NCBI GenBank assembly: GCA_963752595.1
Contig: CAVVYZ010000002.1
Span: forward strand, 160,001 to 224,000
Source: an uncultured delta proteobacterium
GTDB taxonomy: Bacteria; Desulfobacterota; Desulfomonilia; UBA1062
Reading direction: 5' to 3'
Length of the DNA: 64,000 nucleotides
The notes beneath the pieces were generated by a model. That model made no database searches, was not told where the DNA came from, and worked only from the letters and a program-made list of their open reading frames with translations. The position numbers were made by a program, and so were the translations under genes. Shown here piece after piece: positions 1 through 64,000 of the stretch; position 1 is the stretch's first letter, and each line of letters starts with the position of its first letter.

Positions 1-579
1 ATGCACGCCCTCGGCCTGGCTGTGGTGGTGATCGGTCTGGAAATGGCATTAACTGCCCATGATCTCATCCCTGCAGTTGCCTGCCTCCTCTTGGGCGGGA
101 TTACCGGGGAAATCTTACGGATCGAGAGCGGCATCGCATGGATCGGGAACCGTCTGAAGGAACGTTTCCGGTCGGGGTCCGCCACCTTCGTGCAGGGTTT
201 TGTCTCGGCAACGGTCCTCTATCTTGCCGGGGCTATGACTATCGTCGGGTGCATCCAGGAAGGCACAACCGGTGATGCGAGCGTCCTGTATCTGAAATCC
301 CTGCTGGACGGGGTAGCATCGATCGCGCTTACCTCTACGCTGGGGATCGGGGTTGCCTTTTCGGCATTGTCCGTTCTGGCGGTTCAAGGCAGCCTCACGA
401 TCATTGCTTCTTACCTCGCTTTTCTCCAGGAACCGGCTGTTCCGGCTTCCATAACCTCAACCGGAGGCCTGATCATCTTAGGCATCGGCATCAACCTGCT
501 TGGGATACTGAAGATACGGGTGGGAAATCTCGTGCCTGCGCTTGTCTACGCAGTGGCGTATCCGTTACTTTTCTCATAA
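1..579 (+). CDS. DUF554 family membrane protein (5' end probably outside window)
   Basis: Hydrophobic ORF with family-typical motifs GFVSAT..GAMTIVG and LYLKSLLDG..S; window opens mid-protein. Confidence 0.8.
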   Translation: MHALGLAVVVIGLEMALTAHDLIPAVACLLLGGITGEILRIESGIAWIGNRLKERFRSGSATFVQGFVSATVLYLAGAMTIVGCIQEGTTGDASVLYLKSLLDGVASIALTSTLGIGVAFSALSVLAVQGSLTIIASYLAFLQEPAVPASITSTGGLIILGIGINLLGILKIRVGNLVPALVYAVAYPLLFS

Positions 580-715
580 TCGTCTCAGCTCCGAACGCTT
601 CCATCCTGAACGTCTGTTCCTTAAGCAGTGTTCCTGTTCTATTCTTTGCATTGCAAAAATGTTTTCATCTGTACTAAGAGAGAGCCACACCCAAATCAAT
701 ATTGAGGACAGGCAT

Positions 716-1273
716 ATGAATTCATATCTGTTGCGTGCGGAAGACTGCATGCTGATGGTGATCGATATCCAGCAAAGGCTGTACAGCGCCATGGAGAAAG
801 GTTTCCGTGAGACATTCCTCAAGAACAGCATTATCCTTCTTGAGGCGGCGCATGCTTTCGAAATGCCGGTCCTCGTGTCCGAGCAGTATCCGAAAAGGCT
901 TGGCCGAACCATTGACGAGATCGGCGCCCATATCGCCGGGATACCGGCATATGAAAAGATGCATTTCAGCCTCTACCGCGATTCCGTTATCAATGGCCGG
1001 GTGGATTCACTTGCCAAGAAGACCGTGATCGTAACCGGGATCGAGGCTCATGTCTGCGTTTTCCAGACCGTCATCGACCTGCTCATGGCCGGGTACCGTG
1101 TTGTCGTAGCCGACGATGCCGTGTGTTCGAGGAGGTCTCATGACAGGCATACGGCCTTAGCTCAGATGGGCAGGGCAGGGGCAATGATCTACTCTGCGGA
1201 GATGGTCGCATTCATGCTCCTTCAAAAGGCAGGTACGCAGCAATTCAAAAAGCTTGCCCCTCTTTTTCGATGA
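716..1273 (+). CDS. Isochorismatase family cysteine hydrolase
   Basis: VIDIQ, SEQYPKRLG and GIEAHVCVFQT motifs; ATG at 716 follows GAGGA. Confidence 0.88.
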   Translation: MNSYLLRAEDCMLMVIDIQQRLYSAMEKGFRETFLKNSIILLEAAHAFEMPVLVSEQYPKRLGRTIDEIGAHIAGIPAYEKMHFSLYRDSVINGRVDSLAKKTVIVTGIEAHVCVFQTVIDLLMAGYRVVVADDAVCSRRSHDRHTALAQMGRAGAMIYSAEMVAFMLLQKAGTQQFKKLAPLFR

Positions 1274-1360
1274 GAAAACGGGTATAAGGGAAAAATAATC
1301 GCTCATAATAATATTTAAGACCTTGATACCGTGAGCCTTGTATGATAAAGGGCTCACCAA

Positions 1361-1453
1361 AACACACGTCCTTCTTTATAAGCAGGGTCTTGGTGTCCTT
1401 ATCAGTTAAGGATTGATCCTGTTGGACGGAGGAAAAACCAGGAGGAAACAGGA
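1361..1453 (+). promoter_or_regulatory. Putative rpsB (S2) autoregulatory 5' leader
   Basis: ACACACGTCC...GGACGGAGGAAAAACC frame with nested stems (AGCAGGGTC/GATCCTGTT, TCCTTA/TAAGGA) ahead of the AGGAGG RBS of rpsB. Confidence 0.55.
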
Positions 1454-2353
1454 ATGGCAGTAGTAACAATGAAGCAACTTTTAGAGGCCGGGGTACATTT
1501 CGGGCACCAGACTCCGAGATGGAACCCCAAGATGAAACCCTACATTTTCGGATCCCGTAACGGCATCCATATCATTGACCTTCAGAAGACGGAAAAGCTT
1601 TTCGAGAAGGCATGCGATTTCATCAAGGAAGTCACGGCAACCGGTGGCAAGGTTCTGTTCGTAGGGACAAAGAAACAGGCCCAGGATGCCATCGAGGAAG
1701 AAGCGGCCAGGGTCGGCGCATTTTATGTGAACTTCCGCTGGCTGGGCGGTACTTTGACCAATTTCGAAACGATCAAAAAGAGTATCGAAAAGCTCAAATG
1801 GCTCGAGAACATCATCGATAACGGGACAATCGAAGATTATCCCAAAAAAGAGCAGATTGCCATGAAGCGGCACAAGATAAAGCTCGAGCGCTCCCTTCAT
1901 GGGATCAAGAATATGGAGGTTCTCCCGAACCTGCTTTACATCGTTGACCCGTCACGTGAATACATCGCCGTGAAAGAGGCTCGGAAGCTGGGCATCCCGA
2001 TTGTGGGCATCGTGGACACCAACTGTGATCCCACGCTCATTGATTACGTCATTCCCGGCAACGATGACGCCATCAGGGCCATCCGGCTCTTCAGCTCCAA
2101 GATTGCCGACGCCGTCAGCGAAGGCAACGCGGTTCACGTAGAGAAGCTCCAGTCCGAAACCAAGGAAGAGGTCGCACCGGAAGGTGGCGCAGTCAAAGAA
2201 GAGGGCGCTCCCAAAGAAACCATGGGCAAGGGTCTCGAGGGTGAGATTGAAATCATTGTCAAGGAAGGAAAGAGCCGGAGAAAGCCCAAAGGCGTAGGTT
2301 CCGATGCCCTGGCACCTGAAAAAGAGTCGGGCGACGACGAAGGATCAGTGTAA
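1454..2353 (+). CDS. rpsB: 30S ribosomal protein S2
   Basis: [36 protein letters not shown]; acidic C-terminal extension. Confidence 0.99.
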
Positions 2354-2374
2354 AAACCGAGGGAGGGAAGAACG

Positions 2375-2974
2375 GTGCAGATTTCATCAGAGGATGTAAA
2401 GAAGCTGAGAGAGAAAACCGGTGTAGGAATGATGGATTGCAAGAAAGCCCTGCAGGAGTGCGGCGGGGATTTCAATAAGGCAGTGGAGTACTTGCGGAAA
2501 AAGGGTATGGATGTTGCCAACAAGCGCCAGGGAAGGACAGCCTCCCAGGGCGTGGTGTCATCCTATATCCACATGGGTGGCAAGGTCGGCGTGCTTGTGG
2601 AGGTCAACTGCGAGAGCGATTTCGTCGCCAAGTCCGAAAACTTCGCCGGCTTTGTCAAGGATGTGGCAATGCACATCGCTGCCGCCGGTCCTGAGTGGGT
2701 ATCCCGCGAGGATGTTCCGCAGGATGTGCTCAGCAAGGAAAAAGAAATCTATAAAGAGCAGGCGCTGAAGTCCGGCAAACCTGAAAAGATCCTGGATAAG
2801 ATCGCTGAAGGGAGACTTGCCAAATTCTATTCCGAGCGGTGTCTGCTTGAGCAGCCCTTTGTGAAGGATACGGATAAGAACATAAAGCAACTCCTGGATG
2901 AGCTGATGGGCAAGACCGGAGAGAAGTGCGAAATCAGGCGTTTTGCACGCTATCAGCTGGGAGAAGAAATCTAA
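2375..2974 (+). CDS. tsf: Elongation factor Ts (short form)
   Basis: VKKLREKTGVGMMDCKKAL, EVNCESDFVA; follows rpsB. Confidence 0.99.
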   Translation: MQISSEDVKKLREKTGVGMMDCKKALQECGGDFNKAVEYLRKKGMDVANKRQGRTASQGVVSSYIHMGGKVGVLVEVNCESDFVAKSENFAGFVKDVAMHIAAAGPEWVSREDVPQDVLSKEKEIYKEQALKSGKPEKILDKIAEGRLAKFYSERCLLEQPFVKDTDKNIKQLLDELMGKTGEKCEIRRFARYQLGEEI

Positions 2975-2984
2975 GGAAGTGTCT

Positions 2985-3704
2985 GTGCTCTATAAGCGTA
3001 TTCTCCTCAAGCTCAGTGGCGAGGCCCTTGCCGGCAGCAGGGGATACGGATTCGATCCCGCAACGCTGGATTCATTCGCTTCGGCCATATCCGACGCTGC
3101 CGCCATGGGTATACAGATCGCCATCGTAATAGGCGGAGGGAACATCTTCCGCGGGCAGGATTCTGCCCTTGCCTCCGACAGGGTATCGGCAGACCAGATG
3201 GGGATGCTGGCAACGTACATCAACGCGTTAGCGCTCAAAGGATCTCTTGAGCGCACAGGCCTTTCTTGCACTATCTTGGGATCGATAGGCATCACATCCG
3301 TTGCGGAAGCATTCAACGCCGCTTCAGCAAGAAGATTGCTGGAACAGGGACACGTGCTCCTTTTTGCAGGTGGCACCGGATGCCCGTATTTCACCACGGA
3401 TACGGCAGCTGCCCTGCGAGCCCTGGAGGTGCGGGCGGATATCCTGGTGAAAGCCACCAAGGTGGACGGCATCTATGACAAGGATCCGGTCAAGTACCCG
3501 GATGCGGTATTCTACCCGGAACTCGACTATGACCAGGTGTTGCATATGAACCTCAAGGTAATGGATTTGACAGCCATTAGTCTCTGCCGGGACAACGCTC
3601 TGAAGGTAAGCGTGATCAATATCAGAGAGCCTGAGAACCTTAAAAAGCTGCTCGGCGGAGAAAAGATCGGTTCGATCGTGACTTCAGGAGGGACTAAGAG
3701 ATGA
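2985..3704 (+). CDS. pyrH: UMP kinase
   Basis: YKRILLKLSGEAL, GGGNIFRG, PYFTTDTAAALRA; GTG start inferred after AAGGAAG. Confidence 0.97.
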   Translation: MLYKRILLKLSGEALAGSRGYGFDPATLDSFASAISDAAAMGIQIAIVIGGGNIFRGQDSALASDRVSADQMGMLATYINALALKGSLERTGLSCTILGSIGITSVAEAFNAASARRLLEQGHVLLFAGGTGCPYFTTDTAAALRALEVRADILVKATKVDGIYDKDPVKYPDAVFYPELDYDQVLHMNLKVMDLTAISLCRDNALKVSVINIREPENLKKLLGGEKIGSIVTSGGTKR

Positions 3705-4258
3705 TCAAAGATGTTCTTGACGAATTGAAAAAAGAAATGGACAAGACCATCGATTCCATGAAGCTCGCCCTGCAGAAGGTGCGGACAGGGAGGGCATCCA
3801 TCGGGATCCTGGATAGTATCATGGTGGATTACTATGGGACAATGACCCCTTTGAAGCAGCTTGCCACGCTGGCGGTCCCGGAGCCGAGGCTCATCACTAT
3901 CTCCCCGTGGGACAAGGGCGCCATTTCACCCATAGAAAAGGCCATCATGAAGTCGGAGATCGGCCTGACGCCGGCAAATGACGGCAAGCTCATCCGCGTA
4001 CCCATCCCGCCTCTGAATGAAGAAAGACGCCGTGATCTCGTGAAAATGGTGAAAAAGATGGCTGAAGAATACCGCGTCGAGGTCCGGAACCATCGCAGGG
4101 ATGCCAATGCCCTGCTCAAAGAACTGGAAAAGGAAAAAGAGATCAGTCTGGATGAGCAGAAATCGGCCCAGGACAAAGTCCAGGATCTCACAGACGAGCA
4201 CATCAGGAAAATCGATCAGATCCTTGCCGACAAAGAAAAAGAAATTATGGAAGTATGA
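3701..4258 (+). CDS. frr: Ribosome recycling factor
   Basis: KVRTGRAS, IPPLNEERRRDLVK, VRNHRRDAN. Confidence 0.99.
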   Translation: MIKDVLDELKKEMDKTIDSMKLALQKVRTGRASIGILDSIMVDYYGTMTPLKQLATLAVPEPRLITISPWDKGAISPIEKAIMKSEIGLTPANDGKLIRVPIPPLNEERRRDLVKMVKKMAEEYRVEVRNHRRDANALLKELEKEKEISLDEQKSAQDKVQDLTDEHIRKIDQILADKEKEIMEV

Positions 4259-4367
4259 GGCGAGCACAAGCGAACTCCATCAAAGGAAACATCAGGGGAC
4301 ACACGTACAGCCGGTCTATGCAGGTAAGGAATGAGGTCTGTCCCGACACATCCAAGGAGGTCCATCT

Positions 4368-4883
4368 TTGAATTCAAGGGAAATAGACAATAAATCTTCA
4401 CGGTTCATGATGTATTTCAAGCAGAATAACCTCAACGAGCTCAGGGTTATATCACGCTTGCTCAATATCGCGATGGTCGACTTCGTATGTGCTGCGCTCG
4501 ATGCCTATGTCTTCAAGAAAGAGCAGGAGTACGGGGGAAGCATTCCCGGCCGCCAGAAAAAGCGATATGTCGGGCCAAGGACCGATACCTCTGAAAAAAG
4601 GATCCGCTACGTGATGAGGCTCGATAAGGAAACGGTGGAGAAGGTCAGGGATATCGCGTTTCTTGACAACCGGAGATTCACCCATGTCTGCGACGAGGCC
4701 CTGTCAAACTTTATAGAATTCACCAAGCAGGAAAAGAATTTCAAGAATATATGGATATCCAGATCTGACGTGGAGGCTGTGCGGGGAAGGAAAAGCGTAA
4801 AATCGTCACTCGAGATCGAGACCCTGCTCAAACAGTACAAGTCATATGAAAAGGCGACACGCCCGGGACGGACACTGAAATAA
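4368..4883 (+). CDS. Hypothetical protein with two ribbon-helix-helix-like repeats
   Basis: AAGGAGG RBS then TTG; two equal-length internal repeats with a strand-helix-turn-helix pattern. Confidence 0.55.
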   Translation: MNSREIDNKSSRFMMYFKQNNLNELRVISRLLNIAMVDFVCAALDAYVFKKEQEYGGSIPGRQKKRYVGPRTDTSEKRIRYVMRLDKETVEKVRDIAFLDNRRFTHVCDEALSNFIEFTKQEKNFKNIWISRSDVEAVRGRKSVKSSLEIETLLKQYKSYEKATRPGRTLK

Positions 4884-4896
4884 GAAAGAAATATTA

Positions 4897-6450
4897 TTGA
4901 CGAATTACGACCGCCAGTTCGAATGCGTCCAACCCCTTCAGGAGGCTGAAGAAAGCCCCCGGTCCATATTATCTTTAAGCAACTGCAGGGACCTTACCCA
5001 GTGGTTCCGGGCATCGTTTTGCGGGGCACTCGCCTGTATCGCCCTCTACACCCTGTTCGGATTCATTCTGGTGAGCCGTCATGCAAGCCGGCTTTCCTCG
5101 CAGATGCAGCTCCTTCTCTCTGCCGGCATGCACCCGCTGGTCATGCCGGACGACCCATACCTGGCAGACTCCGTTCACAGGCTCGGCAGCGGACTGTTCT
5201 TCGGTTCCACCCTCGGGGTTCTGATTGCAGTCATTGCCATGATCTTCTCGGTGATCCCCTGGTACACGGGACGATTTTCCATAAAAGACGGTTTTTCATA
5301 CCTGGCCGTCGGCGCATTGAACACGTACCTGGGCTACAGCGGCGAGGCACCGGTCCTGTCGTTCTTCTTCGGTTTCTTAAGCCCGCTTTTCTTTTTCGTT
5401 CCCTGGGCCCTGATCATCCGGAAGAGCATACCACGTGAAGTCGCTGTGAAAAGGTGGCTCGTCATTGCCTGCATGGTGTCATCGCCGTTCGCAGTGCTCA
5501 TGACTTTCGGGTCAGCCTCCTTCGAGATGATCCGGGATTCCATGGTCACCACGCCGGTCATGCGGAGCCTCTCGGACTTCTACTACAACCATACCCTGCT
5601 CGCCGCACATGTCATCAAGCCTATAGCAGACCAGGAACAGAAGGTAATCGCAGTCTCGGACACGATACGCCGGATCGGCCCCATACCCCATGGAAGCCTG
5701 TGGGTCATTACCCCCGATCCCTGCAATCTGAAAGGAAAGAGCCTTACGGTGAGTAGAGACGAGCTTCCTTGCAAATCGATCATACTCCCGGATGAAAGGC
5801 CTGCAAATGCAGCTAACAGGGTCATCAGAGAATATAGTACAGCATATGACGTGAACGGGAAAATGAGACAGGGCATCGGGCTGTTTTTCTTCCGCGGGCC
5901 GCTGCTGCTCGTGCCTGTCCTGTTCATGCTCTGGTTTGCACTCTTCCTGTCGAACCTCTTTGCGAGGTCCGCTGTTATCTCCCTTCTCATCCTTTCGGGG
6001 TTTATAGCGCTCTTCATCCCTGCTGGAAAGAATCTGTACGAAAACTACCAGCTTATCCGGCATCCGGACCGCCTTGCCCAGTACATCCTGTCCGAGCATG
6101 AAGACCTGCGCTACCTGGCCTTAAGCTTCTTCCCGGATGAGCTTACAAACCGTGAGATCATCAGGTTTTCCCGGGACGAGAGCCCGAGGATCAGGCTTCG
6201 GGCCCTTCTCGAAGCAGGGGAGAGGGGGAACAAGGATTTCCTCGGGATTTTTGAGAAGGCAATACACGATCCCCAGCTCAACGTGAGGACAAAAGCCTGC
6301 TGGGCACTCGGAAAGATCGAGTCCGGGAAAGCATCGGACCTGCTTGAACAGGTATTCCTGAACGATACATCCTGGTATGTACGGGGGTACGCCTACCGGT
6401 CATTGGGAAAGACCCGGCCGGTTGCCGGGATTATCAGGACGGAGATGTAG
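4897..6450 (+). CDS. Multi-pass membrane protein with C-terminal HEAT repeats
   Basis: Many hydrophobic segments; C-terminal DESPRIRLRAL, DPQLNVRTKACWALG and DTSWYVRGYAYRSLG repeats; start uncertain. Confidence 0.75.
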   Translation: MTNYDRQFECVQPLQEAEESPRSILSLSNCRDLTQWFRASFCGALACIALYTLFGFILVSRHASRLSSQMQLLLSAGMHPLVMPDDPYLADSVHRLGSGLFFGSTLGVLIAVIAMIFSVIPWYTGRFSIKDGFSYLAVGALNTYLGYSGEAPVLSFFFGFLSPLFFFVPWALIIRKSIPREVAVKRWLVIACMVSSPFAVLMTFGSASFEMIRDSMVTTPVMRSLSDFYYNHTLLAAHVIKPIADQEQKVIAVSDTIRRIGPIPHGSLWVITPDPCNLKGKSLTVSRDELPCKSIILPDERPANAANRVIREYSTAYDVNGKMRQGIGLFFFRGPLLLVPVLFMLWFALFLSNLFARSAVISLLILSGFIALFIPAGKNLYENYQLIRHPDRLAQYILSEHEDLRYLALSFFPDELTNREIIRFSRDESPRIRLRALLEAGERGNKDFLGIFEKAIHDPQLNVRTKACWALGKIESGKASDLLEQVFLNDTSWYVRGYAYRSLGKTRPVAGIIRTEM

Positions 6451-6525
6451 CAAAGCTGCAAGATCGAGATTATAAATTCTGCAGGAAAAGCTTCATTAAG
6501 CGATCCCTGCTTGAACGGAGAACCC

Positions 6526-7368
6526 ATGTCAGATAGTGAGATGAACGGCCCGGGCCGGGAAGAAGATGCGGCCAGGTTGAAGCTCCAGCTTTCAAAAATC
6601 AGAAACACCATCATGGTCATGAGCGGAAAAGGCGGGGTTGGGAAGTCCACGGTCTCTGCCAACCTCTCTTTGAGCCTTGCACGGGAAGGCTACAAGGTAG
6701 GGGTGCTCGACGGCGATATCCACGGCCCGGACATACCGAAAATCCTGGGTGTTGAAGACAGGAAGCTGGTCTCCGACGAAGAAGGGAAAATCCGCCCGGT
6801 GGAGGCATATAACAATATCAAGGTGATCTCCGTTGGCTACCTGCTCGAGAGCCGGGATACGCCCGTGATCTGGCGCGGCCCCATGAAGCATTCGGTGATG
6901 AGGCAGTTCCTCAGGGATGTAAACTGGGGCGAGCTCGATTTTCTTATCGTCGACCTTCCGCCCGGAACCGGTGACGAGCCTTTGTCCATAGCCCAGCTCA
7001 TCAAGGGGGCGGACGGGGTGAATGCTCCCAACGCGGTCATCGTGACCACTCCCCAGGACGTCGCCCTCCTGGATGCGCGCAAGAGTGTCGAATTTGCCAG
7101 AGCCCTGGGCTTAAACCTGTTAGGCATCATCGAGAACATGAGCGGGTTCTCATGTCCCCACTGCGGGCATGAAATCGATCTGTTCAAGACCGGCGGAGGC
7201 AGAAAAGCAGCAGACGAGCTCGGCGCTCGTTTTCTGGGAGTGGTGCCCATCGACCCGAGAATCGTCCGGGATACCGATGCAGGCAGGCCCTTTGTCATAT
7301 CAAACGAGGAGTCCGAGGTGAACAGGGCGTTTGCCCGGATCGTCGCAGATATCCTCGCGCAGATGTAA
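6526..7368 (+). CDS. mrp: Mrp/NBP35 (ApbC) Fe-S cluster carrier ATPase
   Basis: [27 protein letters not shown]. Confidence 0.95.
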
Positions 7369-7388
7369 CCCGGCTAAGGCCCTCTTTT

Positions 7389-8237
7389 ATGCGCACCCAT
7401 CACGAATGCATTCCATGCCTCGTAAGGCATGCGCATGAGCTCGCAGAGGAAAATCTCCCTGCCCACGCACGGGATGATTTTGTCACAGACATCCGGAACC
7501 GCATCGGCCGGTTCGATTTTGACAACCCGCCCCCCATCTTTGCCATGGAGATGTACGGAGTGCTGAAAAGAATGACCGGGACCGATGATCCCTATGCAGA
7601 ACATAAGGCCCGGTATAATCGGAAGGCTCTTGCCCTCTACCCTTTGCTCGAAAAAATGATATCCGGTTCCGCCGATCCTCTGGATACGGCTCTCCGCATT
7701 GCAGTCGCAGGGAATATCATTGATTTCGGCGTTCATGACAAAAGTAACATCGAGATCGAAGAGACCGTGCAGGCATCGCTCCAGGCCGTCTTTTTCCTCG
7801 ATCACACGGAAGAGCTCAAAGAGAGGCTGAAACGTTGCAGGAGGGTCCTGTATATTGCCGACAATGCAGGCGAGATTGTCATGGACCGTCTTTTCATCGA
7901 ACAGATCGGTCCGAAGCGCGTCACCTGCGCCGTGAGGTCGGCGCCGATCATCAATGATGCAACGAAGCTCGATGCCGCCCAGTCCGGCCTTGATAAGGTC
8001 TGTACGGTGATCGGCAGCGGGTCGAAGGCATCGGGAACCCCGTTGAGCCTCTGCAATGACGAGTTCGGAAGCATCTTCGTTTCCTCAGACGTGGTCATCG
8101 CCAAAGGTCAGGGCAACTTCGAAACCCTCACCTCCACAGGCCGTGATGTATTTCACCTCTTGATGGCCAAGTGCCCGGTCATCGCTCGGGAGACAGGCGC
8201 TCCCCTCGGAAGTTTCCTTGCCGTGAAGAAAGGTTGA
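7389..8237 (+). CDS. ARMT1-like / DUF89 damage-control phosphatase
   Basis: ECIPC, AGNIID, DNAGE, KGQGNFETL, KCPV motifs. Confidence 0.9.
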   Translation: MRTHHECIPCLVRHAHELAEENLPAHARDDFVTDIRNRIGRFDFDNPPPIFAMEMYGVLKRMTGTDDPYAEHKARYNRKALALYPLLEKMISGSADPLDTALRIAVAGNIIDFGVHDKSNIEIEETVQASLQAVFFLDHTEELKERLKRCRRVLYIADNAGEIVMDRLFIEQIGPKRVTCAVRSAPIINDATKLDAAQSGLDKVCTVIGSGSKASGTPLSLCNDEFGSIFVSSDVVIAKGQGNFETLTSTGRDVFHLLMAKCPVIARETGAPLGSFLAVKKG

Positions 8238-8432
8238 TCGCCATAGTTCCTTTTTTAAGAGAATCAAACAAAGCCCTGCCTTGGAGTATACCGCATGACA
8301 AGTAAAGCCTTGGAAAACGATACATACAAAATACTTTTACATTCATATCTTATGACGATATAATACAATAATACTCTCAATGAGTTAAAGTGAGGGAGCT
8401 TTGATGTTATCCATTTCAGGGAGAGGTACCGT

Positions 8433-8963
8433 ATGAAGAAGCATGCAAGAAGATTAAGCATTATTCTGGCAGTCCTTTTTATATTTTCCATCGGATGCTC
8501 ATCAGGTGTTGCCTATGCAGCTTCGAAGGCCAAGAAAGCGACCTTGCCCGAGAACCCTTCGCTCATAGGCCTCCGGTACGGGCCGGGCGTGCCGAAGGGA
8601 TACGAAGATCTGGGCGGCGGCGTTATGGCTGATGAAAAACATGCACTGACTGAATTCGGCCTCCAGTATGTCCGCTACAGGAAAGCCGAGATGATGTGGC
8701 TTTGCCGCGTTGTCGGCACAGGCCGGTCGGGGAAGCCCGTCTTTCAGATCATGGATGTCCTGGCACTCCCCCAGAGGCAGAAAAACGAGATTGTCGCATG
8801 GTTTGCCTGTTTCTTCAATGGAAGAAGAAATGAACAGATCATCACCTATACCGACAAATATTATTTCAAAGTCCACAGGGCCTGGCTTGCAAACAGGCAG
8901 ACCGGCAAGATCCAGGAGATTTCTCCCCGGGGCATCGTCTGTGCGGACCCGGCACGGGAATGA
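8433..8963 (+). CDS. Hypothetical exported protein
   Basis: GAGAGG RBS; basic N-terminus, hydrophobic core and AYA signal-peptide-like site. Confidence 0.65.
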   Translation: MKKHARRLSIILAVLFIFSIGCSSGVAYAASKAKKATLPENPSLIGLRYGPGVPKGYEDLGGGVMADEKHALTEFGLQYVRYRKAEMMWLCRVVGTGRSGKPVFQIMDVLALPQRQKNEIVAWFACFFNGRRNEQIITYTDKYYFKVHRAWLANRQTGKIQEISPRGIVCADPARE

Positions 8964-9297
8964 GTATAGGATAATTTTCAAGGGGATGTTCTTCTCAGGT
9001 TTCACTCCATGTGCGGATACGGTTTTGAAACAATCATTTTCATCGATCCGTCATACGGCAGGTGGAGTTCATTCCTCGCGATAGAAGGCCTTCCTGCCTG
9101 ACATGCCCATGCTTCAGAGGATCCCTGATCTGTTCTTTTTTATTGGAGTATTAGCGCTTGACTGTGGAGATTCTTTCCCCTAGATTCTACTCTAATTTCA
9201 TGGATGATTCTTTGCACCGGTGATTTTTTGTCAATGGATGATGGCACTGCCTCTTGCAGGGGCGGTAGTATCCGTTTAATACAGAGAGTAAAAATAC

Positions 9298-12200
9298 ATG
9301 TTTGAATTCCATATATCGAGAGAAGCCCGGGATCTGTATCAATTTGACCAATCGCTGTTTTCCTCTACGGGCAATGTAATCCTGGCGGATTTTTATGCAG
9401 CCAGGAGGTTTGCAGAGAGGATGAACCAGGTTCGCCAGGTGTCCATACATCCCGAACGCGCCGTTTCGGCAAGTGATATCTATGCCATGGGGCTTATCGA
9501 CGAGATCCTGCACTTCATGGTCGAGCAGTATCGAAGGACCGTGCGGCCCACCATCATGTCGGAAGCCTATTCATGGGTACAGTCAAAGGTGGACGGCACG
9601 GATCTCACCCTGGAACAGTTCGTTGACCTCTTCCCGCCTGTGGCGGTCTACCAGGGCAAGATCTCCATCGATGCCTATCTCAAGGGCGAGACAAAAGGCA
9701 CTTCCCATAAACACATCAGCCTCGAAGAGATGATCATGCTCTTCCTGTCAAATGAGAACCCTGCCTTCCAGCCCTACATCGAGCTCTTCGACGATACGCT
9801 GCTGGAAAAGCGGACCCGATACCCGGAAATACTGAAGAACCTGGAGGAGTTTTTCAGGGGCCGGCCGGTCTTCGGACCCCAGGGCCAGACCCTGCTGGAC
9901 CTTCTGAGAGCGCCTGCCAAGGCTTCTCCGAACTCTCTCTACGGCCAGCTGGAGTATATCCGGACCCACTGGAGATACATCATCCAGGACCTGCTGCTGC
10001 GCATCCTGGGGGGCATGGACTTTATCAAGGAAGAGCACAAGCCAAGGTTTTTCGGTCCCGGCCAGGCCATTGCGCCGAAATTCGGGATGCGGGACTACGC
10101 AGAGCTCGAGCGGTTCAGTCCCGACCTCGACTGGATGCCTCACCTCGTGCTCATTGCCAAGAGCACCTATGTGTGGCTTTTCCAGCTCTCGCAGAAATAC
10201 GGCCGCACCATCTCCCGGCTCGATGAGATCCCGGATGAGGAGCTCGAACAGATGGCCCGGTGGGGCATCACCGGCCTGTGGCTTATCGGTATATGGGAGA
10301 GGAGTCCTGCTTCGAAAAAGATCAAGCAGCTCACCGGCAATCCTGAAGCAGCGTCCTCTGCGTATTCGATCTATGACTATGTGATCGCAGGGGAGCTCGG
10401 AGGCCATGAAGCCTTCGAGAACCTGAAAGCCAGAGCTTTCCGCTACGGGGTACGGATGGCTACCGATATGGTCCCCAACCACATGGGCATCTACTCGAAA
10501 TGGGTGATCGAGCATCCTGACTGGTTTATCCAGCTCGATCACAGCCCGTTTCCGTCGTACCGGTTCACCGGCCCCAATCTGTCCGAGGAAGACCGCGTCG
10601 TGATCCAGCTCGAAGACGGCTACTGGGACCGTACGGATGCCGCAGTCGTGTTCAGACGCCTGGACAGCTACACGGGCAGTACGAGGTTACATCTATCATG
10701 GAAACGACGGGACGAGCACCCCATGGAACGACACGGCCCAGCTCGATTTTCTGAAAGCCCAAGTGCGGGAGGCGGTCATCCGAAAGACCATCGAGGTGGC
10801 AAAGCTCTTCCCCATCATCCGGTTCGATGCGGCCATGACCCTGGCCAAGCGCCACTTCCAGCGGCTCTGGTACCCGCTTCCCGGATACGGCGGGGATATC
10901 CCGTCCCGCTCCGGCCACAGTGTTTCACAGGAGGAGTTCGACAGGATGTTTCCCGTGGAGTTCTGGCGGGAGCTCGTGGACAGGGTGGCCCAGGAAGTCC
11001 CGAACACCCTGCTCCTTGCGGAAGCCTTCTGGCTCATGGAGGGCTATTTCGTCAGGAGTCTCGGCATGCATCGCGTGTACAACAGCGCCTTCATGAACAT
11101 GCTGAAACGCGAAGAGAACAGCAAGTACCGGGACGTGATGAAGAATGTCTTAAGGTTCAACCCCGAGATCCTCAAACGGTTCGTCAATTTCATGAACAAC
11201 CCTGACGAGGAGCCGGCAGTAGCCCAGTTCGGCAAGGATGACAAATATTTCGGGGTAGCCACCATGATGGTGACCCTGCCGGGGCTCCCCATGTTCGGCC
11301 ACGGCCAGATCGAGGGCTTCGGCGAGAAATACGGCATGGAATACCAGCGCTCCTACTGGGAAGAGGGTGTCGATACCCACCTCGTGGACCGTCACGTGAG
11401 AGAGATCTTCCCGCTGCTCCGGAAGAGATACCTCTTCAGCGAAATGGACGACTTCGTCCTCTACGATGTGATGCAGGACGACGGCCATATCAACGAAGAC
11501 GTTTTTGCCTACTCCAACCTCGCAGGCGATGAGCGGGCCCTTGTCATGTACAACAACCGCTATGCCGAGGCACGTGGATGGATCAGGCGCTCTGTGGGCA
11601 CAAACGTGGACATGGGCCACGGGAACCGCAAGGTCCTGCAAAAGAGTCTGGGCGAGGGATTGAAACTTAAAAACGATGAAGCGGTCTACTACATCCTGGA
11701 AGATTTCCGCGAGGGGCTCCAGTACCTGAGAAACGGCCGGTCACTCTGCAATGAAGGCCTGCGTATTCACCTCGGGGCGTTCAAGTCCAACGTGTTCATG
11801 AATTTTCATGAACTGGAAGACCGGGACGGCCAGGTCAAACGGCTGCATGAATACCTGAACGGGCGGGGCGTGCCCGATGTCCTCTCCGAGCTCCAGGAGC
11901 TGTATCTCAAGAAGATCCTTGACCCGTTCAGGATCGTGGTCAACGAATCCTTCCTGAAACAGACCATATCCGAGGCAAGGAAAGAAGGCGATATTTCCGA
12001 TGCAGTCTTACTGGCGCTTTCCGGCTTCCTGAAAGAGGTGTGGGAATACCTCTACTCTTGGCGTGAAGGGGCCGATGCCGCTGATGTGACCGATGCCGCC
12101 TATTCGCTTCTCAAATCGGTCTGCTCTATCGAAAAGCTTCGGACCAAGAGAAAAAAGGATACGCCGGCCTGGGATACCTACCTCTTCAGCCGAGTCCCGG

Positions 12201-12757
12201 AAAATGTTCCCGAGGATCTTTCCTGGTGGAGGGTTCCGGTTCTCTGGAGCATTGTCTGCAGGGTCGGCTCCCTGGTCAGCCGGGAATCCGTCCCGGTCAA
12301 GAGCAGAGCTCTCATGGATGAGCTGCTTCTCTCCAAAGCCGTGAGGGAGACCCTGCTTTCTTTAGGCTTAAACGATGGCGAGGCACGGTTCGAGCTCCTC
12401 CTCATCCAGGTGCTCACCGCCTATCAGGACTGGAATGAGGACACAGGCCGAGAAGGCGGCCTCCCGGAAGTAGTCGACACGATGCTCGGCGACACCGATG
12501 TGAGGTTGTTTCTCGGGGTAAACGAGTTCGGAGGCAAGGTCTGGTTCAACAAGGAATCTTTCGAAACGTTGTTGTATTGGCTCTTCGCCATAACCGTGAT
12601 CCGATCCGTTGCCGTGATCGACGGAAAGGTAAAGGTAAACACGAAGACGGTTGTAGAGAGCTTCACATACGTGAATACCCTGCTGAAGGCATCGGAAAAA
12701 GCAAACTATGATCTCGGAGAATTCCTGCTGATGCTGAAGGGAAGCTGGACCAGCTGA
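9298..12757 (+). CDS. Large alpha-amylase family (GH13) protein; one frameshift near 10683
   Basis: DMVPNH in the first ORF; RFDAAM, LAEAFW and NNPDE in the overlapping second ORF; frames join at GSTR/YIYHGNDG. Confidence 0.88.
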
Positions 12758-12857
12758 AACGCTCTGCACGGTCATGGTGGAAGCCCGGTCCGAGCTCTGC
12801 TGCCGGAAGATCGCCGACGTCATCACCGGAATGATCGGGGTGAGGCAGGTTTCATAG
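12747..12857 (+). pseudogene. Possible 3' remnant of phosphoglucosamine mutase
   Basis: Unannotated frame reads ..ETLCTVMVEARSELCCRKIADVITGMIG..*, resembling the GlmM C-terminus; lies just upstream of the GlmU-like gene. Confidence 0.4.
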
Positions 12858-12866
12858 GAGTGCAGG

Positions 12867-14105
12867 ATGGATAAGAAGATGAAAAGGCTCATTGAGAGAG
12901 GGGTAGCAGTCCTGAATCCTATGACGGTTGATATCGGCGACGATGTCGACCCGGATATGATATCTCCCGGCGTCACCATCCACAGCGGCTGCCGCATCCG
13001 GGGGAAAAAGACCGTTATCCTGGCGGGAACGGTTCTCGGAGAAGAGGCCCCGGTCACGATCCAGGATTGCCAGATCGGCAAGGGCGTAGAGCTCAAAGGC
13101 GGGTTTTTCAAGAAGTCGGTATTCCTGGACAAAGCGAGCATGGGTTCGGGCGCACACGTGCGTGAGGCCTGCATCCTCGAGGAAGAGGCCGGCGGCGCCC
13201 ACGCCGTGGGGCTCAAGCATACCATCCTGCTGCCGTTCGTCACCCTGGGGAGCCTCATCAATTTCTGCGACTGCCTCATGGCGGGCGGGACGAGCAGGAA
13301 GGACCACAGCGAGGTCGGGAGCTCCTACATTCACTTCAACTACAGCCCGAGCCAGGACAAAGCCACGCCTTCCCTCATCGGAGATGTGCCGAGGGGGGTC
13401 ATGATCTCCGAGCGGCCCATATTCCTCGGCGGCCAGGGCGGTATCGTGGGACCCTCGATCATCGCGTACGGCACGGTCATCGCCGCAGGTACCATTGTGC
13501 GAGATGACATTACGGAAGAGAGAAAACTCGTGCTGGACCAGTTTCCGAAGCCCGAGATCAGGGATTTCCACCCCGGCATCTACTGGTCGACGAAGCGCAA
13601 AGTGCGGAACAACGTTGCCTATATCGCAAATCTTATCGCCCTGAAGGCATGGTACCGCCTCGTGCGCTCGCAATTCTTCGGAGCGGATGTTCAGGGGCAG
13701 GCAATGTTCAAGGGCGCACTCGAAAAGCTCGACATGGCTATCGACGAGCGCATCAAGCGCCTCGGAGCGCTGGCCATGAAGATGAAGGAATCCATCCGTC
13801 TGTATACCTCCCTGATGATGGAAGGCGTAAATCCTGCCCTTGTGAAGCAGAAGCAGGAACTCTTCGAGAACTGGGAGGCGGTCGGAGAAAAGTTGGGCGC
13901 GTCAAGGTACTATACGGGAGAAGAACCCTTGAGAGACGATTTCCTCGCAGAAATTATTACAAACGGCAATGATAATGCAGGAGGATACGTCAAGGCAATC
14001 CAGGCTCTTGATCCTCGAACCAGAATGAGCGGCACCCGCTGGCTCGGCAGTGTCGTGAGCCATGTAGAGGGATCGATCTATTCGCTTATTCCCTCATACC
14101 GCTGA
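12867..14105 (+). CDS. GlmU-like left-handed beta-helix protein lacking the N-terminal uridyltransferase domain
   Basis: LIERGV..P.TVDI start, hexapeptide repeats, HFNY motif, long helical C-terminus. Confidence 0.7.
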   Translation: MDKKMKRLIERGVAVLNPMTVDIGDDVDPDMISPGVTIHSGCRIRGKKTVILAGTVLGEEAPVTIQDCQIGKGVELKGGFFKKSVFLDKASMGSGAHVREACILEEEAGGAHAVGLKHTILLPFVTLGSLINFCDCLMAGGTSRKDHSEVGSSYIHFNYSPSQDKATPSLIGDVPRGVMISERPIFLGGQGGIVGPSIIAYGTVIAAGTIVRDDITEERKLVLDQFPKPEIRDFHPGIYWSTKRKVRNNVAYIANLIALKAWYRLVRSQFFGADVQGQAMFKGALEKLDMAIDERIKRLGALAMKMKESIRLYTSLMMEGVNPALVKQKQELFENWEAVGEKLGASRYYTGEEPLRDDFLAEIITNGNDNAGGYVKAIQALDPRTRMSGTRWLGSVVSHVEGSIYSLIPSYR

Positions 14106-14177
14106 CGTGATCACTGCCGTTGCGCAGGAACCGGCTATAAAAGCAAGCAGCTACCCTTTCATCCTCTCAGGGGTTCG

Positions 14178-15581
14178 CTAGCAGTAGCTGCTTCCGTCCC
14201 AGCAATGCGTGCAGAGCTTTTCCTTCGGCAGCCCTATTGCCTCCACGAGGTCTTCCATGGTCTGGAACTTGAGCGAGGTTAGGCCGAGGCGCTTTCTGAT
14301 CTTCTCCACCATGTCGGCGTGCTTTGCGGAGCAGGCGCTGGCATATTCTTCCAGTGGCACATGGTCGGTGCCCTCGATCTCGCAGATGGCTTTGCGGCCT
14401 GCAAGGTCGAGCGTGGAACGGGAGGTGGAGAAGTTGAGGAACTCGCAGGGATAGATCAGCGTCGGGCAGGCGACACGCATGTGTACTTCCTTGGCTCCAT
14501 ACTCGAAGAGGATCTGGACATTGTCTTTGAGCTGGGTGCCCCGGACAATGGAATCGTCGCAGAATATGAGGCGCTTCCCTCCGATGACGGCTTTGTTGGG
14601 TATGAGCTTCATCCTTGCCACAAGGTCTCTCATCGCCTGGTTCTGGGGCATGAAGCTCCTGGGCCAGGTCGGTGTGTATTTCACATAGGGCCTCATGTAG
14701 GGGATACCCTTCTCGTTTGCATATCCTATGGCATGGCCGATCCCTGAATCCGGGATCCCGGAAGCGAGATCCGCTGAGACGGTGTCATTTCTTGCCAGGG
14801 CCTTGCCGCAGTTGTACCGGACCGATTCTACGTTGATATGTTCGTAATCCGATGACGGGTACCCGTAGTAGACCCACAAGAAAGAGCAGATCTGCATCTT
14901 GTTTTCCGGGGCCTTCAGTCTCTCGTATCCCTCCGCGGTGATCGAAACGATTTCTCCCGGCCCCAGGTAGTAATCCGTCTCATACCCGAGATTCGGGAAG
15001 GCGCAGGTCTCCGACGACACTGCATATGCCCCGTCCCTCCTGCCTATCATCAGCGGCGTTCTGCCCAGCTTGTCCCGTGCCGCGATGATGCCCTTTTTGG
15101 TGAGAAGAAGGATCGAGCAGGAGCCCTTGACGGAATCGTAGACGTTTCTGATTCCTTCCTCGAACGAACCTTTGTCGCAGATGAGCATTGCGATGAGTTC
15201 TGTGGGGTTGATCCGGCTCCCGGAAGTCTCGGAGAAGTATTTTTTCCGTGCAAAGGCCGCCTTCCCGAGGGATTCGAGATTTATGATCTTGCCCACCGTG
15301 ACGATCCCGAACGTACCCATGTGGGAATTGATGATAAGCGGCTGTGCATCATAGTCGCTGATGACCCCGATGCCGTGATCCCCCTTGAAATCCTTGAGCT
15401 CGGGCTCGAACTTCGACCTGAAATAGGAGTTCTCGATGTTGTGGATCGAGCGGGTAAAGCCCTTCTTATTGACTACCGCAAGCCCTCCCCGTTTCGTGCC
15501 GAGGTGGGAGTGGTAATCCGTGCCGTAAAAGAGATCCCCTACACAATCTTCCCTGGATATGATTCCAAAAAGTCCGCCCAT
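14178..15581 (-). CDS. purF: Amidophosphoribosyltransferase-like protein (no N-terminal Cys)
   Basis: ARDKLG, PDSG, DDSIVRGT PRPP loop, C-terminal LCTHCW; begins MGGLFG. Confidence 0.85.
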   Translation of the reverse strand: MGGLFGIISREDCVGDLFYGTDYHSHLGTKRGGLAVVNKKGFTRSIHNIENSYFRSKFEPELKDFKGDHGIGVISDYDAQPLIINSHMGTFGIVTVGKIINLESLGKAAFARKKYFSETSGSRINPTELIAMLICDKGSFEEGIRNVYDSVKGSCSILLLTKKGIIAARDKLGRTPLMIGRRDGAYAVSSETCAFPNLGYETDYYLGPGEIVSITAEGYERLKAPENKMQICSFLWVYYGYPSSDYEHINVESVRYNCGKALARNDTVSADLASGIPDSGIGHAIGYANEKGIPYMRPYVKYTPTWPRSFMPQNQAMRDLVARMKLIPNKAVIGGKRLIFCDDSIVRGTQLKDNVQILFEYGAKEVHMRVACPTLIYPCEFLNFSTSRSTLDLAGRKAICEIEGTDHVPLEEYASACSAKHADMVEKIRKRLGLTSLKFQTMEDLVEAIGLPKEKLCTHCWDGSSYC

Positions 15582-15729
15582 GGATGGCTCCCCGTTCTTG
15601 TATTATTTCCTGATGCTATCACTTATACCTGCCTGAAGAAATTTATTCTGCAGGTAACATAAGCTTTTCATCCAGTTGCCTGGTCGATCGAATCCTGCTT
15701 GCTGATTTTACAAAAGGAAATTTCGATCC

Positions 15730-17284
15730 CTATTCCCATTCGATAGTGCTTGGCGGCTTCGAGCTGATGTCGTAGACCACCCGGTTCACGCCCTTGACCT
15801 CGTTGATGATCCTCGTGGATATCCGGGCCAGGGTCTCATAGGGCACCTTCACCCAGTCTGCGGTCATGCCGTCCATGCTCGATACGACGCGGATGGCGAT
15901 CACGTTTGCATAGGTGCGTTCGTCGCCCATGACTCCGACACTCTTGACCGGAAGAAGCACTGCGAAAGACTGCCAGATATCCCCATAGCCTTCCCACTTC
16001 CTGATCTCTTCCTGCACGCGCAGGTCAGCCTGCTGGAGGATGGCAACATTCTCCGCCGTGACTTCTCCGAGAATCCTCACCGCAAGGCCCGGGCCGGGGA
16101 ACGGCTGTCTGTGGACAAGGCTGTCCGGCAGGCCGAGCTCCCTGCCCACGATCCGTACTTCGTCCTTGAACAGTTCCTTCAGCGGCTCGATGAGCTTGAA
16201 TTTAAGGTCTTTGGGCAGTCCTCCTACATTATGGTGGCTCTTGATGGTGGCGGACGGGCCTCCCTTGGCAGATCTGCTCTCTATGATATCCGGATACAAA
16301 GTCCCCTGGGCGAGGAAATCGGCACCGCCGATACGGCGGGCCTCTTCGGAAAATACGTCGATAAAGATCTTCCCGATGGTTTTTCTTTTCTGCTCCGGTT
16401 CGACAACGTCTTTCAGGCCGTCGAGAAACTGCTTGCCGGCATCCACGATATCCAGATTCAGGGGATAGTCATGGGTAAACATATACCCGATCTCGTCTAC
16501 CTCGTCGCCGCGCAGCACGCCGTTGTCCACGAATATGGCGGTCATCCGGTTTCCTATGGCGCGATGGATGAGCGCGGCCGTCACCGCGGAATCAACACCG
16601 CCCGAAAGCCCGCAGATAACCCGGCCGTCTTTTACCGTATTTCTGATGGCTTCCACGGATTCCTCGATGAATCCTGCCATGGTCCACCCGCCTGTGCAGC
16701 CTGCGATGCCGAAGAGGAAGTTCTTGAGGATCTCTTTGCCCCGGGGCGTATGCACAACCTCGGGATGAAACTGGACACCGTAGAGCTTCTTTTCCACATG
16801 TCCCCATGGCGGAAACCGGGCAGGCATCGGTACGCGCCAGGATTTTGAACCCTTTGGGAACTTCTACCACATGGTCGCCATGGCTCATCCATACGTCGAT
16901 CTTGTGACCCAGGCGGGAGAAGAAGGCGCCGTCCTCGATCACTTCGATATATGCCGGGCCGTATTCACCGCCTCGTCCCTTTTCAAGGGTGCCCCCCAGG
17001 ATCTGTGCAATGAGCTGCATCCCGTAGCAGATGCCCAGGACCGGTATCCCGGAATCGAGGAGGGCGGCGTCCATGCCGGGATGGTTCGCATCCATGACCG
17101 AGCTCGGCCCTCCGGAGAGCACGACGGCTTTCGGGTTGAGCTTCCTTAAATCGGAGAGCGATATTTCATGGGGAAGGATTTCGCAGTATACCCCGCACTC
17201 CCTGATGCGGCGAGCAATAAGCTGGGCATACTGGGAACCGAAATCGAGGACGGCAACGAGCTCACGCATTTCTCTTAACTCCAT
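15730..17284 (-). CDS. guaA: GMP synthase (glutamine-hydrolysing); frameshift near 16800
   Basis: LDFGSQY, GICYGMQ, QFHPEV, SGGVDS and KPPSTIEWE spread over two overlapping ORFs. Confidence 0.95.
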
Positions 17285-17352
17285 TTAAGCATGATGAAGA
17301 ATACACAGGATTTTCTTCCGGAGCAATCTTTTAAGCCCCGGAAATGACGAAC

Positions 17353-18171
17353 CTAGAAGGTGAGGGTGCCGGTAAAGATGAAGGACACTTCTCCAGTAAG
17401 CCATACATCTCGATACTCTCCATTATGCGTTGTAAATTCTATCTTCAGATTTCCTCCGGGCATATTCACCTGTACGGGAGCCCCGGTTACATTTCCGGTT
17501 GCATGGCTGACGATGGCAGAGGCTATGGCACCTGTTCCGCATGCAAGGGTCTCGGCTTCAACGCCCCGCTCGTACGTGCGCACCCTGATCCGGTCGGGCC
17601 CGACCGCCTGAACGAAATCCACATTGGTCCCGGCCGGCGAAAAGCGGGAATGCGTTCTGACCGTTCTTCCCAATGTGTCTACAGGGACCGCATCGAGGTC
17701 GTTCGTAAAAAGGATGGCATGGGGGACACCGGTATTGATGAAATGCACATCGGCAGTTCCGTCATCGATGCTGATGCTGATATCCTTACAGAGGTCGCGC
17801 GGCTCGGTTACCCTGATAGATACATCTTCTGGGTTTACCTTTGCCTCTACGATCCCTGCCAACGTATTGAACCGCATGGACGAGCCGGCGATGTTATGCT
17901 TCAAGGCATATGCTGCCGCGCAGCGGGCACCGTTGCCGCACATCTCAGCCTCGCTTCCGTCCACATTGAAAATCCGGTAATTGAAGTCGACCGAATCGCT
18001 CGGGCCGAGCACCAGAAGGCCGTCCACCCCGACACCGGTTCGCCTGGGACAGTATTTCCCGGCAAATCCTGCCCAATCCATATCAAAGGCAAGTCGATAG
18101 GCATCGACGACAATGAAATCATTGCCGGTTCCGGACATCTTGGTAAATTCTATGGTGCGGTCATTCTCCAT
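17353..18171 (-). CDS. dapF: Diaminopimelate epimerase
   Basis: FTKMSGTGNDF, EMCGNGARC, ERGVEAETLACGTG. Confidence 0.97.
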   Translation of the reverse strand: MENDRTIEFTKMSGTGNDFIVVDAYRLAFDMDWAGFAGKYCPRRTGVGVDGLLVLGPSDSVDFNYRIFNVDGSEAEMCGNGARCAAAYALKHNIAGSSMRFNTLAGIVEAKVNPEDVSIRVTEPRDLCKDISISIDDGTADVHFINTGVPHAILFTNDLDAVPVDTLGRTVRTHSRFSPAGTNVDFVQAVGPDRIRVRTYERGVEAETLACGTGAIASAIVSHATGNVTGAPVQVNMPGGNLKIEFTTHNGEYRDVWLTGEVSFIFTGTLTF

Positions 18172-18344
18172 ACTTCTTTTTAGGACCTCTCATGTAAAAG
18201 CCGGAATCCAAATCATAAAGTTGTATTGTATCCGTCTGGAGTGTGCATGCATTAACAGACTCTCTTTTTTAAGTCAAGGAGATTGGGGCACAGGCAGGAA
18301 AACAGCGGCCCTTCCATGCACGCTGTGACTTTTGCGACATATTA

Positions 18345-19571
18345 TCAGGCTGCCAGTGCCTGACCGATTCTCTCCATGGCCTCGCGGACATTTTCGAAAT
18401 TATTGAAAGCGCTGATTCTGATATACCCTGCACCGCACTTCCCGAAACCTTCCCCCGGTGTGCATACGACACCGGCCTTCTGGAGGAGGAGGTCGAAGAA
18501 TTTCCAGGAGTCCGTCTTCGTATTCACCCAGATATAGGGGGAATTCTCGCCGCCGGTGCACTCATAACCAAGCTCGATCATCTTCGTGCGGATATGGGCG
18601 GCATTATTCAGGTAATAATCAATGAGGTCCGATACCTGCCTTTTCCCTGCAGAGCTGTAAACAGCCTCTGCTGCTCTCTGAACGGGATAGGATACACCGT
18701 TGAACTTCGTGGTCTGGCGCCTGTTCCACAGGGCATGGAGCGGATGCCTGCTGCCGGCGCTGTCATAAGCGCAGCAGGTTTTGGGGACCACGGTAAATGC
18801 GCACCTGGTCCCGGTGAACCCTGCGGTTTTCGAGAAGCTCCTGAATTCGATCGCCACTTCCCGGGCGCCTTCTATCTCATAAATGGAGCGGGGCAGCTCA
18901 TTGTCCCGGATAAAGATTTCATATGCGGCATCGAAGAGGATGAGAGCCTTGTTCTCATGGGCGTATCTTACCCACTGAGCCAAACGGTCTTTTGTGATCG
19001 TTGCACCGGTCGGATTGTTCGGAAAGCACAGATAGACGAGGTCAACCTTTTCCTTCGGGAGGCCGGGGACAAAGCCGTTCCCGGCGGTGCTATCAAGGTA
19101 TGCGATGTTTCCGTACCGGCCGTCTCTCAAGCTCCCTGCCCTGCCTGCCATCACATTCGTATCCAGATACACGGGATATACCGGGTCGGGGATCGCCACC
19201 TTGATGTCTCCGGCGAAAAGCTCCTGGATATTTGCCGTGTCGCACTTTGCCCCGTCACTGATGAATATCTCGTCGGCAGACACGTTTGCATTGCGGGAGC
19301 GGTAATCGTTTTCTGCAATGGCCTCTCTGAGAAATTCATAGCCCTGTTCGGGACCGTATCCTTTAAACGTGCGCCCATCGGCCATTTCGTCGACCGCCTT
19401 GTGCAGTGCTTCGATGCAGACTCCGGGAAGCGGGAGCGTGACATCGCCGATGCCCAGCTTGATGACCTTGTTTTCCGGGTTCCGGTCCTGGAATGCTGCA
19501 AGGCGTTTTGCGATCTCCGAAAAGAGATATGATGATTTAAGATCAAGATAACTCTCGTTAATTTTAATCAT
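18345..19571 (-). CDS. dapL: LL-diaminopimelate aminotransferase
   Basis: [31 protein letters not shown]; adjacent to dapF. Confidence 0.95.
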
Positions 19572-19714
19572 GACTGCAATTACCTCATTTTCTCTCGATT
19601 TTTCCACCGCACCCGGCACATAAAGGGGAATGGTTTTTTGGTTTATCTAACATACCTGATTTGCTTTGTGGAATAGTTTCTCGCTGAATATAGGTATTAA
19701 GAAATAAAAGAAAT

Positions 19715-20113
19715 ATGTCGAATAATACTATCACAGAAACCAGTAATGGAGCCAAAGTGAAAAAGGACAAGAGAAGACATTCCAGAAAGCTGCTGCGAAT
19801 CGAAGCCAGGTACCAGGATCCTCAGACCAAGGTATTGAAGGGAACGGTTCGGAATATAAGCCTCAGCGGTGTGTTTATCGAGACACCGAACCCTTTGGAT
19901 ATGCAAACTGTAGTGCATGTCAGCCTTGATGCGAAGTATCTCGGCAAGGTTATCGATGTTACCGGCAAGGTGGTAAGGGTCGAAGAGAATAGGGGAATGG
20001 CCATCCAGTTTGAAGACCGGGAGAACCGCGATATCCGGCTCCTCCTCGGCGCGCTGAGAAGGCTGGATCAGGCCTCTATGCTTGCGCTGAGCCGCTCCGC
20101 CCTGGGTGACTGA
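19715..20113 (+). CDS. PilZ domain protein
   Basis: RRHSR and NISLSG c-di-GMP motifs. Confidence 0.85.
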   Translation: MSNNTITETSNGAKVKKDKRRHSRKLLRIEARYQDPQTKVLKGTVRNISLSGVFIETPNPLDMQTVVHVSLDAKYLGKVIDVTGKVVRVEENRGMAIQFEDRENRDIRLLLGALRRLDQASMLALSRSALGD

Positions 20114-20206
20114 AGATCTCAACTTGGCAGTGCTTATCCTAAAAACAGCAGCTTTGCTTACCTTCTTGAAATAGAGCATTACCCTTAAACAGCTCTCTCG
20201 AATACA

Positions 20207-20242
20207 AAAAGGCATCCCCTTTTAGAATCGGGGATGCCTTTT
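20207..20242. terminator. Bidirectional intrinsic terminator
   Basis: AAAAGGCATCCCC / GGGGATGCCTTTT inverted repeat with T tracts on both strands, between convergent genes. Confidence 0.85.
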
Positions 20243-20297
20243 CTTTGCATGATCAGTTGGGTGCGGATCACGCCTCCCGTTCTATAACGGGGGTGAA

Positions 20298-21026
20298 TCA
20301 AAGTTTTGAAAGAAGTCTCTTTGCCCAATCGCTGAAATATGTTTCGTTGGAGGATGAAGCCCTCTGGAGCACTGACTTTGCCTCATCCGTATTATTGGTG
20401 TCTATCAAAACTTCTCCGAGGAAGACCTGGCCTTCAGCGTCATTCGGGAAGAGCTTCTGGTATTCCCGAAGATAGGTGAGCGATTTTTCCTTGTTGTTCA
20501 AAGGCCAGGGAAGCACATACCAGAAACGTCCCAATGCCTTGATCGGGCCTCCGTTGTCATACATCTTGTTGATGGAATAAGACTTCTCGAAGCTCGACTG
20601 GGTTTTATCCTTCAACCCTTCCTTCAGGGCAGTGAGGATGCTCACGCCGTCTGAATAATTTCCTACTGAGCAGCCATACCAGAAATTTCCCTCGATCTTG
20701 TTCGGTTCCAGCGCGATCGCCTTCTCTCCGTAGTTCATTGCAACCTGCCCGTATTTCTTGCAGGTGTCCTGCCAGCCGCTGACATCTTTCTCCTTGGATT
20801 CGTTGCAGTACTCGCGATACGCGTGGCAGGCCTTCCAGGCAGCCTCATAGCTTTGCGGGCTTGCATCCGAGGCCTGTGCATACAGGTCGCCCGCTTTCAG
20901 AAGGTTATCAACGCCTCCCTGTTCAAACAACGAATCGGCCTTGACGATCGTTTCATCCGCCCTGGCATAGCCGGGCAACATGAAAACTATGTATAACAGG
21001 AATACTCCTACGAGAACTCTCCTCAT
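20298..21026 (-). CDS. Exported tetratricopeptide-repeat protein
   Basis: Signal peptide ending ARA; helical repeats such as AIALEPN.IEG.FWYG. Confidence 0.75.
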   Translation of the reverse strand: MRRVLVGVFLLYIVFMLPGYARADETIVKADSLFEQGGVDNLLKAGDLYAQASDASPQSYEAAWKACHAYREYCNESKEKDVSGWQDTCKKYGQVAMNYGEKAIALEPNKIEGNFWYGCSVGNYSDGVSILTALKEGLKDKTQSSFEKSYSINKMYDNGGPIKALGRFWYVLPWPLNNKEKSLTYLREYQKLFPNDAEGQVFLGEVLIDTNNTDEAKSVLQRASSSNETYFSDWAKRLLSKL

Positions 21027-21190
21027 GGTACTACACCCTCCTTCATAAAATATTATTGATATACATAGTATAATGCTCACAGCAGGTTATCAAGAGGGGG
21101 AGGATAGGCATAAATCCTAAGAATTAATAGTCAATTGAAAATAAATAGAAACGTTGAGAAATGAACACTTGCTGTGCATATTAAAGCTGT

Positions 21191-21667
21191 ATGAAGCGGT
21201 TGGGGAAGGCAAGGGACAGGAAAGGTGTCATGTCCCTGATGATAAGTCATTTTTTCACCTTGCAATATTACACAAATAAGCGTACCACGCTTGTAATGCC
21301 GTATGGTGACCCCTTTCCTCAACTCATGGATATGAAAGGGATTGCAGTAGAGCTTCCTTTTCTGCGCTTCAAATATGTCAACATCAAGGGCAGCCCCTCC
21401 CAGAAAACATATTCAGACAATAAAGTAAGCGTTCTGCCTTCTTCGGAGAAGCTCTGCCAGCAAACAGAACCCATCCGGATCAACTACACGCAGGCCGAGC
21501 CTGAAGAGATATCTTCTTTGGGCATCGATCCGATGGTATCCAGCGCATCGGTTATCCATGAGCTTGCCTATGGCAGGCCGGCCAAAAAAACGCAAGTTTC
21601 AGGAAGTGTTCAGGAATATCCGGTCCCGAGGGAATTCCGGCGGCACGATCTGGACATCGTCGTGTGA
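21191..21667 (+). CDS. Hypothetical protein (start uncertain, probably later)
   Basis: ORF ends 16 nt before the HDAC gene on the same strand; no recognisable domain. Confidence 0.45.
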   Translation: MKRLGKARDRKGVMSLMISHFFTLQYYTNKRTTLVMPYGDPFPQLMDMKGIAVELPFLRFKYVNIKGSPSQKTYSDNKVSVLPSSEKLCQQTEPIRINYTQAEPEEISSLGIDPMVSSASVIHELAYGRPAKKTQVSGSVQEYPVPREFRRHDLDIVV

Positions 21668-21682
21668 AGAGCTGAATCAGGC

Positions 21683-22702
21683 ATGATCGGTATCGTCTCA
21701 GACCCCGTCTTCATGAAACACGACACCGGCGGATATCATCCCGAGAGCCCTTTGCGGATCCAATACCTTCACACCCTCTTTGCCCCGAAGAATGACCCGC
21801 AGATTCTGCTCCTGGATCCTGTGCCTGCAACGATCGAAGATATTGCGCTGAACCATGGCCGGGCCTATATCGACATGATTTCCCGCACCGCCTTGTCAAA
21901 TGCCTCGGTAGATCTGGACCCTGATACGGTGTGTTGTCCGGAATCATATCACACCGCGCTGCTCGCGGCAGGATCGCTTGTGGAACTTACCAGGATGGCC
22001 CTGGAAGGCGAGATTCAGACAGGGCTCGCCTGTGTAAGGCCCCCGGGGCATCACGCGAGGAAGAATGACGCCATGGGGTTCTGCATCTTCAACAATATAG
22101 CCATCGCGGCATCCAGGGCAATAGAGTCCTTCGGTGTCGAGAAGGTCGCCATCATCGATTTCGATGTCCACCATGGGAATGGGACCCAGGAAAGCTTCTA
22201 CGCAAGAGACGATGTGCTCTATTTCTCCACCCACCAGTATCCTTTCTATCCGGGTACCGGCGCCGTATCGGACACCGGTTCGGGAGAAGGGAAGGGATAT
22301 ACCGTGAACTGCCCCATGCAGGGAGGGAAGAACGACGGACACTACGCGGCCGTTTACCGCTATATTCTCAAGCCGGTCATCGAGGCCTTCGAGCCCGAAC
22401 TGATCCTGGTATCGGCAGGCTTCGACGCCCATGCCATGGACCCGATCGGCGGGATGCAGCTCAGCTCCCGCGGGTTTGCAGACATTACCTCGACCATACA
22501 GGACTCCGCGCATGAAGTGGGTGCCCCGGTGGTCTATGCACTCGAGGGAGGCTACAATCTGAACGCCCTGAAGGAGTCCGTGTCCCATATGATCGGAGCG
22601 CTGAAGGGGGACCGGGCCCCTGTGATCGACCCGGTACCTTTCCCTGAGCTGGAGACATTCATAAATACTCAAGCTCATATGTGGCCGCTTGTATTAAGGT
22701 AA
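21683..22702 (+). CDS. Histone deacetylase family protein
   Basis: HPESP.R, RPPGHHA, GFCIFNN, DFDVHHGNGT, SAGFDAH, LEGGY. Confidence 0.96.
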   Translation: MIGIVSDPVFMKHDTGGYHPESPLRIQYLHTLFAPKNDPQILLLDPVPATIEDIALNHGRAYIDMISRTALSNASVDLDPDTVCCPESYHTALLAAGSLVELTRMALEGEIQTGLACVRPPGHHARKNDAMGFCIFNNIAIAASRAIESFGVEKVAIIDFDVHHGNGTQESFYARDDVLYFSTHQYPFYPGTGAVSDTGSGEGKGYTVNCPMQGGKNDGHYAAVYRYILKPVIEAFEPELILVSAGFDAHAMDPIGGMQLSSRGFADITSTIQDSAHEVGAPVVYALEGGYNLNALKESVSHMIGALKGDRAPVIDPVPFPELETFINTQAHMWPLVLR

Positions 22703-22739
22703 GTTTAAGTTTCCTATACTTATTGCCGAAAGGCCTTGT

Positions 22740-23483
22740 ATGTTAGAGCCGAGGATTATCGAGGCGGTTTCAGTTAAGGAATATCGGCCTGGAGAGGTCA
22801 TTGTACGGGAGGGCGACTCCAACCAATACTTCTACGCGATACTCCAGGGAGAGGTGCAGATCTACCAGATGGAAAAGCCCATCCGCATCCTCACCGACAG
22901 AGACGTGTTCGGCCTCGAGAACTATTATCGCGGCATTCCCTACAGCACCACGGCAAAGTCGACAAAGGTCTCTCGCATCGCCACGTATGAATCCGATTGC
23001 ATCGAAGACATCGTTTTTTCGAAGCCGGGACTGGTGAGCATGGTCTTGAGGTCTGCTTATCTGCAGCTGGAGCAGACGACGTCGGTCGCAGAATGCAATA
23101 TCCCCTACAGCGAAGTCATCAACCTCGATGTGCGGGAGTATGCGGACGGAGATACCATTATCGAAGACGGCACGTACGGCACGGAGATCTATAAGCTCTG
23201 CCAGGCGGAAGTGGGCCTGGAGGTACTGAAGAAAAACGTCCGTGTAGGCATGATCACGAAGCCGGGAGAATATTTCGGCGAGATGAGTTTTATCCTGAAC
23301 GAACCCAGAGGCGCCACGATCCGTTCCGTAGGCAGGAGCGTTGTCGAGGTTATCCCGGTGGACGAAGGGGGTCTCGAGAGGCTCATCAGCGAGAACCCGG
23401 AAGTTGCAAATAAGATCATCGATGCGCTGGCGCACAGGCTCAAACAGGCCAACCTCATGATTGTAAAAGAGCCGGGAGCCTGA
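22740..23483 (+). CDS. Tandem cyclic-nucleotide-binding domain protein
   Basis: Two cNMP-like domains; the second has GEYFGEMS..EPRGAT; no HTH. Confidence 0.85.
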   Translation: MLEPRIIEAVSVKEYRPGEVIVREGDSNQYFYAILQGEVQIYQMEKPIRILTDRDVFGLENYYRGIPYSTTAKSTKVSRIATYESDCIEDIVFSKPGLVSMVLRSAYLQLEQTTSVAECNIPYSEVINLDVREYADGDTIIEDGTYGTEIYKLCQAEVGLEVLKKNVRVGMITKPGEYFGEMSFILNEPRGATIRSVGRSVVEVIPVDEGGLERLISENPEVANKIIDALAHRLKQANLMIVKEPGA

Positions 23484-23494
23484 AAAACAGGATT

Positions 23495-24598
23495 TTAGAT
23501 ACCCTGCGCCCGGTCCAATAACCTGCTTTTCTCCTCGATGAGGGCTTTGATCGCAGGAACGGCTTGAAGGGCTTTTTCCCTCCCTTCGGCAATCGTGCTC
23601 TCTCCTTTGTTGAACTCTAACGCACGGACCTGATCGATCACCGGCTCTATGAGAATATCCGGTTTTATGTACATGAGCATGAGGCGGTTCTTCTGGTATT
23701 GCTGGATATTCGTTGCACTGAGCATGATCTCGAAGATATTGAGCATATCCGCCTTGTCCTTCTTGGTGAAGCTCTTGTTTATCAGAGAACCGATCTTGTC
23801 CCTGCTCTCATGCATCTGATCCTTGAAGGCGGCGAGCAGATCATGGTCACGGACCGGACCGGCCGTGTCGCCCGGTGTGCTCCTGAACATGCCCCGCAGT
23901 CCTTTTATGCCGCCGATTATCTTTTCCGTAGGGAGGGCGGCAAGCATGCGGTCTATGAGCCAGGAAGAAATATCTTCATCCCCTTCTTTTTTCTGGGCTT
24001 TTACGATCGCACTGCTCAGAGAGGAAGAAAGCTTGTCGGGAAGCCTTGAGTGGAGGTTGCACGCGATGGTGATATCGGGCGAGAATGATCTCAGGATATC
24101 CAGGGGCAGGGGGTCCGAGACGCCTCCGTCCGTGAGTATCTGTTCACCGAGGACAACGGGTTTGAAGATCCCGGGCATGGAAATGCTCGCCATCACGGCA
24201 TCGACAAGGAGACCCCGGGAGATGGGCACGATTTCTCCCGTGAGGATATCCGTAGCCACTGCCGTATAGGCAAGGGGGAGTTCTTCTATTCTGGTGTCAT
24301 GAAGCAGCGTCGCGAGGAATTTCCTGGCCCTTTTGCCTGCGAAGAGCCCGGAAACGGGAAAGACCGGATCTGCATAGAAACGCAATGTCTCGATGAAGTT
24401 CAGGTCCGAGATGAGCTCCTTGAAGATCCCGAGTGAGCCTGCTGCGTAAAAGGCTCCTATTGCGGCGCCGGCGCTGGAACCGACGATTATGTCCAGCGGT
24501 ATATTGTTTTCTTTCAGGACATCGAGGACCCCGATATGCGCCCCTCCCATTGCCCCGCCGCTGTCCAGGGCGATCCCGACAATAGGTTTTCTGCTCAT
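23495..24598 (-). CDS. Patatin-like phospholipase
   Basis: SGGAMG, GSSAG nucleophile motif, DGG motif. Confidence 0.92.
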   Translation of the reverse strand: MSRKPIVGIALDSGGAMGGAHIGVLDVLKENNIPLDIIVGSSAGAAIGAFYAAGSLGIFKELISDLNFIETLRFYADPVFPVSGLFAGKRARKFLATLLHDTRIEELPLAYTAVATDILTGEIVPISRGLLVDAVMASISMPGIFKPVVLGEQILTDGGVSDPLPLDILRSFSPDITIACNLHSRLPDKLSSSLSSAIVKAQKKEGDEDISSWLIDRMLAALPTEKIIGGIKGLRGMFRSTPGDTAGPVRDHDLLAAFKDQMHESRDKIGSLINKSFTKKDKADMLNIFEIMLSATNIQQYQKNRLMLMYIKPDILIEPVIDQVRALEFNKGESTIAEGREKALQAVPAIKALIEEKSRLLDRAQGI

Positions 24599-24713
24599 GG
24601 GTTTTTCCTACTGGATTCATGATGGAGATGCAATTCATTTTAAAGAAACGAGCCGGGAAGGATTAAGATTTCCGGCAGTAAAGAAAATCATAAGAAATTC
24701 CGAATATTTTTCT

Positions 24714-26102
24714 ATGGATGCATATTGGCTGGGAAGCTCGCCACTGAAAGGACTGACAGGGATCAAACAGGTGGACACCCTTGACGGAGTATCCGAGAGC
24801 AGCCTGGTATTCGTCGATGACAAGACCCGTATCAGGTGGAAAACGGTCAGCGGCCAGAGGGTATACATCGTATCGGATCTGCCCATATCGACACCTCTGC
24901 CGGACAAGGTGGCAGGCGTTATTCCGCGGGATGTTATGGCCATAAACTCAATCGCGGCATTGTACTCGGAAATGCGCGAATGTTACGATGTGGAGGACAG
25001 GCTCATCAAGGCCCTGAATGAAAAGGAGCTTGCCATCCAGGAAAAGCAAAAAATTCTCCTGCGGGACAGCAAACGATACCAGGCCATGATCAAGAATGCC
25101 ACCGACCTTATTTTCACCCTTGGACCTGCCGGCAAGATCACCTTCAGCAACGAAACCATGAAACGGTACCTTCGCGACGGCCAGGGCTCGCTCATCGAAA
25201 AATCATTCTCCGATTTCGTGGTCGATGAGGACAAGAAAGCCATCACTGATATGGTCAGGAAAGGCTTCAGCAAAGGGGTGCCTACGAAGATCGAGGCAAG
25301 GCTGCACCTCTCCGGGGGAAATACCGGGATCTTCTCGCTGATGAGCACTCCTCTCTCCGAAGACGACCATGTCTATGCCCTCTCCGTAATAGGCCGGGAC
25401 ATTACGGATATACGCGCGATGCAGCATAGGCTTTTCCTCCAGGCAAGAGACCTCACGCTGATGATCAACGGCCTCTCGCACGAGCTGAGAAACCCTCTCA
25501 TGGTCATCGGCGCCTATATGAAGAGGATAGAAAAGAAGGGAAGCTCAAGGCAGGCCGATTCGATACATGGCGCACTGACCGGCATCAATTCATCTATCCA
25601 GAGGATTGAAGAGATGATCGGAAGGATCGAACAGTATGAGGCAATGGTGAAGCAGAAGGTCATATACGCTGAGGTCGATATCCGGGAGCTCATCCGTGCT
25701 GCATTGAAGGTGCACCAGGTGCATGCCAAGGTATCCCTGAAAGGCTGCGCCGGACTGAAAGCGTTCACGGATGCGGATCACATCAGGGCGGCTTTCCTCA
25801 GGATCCTGGAAAATGCCGTTGAGTCAGGCACGGGAAGGATCGATATCCATTTTTCTCACCGTGAAGGGTGCGCCTATGTCTCGATCCGGGATTACGGCCC
25901 GGGTATTTGGGAAGATCCTGAAACCCTGTTCGCGCCTTTCTACTCCGGAGACCCCATGAAGATCGGGCTCGGCCTTACGGAAGCCCGGATTGCCATGGCC
26001 AAGATAGGATCGGACATAGAAATCATTCCTCAGGCCGATCCCGGAGCCGTATTCACCATGAAGATCCTGCTCGACAGGAGAAATTCCTTAAGGGACGAAT
26101 AG
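24714..26102 (+). CDS. PAS domain sensor histidine kinase
   Basis: PAS region, SHELRNPL H-box, ENA N-box, DYGPGI and GLGL G-boxes; start inferred. Confidence 0.88.
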   Translation: MDAYWLGSSPLKGLTGIKQVDTLDGVSESSLVFVDDKTRIRWKTVSGQRVYIVSDLPISTPLPDKVAGVIPRDVMAINSIAALYSEMRECYDVEDRLIKALNEKELAIQEKQKILLRDSKRYQAMIKNATDLIFTLGPAGKITFSNETMKRYLRDGQGSLIEKSFSDFVVDEDKKAITDMVRKGFSKGVPTKIEARLHLSGGNTGIFSLMSTPLSEDDHVYALSVIGRDITDIRAMQHRLFLQARDLTLMINGLSHELRNPLMVIGAYMKRIEKKGSSRQADSIHGALTGINSSIQRIEEMIGRIEQYEAMVKQKVIYAEVDIRELIRAALKVHQVHAKVSLKGCAGLKAFTDADHIRAAFLRILENAVESGTGRIDIHFSHREGCAYVSIRDYGPGIWEDPETLFAPFYSGDPMKIGLGLTEARIAMAKIGSDIEIIPQADPGAVFTMKILLDRRNSLRDE

Positions 26103-26291
26103 CCCTTTCATCGATTCCTTCACCTGGACATTATCATTCTTAACAAGCGTATGAGTCTCGCTGTCCGGATCCGGCTCAGGATGAATAGCAGGATGGAAAC
26201 GGTGGAACCGTTTAGTTTACCGGTTCTCATTTCTCAACAGGTCTTGTTCTGTGATATGATTTTTTTATCTTTGATCTTTTGAGGAGGTTCT

Positions 26292-26984
26292 ATGGGTGAA
26301 GCCCACTTGATCCATGAAGGAGTTTATCTGGTCGGCGGATCTTCTCTTTCGCATTTTCAGGATGCGAGTGTTTTCATCGTGGACTGCGGGGAGGAAATGG
26401 TGATGATCGATTCCGGCGCAGGCAAGGGAGCGAAGACCATTGAGAGGAACATCCACGACATACCCCGCGACCCTTCCCGTATATCAACCCTTATCCTGAC
26501 CCACTGCCATGTGGATCACATCGGGTCTGCAAAGTACTTCAAGGATACCTGTCCGTGCAGGATCATAGCCCATGATCTCGATAGCGACGCCATAGAATCC
26601 GGGGACCCGGTCAGGACCGCTGCGTCCTGGTATAATACAAGACTGCCCAGGCTTACGGTCGATACGCGTCTCCGCGGCGGTCTTGAAACGCTCGGTATAG
26701 GAGGCGAGGAAATCCATTGTATCCATACCCCCGGGCACACCCCGGGCTCTATCTGCGTGTACCTCGACAGGAACGGAAAACGCGTCCTATTCGGCCAGGA
26801 CATTCACGGACCTTTCAGCGAAGATTTCGGCTCGGACATCGGAAGGTGGCGGGAATCCATGGAGAAACTCCTGGCGCTGAAGGCAGACATCCTCTGCGAA
26901 GGGCATTTCGGAATCTTCACCGGCAGGAAACGCGTGGAGGACTATATCCGGGGATATCTTGACCAGTACGCGAGCGAATACTAG
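26292..26984 (+). CDS. MBL-fold metallo-hydrolase
   Basis: THCHVDH, TPGHTPGS, EGH; strong GAGGAGG RBS. Confidence 0.92.
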   Translation: MGEAHLIHEGVYLVGGSSLSHFQDASVFIVDCGEEMVMIDSGAGKGAKTIERNIHDIPRDPSRISTLILTHCHVDHIGSAKYFKDTCPCRIIAHDLDSDAIESGDPVRTAASWYNTRLPRLTVDTRLRGGLETLGIGGEEIHCIHTPGHTPGSICVYLDRNGKRVLFGQDIHGPFSEDFGSDIGRWRESMEKLLALKADILCEGHFGIFTGRKRVEDYIRGYLDQYASEY

Positions 26985-27012
26985 CTTCAAGGTCGGATCA
27001 GGAAAGATTAGA

Positions 27013-27834
27013 TCAGTCCAGGAAAGAATGATTGTAATCCATCCTGTTGATGAAGAGCCCGTTTGAATCCATGTCGCGCAGGTTCCGGAGAATCGATGCG
27101 TCATCCGGCCTGAACTCAAGGGCCTTAAGAAAAACGCTTTGGGCCTGCTGGATATCGCCGAGATAGCTCAGGGCTAAGCCCAGGCAGTTATAATAAGAGC
27201 CGATGTTCTTGCGCAGGATCTCCTTGAGGTTGTCATCAATGAATATGTAGGCATTCTCGCTCAAGTCTATTGCTTCTTTCAGATAGGTCGTGCCGGAATC
27301 GAGAAGCATAACATCAAAGTCGCTGAACCCGATGAACGAAGATCCTTCAACGGTTTCCGATATGTCACGGAGAATGAACGCGGAGAGGTCGTACAGAACC
27401 CGTGCATGGAGCGGGTCGTTCCCATAGGTTATCTGGGGGTCGGCATCTGCTGCAAGGTTTGCGCGCTTGACCTTTTCGAACATGTACTGGGTCGTCTTGT
27501 TGCCCTCGACAACCTGATCCATTTCCTTTTCCGATGGAATGCCGGACTGGGACAAAACCCGCTTGTTCTGATTCAGGGTGAGAAAGAGCGCGTACTGGGC
27601 AGAATCCTTGAACTGCTCATCGTTCCAGCCGGAAAAGAATGAGGTGATATTTCCCGGGTAGTAGCGGATTCCCCTGGAGAGGACATCGAGCCAGTACGGA
27701 TGAGTTTCTTCGCCGGCCCCTGGTTTTGGAAGAGGAATGGACACGGGTATGAACGAATAAAGGCCTGTACCGGCAATGATTTTCATCAGCCCTGATAGGA
27801 ATCTCCGGCGCGTAACTGCCTCATCGATGACCAT
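27013..27834 (-). CDS. Twin-arginine-signal protein with C-terminal TPR
   Basis: TRRRFL N-terminus; YNCLGLALSYLG..KALEFRPDD TPR. Confidence 0.65.
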   Translation of the reverse strand: MVIDEAVTRRRFLSGLMKIIAGTGLYSFIPVSIPLPKPGAGEETHPYWLDVLSRGIRYYPGNITSFFSGWNDEQFKDSAQYALFLTLNQNKRVLSQSGIPSEKEMDQVVEGNKTTQYMFEKVKRANLAADADPQITYGNDPLHARVLYDLSAFILRDISETVEGSSFIGFSDFDVMLLDSGTTYLKEAIDLSENAYIFIDDNLKEILRKNIGSYYNCLGLALSYLGDIQQAQSVFLKALEFRPDDASILRNLRDMDSNGLFINRMDYNHSFLD

Positions 27835-28032
27835 CCCTGGTCCTCCTCGCCATATGCTTCTTTCTTATTTTCTCTTCGGCGGTTTTCATTTCATTCATGA
27901 ATCAAAAACCCTTACACGCAGAACGGGAGAAGGTTTGTCTTGACATTGGAAAGCATGTACGATATCGACCGTAAAATTGACTACTTGCATGCAATGTCTT
28001 GCAAAGAAAAAACGAGAAAGAGGTCATGAATC

Positions 28033-29104
28033 ATGGGGAAGTCGTATGATATCGCGTTGATACCAGGTGATGGAACAGGGCCGGAGGTGTTGAAGGAAGG
28101 CGTCAAGGTGCTCGATGCGGTTGCCGCTGTCGAAGGGCTGAAGCTCAATTTCACTTCCTATGATTTCGGGGGGGAGCGGTACCTGAGGACCGGTGAGATC
28201 CTACCCCAAAGCGCAATCGGCGAGCTTGGTAAGTATGATGCCATCTATCTCGGCGCCATCGGCCACCCGGACGTCAAGCCGGGCATCCTGGAAAAGGGCA
28301 TCCTTCTGACGATCCGGTTCGAGCTCGACCAGTACATAAACTTACGGCCCGGTGAAGCTCTATCCGGATGTCGAGACCCCGCTGAAGGACAAGGGCCCGG
28401 AGCATATCGATTACGTCGTGGTCCGGGAAAATACCGGCGACCTCTATACCGGAGCCGGCGGCGTCACCATGAAGGGCACGCCCGCACGAGGTGGCGGTCC
28501 AGGACGATGATCTACAGCCGCTACCAGGTGGAGCGCTGCCTCCGATATGCCTTCGAGTACACGAGAAAGAGAAACAGGAAGAAGAACTTGGCCCTCGTGG
28601 GCAAGACGAATGTCCTGACCTATGTGTACGACCTGTGGGAACGGGCATTCCACGAAATCGGCGAAAAGGAATACCCGGACATCAAGCGTGAGTACTACAA
28701 CGTGGATGCGACCTGCATGTGGATGGTCAAGAACCCGGAGTGGTTCGATGTCATGGTGACCGGCAACATGTTCGGCGACATCATCACGGATCTCGGCGCC
28801 ATCACCCAGGGCGGGATGGGCATCGCCGCCGGCGGGAACATCAATCCCGAAGGCGTGTCCATGTTCGAGCCCATCGGCGGCTCCGCACCCAAATACACCG
28901 GGAATGAACATCATCAATCCCCTGGCAGCCATCAGCGCAGGCCAGATGATGCTGGAGACCCTCGGAGAAGATAAGGCGGCTGCGCGGATCGAAAAGGGAG
29001 TCATCAAGGTTCTCGGGAACGACATCGGATCTCTTGCGGCAGGCCACATGGGCCTCTCAACGACCGAGGTCGGGGACAGGGTCGCTTCTTATGCAGCGGA
29101 GTAG
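28033..29104 (+). CDS. leuB: 3-isopropylmalate dehydrogenase; several frameshifts
   Basis: [45 protein letters not shown]. Confidence 0.88.
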
Positions 29105-29226
29105 CTGGTGCTTTGTCAACTTTGCCGCCTCTCCCCTCGCTCTTCCCTGAAAACGGATGACAGGCCAAGGGAGCGGGGGGCATGCTCGCCTGCGGGATGA
29201 AAACCGGCGAGGCGCCGGGTTGAAAA

Positions 29227-29994
29227 TCAGCCGGTGAAGCCCAACTGGGTCGAGACCTGCTGGGACGTGAACTTGACGGCGTCGATGATGTCTTCGCGGC
29301 GCTTTGCGATTGTGTCCGGGTTGCCCGTAATTGCAAAGCCCGCAATGACCACGCCTGCATGGTTAAAGATCGGGCTGCCGATGCCTGCCAGGCCATTGAT
29401 GGACTCCTGGTTGTCGAAGCTTATCCCTGCCGCCTTTACCCTGTCGAGCTCCTCGACGAAGCGCTCCCGCGAGGTGATGGTGTTCGGGGTGAAACATTCA
29501 AAGGGATACCCGGCCAGGAGCGTATCCCGCTTGGCCCCATCCATAAAAGCCAGAAGCACCTTGCCGATGCATGTGGAATGCAAAGGAATAACAGAGCCTG
29601 CCTGGGGGAAGACCATGTAGCGGTTCGCCGGCTCGATACGCATGACTATCATGACCTTGTCGCCCACGAGCATGCCCACGTTGACCGGCTCCATGAACTG
29701 GAAACAGAGACGCTCCATCCATGCACGGGCAATGGTGACGAGGTCCATGTTCGTGGCGCATTTCATCCCGAGCTGGAAGATCTGGGGCCCGAGGCGGTAT
29801 TTGCCCGTAAAAGGGTCTTTCTCCAGATAGCCTATTGAGTCCAGCGTTGACACGATGCTCGCAATGGTCGTTTTCGCCAGGCCGAGCTTCCTGGAAAAAT
29901 CGGTGATACCGAGCGGCTTCTTCTCGTCGATGAACAGGGCGAGGATATCGGATGCCCTCTTGATGGATTGGATCAGTCGCTTCTGTTTTTGCAT
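29227..29994 (-). CDS. IclR family transcriptional regulator
   Basis: IQSIKRA N-terminal HTH, PLHSTCIGK, FTPNTIT. Confidence 0.95.
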   Translation of the reverse strand: MQKQKRLIQSIKRASDILALFIDEKKPLGITDFSRKLGLAKTTIASIVSTLDSIGYLEKDPFTGKYRLGPQIFQLGMKCATNMDLVTIARAWMERLCFQFMEPVNVGMLVGDKVMIVMRIEPANRYMVFPQAGSVIPLHSTCIGKVLLAFMDGAKRDTLLAGYPFECFTPNTITSRERFVEELDRVKAAGISFDNQESINGLAGIGSPIFNHAGVVIAGFAITGNPDTIAKRREDIIDAVKFTSQQVSTQLGFTG

Positions 29995-30123
29995 AGATCT
30001 CTTTTCTTCCGGTCTTGCTTTTCCCCGATGATGAGAAACTTTGATATCTCTTTAGGGAAGCAATTGGTATTATAACAAATTAATTGACTCGCTTGCAAGG
30101 GAAGCATAAAATAAATGGAACAC

Positions 30124-30142
30124 TGTACGACAATATCGAACA
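30124..30142. promoter_or_regulatory. Candidate IclR-type operator
   Basis: Imperfect palindrome TGTACGA-CAATA-TCGAACA between the divergent IclR and dehydratase genes. Confidence 0.5.
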
Positions 30143-30163
30143 ATAAACTTTGGAAGGTGGGCT

Positions 30164-31278
30164 ATGGAAGGTATAGGGGCATTTCAAAGGGTTGTCGATG
30201 ATCCGGACGGGTATCTTAAGTCTCTCAAGGCCGGGAAGAACATTCTCGGTTACTGCTGCAGCTACACCCCGGAGGAAATCATCCATGCGGCAGGCATCCA
30301 CCCGGTAAGGCTCTTCGGATCAAGGGAGGAGAGCAATCTCTCGGACAAGCACCTCCAGTCGTACTGCTGCTCGCTGGTGAGGAACGTCCTCTCCGATGCG
30401 CTCTCGGGCAGGCTCGATTACCTGGACGGTGCGGTCTTTCCCCATACCTGTGACACCATCCAGCGGCTCTCGGATATCTGGAGGCTGAATACTTCCTTCC
30501 GGTTCTTCAGCGATATCGTGCTCCCGGTCAAGCTCACCACGGACAGTGCCCGGGAATACTTCGAGGCCGTTTTAAGAAAATTCAAGTCCGAGCTGGAAAA
30601 AGGCTTCTCCATCACCATCACGGATGATGCCCTCCGTGCATCCATCCGCACCTATAACGCCATCCGAACAGCACTCAAAGAAATTTATGAGCTCCATGCG
30701 AAAACACCGGGGTTAATCCCGGGCAGTGCTTTGAATGCTTGTACAATGGCATCCATGATCCTCGATCGAAATGAAGCGGCGGCAATGCTGAAAGATTTCG
30801 CCGATGAGTTGAAGGTCAAGGCCGCGGTTCCCGATCCTTTACGGAAGCGGGTCATGCTCGTGGGAAGCATCTGCAGCCAGCCGGATGTCTATTCTCTGAT
30901 CGAGCGTTCGGGAGCCGATGTAGTCTGGGATGACCTGTGCACGGGCTCCAGGTACTTCGAGGGGACTGTCAGCGAAGAGGTCGACCCCATAACGGCCATT
31001 GCAGAGAGGTATTACAGCAGGATCATCTGCCCGGCCAAGCATTCCTCCGTGACTGCACGGGGCAACAACCTCCTGAAAAGCGCAATCGATCACAAGGTTC
31101 AAGGCGTCATCTTTCTCATGCTGAAATTCTGCGATCCCCATGCCTTCGATTATCCCTATCTCAAGGAGTATCCTGGACAGGGAAGACATTCCCAGCATGC
31201 TCCTGGAGATCGAGGGCCGGCTCCCGCCGGAAGGGCCAGCTCCTGACCCGGTTCGAAACCTTCGTTGAAATGCTCTAA
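30164..31278 (+). CDS. 2-hydroxyacyl-CoA dehydratase subunit (HGD-D family); frameshift near 31170
   Basis: CSYTPEEIIHAAG, HTCD, DDLCTG.R, KFCDPH..DYP, TRFETFVEML. Confidence 0.88.
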
Positions 31279-31325
31279 AACTAGGAGAAACAGCGGCATA
31301 GAGAGCCGCGACCAGAGGTGATGCG

Positions 31326-32567
31326 ATGAGCGAAACGGCACGGATAAAAAGAAGAAAAAAATCAGATCCGCTACACCGGATGCGCGAGATCATGACCGAG
31401 TACTATATCAATGCCAAGACCGCGTCGCCAGACCGGGAAAAAGGTTGCCTGGATCACCAGCGGAGGCCCTGTGGAGCCCCTCATCGTCATGGATGTCATC
31501 CCGGTATATCCCGAAAACTACGGCGCCATGATCGGTGCTTCGCACATGGGCGGCGACCTCTGTGCCAAGGCCGAGGGCATGGGCTACAGCACCGACCTCT
31601 GCTCTTACGCCCGTGCCGACATCGCCTGTGCCATCGAGAACGGCGGGCCCATCGGCGGCCTGCCCAGGCCCGACATGCTGATCTGCTGCAACAACATCTG
31701 CGGCACCGTGCTCAAATGGTACGAGGTCCAGGCCCGATACTTCAATGTCCCGCTCTTCATCCTCGATACCCCGTTCTGCCATACCGAGTTCCCCGACGAG
31801 GCCAGGAATTACGTGCGGAAGCAGTTCGACGAATACATCGCCTTCCTCGAGAACGCCTGCGAGAAGCCTTCGATATGGAAAGGAGCATGGAGGTGGGCCA
31901 GGCTCTCCGTGGAAGGCCAGAGGCTCTGGCAGGCCGTCCTCGATACCGCCGCCCACAAGCCCGCTCCCATGACCGCCTTCGACGCCTTCTTCTTCCTGGC
32001 CCTCATCGTCACCCTGCGGGGGACGCAAAGCGGCCGTGGATTTCTACAAGGAACTCCTGAGCGAGATGAACGAGCGCATCGACGCAGGGCATCTGTGCCA
32101 TCGAGAACGAACGGTACCGGATCCTGTGGGACAACCTGCCCATCTGGTACCGGCCTGAAGTGGCTCTCCGACAAGTTCGCATCCCACGACGCATGCCTGG
32201 TGGCCGATACCTACACCACGGCCTGGTGCGGCTCCATGAAGTTACATAGACGAGAACAACTTCTTCGAGTCCATGGTCGAGGCCTATACCCGCATCTACC
32301 TCAACATCGGCGATCGACGAGATGGCCAAGACCATCTTCGAGATGATCGACAAATACCAGGTGGACGGCCTCGTGATCCATTCCAACCGGAGCTGCAAGC
32401 CGTACTCCTTCGGCCAGTACGATATCCAGAGGATGGTCCAGGAGCAGAAAGACATGCCCTGCATGATCATCGAATCGCACATGACCGACGAGCGGACCTT
32501 CTCCGAGAGCCAGGCCAAGACCAGGATCGATGCCTTCATGGAGATCATCAAGCAGAAAAAGGGCTGA
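31326..32567 (+). CDS. 2-hydroxyacyl-CoA dehydratase subunit (HGD-D family); multiple frameshifts
   Basis: YPENYGA, DLCSYAR, NNIC..VLKW, HSNRSCKP, TRIDAFME. Confidence 0.85.
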
Positions 32568-32720
32568 GCATCCCCGCATGACCCACTACGAGGCCCTTAT
32601 GCAGACCGCGGACAAGGTTGCCTTCAACATCCTCGATGAAGAGGAAAGAGTCAGGCTTCGCGCAGATGGCAAATATGCGGGGAGATGGTTGTGCACTCCC
32701 ATTGAGCCGGATAAACAAGA

Positions 32721-33506
32721 CTATAACAACCCTGTCGCCATGCCGGTTCCCACGAGGACGAGCATGAATCCCACGATCGCCTGCACGGTTCGGAGCGTCA
32801 CTTTCTTCATGAGCCGGCTTCCCAGGAAAGCGCCGAGGAATGCGGCTATGGTCGCTGCGATGACCAGCCTTCCTATCTCGGTGGAGAATACTCCGAGCTG
32901 CAGGGTAAAGATGCTCAGGCCGTAGACGATGAGCCGGGATATATCCACGATCACTGCAGAGACCGTGCTGGTCCCGATAAAGGCATCCCTGTCCAGCCCT
33001 GCATTCACGAGGAAGACTGCCCGCAGGGCACCCTGATTGCCTGACAGCCCGCCGAAGAAGCCTGAGATTATACCTCCCGGTACCAAATACTTTCTGCCGA
33101 ACGTCAGGTTTCCGAGCCCGGGGATGAGCTCGAAAAGCGAGAATCCGATGATGAGAACCCCGATTACGAGCTTCACGAGGGTAATGGTATGTTCAGTGCC
33201 GCTGATGGTGTACTTCACCAGAGGAGGCAAGCCGGAGAAATATCCCAGGAGCATGGCACCGGCAATAGCTGCGATTGCACCGGGGATGGCGAATTTTGCT
33301 GTGACCTTCCAGTCGGCATTCCTGCCCACGAGCACCACCTTGAATATATTGTCGGCAAGATGAACGACGGCAGTGGCGGCAACAGCCACCGGGACCGGAA
33401 AGAACAGGGCGAAGGCAGGCATGAGGATGGTCCCGAGGCCGAAGCCCGAAAACAAGGTCGTCATGGATACCAGGGCGGCTACGAAGCAGATGACCAGATA
33501 TTCCAT
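32721..33506 (-). CDS. TauE/SafE (TSUP) family transporter
   Basis: FSGFGLGTILMP and SGFFGGLSGNQGALR repeats; multi-pass hydrophobic. Confidence 0.88.
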   Translation of the reverse strand: MEYLVICFVAALVSMTTLFSGFGLGTILMPAFALFFPVPVAVAATAVVHLADNIFKVVLVGRNADWKVTAKFAIPGAIAAIAGAMLLGYFSGLPPLVKYTISGTEHTITLVKLVIGVLIIGFSLFELIPGLGNLTFGRKYLVPGGIISGFFGGLSGNQGALRAVFLVNAGLDRDAFIGTSTVSAVIVDISRLIVYGLSIFTLQLGVFSTEIGRLVIAATIAAFLGAFLGSRLMKKVTLRTVQAIVGFMLVLVGTGMATGLL

Positions 33507-33690
33507 GGATAATCCCCAATACTTTGTTGATTATGTAATAGGAATTATGAGAGATAAATCAAACGGCCGGTACACGGGATAGTATACCCCTGCTTAAGGT
33601 CAGGTGGATAATGCGGTGCGATTCTTTATAAGAATGAGAGGGTAAACGTCTGTCTGTGGATGTTCCGGATAAAAGAAAAGAGAAAGGAGT

Positions 33691-34422
33691 TTGGAGGTGG
33701 GAAAAACAGTTCTGTTTGAAGTGAAAGACGGGATAGCGGTGATAACGCTCAACCGACCTGAACGGCATAATTCTTTTTGCCGGGACCTGCTCATCAATCT
33801 GTACGATTGTCTTGATGAAGCGGCGCGTGATCCGGAGATCAGGGTTGCGATCCTGACGGGAAACGGCAAGTCGTTCTGTTCCGGGCTCGACCTGAGCGTC
33901 ATCGGCAAGGAAAATCTCCTGGACCCGCGCGGCGACGGCAAGGATATGCCGGACGTCCTGGGAAACTGCAAAAAGCCCATTATCGGGGCGGTCAACGGCA
34001 ATGCAATCACCGGCGGCTTCGAGCTTGCCCTGAACTGTGATTTTCTCATTGCCTCGGAAAATGCAAAGTTTACGGATTCCCACGCAAAGGTCGGCATCCA
34101 TCCGGGATGGGGAATGACGCAGCTCCTCCAGCAGGCAGTGGGCCGGAGGATGGCGAAACAGATGTCTTTTACCTGCAAGCCCATTTCCGCCCAGGATGCC
34201 TTCCGGCTGGGCCTGGTGAACGAGGTGGTCCCGCTTGCCGAGCTGATGCCCAGGGCCATGCAGATCGCGCAGGATATCTGCGCCGTGAATCCGGAGATCT
34301 TAAACAAGATGAAAACGTTGATCGAGCTGCGTGACGAGGTTTCCTTCGATGAAGCATTCCGGCGCGAGCGGGAAGGGTTCCAAGGCTTCATCGGGAAGGC
34401 GCAGGCGCTCTTCGGTAAATAA
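33691..34422 (+). CDS. Enoyl-CoA hydratase/isomerase family protein
   Basis: ITLNRPE, FCSGLDL, AVNGNAITGGFELALNCD. Confidence 0.93.
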   Translation: MEVGKTVLFEVKDGIAVITLNRPERHNSFCRDLLINLYDCLDEAARDPEIRVAILTGNGKSFCSGLDLSVIGKENLLDPRGDGKDMPDVLGNCKKPIIGAVNGNAITGGFELALNCDFLIASENAKFTDSHAKVGIHPGWGMTQLLQQAVGRRMAKQMSFTCKPISAQDAFRLGLVNEVVPLAELMPRAMQIAQDICAVNPEILNKMKTLIELRDEVSFDEAFRREREGFQGFIGKAQALFGK

Positions 34423-34515
34423 GGCTCTTCAAACCGGCATCATACCGGCAGACTGTCCGGTCATTGGTTATCCGGGGCCGGAGGGGAGATGCTTACAAGC
34501 GGAGGTTCGGTGTCT

Positions 34516-34944
34516 ATGGGTGAAGTAATAGAGCTCCTGGGGTGGATCATTGCAGCAGGGGTGCTGGGTGCGGCCTCTACATTCTTCCTCAAACAGATCG
34601 GCAGGGACTACGTGAAGAATCTACCCAAGAAATATGCCGAGTTCGCAGATTCGTACCGGAATTTCATGAAATTCATGATCAGAAGGCACCGGTACTTCGG
34701 CCTTGCCTCGCTCTCGATCTTACCCGTTCATGCCGTTTTCGTCATATCGCAGTCCGTGCTTTCCCTGACCGGGCTCATAGCGGCCTGCGCCCTGCCGGCG
34801 ACAGCGGCATTCGGGATATACGGATTTTATTTTAAAAAGAATATGCGCTCCGGCTGGCTGCCTCTCCATCGGACCTTCGGATCTCTCCTTTTCCTGGCTG
34901 CGATCGTTCACATCTTTTTTAAGGGATACTTTTTTCTTAAATAA
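34516..34944 (+). CDS. Small membrane protein with His residues in its TM helices
   Basis: GGAGG RBS; about four TM segments with HRYFG, PVH, LHR and VH. Confidence 0.65.
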   Translation: MGEVIELLGWIIAAGVLGAASTFFLKQIGRDYVKNLPKKYAEFADSYRNFMKFMIRRHRYFGLASLSILPVHAVFVISQSVLSLTGLIAACALPATAAFGIYGFYFKKNMRSGWLPLHRTFGSLLFLAAIVHIFFKGYFFLK

Positions 34945-35126
34945 TGTTCTTTTATTGAAAGAGGTTGAACCGAAAAAAAGCATAGCAAAACACCGATGGT
35001 TTTTTTTACCTCGATATGGCTGTCAACCCTATGAAAATCCGCGGAATATCGACCAATCACTCTGTTGACACCGTACAATATATATGATCTAGATGGAGGT
35101 TATCAATCCTTTAAGGGGGATAAGAA

Positions 35127-35357
35127 ATGGAAGAGAATGATTTGCAGCTCATTCGAAGGCTCATTCCCAAGAACAAGGAGCTGAAAGGGCTTTGGGATGA
35201 GCACCTCGAATATGAAGAAAAGCTTGATCAGTTGAATAAGCGGAGATACTTGAGCACCGAGGAAGAGATCCGGCGAAAGGAACTCCAGAAACTCAAGCTC
35301 AAGGGCAAGGACAAGATAGAGGAGATCCTGCGCAGATACCGGATCGTGAGTTCCTAG
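35127..35357 (+). CDS. DUF465/YdcH family protein
   Basis: EH..YEE..LS.EEE...KLKLKGKD pattern; position before ilvB. Confidence 0.8.
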   Translation: MEENDLQLIRRLIPKNKELKGLWDEHLEYEEKLDQLNKRRYLSTEEEIRRKELQKLKLKGKDKIEEILRRYRIVSS

Positions 35358-35396
35358 ACAGATCTGTACTGACGTATACTGGATTGAGGTAATGAA

Positions 35397-37103
35397 ATGA
35401 AGAAGATATCGGGGGCTCAGGCATTTATAGAAGCACTACGAAATGAAGGCGTCAAGGATGTTTTCGGGTATCCCGGCGGGGCGGTTCTCGACATTTTCGA
35501 TGCCATCATGGATGCACGACGACATCCAGTTTATTCTCTCACGGCATGAACAGGGTGCGGTCCATGCCGCTGACGGATATGCGCGTGCAACGGGAAGGTA
35601 GGCGTATGCCTCGTGACCTCCGGGCCCGGCGCCACGAACACGGTTACCGGCATTGCCACCGCCTGCATGGATTCCATCCCCATCGTGGTTTTTACCGGCC
35701 AGGTTTCCACGAACCTCATCGGGAACGACGCCTTCCAGGAGGCGGATATCGTAGGGATCACCCGGCCGTGCACCAAGCACAACTACCTGGTAAAGGACGT
35801 CGAGGACCTGGCCAGGGTCATCAAGGAGGCGTTCTACATCGCCCGGACCGGACAGGCCGGGGCCGGTGCTCGTGGACATCCCCAAGGACGTCCAGAAGAG
35901 CATGGTCAATTTCAAGTACCCGGAAAAGGTACGGCTGGAAAGCTACAATCCGACCTACAAGGGCCATGTCGGGCAGATCAAGCGGATCTTGAGCGTGATC
36001 CTCAAGAGCAGGCGGCCCGTCATCTATGCAGGCGGGGGGGTCGTCCTTTCGAACAGCTCGGAGGAGCTCACCGCCTTTGCCGGGAAGCATGCAGATCCCG
36101 GTGACCACAACCCTCATGGGCATGGGCGTTTTCCCGTCGGGCGACCCGCTTTCGCTCGGCATGCTCGGCATGCACGGCACCTATGCCGCGAACATGGCGG
36201 TCACGAATGCGGACTGTCTCATCGCCATGGGCGCGCGCTTCGACGACCGGGTGACCGGCAAGGTCGATGAGTTCGCGCCCAAGGCCAAGATCATCCATAT
36301 CGACATCGACCCGACTTCCATCAGCAAGAACGTGCAGGTGGACCTCCCCATCGTGGGGGACTGCAAGATGGTGCTCCAGGGCATGCTTGCACGAGCTCGA
36401 CGCGCAAAGGAGGCGAGATCTCGGAGCTGCACTCGCAGATCGGCCCGTGGCTCGACAGGTCGATACCTGGAAGAAGGAGCAGCCCCTGAGGTATGCCAGG
36501 GCGACGTATCATCAAGCCCCAGTACGTCATCGAGAAGATCGACGAGATCGCCCCCGACGACACCATCATCTCCACCGAGGTCGGCCAGAACCAGATGTGG
36601 ACCGCCCAGTTCTACAAATTCAAGGAGCCGAGGCTCTTCCTCACATCCGGAGGGCTCGGGACCATGGGCTACGGCTTCCCGGCAGCCATCGGGGCCCAGG
36701 TGGCATTCCCGGGCCGCACGGTCATCGACATCGCAGGCGACGGATCGATCCAGATGAATATCCAGGAGATCGCCACGGCCGTGCAGTACAAGCTCCCGGT
36801 CAAGGTGATGATCCTCAACAACGGATACCTCGGCATGGTGCGCCAGTGGCAGGCACTGTTCTACAAGAGGCCGCTATTCCCATACCTCCATGGCCGTCTC
36901 CCCGGATTTCGTGAAGCTGGCCGAGGCCTACGGCGCCCAGCGGGATCAGGGTCGAGAAAGCCCTCGATGGTCAAGGATGCCATCACGCCGAGGCCCTCGA
37001 GATCAAGGGGCCGGTGTTCGTGGACTTCGTGGTGGATCCGGAAGAAGACGTGTACCCCATGGTGCCTGCCGGGGCACCCATCAACAACATGCTTCTCGTA
37101 TGA
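35397..37103 (+). CDS. ilvB: Acetolactate synthase large subunit; many frameshifts
   Basis: [54 protein letters not shown] recovered across frames. Confidence 0.92.
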
Positions 37104-37114
37104 GGAATGATCCT

Positions 37115-39244
<2,130 letters not shown>

Positions 39245-39248
<4 letters not shown>

Positions 39249-40037
39249 ACAGAAGATCCAGGCACAAGAGTGCGGAATAAGAAGCGCACGGTACCGTTTC
39301 TGCCCAATTTCATCACCACCATGAGCCTGTTCTGCGGCTTTTATTCGATATCGTTCTCCCTGAAAGGGAAATTCGGCATGGCGGCCGTCCTCATTCTCAT
39401 ATCCGGTTTCATCGACGGGATCGACGGCAGGGTAGCCAGGGCCACCAATTCAGTGTCTCGCCTTCGGCAAGGAGTACGATTCTCTGTCCGACCTGGTGGC
39501 ATTCGGCGTAGCGCCTGCCCTTATGGCCTATCTCTGGCAGGTCAATCAGTTCGGCACGCTTAGGCTTCATCGCGAGCTTCCTGTTCGTGGCCTGCGGCGC
39601 ACTCCGGCTTGCCCGGTTCAACACCGATACGTCGGACGACAATACCGACTTTCACCGGCCTTCCCATCCCCATGGCCGCTGCAGCGGTCTGCGGCATCGT
39701 GCTCTTTTCCGGTATCGTCGGATACATACCTCCCGTCCTTATCCTGGTGGGCATGTACGTTCTGTCTTTCCTCATGGTGAGCACGGTCCGGTATCCCAGC
39801 TTCAAGCATATCACGTACATCAAGGCCCATCCCTTCCAGCTTCTGGTTGCAGGCCTCCTGGTTCTCGTGGTCGTTGCACTGCAGCCCGAGGTGATGATTT
39901 TTGCACTGAGCATGGTATTCATCATCGGCGGCGTGATCTGGAACGGGGCCATGCAAGTCCGTGAGCATCTGCAGGAGAAGAAGCGCATGAAAGAGACATC
40001 ACACGAACACGCCGCACGGGAGGATCACCCTCTGTGA
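39245..40037 (+). CDS. pssA: CDP-diacylglycerol--serine O-phosphatidyltransferase; frameshifted
   Basis: LPNFIT, DGIDGRVAR, FGVAPA, CGALRLARFN, FTGLPIP. Confidence 0.9.
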
Positions 40038-40198
40038 TGCCATGCTTCAAGGAGGCACACGAAAACAGTGCTTCCGGTTGAGAGCACGAGCACGGATGTC
40101 CGTGAAAAGGTACCCGCCGAAAAAACAGCACGATTTTTCTCTGCCGGCTTAAAAACCAGACGAACGTCCCTAGTCTGTAAACAGGAGGAAATACGACA

Positions 40199-41467
40199 TT
40201 GGGAATGACCATAGCTGAAAAGATACTCGCAGCCCATACGGATGCGAGGGGAATCAAACCGGGCGATATCATCAAGGTGAACGTCGATGTCGCATTGTCG
40301 AACGACATCACGGCACCTATCGCCATCAAGGAATTCGAGGCGAAGTCCAAAGGGAAGCTAGCCGATCCCGACAAGATCGTTTTCGTCCTCGATCACTTCA
40401 CGCCGAACAAGGACATCGCTTCGGCCAACCAGTGCAAGATGGTCAGGGACTTCGCCGGGAAGCACGGGTATAAGAATTTCTTCGACGGCGGCGAGGCCGG
40501 GGTCGAGCATGCCCTGCTTCCCGAGAAGGGGCTCGTCGTGCCCGGCGACATGTCATCGGTGCGGACAGCCACACCTGCACCTACGGCGCACTGGGTGCAT
40601 TCGCCACCGGCGTGGGAAGCACCGACCTGGCCGCGGCCATGCTGACTGCCCAGGCCTGGATGAAGGTGCCCGAGAGCATGAAGTTCATCTTCAACGGCGA
40701 GCTCCTCCCGTGGGTCGGCGGCAAGGACCTCATCCTCTACCTCATCGGGAAAATCGGCGTGGACGGCGGCGCTCTACCGCGTGCATCGAGATCGAGGGCC
40801 CGGCAATAGCCTCCCTCGATGTCAGCAACCGCCTGACCATCTCGAACATGGCCATCGAGGCAGGCGCCAAGGCGGGCATCATCGCGGCGGACGAGAAGAC
40901 CGTAAGCCTATGTGAAGGACAGGGCCATAGGCCCTACACGGTATATGAGAGCGACCCGGATGCCGCTATGAGTCGATCACCGAGTTTGACTGTGCGGATA
41001 TCGAGCCCCAGGTGGCGTTCCCGCATCTGCCCGAGAATGCCAAGGCATCAGCGAGGCGGGCGAGGTGACGGATCGACCAGGTGGTCATCGGCTCCTGCAC
41101 GAACGGGAGGATCGAAGACTTGCGCGTTGCAGCCGGAATCATGAAAGGCCGGAAGGTCGCCAAAGGCCTGCGCTGCATCGTCCTGCCCGCAACGCCCGCG
41201 GTGTTTCTGCCAGGCAGAAGGGGAAGGGCCTCATCAGGATCTTCCTGAAGTCGGGGGCCATCGTCGGCCCGCCGACCTGCGGGCCGTGCCTCGGCGGGCA
41301 CATGGGCATACTCGCCAAGGGCGAAAAGGCCCTGGCCACTACGAACCGCAATTTCGTGGGCCGGATGGGCGACCCGGCAAGCGAGGTCTACCTGGCAGGT
41401 CCGGCTGTGGCTGCCGCTTCGGCCGTTACCGGCAAGATATCGTCGCCCGAGGAGGTGGCTGTCATGA
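40199..41467 (+). CDS. leuC: 3-isopropylmalate dehydratase large subunit; frameshifted
   Basis: [38 protein letters not shown]. Confidence 0.92.
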
Positions 41468-41959
41468 AATTTCACGGACGAGCCTTCCGCTTTGGAAACG
41501 ACGTGGACACCGATGCCATCATCCCGGCACGCTACCTGAACATGTCCGAGCCCGAGCACCTGGGAAAGCACTGCATGGAAGATGCGGACCCGGGTTTCCC
41601 ATCAAAGGTTCGGCCAGGCGACATCATCGTGGCGGGCAAGAACTTCGGGTGCGGCTCATCCCGGGAGCATGCCCCCATCGCCATCAAGGCCTGCGGCGTG
41701 AGCTGCGTGATCGCATCGAGCTTTGCCCGGATCTTTTTCCGGAACAGCTTCAACATGGGCTTGCCCATCTTCGAGTCCGACGAGGCATCGAGCGAGATCA
41801 ACGGAAGGCGACATCGTTGAGGTCGATGCCTCCACCGGCGTCATCCGCGACCTCACGACCGGGAAGCAGTACACGGCCAGGCCCATCCCTGCCTTCATGC
41901 AGCAGCTCATCGAGGACGGCGGACTCATGGAGCACATCCGGAAAAGAGGCGGGATCTAG
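41464..41959 (+). CDS. leuD: 3-isopropylmalate dehydratase small subunit; frameshift near 41805
   Basis: [33 protein letters not shown]. Confidence 0.93.
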
Positions 41960-42024
41960 AGCACGGCGGCAGTGCGTTTGAGAATATCCATCACTGTTTT
42001 TATTATTATGGAAAAAGGAATATC

Positions 42025-43035
42025 ATGGCATCAGCTTATCGAATAGCTGTCGTGGGAGCTACAACGGCAGCGGGAAATGAAGTCGTACGGATTCTCGAAG
42101 AACGGAACTTTCCGGTCAAGGACATCGTGCCCCTGGAGAGGAAAGGCTCGATAGGGGAGAGCGTTCAGTTCATGGATCAGGAGATACCGGCGAGGCATCT
42201 GGATGAAAAATCATTCAACGGCATCGATATCGCCATATTCACCGCCGGGAGCAAGGCAAGCGAGGAGTATGCCCGGCCGGCGGCAGCAAAGGGCTCCGTG
42301 GTGATCGATACCTCCGAGGCGTTCCGCATGGAAAAAGACGTGCCTCTTGTCGTCCCTGAAATCAATGCACACAGGATGGCCGGGCACAGGGGCATCATCG
42401 CCTGCCCGGGGGCTTCCGCTATCCAGCTGGCCCTGGTCCTCTATCCGATCCACAAGAAGGTAGGCATCAGAAGGATTATCCTCTCTACGTACCAGGCTGT
42501 CTCGGATGCGGGAGAAGGGGCCATGAACGAGCTCACCGAACAGATCGCGGATCTGTTCAACTTCCGTGAAACCCAGTCATCGGTATTCCAGCACCAGATA
42601 GCCTTCGATGCCATCCCGCAGGTGGGCAGCTTCCTCGATAACGCCTACACCACAGAGGAAATGCAGATCGCCGAAGAGACGAAAAAGATCATGGATGCCG
42701 ATAAGATCAGGATCTGCGCGACAACGGTCCACGTGCCGCTGTTCTTTTCCCATTCCCAGTCGGTGAACATCGAGACCATACGGAAGATATCTCCTGACCA
42801 GGTCAGAACCGTCCTGAAAGGCTCCCCGGGGATCAGTATCGAGGATGATCCTTCAGCCGGCACGTACCCGCTCGCGGTCTATGCAACCGGCAAGGATGAA
42901 TGCTTGGTGGGGAGGGTCCGGGAAGACCTCTCTGCGGAAAACGGCATCGTCCTGTGGACCGCCATGGACAACGTCCGCAAAGGAGCGGCCCTCAACGCAG
43001 TCCAGATAGCCGAGCATGTGATCTCCCCGGTTTGA
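42025..43035 (+). CDS. Aspartate-semialdehyde dehydrogenase-like protein with degenerate active site
   Basis: Asd fold motifs VPLVVPEIN, STYQAVS and DNVRKGAALNAVQIAE, but CPGAS in place of NPNCS. Confidence 0.85.
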   Translation: MASAYRIAVVGATTAAGNEVVRILEERNFPVKDIVPLERKGSIGESVQFMDQEIPARHLDEKSFNGIDIAIFTAGSKASEEYARPAAAKGSVVIDTSEAFRMEKDVPLVVPEINAHRMAGHRGIIACPGASAIQLALVLYPIHKKVGIRRIILSTYQAVSDAGEGAMNELTEQIADLFNFRETQSSVFQHQIAFDAIPQVGSFLDNAYTTEEMQIAEETKKIMDADKIRICATTVHVPLFFSHSQSVNIETIRKISPDQVRTVLKGSPGISIEDDPSAGTYPLAVYATGKDECLVGRVREDLSAENGIVLWTAMDNVRKGAALNAVQIAEHVISPV

Positions 43036-43109
43036 TGCATCCGGCGGAGCAGCTTTATCGTATGAACGGCAAGAGGCAGAAATTAACCATATGTGAATAG
43101 TGAGGAGCT

Positions 43110-43888
43110 ATGAAAGCGACCCTTGGCCAGTACCTGCCCGGAGATTCGGTTGTCCATGAGGCAGACCCCAGGGTAAAGCTCTTCCTCATGGCGCTCTGGG
43201 ATCGGAGCGGCCTTCCAGATCGATACCGTTGCCGGCCTTGTCCTGTTCTTCCTCTTGTGCAGTGCCTTGAGCATGGCTTCCCGCATTTCCTTCAAACGGC
43301 TGATGGCAGGACTTGCCCCTTTTCTCTGGCTCTTTGCCATCACTGCCGTCCTCCACGTATTCATGACGCCCGGGGACCCCGTTGCATGGATTCCCTACGC
43401 CACGCGGCAGGGCCTGGAGAACGGGGGAAAGGTCGGGTTCCAGCTCATTTCCGCAATCTGGCTCTCTACGCTCATGACACTCACCACCTCTCCCCTTGAA
43501 ATGGTCTGGGCCATGGAGTGGTATATGAAGCCGCTCAAATACCTCAAGGTTCCGGTCGATGAGATTGCCCTGCTCATCATGCTGGCCATCCGTTTCATCC
43601 CGCTTTTGTTCGAAGAGACGGACCGCATCCTGAAGGCGCAGAAGGCGAGGGGTGTGGATATCGAATCCGGAGGATTGCTGCGGAAGGTGCGCTCCCTGGT
43701 GCCGATCCTCGTGCCTTTGCTCCACAGCGTATTCAGGCGCGCAGACGACCTTGCCATAGCACTCACGCTCCGCGGATACGACCCCGGGGATCGAGAGATC
43801 CAGGATGAAACAGGCGCACGCGAAAGGCGGCGATTACGCGTCGCTGGTCGTAATAACCGTAATTTTTGTGGCCCTGATCCGTCTCTAG
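43110..43888 (+). CDS. ECF transporter transmembrane component T; frameshifted
   Basis: GQYLPGDS..H..DPRVK, AIRFIP, AQKARG, LRGY. Confidence 0.88.
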
Positions 43889-43993
43889 CCGTTCTCTCCA
43901 GTGGATATCGAACAAGCCGGGAATTGCAGAGAACGGGTGAATAAGCCGCCGGTTACTATTGACATGATCCTGCCATGCTATAACATATGAATC

Positions 43994-45439
43994 ATGGATA
44001 CTCCATTGCCGAGCTATAAAACCAAGATCGTATGCACCATCGGCCCTGCCTCCCGGGATAAAGACGTGCTCAAGCAGCTCATCGGTTCCGGTATGAACGT
44101 GGCGAGGCTCAATTTCAGCCATGGCGATCCCGAAGACCACCGGAAGGATATCCTGGCCATCAGAGAGATATCAAAAGAGCTGAAAAAGAACGTGGCTGTC
44201 CTGGCCGACCTGCCCGGCCCGAAAATCAGGATCGGCAACCTCAAGGGAGGATCATGCAGCTTAAGGAAGGGAGATCGTGTGGTGCTTACCATACGGGAGG
44301 TCGAGGGAACCTCCTCGTTTATTCCGGTGCAGTTCGAAGAATTCCCTGAATGCGTGAATATCGGCGACAGGGTATTCCTGAATGACGGCTTCATCGAGCT
44401 CAAAGCCATACAGAAAACCGGAAAGGACGTCATCTGCGATGTGATTATCGGCGGGACACTGCTGTCGAAGAAAGGGATGAACCTCCCGGATTCTCACGTT
44501 ACGGCTGTGGCGGTGACGGAAAGGGACCTGGAACTCCTGGCCTTCGGCATGGAGCAGGGCGTGGACATGTTCGGCCTGTCCTTTGTAGGCAGCCGGGACG
44601 ATGTGGAGAAGGTCAGGGCATTCGCTAAGAAAAAGGGCGGTGAGATCTTTATCGTTTCCAAGATCGAGCGTAGCGATGCCCTGGAGAACATCGACGGGAT
44701 CATCGAGGCTTCCGACGGCATCATGGTGGCTCGGGGCGACCTCGGTGTGGAGATTGCCATCGAGGAAGTTCCCATCGTGCAGAAGCAGCTCATCCTCAAG
44801 GCGAACATGGCATCGAAACCGGTTATCACCGCTACCCAGATGCTCGAATCCATGACCGCCAATACCCGGCCCACGCGTGCCGAGGTCACCGATGCGGCCA
44901 ATGCCATCTTTGACGGCACGGATGCTGTCATGCTTTCAGAGGAGACAGCCATCGGCATATATCCCCTAGAAGCGTTTGCCATGCTCGCAAAGATCGCCAT
45001 GACAGCCGAGGCCAGGAGGTCGACCGTGGTTTCGGGCACGGTCGTACCGGATACGATCCTGCGAACCATTGAGCTCTCGGGTTGCTCGGTTGAGGATACC
45101 CTTTCCCTGAATGTCATCAGGTCGGCCGTCTCGCTGGGCATCCGTTCCGTGGTGGTCCCTACCCGGAGCGGTCTCACTGCCCGGAGGATTTCCCGGCTCA
45201 AAGGTGATGCATGGGTCCTTGCCTTATGCAGAGACAGCGGTGCGTTGAGGTCTTTATGCCTCTCGTACGGAGTTCATCCGATCCCCAGAGGAGACCTCTC
45301 CTCGGATGAGGATATCATAATACACCTCCGTGCCCTGGGTCTCATCGGTTCGCAGGAGGCAGTCATCCTGGTAAGGAGCGACCCGTGCATGAACCTGGGC
45401 ACTGCAAATACCATGCGGATCATCACCCCGGGGCCTTAG
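43994..45439 (+). CDS. pyk: Pyruvate kinase
   Basis: KTKIVCTIGPAS, ARLNFSHG, MVARGDLG, ATQMLESM. Confidence 0.97.
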   Translation: MDTPLPSYKTKIVCTIGPASRDKDVLKQLIGSGMNVARLNFSHGDPEDHRKDILAIREISKELKKNVAVLADLPGPKIRIGNLKGGSCSLRKGDRVVLTIREVEGTSSFIPVQFEEFPECVNIGDRVFLNDGFIELKAIQKTGKDVICDVIIGGTLLSKKGMNLPDSHVTAVAVTERDLELLAFGMEQGVDMFGLSFVGSRDDVEKVRAFAKKKGGEIFIVSKIERSDALENIDGIIEASDGIMVARGDLGVEIAIEEVPIVQKQLILKANMASKPVITATQMLESMTANTRPTRAEVTDAANAIFDGTDAVMLSEETAIGIYPLEAFAMLAKIAMTAEARRSTVVSGTVVPDTILRTIELSGCSVEDTLSLNVIRSAVSLGIRSVVVPTRSGLTARRISRLKGDAWVLALCRDSGALRSLCLSYGVHPIPRGDLSSDEDIIIHLRALGLIGSQEAVILVRSDPCMNLGTANTMRIITPGP

Positions 45440-45629
45440 GAATACTCCTTTAAGAAGAGCCGGGGACAAGCCTCCCTGACTATGCCTGCCCTTATGCTGC
45501 CTTTGGGATACTTCACAAGAAGAAACTTCTGCAAAAAACCTCTTACGGGAGTATGCCCTGCAGGCATACGATAGTGTTTGTAAGAGCTATGAAATTTAGG
45601 TATAAAGATATCTACACATAATGTGCCGC

Positions 45630-45663
45630 AAGGTTCTTTAATAGGGAAGGTTCTTTAATAGGG
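45630..45663 (+). repeat. Perfect 17-bp tandem duplication
   Basis: AAGGTTCTTTAATAGGG twice, directly before the GGGGAGG RBS. Confidence 0.9.
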
Positions 45664-45672
45664 GAGGTTTAG

Positions 45673-46122
45673 GTGTCCGAAGGATTGGATATTCTCATAA
45701 TCGATGACGAAAAAAATGTGTGTGAAGTTTTATCCGAGCACATCGAGAAATTTTACACCTGGGGAGATATCACTACCTGTACCGACGTAGACAGGGCAAT
45801 CTCCTACTGCAGGAGCCGGAACGGCGGCATCATGATCTTTGTCCTGGATGTTTTTGTGGGGCAGAACAACGGGTTCTATTTCCTGGATGCCATTGCGGAC
45901 AAGTATCCCAATGCCTACCACGATACGATCATGATCACGGGCAATGCCAACGACGATATCGTGGACATGTGCGTGGCATCGGGAGTGAATCATCTCCTGG
46001 AAAAGCCCGTGAAGCCCTATGCGCTGCAGCTCGCCGTACGGGCGATCGTATCGAAGTATCTCAAGTTCGCCAAGATGCTCCTGAACGACCCTGAGTTCGC
46101 CGAGCATATCGAGAGGATCTGA
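45673..46122 (+). CDS. Single-domain response regulator
   Basis: IIDDE, VLD phosphoacceptor, MITG, EKP. Confidence 0.88.
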   Translation: MSEGLDILIIDDEKNVCEVLSEHIEKFYTWGDITTCTDVDRAISYCRSRNGGIMIFVLDVFVGQNNGFYFLDAIADKYPNAYHDTIMITGNANDDIVDMCVASGVNHLLEKPVKPYALQLAVRAIVSKYLKFAKMLLNDPEFAEHIERI

Positions 46123-46249
46123 TGCGTATCCGGCATAATGAGGAGAGACTCAGTCCGTTTCCCCCCCGATGGTGCGGCTCTTGCCTGTCCGGGTAATTCT
46201 TACGGGCGATGCGGCAGGGATGAAGACCGGCAAAGTCAGTCTGCTGGCG

Positions 46250-46642
46250 CTAAGAGCCGCCTTCTTGATTGCAGATATGCTGCCAGAGCTCGTAATCGGA
46301 TACCTTGGTGATGATCACGGCCATCTCTTTCCCCTTTGAATCGAAGCGGATTACATCTCCCCACAGGGTCAGCGAAGGCTTTGAGAGGTGCACTTTGATG
46401 GACTTGCCCACAAGGGTATGGGCTTTGGCAGGCGTGAACCGGTTCTCCGGATCGCTGGGCACGGATGTGAACTTCAGGCAGAACCCTCCCCAACTGATAT
46501 CTTTCGTCTGGGCTATGAGCCGGATATCCTTGTCTTTTGTGGCCAGGCTCAGGGTAGGCCTTTCTTGATCTTCGAGATTGATGTTGATCATGGCCTTGAT
46601 TTTTTGCTGCTTTCGGGGATATTCTCTTTTGATATCATCCAT
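46250..46642 (-). CDS. PilZ domain protein
   Basis: REYPR and DISWGG; real start inferred at 46642. Confidence 0.75.
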   Translation of the reverse strand: MDDIKREYPRKQQKIKAMININLEDQERPTLSLATKDKDIRLIAQTKDISWGGFCLKFTSVPSDPENRFTPAKAHTLVGKSIKVHLSKPSLTLWGDVIRFDSKGKEMAVIITKVSDYELWQHICNQEGGS

Positions 46643-46762
46643 AACACCATCCTGCTGATGACCATTTTTATCTATTATAGCAATTTTGTTGAAATTTGCA
46701 ATCAAGCTTGAATGTCTTTGTTTTTGTAGGTAAATAAGCAGGTATGTGATAAGGAGCATTTC

Positions 46763-47533
46763 ATGGAAGTAATTGTAGCCGTATGCATATTTTTCGCCTT
46801 TATCGGCATGATCTGGTATCTTTCCAGAAAGTCGCAGGGGAAGAGCGATGCTGATTTCCTTCACAGCATCCGGAAGGCAGCGGATTGCGGAGACCCGATT
46901 GCACAGTTCAAGCTCGGCAGCATGTACTCCGAAGGCAGCGCCATAGACCGCAACGACGCTGAAGCTGCGAAATGGTATCTCAAAGCAGCAGAGCAGGATC
47001 ACATCGAGGCCCAGTTCATCCTTGGAATGATGTATGAGCGGGGCGACGGTGTGCCGAGGGATGATGACCAGTCGTATAAATGGATAGAAAAGGCTGCCCG
47101 CCAGGGATATGCCCGGGCACGGGTCATGCTGGAATCGGACAAATGGGTGAATTACCTTCAGGCAAGGAAGCCTGCAGAAGAAACTCCTGATTCGTCCGCC
47201 GGCAGTGGGCCCGCGGTAAGCAAAGAACAGATAGACAAATACCTGCAAAAGGCCGGGGACGGAGACGTGGATGCCCAGTACAACCTCGGGATAATATACT
47301 ACCATGGTGAAGGCATTCCCAAGGATTTCGCGCAGGCCATGATCTGGTTCCAGAAAGCAGCGGAGCAGGACGATGCCGATGCCCAGTACAACCTCGGGTT
47401 CATGTACGGCAGGGGCGAAGGCGTAAAGAAGAGTCATGGGCAGTCATTCGAGTGGTTCAAGAAGGCTGCCGCGCTCGGTCATGCCGGGGCGCAGGAAATA
47501 TTGGCAAAGATGCAGAAAAAGGCCGAATCCTAA
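46763..47533 (+). CDS. Membrane-anchored Sel1-repeat protein
   Basis: N-terminal TM; four AQ.NLG.MY..G.GV..D...A..W..KAA.Q repeats. Confidence 0.93.
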   Translation: MEVIVAVCIFFAFIGMIWYLSRKSQGKSDADFLHSIRKAADCGDPIAQFKLGSMYSEGSAIDRNDAEAAKWYLKAAEQDHIEAQFILGMMYERGDGVPRDDDQSYKWIEKAARQGYARARVMLESDKWVNYLQARKPAEETPDSSAGSGPAVSKEQIDKYLQKAGDGDVDAQYNLGIIYYHGEGIPKDFAQAMIWFQKAAEQDDADAQYNLGFMYGRGEGVKKSHGQSFEWFKKAAALGHAGAQEILAKMQKKAES

Positions 47534-47606
47534 AGAGAAGGGCCTCGGAAATCCTCATCAGGCTCCTGGTGAAGATTGGCGCAGGCCGGTTTTCTAAAAA
47601 CAATCC

Positions 47607-48380
47607 ATGGGAAAAAGTACAAAGCGATTTTACACCGTCATCAAGGGCAGGAAGCCGGGCATTTACAATACCTGGTTCGGTCAGGGCGGTGCCCAGGAGC
47701 AGATCTCGTCATTCCCCGGAGCTGTGTATAAAGGGTTCGCAACACTCCAGGAGGCCCGCGAATACGCGACTGGATCTTCGGGCGCTCAGAACCACAGGAA
47801 ACGTACCATGAAAGAACCCCCCGATCTTCAGCAGAAGGCCGGAAATCAGAATGAAATCCATGCCCAAGCCGCCAATGCAGACGATATCACGATTTATTCC
47901 GATGGCGGATGCATCAATAATCCGGGCCCAGGAGGATACGGGGTAGTCATCATCGACGGGGGAAAAAGGACAGAGCTGTCCGGAGGCTTCCGTCTCACCA
48001 CGAACAACAGGATGGAGCTCATGGGAATTATCATGGGCCTGAAATCCCTCGGCAGAAAATCCGGCAGGCAGGTCACGGTATATACGGATTCACGCTACGT
48101 GATAAACGGCATCACAAAGGGCTGGGCCAGGAAGTGGAGAAACAACGACTGGATGAGGGATGCCAAGCACCGCGCCGAGAACATTGATCTATGGGCAATA
48201 CTGCTTGATCTGTGCGATATATACACCCCGAAATTCATCTGGGTGAAGGGGCATGCGGGGAATGTGGAGAATGAACGTTGCGATGTCCTGGCAGGCCGGT
48301 CGGCACTCCAGGCCGATCTCCCGGCCGACCTTGCCTACGAAAAAGGCAAGACCGCGATCGAACAACCGACTCTTTTTTAG
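47607..48380 (+). CDS. rnhA: Ribonuclease HI with N-terminal hybrid-binding domain
   Basis: FY..KGRKPGIY.TW domain; YSDG, TTNNRMEL, WVKGHAG..ENERCD. Confidence 0.96.
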   Translation: MGKSTKRFYTVIKGRKPGIYNTWFGQGGAQEQISSFPGAVYKGFATLQEAREYATGSSGAQNHRKRTMKEPPDLQQKAGNQNEIHAQAANADDITIYSDGGCINNPGPGGYGVVIIDGGKRTELSGGFRLTTNNRMELMGIIMGLKSLGRKSGRQVTVYTDSRYVINGITKGWARKWRNNDWMRDAKHRAENIDLWAILLDLCDIYTPKFIWVKGHAGNVENERCDVLAGRSALQADLPADLAYEKGKTAIEQPTLF

Positions 48381-48493
48381 AAGCCCATATACAGCGTCCC
48401 GTTCACCGGATCAAGGCACGCTTCACCCGGGGCGAGAGTATGTTCATTATCGGCTACGGCAGGCTGAATAAGGTTTTCAAAGCAGAGAAAGGT

Positions 48494-49138
48494 CTACGCT
48501 GCTTCAGATTCGAATCGCTGCCTCAGTTGTGCGCGAGCTGCATAAGCGTTGCTCCCCTGTATTATAAGCGGTACTCTCTTCACGGAAGCCGAGGTCTTCT
48601 TCAATTTTTTCATACCTGAGAGGCCGATGAGCCCTATGCCGCCCAGGAACATCATCATCGGTTGAGATGACGGTGCGGCATCACCCTGATCAGCAACGGC
48701 GAGGTCATCGATCAGAAGGCAGGCCGTATCCGGCCTGGAAGGATATGCAGAGATGTACCTGGCGTCTGACACAACGACGCAGAAGGTATGGGGATCGATT
48801 GAGTATGAGGCTTTCATGCCCCTGTGAGAATTGCCTGTGAAAAGCTCTGCGCCCTTTGATTGCAGGAAGTTCTCCGGCAATCCGTAGAAGCCTTTTCCGA
48901 TGGTTCCGGTCAAGAAACCTACACTGCCGATGCCCCCGGAAAATGTTCCATGGGGGCCGTATACAAGGCCCGAGCCTGAAAAGCTGACATCCCCGGCGAA
49001 CCGCTCCGGACAACTCCACTGAGTGTGTGCATCGTTTTCGACTGAGCTGCTAAAATCAATGACCTGAGAAAACGCCCCGGGTATGAAAACCGCAATCCAT
49101 GCTAAGGCCGCACATATCTGCACGACTACCCTTCTCAT
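48494..49138 (-). CDS. Exported protein with PEP-CTERM-like C-terminal anchor
   Basis: Signal peptide; C-terminal PMMMFLGGIGLIGLSGMKKLKK. Confidence 0.55.
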   Translation of the reverse strand: MRRVVVQICAALAWIAVFIPGAFSQVIDFSSSVENDAHTQWSCPERFAGDVSFSGSGLVYGPHGTFSGGIGSVGFLTGTIGKGFYGLPENFLQSKGAELFTGNSHRGMKASYSIDPHTFCVVVSDARYISAYPSRPDTACLLIDDLAVADQGDAAPSSQPMMMFLGGIGLIGLSGMKKLKKTSASVKRVPLIIQGSNAYAARAQLRQRFESEAA

Positions 49139-49419
49139 TATTTTAGTCCTCCAAACAGGATTACACTGCTCATGAAACCACGTGATTATCTGTTACGACG
49201 ATCTTTATACGTGGTAAAAAAACATATTTTGCGGCAGGTTCAGGCCTTTAAACATGCATTAATAAATTTGTCAAGCAATAAAGTAATTATTTATAAGGCA
49301 CTGGTTATATAATGACTTTCATGAAACGAACAGGAATTATGAATATGATGGATATTTCTCTCCAACGTCCCTATATATGCAATGCTGATTCAAATCAAAG
49401 AATATAGGCAGGTAATATA

Positions 49420-49815
49420 ATGTTTCTGAAACTCTTCCTTGCTTTTACCCTCATACCGATAGCCGAGCTTTACCTTCTCGTCAAAGCCGGGCAGTATATC
49501 GGGGCACTCAATACCGTAGTCATCGTGATCATAACCGGAGTTGCAGGAGCATACCTCGCCCGCCTCCAGGGGATTCATACGCTCTATAAGATCAAATCCG
49601 CCCTGCAGCAGGGCAGGCTCCCTTCAGGTGAACTCGTTGATGCCCTGCTGATCTTTATCGCAGGCATGGCGCTTCTGATGCCGGGTTTTATTACCGATGC
49701 AGCGGGGCTCATACTTCTCTTCCCCCCGGGCAGGGCAGTGGTAAAGAAGCTGCTCGCTGAGAAGATCAGGGTCTGGATGGGGAGTAGAACCATCCATATC
49801 AATTACAATCCGTAA
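49420..49815 (+). CDS. fxsA: FxsA family membrane protein
   Basis: IPIAEL, ARLQG, LLMPGFITD..G. Confidence 0.9.
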   Translation: MFLKLFLAFTLIPIAELYLLVKAGQYIGALNTVVIVIITGVAGAYLARLQGIHTLYKIKSALQQGRLPSGELVDALLIFIAGMALLMPGFITDAAGLILLFPPGRAVVKKLLAEKIRVWMGSRTIHINYNP

Positions 49816-49838
49816 GTCGATTTTCGAGGCGAAAGATT

Positions 49839-50177
49839 TCACTCCGAGCAGAGCTTTGCCCACGCTTCATCGTCTGTGGTGCCGGTAATGGAGACCGCAC
49901 CCTCTCCCTTGGCGGGATTGATCCGTACAAGGGTGCCGTTTACCGTCAGTGATTGGGAAGGAAACATAATCTTTATATTAGCGCCGATATAATCGCTCAT
50001 CTGCGCCGGTTTTATTAACTTGAATATATTCGGCGCCACGAGACACATGCCCGACTTGCTGATGTCCCTGGCATAGCCTCTGCCGTTCAGGTATATGCCC
50101 ATCTTGAGGAGGGCGATGATTTTCACCTTCTTGCGGCTGTGTTTCCTTTTCTCCCGGCCTGTAAAATGAGTCGGCAT
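49839..50177 (-). CDS. PilZ domain protein
   Basis: RKHSR and DISKSG; start inferred at 50177. Confidence 0.8.
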   Translation of the reverse strand: MPTHFTGREKRKHSRKKVKIIALLKMGIYLNGRGYARDISKSGMCLVAPNIFKLIKPAQMSDYIGANIKIMFPSQSLTVNGTLVRINPAKGEGAVSITGTTDDEAWAKLCSE

Positions 50178-50409
50178 AGCAGCGTCCGTTCCCTTTTCCT
50201 TAAGACCGACGGGTAGCCCCCGGTCAAATATTATCAACTTGTAACTAATGAGATATGTATATCTTTTCTTTCCCGCCTTTGCAAGCGAAAGGAATTTCAC
50301 TCCATGATATGCAGGCATGATCGAATCCGGCCTGCGGTATGGGCAGGTACTGTCACGGCTGACCGGAGTCATCGCCGGCATCCGGGAAAGCGGTTATGAA
50401 CCGGGACGG

Positions 50410-51522
50410 TCAGGGCCGCCCCTTGTTTTCAAAGATGGGCAGGATAAGCTGCTCCGGCTTCTTCGGCCCTTTGGGGGGCAACTCGAAACCCGATACGGTA
50501 ATACCCAGGAGCCTCACCTTCCGTGAGCCTGCCTCGGTGTCCTTGAGAAGGATCAAGGTATTTTTCATGATCTCCTCGGCCTGATCGACCAAGTATTCGA
50601 GGGTGATGCTCCGGGTAATGCTCTGGAAGTCGTGGTACTTGAGCTTGAGCGTCACGGTTCTCCCCTTGAGGCGCCTTTCCTGCAGCATCTCCTGGACGTC
50701 ATCCGCGAGCCCGGAAAGGATGGATGCCATGAGAACAAGATCGTTGATGTCTTCATCGAGGGTGATCTCCCGCCCCAGGGATTTCCTCACCCGCACCGGC
50801 ATCACCGGCCTTTGGTCGATGCCGTGAGCGATGCAGTGAAAGTATGCCCCGCTTTTGCCGAAGATCCCGGTCAGCTCTTCCGGTGAGAATCTCCTCAGGT
50901 CTGCTCCGGTTTCGATGCCCAGCGACCGCATCCTCTCCTCGGTGACCCTGCCGACTCCATGGAACTTCCCGATGGGGAGCCTGGCAATGAACTCAAGGGC
51001 CTGATCGGGGGTCACCACCGTGAGCCCGTCCGGTTTGCGGAAATCCGAGGCCGCCTTTGCAAGGAACTTGTTATAAGAGACGCCTGCCGATGCGGTGAGG
51101 CCGGTCTTCTCCCGGATCTCCGCACGGATGAGGCGTGCGATCTCCGTGGCGATGGCGATACCCTTTTTGTTCAGTGTCACATCGAGGAATGCCTCATCGA
51201 GGGAGAGGGGTTCCACAAGGTCGGTATATTCATGGAAGATCTCCATGATCTGGCCGGATACCTCGTGATACATGTCGAACCGCGGCGGAAGGAAGACCGC
51301 CGGGGGACAGAGCTTCCTGGCTTGCGATGAGGGCATGGCGGAATGGATGCCGAATTTCCGCGCCTCATAGGAACATGCAGCGACCACGCCCCGTCTGTGG
51401 GGATCACCCCCCACGATAACGGGCCTGCCCCGGAGCTCCGGATTGTCCCGCTGCTCCACGGATGCATAGAAAGCATCCATATCTATGTGGATAATCTTGC
51501 GCCCTTCCTGCATGTACTTCAC
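50410..51522 (-). CDS. dinB: DNA polymerase IV
   Basis: HIDMDAFYASVEQ, SYEAR.FG, SLDEAFLD, NKFLAK; start at 51522 or 51513. Confidence 0.97.
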   Translation of the reverse strand: MKYMQEGRKIIHIDMDAFYASVEQRDNPELRGRPVIVGGDPHRRGVVAACSYEARKFGIHSAMPSSQARKLCPPAVFLPPRFDMYHEVSGQIMEIFHEYTDLVEPLSLDEAFLDVTLNKKGIAIATEIARLIRAEIREKTGLTASAGVSYNKFLAKAASDFRKPDGLTVVTPDQALEFIARLPIGKFHGVGRVTEERMRSLGIETGADLRRFSPEELTGIFGKSGAYFHCIAHGIDQRPVMPVRVRKSLGREITLDEDINDLVLMASILSGLADDVQEMLQERRLKGRTVTLKLKYHDFQSITRSITLEYLVDQAEEIMKNTLILLKDTEAGSRKVRLLGITVSGFELPPKGPKKPEQLILPIFENKGRP

Positions 51523-51550
51523 ATATCGGAATCTTTAGATGCCGGATACC

Positions 51551-52021
51551 TTATTTCTCCGGCGCAAGGTCCTTTTTCGCCTTCAGCTTTGCCTCGATGA
51601 GCTGGGTGTGGTCCAGGTGCAGCAGATCAGCCAGATTATGCACGAGGTAATCTTCATACATATCGAGTCTGCCGTCTGCATAGATGACCTTCCAGATCAT
51701 CTCGACGATCCGGACTTTTTCTTGGGGCGAAAAATTCTGGTTGATAAGGCTTGTATACCGCCAGAGGTCGATGCTCTTTTTCACCTCATGGTCGGCTGCG
51801 TGCATGACCGATGCGATCTCCTGGTCGCTGAGTCCGTACTCGCCTTTCAGCGCCGTTATTATCCGCTGCCTCTCTTCCCCGGTAAACATGCCGTCGATAT
51901 GCGCAATCTCCAGCAGGAGGGCGCACGTGGCGATATGGAGCCTGTGCCGATGTGTCTTTTCATCAACTTCGTTTCTGCCTTCGGGCTGAATACCGAGCAT
52001 TTTTTTCATGAGATCGATCAT
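51551..52021 (-). CDS. TerB family protein
   Basis: ALLLEIAHIDG..EE, LW..YADG..YE..LADLL. Confidence 0.85.
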   Translation of the reverse strand: MIDLMKKMLGIQPEGRNEVDEKTHRHRLHIATCALLLEIAHIDGMFTGEERQRIITALKGEYGLSDQEIASVMHAADHEVKKSIDLWRYTSLINQNFSPQEKVRIVEMIWKVIYADGRLDMYEDYLVHNLADLLHLDHTQLIEAKLKAKKDLAPEK

Positions 52022-52072
52022 GGATTGGTTCCTTTTAGCTTTTAAAAAAACGGTTCCATACAGGGCAGCTTC

Positions 52073-52933
52073 CTATCCGGCAGAGAAGAACTCTTTGACG
52101 ATCCAGGTGATCCGGCCCGGCATCTCCATGGGAATGAGGTGACCGGCATTCTCCATGAGGATGTACTTTCCCCGGGGCATGATGGAGGCAGCCTTCTTGA
52201 GATCGATGAACGACCTGTTCTCGCTCTCGGAGCCCTCGATGATGAGCGCCGGGCATTCGACTTTCGGGATCAGGGGCCAGGGGTCAAAGTGCAGGCCTCC
52301 CATGAACAGGGAAGCCTCTCGTCTGGGCGAGCACGCAAGCGTCAAGCCGCCTGTCTCTCCATCCTTGAACCCGAAATCGAGGTATAACTTAAGCATTTCG
52401 TCATCCCATTTTTTGAAGAGCTCCCTCGATTTGAGGTACGAGAAGGCTTCATCCTTGTCTTTCCAGAAATCCCTTCTCTTGATTGACTTGGAGGCGAGGG
52501 GGTGCTGGTCCAGGCTTATCCGCATCTTGTAAAAATCCTGCGGCAGGAATATGGGCTCGATGAGAACGATCCCGGTGGTGTCCAGGCCGAATGCCGTATG
52601 TGCCATGGTAAGCACGGTGGCCCCCATGGAATGACCCACAAGCCCCGGCTTCTCGATCTTGAGGCGCGAGCAGAAAACAGCCAGGTCCTCTGCAACCTGC
52701 ATCCAGCTCAAGCCGCCTTTTTCCGGGTCGGCTTCCCGGTGGTCGCAGAAATACGGGGCGATTATTCTCCAGGAGCGGGACAGCTCCCGTGCTATGGGAT
52801 GCCACAGCCAGGGCAGGAACCCGGTGGCATGCAGAAGGATAAGGGTAGGGCCGTCATTTTCGTACAGCAGATAGGATAGATCAGTATCGCCGATGTTCTG
52901 GGTGAGAACCTGCGGCCTTACGTCATCGAGCAT
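52073..52933 (-). CDS. Alpha/beta hydrolase
   Basis: HATGF, GHSMG, AGHLIPME. Confidence 0.92.
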   Translation of the reverse strand: MLDDVRPQVLTQNIGDTDLSYLLYENDGPTLILLHATGFLPWLWHPIARELSRSWRIIAPYFCDHREADPEKGGLSWMQVAEDLAVFCSRLKIEKPGLVGHSMGATVLTMAHTAFGLDTTGIVLIEPIFLPQDFYKMRISLDQHPLASKSIKRRDFWKDKDEAFSYLKSRELFKKWDDEMLKLYLDFGFKDGETGGLTLACSPRREASLFMGGLHFDPWPLIPKVECPALIIEGSESENRSFIDLKKAASIMPRGKYILMENAGHLIPMEMPGRITWIVKEFFSAG

Positions 52934-53165
52934 TACACCCTCCTTGTTCGTGAAAGGATCAAAAGTCGGTGTCTTTCTATTATAGTAAATACCTTCCTGC
53001 GTTCAATATGTCATGTGAAATCAAAAGCGGGCTGGTCCGTTCATTCCATGCAGAAAGGCTGGGGCTTTTCCGGATGGATGAGCGATGCAGGTATTGCATC
53101 CCGGGGGTAATGGGATTATTATAACAAATGTTTGTAATTATAAGTTTAATTTAGTCGAGGGCCTG

Positions 53166-54443
53166 ATGAAGATAGCTGTCTGTCACTACTCATGTCCGCC
53201 CGTTATGGGAGGGGTCGAGACAGTGGTGGAGCAGCAGGCGCGCCTGCTGAAAAGGCATCATCATTATACCAAGGTGATCGCCGGGTCCGGCGGCAAATTC
53301 TCCCGGCATATCGATGTCGATATAAACCCGATGCTGGGTTCGGGCATCATGGATATTTACCGGCACACCTCCGACCGCGACACCCTGGAGGCCATGGAGC
53401 CGCAGATCCTTTCCATTCTGAGATTTCTGGAATATTCCCTCTCATCGTTCGAAGTCCTCATTGCCCATAATGTCCTTACCATGCCCTATAATCTTCCGCT
53501 TACCCATGCCATCCTCCGGATGGCCGGAAGCCGCATGCTCAAAGTCATCAGCTGGAATCACGATTCGCCTTTCTTCTCGCATAAGCCGGGTCAGGCCTAT
53601 CCGGAATCATGGGAGGTCCTCAGGCAGGCCTCGCCCGACGTCCATTATGTGAGCATATCCCAGGCAAGGAAGCAGCATTTCGAGGAGCTCTACGGCAACG
53701 GCTCGAACATAACGGTCATTCCCAACGGCATTTCCATCTCCAACTTCCTCAAGCTCCAGGATATCACGCATCGGCTCATCGAAGAGAAGAAGCTCTATGA
53801 AGCGGACCTTATCCTTCTGCAGCCCGGACGTTTCCATCCCGGGAAGAACATCGAGTTCAGCATCCGGGTAGTCAAGTCGCTTCTGAAGAAGGGAATCAAT
53901 GCGGTCATCATGCTGACGGCCACGATCGACCCGCACGATCCGGGATCCATCGAATATCACCACCGGGTCAAACAGGTCGTTGCCGAGGAGGGGATCGCCG
54001 ACCATGTCCTGTTCATCTCCGAGTACGTGTACCGGCAGACGTCTTCGCCCAATATCGACCGTGCCCTGCTGAGGGATCTCTACCACGTGGCTGATATCCT
54101 CTTCATCCCGAACCGCCAGGAAGGCTACGGCATAACGCTCCTGGAGGCCGCTGTCGCCAGGCTGCCCATTGTCTGCTCGGACATCCCGCTCTTCAAGGAG
54201 ATGTGCGGCGGGAACGGCTGCGTTTTCTCTCTGGACGAGTCGCCGGAGAAGGTTGGAGAAAGGATCGAGGGCTTTGCCGCCCACGGCCCTACGAGGATGT
54301 TCAAGCGGGTCTTCAAGGACTACAGCTGGGAAAATATCTACCAGGCCAAGATCCTGCCGCTGCTTAAAGATACCGGGACCTTCTCTGCATTATCCCTCCC
54401 GCGGGGCACCCGCAAAGCGGGTCGTGAGAGGAAGAAGTGTTAA
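53166..54443 (+). CDS. Glycosyltransferase family 4 protein
   Basis: GGVE, VIPNG, R..PGKNIE, EGYG...LEA. Confidence 0.9.
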   Translation: MKIAVCHYSCPPVMGGVETVVEQQARLLKRHHHYTKVIAGSGGKFSRHIDVDINPMLGSGIMDIYRHTSDRDTLEAMEPQILSILRFLEYSLSSFEVLIAHNVLTMPYNLPLTHAILRMAGSRMLKVISWNHDSPFFSHKPGQAYPESWEVLRQASPDVHYVSISQARKQHFEELYGNGSNITVIPNGISISNFLKLQDITHRLIEEKKLYEADLILLQPGRFHPGKNIEFSIRVVKSLLKKGINAVIMLTATIDPHDPGSIEYHHRVKQVVAEEGIADHVLFISEYVYRQTSSPNIDRALLRDLYHVADILFIPNRQEGYGITLLEAAVARLPIVCSDIPLFKEMCGGNGCVFSLDESPEKVGERIEGFAAHGPTRMFKRVFKDYSWENIYQAKILPLLKDTGTFSALSLPRGTRKAGRERKKC

Positions 54444-54534
54444 TCATTCAAGAGTTTAAGACATATGCGATGTGCGGAGTGATTCAGGGTTTCCCGCGGC
54501 CTGCTTTGGAAGACAGGCCGCGGGGATGTGTGCA

Positions 54535-55474
54535 TTATTTCTTGTTCATGAGCGTTTCAATGTTCCTCAGGATCTCCTCCTGCCCGTAGTTCGGCAGGGT
54601 GAATACATAGGGGCTTCCGGAAGAGGTTGCCGGGGTTTTGTCCCCCTGCTTTGCATGGAGGGAGAGGGTATACTCTTTTACCCCGGCGAGCGTTACCGTT
54701 GTTTCCGGCGCGCCCAAGCTCTCCCTGGCCGGGTCTTCGAGGTATCCACCGCACTCGAGCCTGCTCAGAGAGGAGAGCAGGGTATCAACATCGGCTTTCG
54801 CAGCCTCGCGACCGGAATCATCCGCCCACAGGGTCTGCTTGGCCGGCGCTGCTGCATTCGGCTTTCCTGCCTCTTCCGCCTTTTCCCGGCGGGTGAGTGT
54901 GAGGGGCTTGCCGCCTTTGACGATGCCGATCTTCTTGATCTCATCGGCAGGGAATGCCAGGACCTGCCTGTTTCTCAGCTCGTTGATCCCGAGCTGGAAA
55001 TCCTCCCGGAAGTTATCTTTTGCCTGGTAGACCTTTGCATCCCCCGGGAGCATCACAAAGGTGTGGCGTGATGAAGGGGCGACCTTGCCCACATCGAAGG
55101 AGCGGCTCATGGAGGTGCCCGCAAAAGCCTTTACCGTGATCTTTTCTTCGCTGCTCAAGTCATAGCGGATGTAGTTCTTTGACTCGGACACCAGATCGGT
55201 AAGCGTAAGACCGCCGATATCTTTGAGCATCTTCTCGACTTTTACCGTGTCCGCCGGGTACCCCTTGGGATCGATATACCAGGCATTGTCTTTTTTGCTC
55301 ACCGATATGATCAGGCCTTTCCGGGCGATCTCGATCCTGGATAATCTTCTTGGTATCGACCTCCCCCGGCTGCGGGACCCGGTAATGGACCTGGTCGGTG
55401 CGCTTGAAGTACAGATAAGCCCCGAGCGCCAGGATGAGAACGATCAGGATGATGTATTCTTTCTTGTTCTTCAT
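54535..55474 (-). CDS. DUF4340-like protein; frameshift near 55335
   Basis: N-terminal TM anchor in one frame, body in the next; last gene of the Gld-like ABC cluster. Confidence 0.75.
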
Positions 55475-57654
55475 GCTGTCCCCCTCTTGCTGAACATGAG
55501 CTCGATGCGCTTCTTCCGGTAACGCCTTCTCGCCCAGACCATGAGGCCGAAGCCCACGACCAGGGAAGGAACAACGGCAATGTTGAATGTCTTGATGAAC
55601 ACCTTGGTCCGTATCTGGATGTCTTCCAGCGGGTTGATGGTCAGCGTCTTGCTTCTCATCAGGGAGATGTCCATACGGTCGTTGAGCACATCGATCATGT
55701 TCATGATGAACGTGGAATTGGGGCTCTGGCCCTCGCCGTCAAGCAGGTTGTTCGTGAGCATATGGGACGAGCCGATAAGGAATATCTTTCCCGGCTTCGT
55801 CGATGCGGGAAGGAATGCGCCGGTCTGCTCGATCTTTGAAAGCTCGGCATTGGGTGCAGGCATATCCTTCGATTCTCCGCCGACTTTCTGCTCTTCGGGG
55901 GCTGCCAGTTTTTCCGGGATCGGCTTGCCGGTAAAATAGCTCTTGAAATCGCCTTCCAGCAGATATGCCAGAGGCTTGCTCTGCATCCGGTCCTCGGAAG
56001 GAGGCCGTATCTGCATGGGGTTGAGCACGATGTTGTCGCGCATCTCCCAGCCCCTGTCCGAAGAAGAGAAGAGCTTTTGCGCTTTGATTTTGTTCTCGGC
56101 CATACGCTTTTCATCAACTTCGAGGGGCGACATGGCAAGGGTGATCATGCTCTTGATGTTCTTCATGTATTCGAGCTTATCGTTGATGTATTTGCCCTCG
56201 ATGATGGGCGCGAAGTAAACGTCCTGCTGGCCGCCGCCGTACTCGACAGGCACCCGCTGCTTGTAGCACTTCTCATCGAGAACGATTGCGCTCCCGACCT
56301 TCACCCCGTAGCTGTCAAGCAGCTTTTCCAGGCCGGTGTTGACCGGGACAAACTGGGACTGCGCATACGGGCTGCCGGGCCGGCCTAACTGGACCTCCTG
56401 GAACTTATCCAGGAACAGGGCCAGATTGGTTCCCTGCATGAGCGCCTGGTCGATCTGGAAGAGCTCATAGTCGGTGAAATTCTGTGTGGGGCTTGCAATG
56501 ACAAGGCACCTGAGGCTTTTGGGTATGCCGGTTTCGCCTAAGTTTACTTTTTTGAGGGAATAATTCTGGGACACGAGCTGCGAGAAATTGGTCAGGGGCT
56601 CTCTGGCTGCAGATCCCGGCATGGCATACGTCTGCAGCGTGCCGTGGTCATCGAGATAGCCGATGCTCTCGTTGATGCCGATGAGCGTCTCGATGGTCTG
56701 CGAGATCGTTTCTTCGAGCTCGTCGGGCTTGATGAGATTGTACCGCGTACCGAACAGGGGCAGGCGGTACACCTGGACCATCGGGAGCACGGACGTGCTT
56801 TCTCCGTACTGAATGATCATGCCGATGATGCCTTCTCCCGCCTTGACATCCGTGCCGTCGAGATTCGGCCACTTGAAGTGTATGAGGTTGTACGACTTCA
56901 CCAGCGCTTCGAGCTCGGCCTGGTTGCCGGGCTCGGAAGAAGAATACATAAGCCGGTTGTACATCTTTTTGTTGAGGTTCTCCACGATGAGCTTGACCGC
57001 GCTTGTGAGCTGCGGCATGTCTTTCAGCCCCATGTAGGGAGCCACGTCGTTGAGTGAAGGGGAGTAGTAGAACTTCACGCTCACGGGCTTGTCGAGCTTG
57101 AGCAGCGCGCTGATCTTGTTGTTGAGCTTCATGATGGAGGTGGTGATCTTGTATTCGATGCCGTCGGTGGACGTGATGGTGGGGATCCTTTCCATCATGT
57201 CTCCGTGGAGGATCACGAGGCCCATGTAGGCCTTCTTGAACTTCACCTCGTCCTTCTCGATAGCCTGGATCTGGACAGGGTAGAGCCCGTAGTCCTGAGC
57301 CATCTTGCGGTTTTCCGTGCTCTCCTCGTTGCCGCCTTCGTCTTCGGGCGTCACGTCATAGAACCGGTAGTTGAAGTTCTTGCCGCCGTAGAGGGCATAC
57401 TCGCCGAGCACGTCCTTGAGGTAGCGCTCCACCGTGTTGTAGGGCGCAGGCAGGTTCTTGGTGAAGAACACGTTGATGGTCAGGGGCTCGGACAGGGTGT
57501 GGACAACCTCCTTGCTCACCTTCGAAAGCGAGTAGACCTTGTTTCCGGTGAGGTCGATGCGGAAGAAGAGGGAAAGCCCCACGATATTGATGAGCACGAG
57601 GACGACGAAATATATGGCGAATTTCGCATATCGGGATGTGTGCTTTGCAGTCAT
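55471..57654 (-). CDS. GldG-like ABC transporter auxiliary component
   Basis: RIDLT.NK.YSLS, EY.IT..I, IDQ.LM.G; TM helices at both ends. Confidence 0.88.
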   Translation of the reverse strand: MTAKHTSRYAKFAIYFVVLVLINIVGLSLFFRIDLTGNKVYSLSKVSKEVVHTLSEPLTINVFFTKNLPAPYNTVERYLKDVLGEYALYGGKNFNYRFYDVTPEDEGGNEESTENRKMAQDYGLYPVQIQAIEKDEVKFKKAYMGLVILHGDMMERIPTITSTDGIEYKITTSIMKLNNKISALLKLDKPVSVKFYYSPSLNDVAPYMGLKDMPQLTSAVKLIVENLNKKMYNRLMYSSSEPGNQAELEALVKSYNLIHFKWPNLDGTDVKAGEGIIGMIIQYGESTSVLPMVQVYRLPLFGTRYNLIKPDELEETISQTIETLIGINESIGYLDDHGTLQTYAMPGSAAREPLTNFSQLVSQNYSLKKVNLGETGIPKSLRCLVIASPTQNFTDYELFQIDQALMQGTNLALFLDKFQEVQLGRPGSPYAQSQFVPVNTGLEKLLDSYGVKVGSAIVLDEKCYKQRVPVEYGGGQQDVYFAPIIEGKYINDKLEYMKNIKSMITLAMSPLEVDEKRMAENKIKAQKLFSSSDRGWEMRDNIVLNPMQIRPPSEDRMQSKPLAYLLEGDFKSYFTGKPIPEKLAAPEEQKVGGESKDMPAPNAELSKIEQTGAFLPASTKPGKIFLIGSSHMLTNNLLDGEGQSPNSTFIMNMIDVLNDRMDISLMRSKTLTINPLEDIQIRTKVFIKTFNIAVVPSLVVGFGLMVWARRRYRKKRIELMFSKRGTA

Positions 57655-57664
57655 GGCTGTCTCC

Positions 57665-58369
57665 TTATCTCTTTGTCTGCATGACCAGGTGTGCGCCGTA
57701 GAGGGACACGAAGATCACACTGGCAAAATAGAGCAGGTCGCGCGAGTCGATGATGCCCTTCGAGATGTTCTCGAAATGGGAGCTCGCGGCGAGGTAGGTG
57801 AAGGCCTCGACGATCCGGTTGGGAAAGAAGAAGACCATCCTGTCGAAGAGCGTGAGCGTAAAGCAGATGATCATGCCCACGATGCATGCCACGATCTGGT
57901 TGCGGGTGAGCGCCGAGGCGAACACGCCGACAGCGCTGAATGCAGCGCCGAGGAGCACCGCGCCCAGGTAGCCGCCGATCACCGGGCCCCAGTCGAGGTC
58001 GCCGATGAAGGTTATGCTCAAGGCATAGGCGAGGGTGGGGACGAGCATGATGGCGGCAAAGGCAGCGCCTGCCAGAAATTTGCCGACGATCACGTCATTG
58101 AGCCTCACCGGAAGCGTGAGCAGCATCTCGTAGCTGCCGGTGTGGAGCTCTTCGGCAAAGAGCCGCATGGTCACCGCCGGGATTACGAGGGCAAAGGTCA
58201 GCGGCAGCAGGTTGAAGAAGCTTCTCAAGTTCGCCTCGGAAAAGATGAAGAATGTGGCGAAGAAGAACCACCCGGTGACGAGCAGAAAGATGCAGATCAC
58301 GATATAGCCGATGGGAGAGATGAAATAATCCCGTATTTCCTTTTTAAAGATATTCAGAACCTGGGGCAT
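57665..58369 (-). CDS. GldF-like ABC transporter permease
   Basis: KKE..YF.SPIGY, TMRLFAEE..GSYEMLLTLP, T.NQIVA. Confidence 0.9.
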   Translation of the reverse strand: MPQVLNIFKKEIRDYFISPIGYIVICIFLLVTGWFFFATFFIFSEANLRSFFNLLPLTFALVIPAVTMRLFAEELHTGSYEMLLTLPVRLNDVIVGKFLAGAAFAAIMLVPTLAYALSITFIGDLDWGPVIGGYLGAVLLGAAFSAVGVFASALTRNQIVACIVGMIICFTLTLFDRMVFFFPNRIVEAFTYLAASSHFENISKGIIDSRDLLYFASVIFVSLYGAHLVMQTKR

Positions 58370-58373
58370 GGTT

Positions 58374-59312
58374 TTAAGCCTCCTTTGTGAGGTCGCGGAA
58401 GATGTTCTCAAGAGACTTGACCTCCTGGGTGAACTCCACGAGGACCCAGTCCGTATCCTTGACGCAGGCAAAGATCCTTTCCTGCAGATCGTCAGCACTG
58501 TCGGACACGATCTTGAGCCGCAGCTTGTCGGGCTCGGTTGCTTCGAGATTCTCGACCTTGCTCACGCCCTCGATCGCGCCGAGCTTTCTCAGGGCCGTAT
58601 CAAGGTCTGCCTTGAGCAGGGTGATGTTGATGATCTTCTCTTCGCCGTGGCTCTTCCTGAGGGATTCGGTGCTGCCGTCTGCAACGATCCTGCCCTTGTC
58701 GAGGATCACGATGCGGTCGCAGGTGGCCTCGGCCTCGCTCAGGATGTGGGTGGAGAGGATGATGGTCTTTTCCTTGCCGAAGCTGCGGATGATGTCCCTG
58801 ATCTCCACGATCTGGTTCGGGTCGAGGCCCGAGGTCGGCTCGTCGAGGATGAGGATTTCCGGGTCTTCCATCATGGCGTGCGCCAGGCCGACCCGCTGCT
58901 TGAGGCCTTTCGAGAGCTCGCCGATGGGCTTGTGCATGATGCCGCCCAGGCCGCAGAGATCGGCCAGCTCGTGGATGCGCCCTATCTTCCTCTTGCTGTC
59001 CAGGCCCCGGATTTCCCCGATATAATCGAGGTAGTCATAGACCAGCATGCCGTGATACAGCGGGGCGGATTCGGGAAGGTAGCCGATGAGCTTCTTGATA
59101 TCGAGCAGGTTGTCATCGATGGAATAGTCATTGATCCGGATGATGCCGGACGTCGGCTCGAGGTAGCCCGTGAGCATCCGAAGCGTCGTTGTCTTGCCTG
59201 CGCCGTTGGGCCCCAAGAGCCCTGTGATCTCCCCCTTGGAAACATCGAGGTTGATCTGATCCACAGCACAGAAATCGCCGTAATACTTGGTCAGCTTTTC
59301 CACATGGATCAT
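58374..59312 (-). CDS. GldA-like ABC transporter ATP-binding protein
   Basis: GPNGAGKTT, LSKG.KQRVGLA, ILDEPTSGLDP. Confidence 0.95.
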   Translation of the reverse strand: MIHVEKLTKYYGDFCAVDQINLDVSKGEITGLLGPNGAGKTTTLRMLTGYLEPTSGIIRINDYSIDDNLLDIKKLIGYLPESAPLYHGMLVYDYLDYIGEIRGLDSKRKIGRIHELADLCGLGGIMHKPIGELSKGLKQRVGLAHAMMEDPEILILDEPTSGLDPNQIVEIRDIIRSFGKEKTIILSTHILSEAEATCDRIVILDKGRIVADGSTESLRKSHGEEKIINITLLKADLDTALRKLGAIEGVSKVENLEATEPDKLRLKIVSDSADDLQERIFACVKDTDWVLVEFTQEVKSLENIFRDLTKEA

Positions 59313-59780
59313 CGAAGTCCTCCTTATATGTTAACCCCTCAAGATGCGTATATGCGGTATTGAACTTTGCCCTGATAACAAAACCAGGTGAACTGGGGCT
59401 ATGATAAAGAAAATTTCACTGGGTTTGTCAAGCCCTGATAGACTACATTCGTCTTCTTTTCAAGGCCGGAAAAGCTCTTTGCCTGCAACCCCGGATGAAT
59501 ATACAAGGAATTCATATACCGGATTCAAAAGGGCTGCACACCGGGAAATTTCCATAAGCAGCATTTATAATTGCTGTAATTTCTTGACATAAAAGAAACG
59601 ATTGGACATAATGCAATGGAATACATCATGAATTGCATCAATTGAAATGGGGGCTGTTCTCTTCTCGAAACATTTCTTCACCTGTCCGGGACGGAGTCTG
59701 CCGTTATTATCCCGCCCGGTTTCAATCCTCACCGGCAGGGGAATAGATGGTGAATGGAGCTTTTTCTTGAATCGATGCAT

Positions 59781-60141
59781 TCATAAATGGTCCAGAGGGC
59801 TTGTGAGTTTCGCAAGGTCTTTCTGCATCACATGGGTATAAATTTCATATACAAGGCTTCTTTCGAAATCGAGGTCCTGGACCTGGAGGCGGATACACTC
59901 CATGAGTCTGAGCCCGCATCCATAGAACATTAAGGTGACTTAAAAAGGCATCGATATGTATTTTCCCCATATTCAAAGGGTGGGTTTTACTCCCATGAAA
60001 TTTGATGTACCGAAGGACCCACTCGCAGTAAGTCTGTTCGGTGCGATAGGCATAATGATGGTAACGCAGCACCTGGCGCACCTGATCCATCAATTTCAAT
60101 TTAGGATCGGGGATAAACTTCTTAATGCCATTATTTTCCAT
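59781..60141 (-). pseudogene. intI: Integron integrase relic with two internal deletions
   Basis: KLMDQVR..LR..HY..RTE.TY..W N-terminus, then in the +1 frame FYGCGLRLMECIRL.VQDLDF fused directly to EIYTHV..SPLD.L*. Confidence 0.9.
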
Positions 60142-60247
60142 GCTACCTATAAATTAACCGGCATACATGGAAAATACAATGTGCCGTTTTCCATGTTTTA
60201 TCATTGAATATGAGTTTAGATGGAAAATAATCCTTTTTATAAAGGCA

Positions 60248-60284
60248 ATAGGTGGGAAATTTCCATCTATTGAGACTGTTCGGC
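60248..60284 (+). other. Candidate attI region
   Basis: GTTCGGC core-like site at 60278 between the divergent intI and the cassette ORF, preceded by an imperfect palindrome. Confidence 0.45.
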
Positions 60285-60298
60285 AAAGCAGCTGAATC

Positions 60299-62458
60299 AT
60301 GAGCTGGATATGAAGATTTCTCCATCGAAAGAAACGGGATGTACCCAAAGAAGACGGTGAATTGAAGCCGATTGCGGTCCCGGTTCGCAAAAGCAACGTA
60401 AGCATAGCTGCAGATAATCCAATCCAAAATCCTGAAGAAGATGCTCTAGGTCGAACCAGATCTGCCCAATCTTTCGCAAAGCAGGTCTTGTCGCTTGATT
60501 CAACAGAAGGTTTTGTCGTCGGCGTGTTGGGACCATGGGGTTCAGGAAAAACATCTTTTATCAACCTTGCTAGCGGGTACTTAAAGGACTACGGCGTCAC
60601 GCTACTAGATTTCAACCCTTGGATGTTCAGCGGAGCGGAGCAACTTATCGAAGCATTCTTCGTGGAACTCTCCGCGCAACTGAAGGTAAACCAAGATTTC
60701 GCGAAATTGGTAAGCTCCTAGAGGAATATGGCGAGAGTTTCTCTGGCTTGGGGTGGTTGCCTCTTGTCGGACCATGGGTTGAACGTGGCCAAGCCGCTAC
60801 AAAGGTTCTTGCTAAACTCCTTCAGCGTAAAAGGAAGGAATACGTGCTCGTCGGTCAAAAATTCACAAAGCTCTTGCATCCTTTGATAAGCCCATCGTTG
60901 TAATTCTTGATGATATTGATCGTTTAACATCTGTAGAAATCAGAGATGTCTTTAAACTCGTTCGGCTAACAGCAAACTTCCCTAACGTCATTTACCTTTT
61001 GGCTTTCGATCGGATTCGCGTCGAAGAGGCACTTAGGGAGCAAGGATTTCCGGGTCGTGACTCCTAGAGAAAATTCTGCAGATTGGGGTTGATCTTCCGG
61101 CAGTGTCTGCAGATGTATTGAACTCTCAAATCTTCAAGTCGATAGATGCTTCACTTGCTACCATTGAGAATCCAGGGCAGTTTGACCAGAATATTTGGCC
61201 TGATGTATTTATGGAGGTTATTCGGCCACTAATTCGGAACATACGAGATGTACGTCGTTATGTGGCCGCCATCCACGGCACCGTTCGGGATTTGGGTGGA
61301 CAAGTGGCTCTTGTGGATGTGCTAGCACTCGAAGCTATCCGTGTCTTCCTACCTGACGTCTTCAGTAGTATCTATAGAGCAGTGGATGGCCTTACTAGAA
61401 CCTCGGAAGGCTATGGAGGGTCATGACGACCCTCAGCATCTCAAACAACAGATTGACGGATTGATTAATGTGGCTGGCGAGCGTGGGGAGATTGTTCACT
61501 CGCTTATTCAGAGACTGTTTCCGGAGTTCAACGGCACATCGGCGGATCTCACTACAGTGGTGATTTGAAGAACCGTTGGCTTAGGGAGCGACGTATAGCC
61601 CATGAAGAAGTGCTTCGTCTTTATTTGGAGCGCGTTGTTGGAGAACGTCTCCAGGCCTTTATGGACGCAGAGAAGGCTTGGGAAAAGATGACAGATCGCG
61701 ATGCCCTTGAAAGTTATCTACGCTCGCTGGAACCTGAACGCCTGCAGGATGTTATTTCGTCACTCGAAACTTACGAGGATCAGTTCGGGCCTGAGCATGT
61801 GGTTCCAGCAACTGTAGTCCTGCTAAATATGTTGCCTGTTCTACCAGAACGACAGCTCGGATTTCTCGACTTAGATACCAGACTTGTCGTCGGAAGGGTG
61901 GTCTACAGGCTCATCCGCGCGATCAAGGACCCTCAAGCAGTAGAGTCTGCGGTGCGAGAGATCCTACCTCAAGTTCAGTCGCTATCCTCACAACTAGAAC
62001 TAATCACTGACGTTGGTTACCGAGAAGGGGCGGGTCACAAACTCGTGTCGGAATCCGCGGCAAGGACGTTAGAGAAGGAATGGCGAGCTAGAGTTCGTGC
62101 AGCCAGTGAAGACACGCTTGCGGGTGAAAAGGAACTCCTGAGAACCTTGATCGTCACCAAGAAAGAGGCTGAACCTGACGAACCTGATCTTGCGGTTCCC
62201 GAATCTCCCCGCGTGACATACGCACTACTGCGGTCAGCGAGGAGCGAAGTGCGGAGTCAGCCAATGGGAAGTCGGGCTGTACGCCGGTCTCCTCGACTAG
62301 CGTGGAATGTGCTAGTTGAGCTATATGGTGACGAAGCGCTCTTACGTCAGTGTATCGAGAAATTGAAGTCTTCACAGCCCGACGAAGCGTGTGATTTATT
62401 ACAGCTTGTCGAGAAGTACCTTAGCGGCTGGCGTCCCAGTGACTTCGGTGATGAATGA
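60299..62458 (+). pseudogene. KAP family P-loop NTPase gene cassette, disrupted by an early stop and several frameshifts
   Basis: DALGR, GPWGSGKTS, FNPWMFS, VILDDIDRL, YLLAFD, LEKI.Q and NIRDVRRY across frames; in-frame TGA at 60311. Confidence 0.88.
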
Positions 62459-62472
62459 TATGTGTCAGAGTT

Positions 62473-62479
62473 ACCTAAC
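62473..62479 (+). other. R'' box of an interrupted attC site
   Basis: ACCTAAC (RYYYAAC) 15 nt after the cassette stop codon; rest of the site replaced by the IS end. Confidence 0.6.
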
Positions 62480-62519
62480 ACTTATAAGGCCTCCTCTTGT
62501 CAATAGATAAAACTTCCCC

Positions 62520-63050
62520 GAGACGAAAACGTTTTTCATTTTTCGTCTGCATGTGTGTCTATTGGCAAGACACTTCTGAACGGTGAGAGTTTCTTTTTTC
62601 CGTTCAACCATATCGCTCTTTGTCGGCTGCTCTGGCTTTGGTTTCATCAAGGGGTGCCAGGGAAATCAAATCCTGCACCAAACACTTATTGAGGTTCTTT
62701 TCATCATTCTTGCAAGCGGGTGGTTGCTCCCTCTACGAGAAGAATGCGACCTAGAAACAATGCTGTTCTCCCTCGTGCCGTCCCAGTCAAAAGCCGGGGT
62801 GTTGTTCTCCCCAGTTAGGCTGCGGGCTCGGGTAAGGGGCAGAACCTGACCAACAAGAGCTTGTATTGTTATGAAGGAGCGAGACGGATCTCCAATCAAA
62901 AGCAGTTGGCTGCCGGGTATCAATCGGGCACATCCTTTTTCCAGCACTCTTATGGTGCAAGGATATTCTATTCCTTTCCTGATCAAGGCGAATGCGTGCT
63001 CCATTCCCATATGGCTCCAGTTAGGCGTCGGACTGATCCGTCTCCTCCAA
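62520..63050 (-). ncRNA. Putative bridge/seek RNA of the IS110 element
   Basis: Multiple stems, a duplicated GCCTAACTGG...GCTTTTGAYTGG module, and a loop matching the insertion junction. Confidence 0.6.
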
Positions 63051-63054
63051 TCTT

Positions 63055-64000
63055 TCAGTGGCTCAGGAATTTGTCCTGATCGAAAGCCACCTTGTTTTTC
63101 AGCATGTAATAGGCAGCTCTTCCGAGCTTGTGGGCCAGGATCGAGAGCGCTTTTCCTTTTCCGTGTTTCTGGGCAAGCCGGTCGAGGTATTTCTTCGCGG
63201 GCTCATTGCCCTTGATGAAGAGCACCGATGCTTCACTGAAAGCCCACTTCAGGTGAGCATTGCCGATCTTCTTGCCGCCGGTTCCATAGCTTTTGCCATT
63301 GGATTCTTTTTTGCATTTCACCAGACGGGCATATGAGGCAAAGTCCTGGACGGTTTCGAATCGATCGATGGTCTCTATTTCATAGAGCATGACTAGGGCG
63401 AGGATTCTGCCCACTCCCGGAATGGTTTGCAGGAGAGTGATAGGAAAGGGCGTCGTGTCCATTGGCGGTCTTGATGATCTCCCGCTCAAGCGGGATGAGG
63501 ATGCGGTCATAGGCTTCGATCATGGCGAGATCGACTTCCATGTTCTTCCTCACACTGGGATCGTCGAATCGCTCTGCAACGCCGCTTCTGTTCTGTGGCT
63601 TGGCGATGCGGCCGAGAGGATCCGGCAGGTTGTACTGGCTGTTGGTGTTCTGGATATGGGCAAAGAGCTCTGCCCTCTTCCTCACCAGATGATTCCGCCG
63701 CCTGAGAAGATCCCTGGTGGCGCGCATCTTTGCCGGGTAGACATATGCCTGGGGCAGCATGCCGCCCCTGAGCAGCACGGCGATCTTATGGGAGTCGATC
63801 TTGTCGTTCTTGCTCTTGCCGCCATGGATCGCTTTCATATAGAGCGCATGCCCCAGGACAAAGGGAATTCCCTCCTGCGCGCACAGGTCGGCCACCCAGT
63901 ACCAGGTGAACATGCACTCCGCAGCCACCACGATGTCCTCCCGAAAGGGAGCGATGAGCTCGAGAAAAGCTCGGGATCCGTATTCAGGTTCCGGTGAGCC
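63055..64000 (-). CDS. IS110 family transposase (5' partial; frameshifts near 63450 and 63968)
   Basis: AECMFTWYW, KNDKIDS, L.TIPGVG, FASYARL...ESNGK, GNAHLKWAF. Confidence 0.93.

Follow-up and report, generated by a model that had tools for sequence, protein, structure and literature searches.

In the bridge RNAs characterised so far, a single target loop is combined with a single donor loop. There is no agreement on how the elements that encode them exit a site: excision is weak, regeneration of the target often fails and target-loop-only RNAs are plentiful. For IS621 and ISCro4 (IS622), the available parts of the published descriptions report guide loops whose two halves flank a dinucleotide core, a donor loop that matches the junction of the element itself, handshake bases that match the partner after exchange and a recombinase with DEDD and Tnp_20 domains (PMC11208160; bioRxiv 2025.05.14.653916; PMC13626964); in IS621, handshake pairing promotes insertion and suppresses excision (PMC13626964, available text). 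In IS1111-type elements, e.g. ISEc11 and ISPa11, the seekRNA or bridge RNA is located in the 3' non-coding end, the inverted repeats are sub-terminal, the top-strand complement lies 5' of the bottom-strand match, and circle formation requires target flanks on both sides (PMC11187229, in the parts available), while a multi-loop donor domain is described for IS1111 orthologues in the accessible text of Durrant et al. (PMC11208160). Finally, direct transfer of CazIS110-1 is described as a cooperation between a target-loop-only RNA and a full bridge RNA (Sun et al., bioRxiv 2025.10.25.684509, available text).

We report that the window, i.e. the whole 64,000-nt stretch of DNA that was analysed, includes the 3' non-coding end of an insertion sequence identified from its sequence as an ISGsu4-group member of the IS110 family, which lies in antisense orientation in the R'' box of an attC site. 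This end is predicted to encode a bridge RNA in which two loops match the target and one matches the donor, an arrangement conserved in distant relatives. The main features of the element are as follows:

63055..64000 and on to approximately 64098 past the window, minus strand: IS110-family (DEDD) transposase gene of the ISGsu4 group, frameshifted near 63975 and 63439 when compared with the intact C20 paralogues
62481..63054, minus strand: 3' non-coding end with the predicted three-loop guide RNA
62485..62503, minus strand: right sub-terminal inverted repeat (62496-62485) and TTGACA (62503-62498), a predicted -35 box
62473..62480, plus strand: attC R'' box ACCTAAC (62473-62479) and the TG core of the insertion (62480-62479, minus strand); the remaining attC lies beyond the element

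The distance from the end of the gene to the right end of the element is 577 nt. The genome has four copies of the element: that of the window, two intact copies on contig C20 (≈88% identical) and one on contig C1, which has lost both ends. The Pfam domains PF01548 and PF02371 (DEDD RuvC-like and Tnp_20 recombinase) are present on the intact 88%-identical paralogue, and the acidic residues of the transposase are invariant across the alignment (A1). With two frameshifts in its own gene, the window copy would depend on transposase supplied in trans, e.g. by the C20 copies, in which the end sequences read by the guides are the same as in the window copy. A one-base insertion at ≈63439 is found at the same place of the transposase in the window and C1 copies, but with different bases; common history, a hotspot or an assembly error are the options. 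Sub-terminal inverted repeats and a TG core are present at the element ends, with a 12/13 repeat match in the window copy. TTGACA is the predicted -35 box of a promoter that might form on circularisation; for the linear form of the element no promoter was found.

The right junction lies 15 nt past a KAP-NTPase gene on the plus strand, and the cassette ORFs on the far side of the element are also on the plus strand, so that the minus-strand element, located at G|TT of R'', runs antisense to the array. The transposases on C20 are likewise opposed to the cassette ORFs. The KAP-family P-loop NTPase cassette gene (60362-62458, plus strand) is itself split into several frames, with PF07693 on the first piece, and the window intI (59845-60141, minus strand) is a fragment of 98 codons comprising the N-terminal SAM-like domain only. 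A full-length IntI ORF of 372 codons (G000:C20:132733-133851) adjoins a large cassette array.

For the comparative analysis, loci were taken from GTDB (80 of 275 kept), plasmids (14), genome searches and metagenomes (80 of 595 kept), which gave 284 loci with a transposase match. Both ends were called in 150 of these from the inverted repeat and TTGAC, with the guides unused, and after removal of false calls (L032, L034, L135, L140 and L198) and merging of duplicates 114 sites were kept: 58 of an attC clade, 55 of a sister clade and L104 (counts out of 113 refer to the two clades without L104). The transposases of the attC clade are 51-100% and those of the sister clade 30-36% identical to the paralogue against which members were scored, and the two clades are ≈33% identical in protein (≈65% divergence). 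Flank tests used sites with ≥8 nt on each side, minus L075 and L215 (53 attC-clade and 47 sister-clade sites). Permutation tests were based on 40 sister-clade and 24 attC-clade clusters, and kinship was controlled for by comparing own with swapped matches in disjoint nearest pairs (22 sister-clade and 21 attC-clade pairs). A strict attC filter was passed by 18 of the 53 reconstructed sites; many of the others have a good L-box and weak R-box pairing. The viral contigs searched yielded no relative of the element, and the sequencing runs searched for it comprised DNA runs with a small share only and no listed RNA run.

The nearest ISfinder names, assigned by eye, are ISGsu4, ISGsu5, ISMahy12, ISShfr7 and ISShwo5 (available supplements of PMC11208160 and PMC11187229); transposase motifs match by eye, the comparison being of proteins only, and no description of an RNA for these five was found in the literature searched. 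The GenBank annotation calls one sister-clade member 'ISGsu4 family'. As in the IS1111-type elements, the inverted repeats are sub-terminal, the RNA is placed in a long 3' non-coding end and the top-strand complement stands 5' of the bottom-strand match (PMC11187229, available parts); the domain formed here by loops B and C is reminiscent of the multi-loop donor domain of the IS1111 orthologues (Durrant et al., PMC11208160, same proviso). However, the non-coding ends are 363-679 nt long among our members, compared with ≈260-275 nt in IS1111-type elements (Supplementary Table 1 of PMC11187229, by eye), and ISEc11 has, by eye, one target match pair, no second target loop being described in the available parts of PMC11187229 and PMC11208160. 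Moreover, the ISfinder relatives are ≈15-23% identical to IS1111-clade members in the published matrix (PMC11187229, as available), and the ISGsu4 group is probably a separate deep branch from the IS1111 clade.

Antisense insertion near the 5' end of attC is also known from the IS1111-attC group, i.e. ISKpn4, ISPst6, ISPa21 and ISPa25 (PMC3001079, available text). The transposase lineage of that group appears unrelated: in the Siddiquee matrix (PMC11187229) the identity to ISKpn4 and ISPst6 is 16.8% for ISShfr7, the relative grouped with ISGsu4 through which the comparison was made. Moreover, ISKpn4 enters 7 nt before TT (PMC13604230, available text) whereas the window element is at G|TT of R''. 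Neither the insertion base (7 nt apart) nor monophyly (≈17% identity for the group's relatives) is thus shared with ISKpn4/ISPst6, and we infer from these sequences that attC targeting by the two lineages is convergent. The ISGsu4 group would then target attC by a route of its own, which leads to the R'' box.

All motifs listed in a first-pass annotation of the window were reproduced on the minus strand. Specifically, the stem of module A (63044-63035/62890-62881) has 10/10 pairs, and the same motif pair is present in modules A and B (GCCTAACTGG at 63026-63017 and 62820-62811; GCTTTTGATTGG at 62903-62892 and GCTTTTGACTGG at 62794-62783). A third hairpin carries ATAAGTGTTTGGT (62689-62677), a 12/13 match to the junction ATAAGTGTTAGGT (62485-62473). 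The architecture of the predicted RNA is as follows:

62876..63048, minus strand: module A, a free-standing hairpin with the predicted main target-binding loop; outer stem 63048-63035/62890-62876
63020..63028, minus strand: 5' guide of A, ACGCCTAAC, complementary to the core G and the right target flank
62895..62905, minus strand: 3' guide of A, CTGCTTT, with core TG (62898-62897) and handshake AT (62896-62895)
62770..62838, minus strand: module B, the second target-type loop, with 5' guide (62823-62814), 3' guide (62795-62790) and core TG (62789-62788)
62839..62850, minus strand: 5' strand of helix P1, which closes the three-way junction of B and C
62665..62676, minus strand: 3' strand of helix P1
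62754..62762, minus strand: 5' donor guide of C, CATTGTTTC, a 7/9 match to the complement of the core G and the left end
62678..62689, minus strand: 3' donor guide of C, ATAAG (identical to the right end), with core TG, handshake TT and scaffold TGG

The three loops are kept in all 113 aligned insertion sites of both clades, on a common module scaffold (5' guide, TGG...CC(A), 3' guide, TG, two bases, TGG), and all three have the TG core in 113/113 sites (58 attC-clade and 55 sister-clade), where the anchors used for the TG-core and loop counts could shift by 1 nt; by eye L104 has the same three-module layout. Since the 5' flank of B pairs with the 3' flank of C (P1), B and C would form one three-way junction and A would be free upstream. 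In the stem previously drawn around module B, the outer part departs from the conserved pairing, in which 62850-62839 pairs with 62676-62665 and joins B to C. In the outer stem of A, two-sided changes were detected at 14/14 consensus pairs, each in at least one of 28 sequences, and an alignment-free comparison of own with swapped duplex energies gave p = 2e-4 in both clades for P1, the A stem and the B stem. RNAalifold applied to the B+C alignment recovered five pairs and missed P1, probably because the alignment is poorly registered there. Arm profiles found the five arms in order in at least 73/94 and at least 42/80 downstream regions; these counts are lower bounds because the A-stem profiles also miss training sequences.

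Comparing the loops with their flanks indicated that A and B follow targets while C follows the element ends, in agreement with the first-pass reading of two target-type loops and one donor loop. The sister clade targets sequences other than attC, with right flanks such as ACCCC, TCCCC, CTTCG, CCACG, ACTTTT, TCAACG and others. Had the motif shared by A and B been invariant there, it would have pointed to a scaffold; instead A and B switch sequence with the target and match it, and are therefore guides. In the sister-clade permutations, the 5' guide matched at 5.22 vs 3.61 of 6 positions for A and 4.17 vs 3.38 for B, and the 3' guide at 3.20 vs 1.65 of 4 for A and 2.75 vs 1.60 for B (p = 2e-4 throughout). 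The own match exceeded the swapped match in 20 of the 22 sister-clade nearest pairs for A (1 against) and in 17 for B (1 against, p = 1e-4). In the attC clade A also tracks well (12 vs 1 among the 21 nearest pairs); B tracked the left flank in the permutation (p = 0.0014), with no tracking by its 5' guide in the same clade (p = 0.39), and its attC-clade nearest pairs were split 8 vs 5 (p = 0.29). Pooling the nearest pairs of both clades gave 25 vs 6 for B (p = 4e-4). In the sister clade, the right flank is matched in excess by A over 8 nt, while the excess for B fades past the 4-5 core-proximal bases; B reads about four bases on either side of the core. Taken together, B is likely to pair with target-derived DNA at all.

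The two target-type loops are unequal. A is the better match to the target at 71 of 100 sites and B at nine (7/53 and 2/47), including both C20 insertions of the genome's own element. Their near-identity, pointed out earlier, holds in the window but is not a trait of the family, the 5' guides being identical over 7 nt in 5/58 and 4/55 sites. Where A mismatches its site, B equals A at 97 positions and the target at 49, which fits a common consensus target and also B merely shadowing A. Such shadowing would be expected if B served the donor domain as a structural arm, or were an ancestral target loop that has been retained, and bound a recombinase dimer without needing DNA pairing, its resemblance to the target being due to descent or refreshing from A. 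The poorer match of B and its lack of tracking among attC-clade neighbours point in the same direction. However, on the sister-clade tree B has followed several separate retargetings (e.g. CTTCG, CCACG, ACTTTT, TCCC and TCTC) while its scaffold and linker stayed distinct from those of A; moreover, A and B have identical 5' guides in only 9/113 sites, and B keeps the TG core throughout. We regard a structural role of this kind as somewhat unlikely.

Could A and B instead be alternative target loops that widen the range over degenerate repeated targets, i.e. attC or repeats starting with ACCCC? B often differs from A at +5 and +6, it is the better loop at the nine sites given above, and in L264 and L271, which are from one genome, the targets suit the 5' guides of B and A, respectively. 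Yet B did not complement A: it matched at 27 of the positions missed by A vs 32.4 expected from the B loops of other elements in one clade and at 22 vs 21.8 in the other, and it is without the insertion-favouring handshake (see below). Broadening of the target range, which had been suggested for the window, is thus an unlikely function.

A change of A alone is seen in L011, L012 and L013 (from one genome), L030 and L276, all of the attC clade, to CGAAAC, CCGAAC or CCCAAC; these changes match atypical right flanks and are natural retargeting in progress. The commonest sister-clade target (L106-L111 and L182-L262) is like CAAGACC TG ACCCC, and we take it to resemble the REP-like repeats near RAYT genes.

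It had also been proposed that A and B bind both R boxes of one attC, acting on cassettes and perhaps replacing a dead IntI. Both 5' guides are indeed complementary to GTTAGRY, which the two boxes offer on opposite strands. On the other hand, the other box has a CG core in 17/18 attC-like sites whereas all three loops have TG, the match of the B guides there is at the null level (p = 0.54 and 0.06), and the sister clade has the same architecture on targets that are not attC. We rejected this model on the core and match data and consider it very improbable. As to recombination of cassettes in place of IntI, no evidence was found; the window transposase is frameshifted and the genome has the full-length IntI ORF on C20.

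Loop C is identified as the donor loop by its match to the element ends. The final 5 nt of the right end are those of its 3' guide in 53/58 attC-clade and 52/55 sister-clade sites (105/113), and the left end is followed less closely by its 5' guide (p = 2e-4 and 0.02, respectively). The 12/13 match that had been taken to mean that the third loop reads the junction is accounted for by the 5-nt donor guide, the TG core and the two handshake bases (9 nt), followed by the TGG of the shared scaffold. With respect to the handshake, that of C corresponds to the first two target bases in 57/58 and 46/54 sites (103/112) and that of A to the first two left-end bases in 56/58 and 53/55 sites (109/113); in the window these are TT and AT, respectively. 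B has the donor handshake in 11/58 attC-clade and 2/55 sister-clade sites (13/113). In the window it has AC at this position, where the first base alone matches the left end, as does the first base of the slot in 56/58 attC-clade sites, and comparing the slot of B with the target gave no excess over the null (0.21 vs 0.21; 0.47 vs 0.42). In the sister clade the slot has become a variable linker of ≥6 nt in 52/55 sites, by a rough pattern count. The handshake pattern is like that of IS621 and IS622 but concerns the opposite strand, which agrees with IS1111-type RNAs having their guides in reversed order.

These results also bear on whether there is a functional RNA at all. Of 1000 sequences obtained by dinucleotide shuffling of the non-coding end, 15% had an exact 10-mer repeat and 25% a 12-mer repeat with at most one mismatch, and the folding of the whole region is not significant (z = -0.99). 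The repeats are therefore weak evidence alone, and such repeats, common by chance in one sequence, could be chance occurrences or conserved DNA binding sites. Against this stand the compensatory stems, the opposite-strand guide logic and the covariation of the A and C handshakes in the sister clade (p = 2e-4), which make an explanation without an RNA extremely unlikely; it is the conservation and covariation in homologues that raise the feature above chance. A search of positions 55000-64000 against Rfam (E up to 1) gave no match. Overall, the observations of the first-pass annotation are confirmed and its interpretation is partly supported.

The predicted RNA thus displays several hallmarks of IS110 bridge RNAs: recombinase domains (on the intact paralogue), a target loop that covaries with both flanks (A; B more weakly), a donor loop (C) and, for A and C but not for B, the handshake. 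Instead of exactly one target and one donor loop, it has two target-type loops in both clades. The two-half guides around a dinucleotide core, the donor loop matching the element's own junction, the handshake to the post-exchange partner and the DEDD and Tnp_20 recombinase are as in IS621/ISCro4; the differences from these elements, as far as the available descriptions cited above go, are the three loops instead of two, the location of the RNA downstream of the gene, the guide order, which is reversed relative to the gene, the placement of the donor loop within a three-way junction, and a target loop that is free of a handshake. No bridge RNA with two target loops was described in the literature searched, from which subscription papers were largely outside; the 86 RNA models of bioRxiv 2026.10.21.760802, available in part, could include one.

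The handshake effect in IS621, the flank requirement of IS1111-type circle formation and the RNA pair of CazIS110-1 lead us to favour a division of labour, in which A would pick and commit new sites and B, joined to C, would grip the target-derived flanks of the inserted copy; our confidence in this reading is evenly split. Each loop would bind a recombinase dimer, judging from the work on IS621 and CazIS110-1, A and C would bring a new attC and the circular donor into synapsis, and the exchange would be driven forward by the handshake bases of these two loops. As the same bases would oppose excision in the inserted copy, a short handshake-free target loop tethered to C might serve circle formation or direct transfer. 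The arrangement would then be a hard-wired form of the pair consisting of a target-loop-only RNA and a full bridge RNA (Sun et al., bioRxiv 2025.10.25.684509, available text). It is like the two-pathway model for CazIS110-1 in having a free target loop beside a target and donor bridge RNA; in that source the free loop is a truncated form of the bridge RNA itself, whereas the one described here is encoded separately and has both a guide sequence of its own and the sole target-side handshake. Counting against the division of labour, the tracking by B is weak in the attC clade alone, the handshake slot of B is not selected to match the target, as would be expected of an excision-favouring guide, and the handshake of C itself would still oppose excision.

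More tentatively, and with the balance somewhat against it, the RNA might split the directions of recombination: the free, long-reading and handshake-bearing loop would insert, the short handshake-free loop fused to the donor loop would excise or transfer from site to site, the target loop that is loaded would set the direction, and both loops would be reprogrammed together on a change of target. Two unequal target loops, with and without a handshake, kept across ≈65% protein divergence are a natural test of which loop is used for insertion, circle formation and direct transfer, and could provide a scaffold for programming each of the two directions separately.

Some members deviate from the general pattern. 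L071 and L078 keep both ends and have lost nearly all of the non-coding RNA region, and would thus depend on an RNA in trans. A short tandem duplication of the right-end tip is present in L107, L088, L215, L226 and L259, as an assembly artefact or through re-insertion. A small palindromic insert (around CCGACGA...CCCATTCTCG) is found in the non-coding ends of L029, L030, L033, L021, L027, L110 and L140, which are unrelated members of both clades, and is perhaps a miniature mobile element.

Described IIC-attC introns insert in the bottom strand, opposite to the cassettes. Just past the window (L002:4700-7340; G000:C2 ≈224200-226840) there is a group II intron with Rfam matches for D1-D4 and D5-6 and a reverse-transcriptase-like ORF of 440 codons. 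Its 5' part resembles two nested or tandem intron pieces, and similar intron-like sequence is present upstream of L020. The intron splits the attC site of the window and is positioned in the R' box of this attC, on the top strand and in the direction of the cassettes, so that, with the IS110-family element in R'', two different mobile elements are present at both R boxes of one attC.
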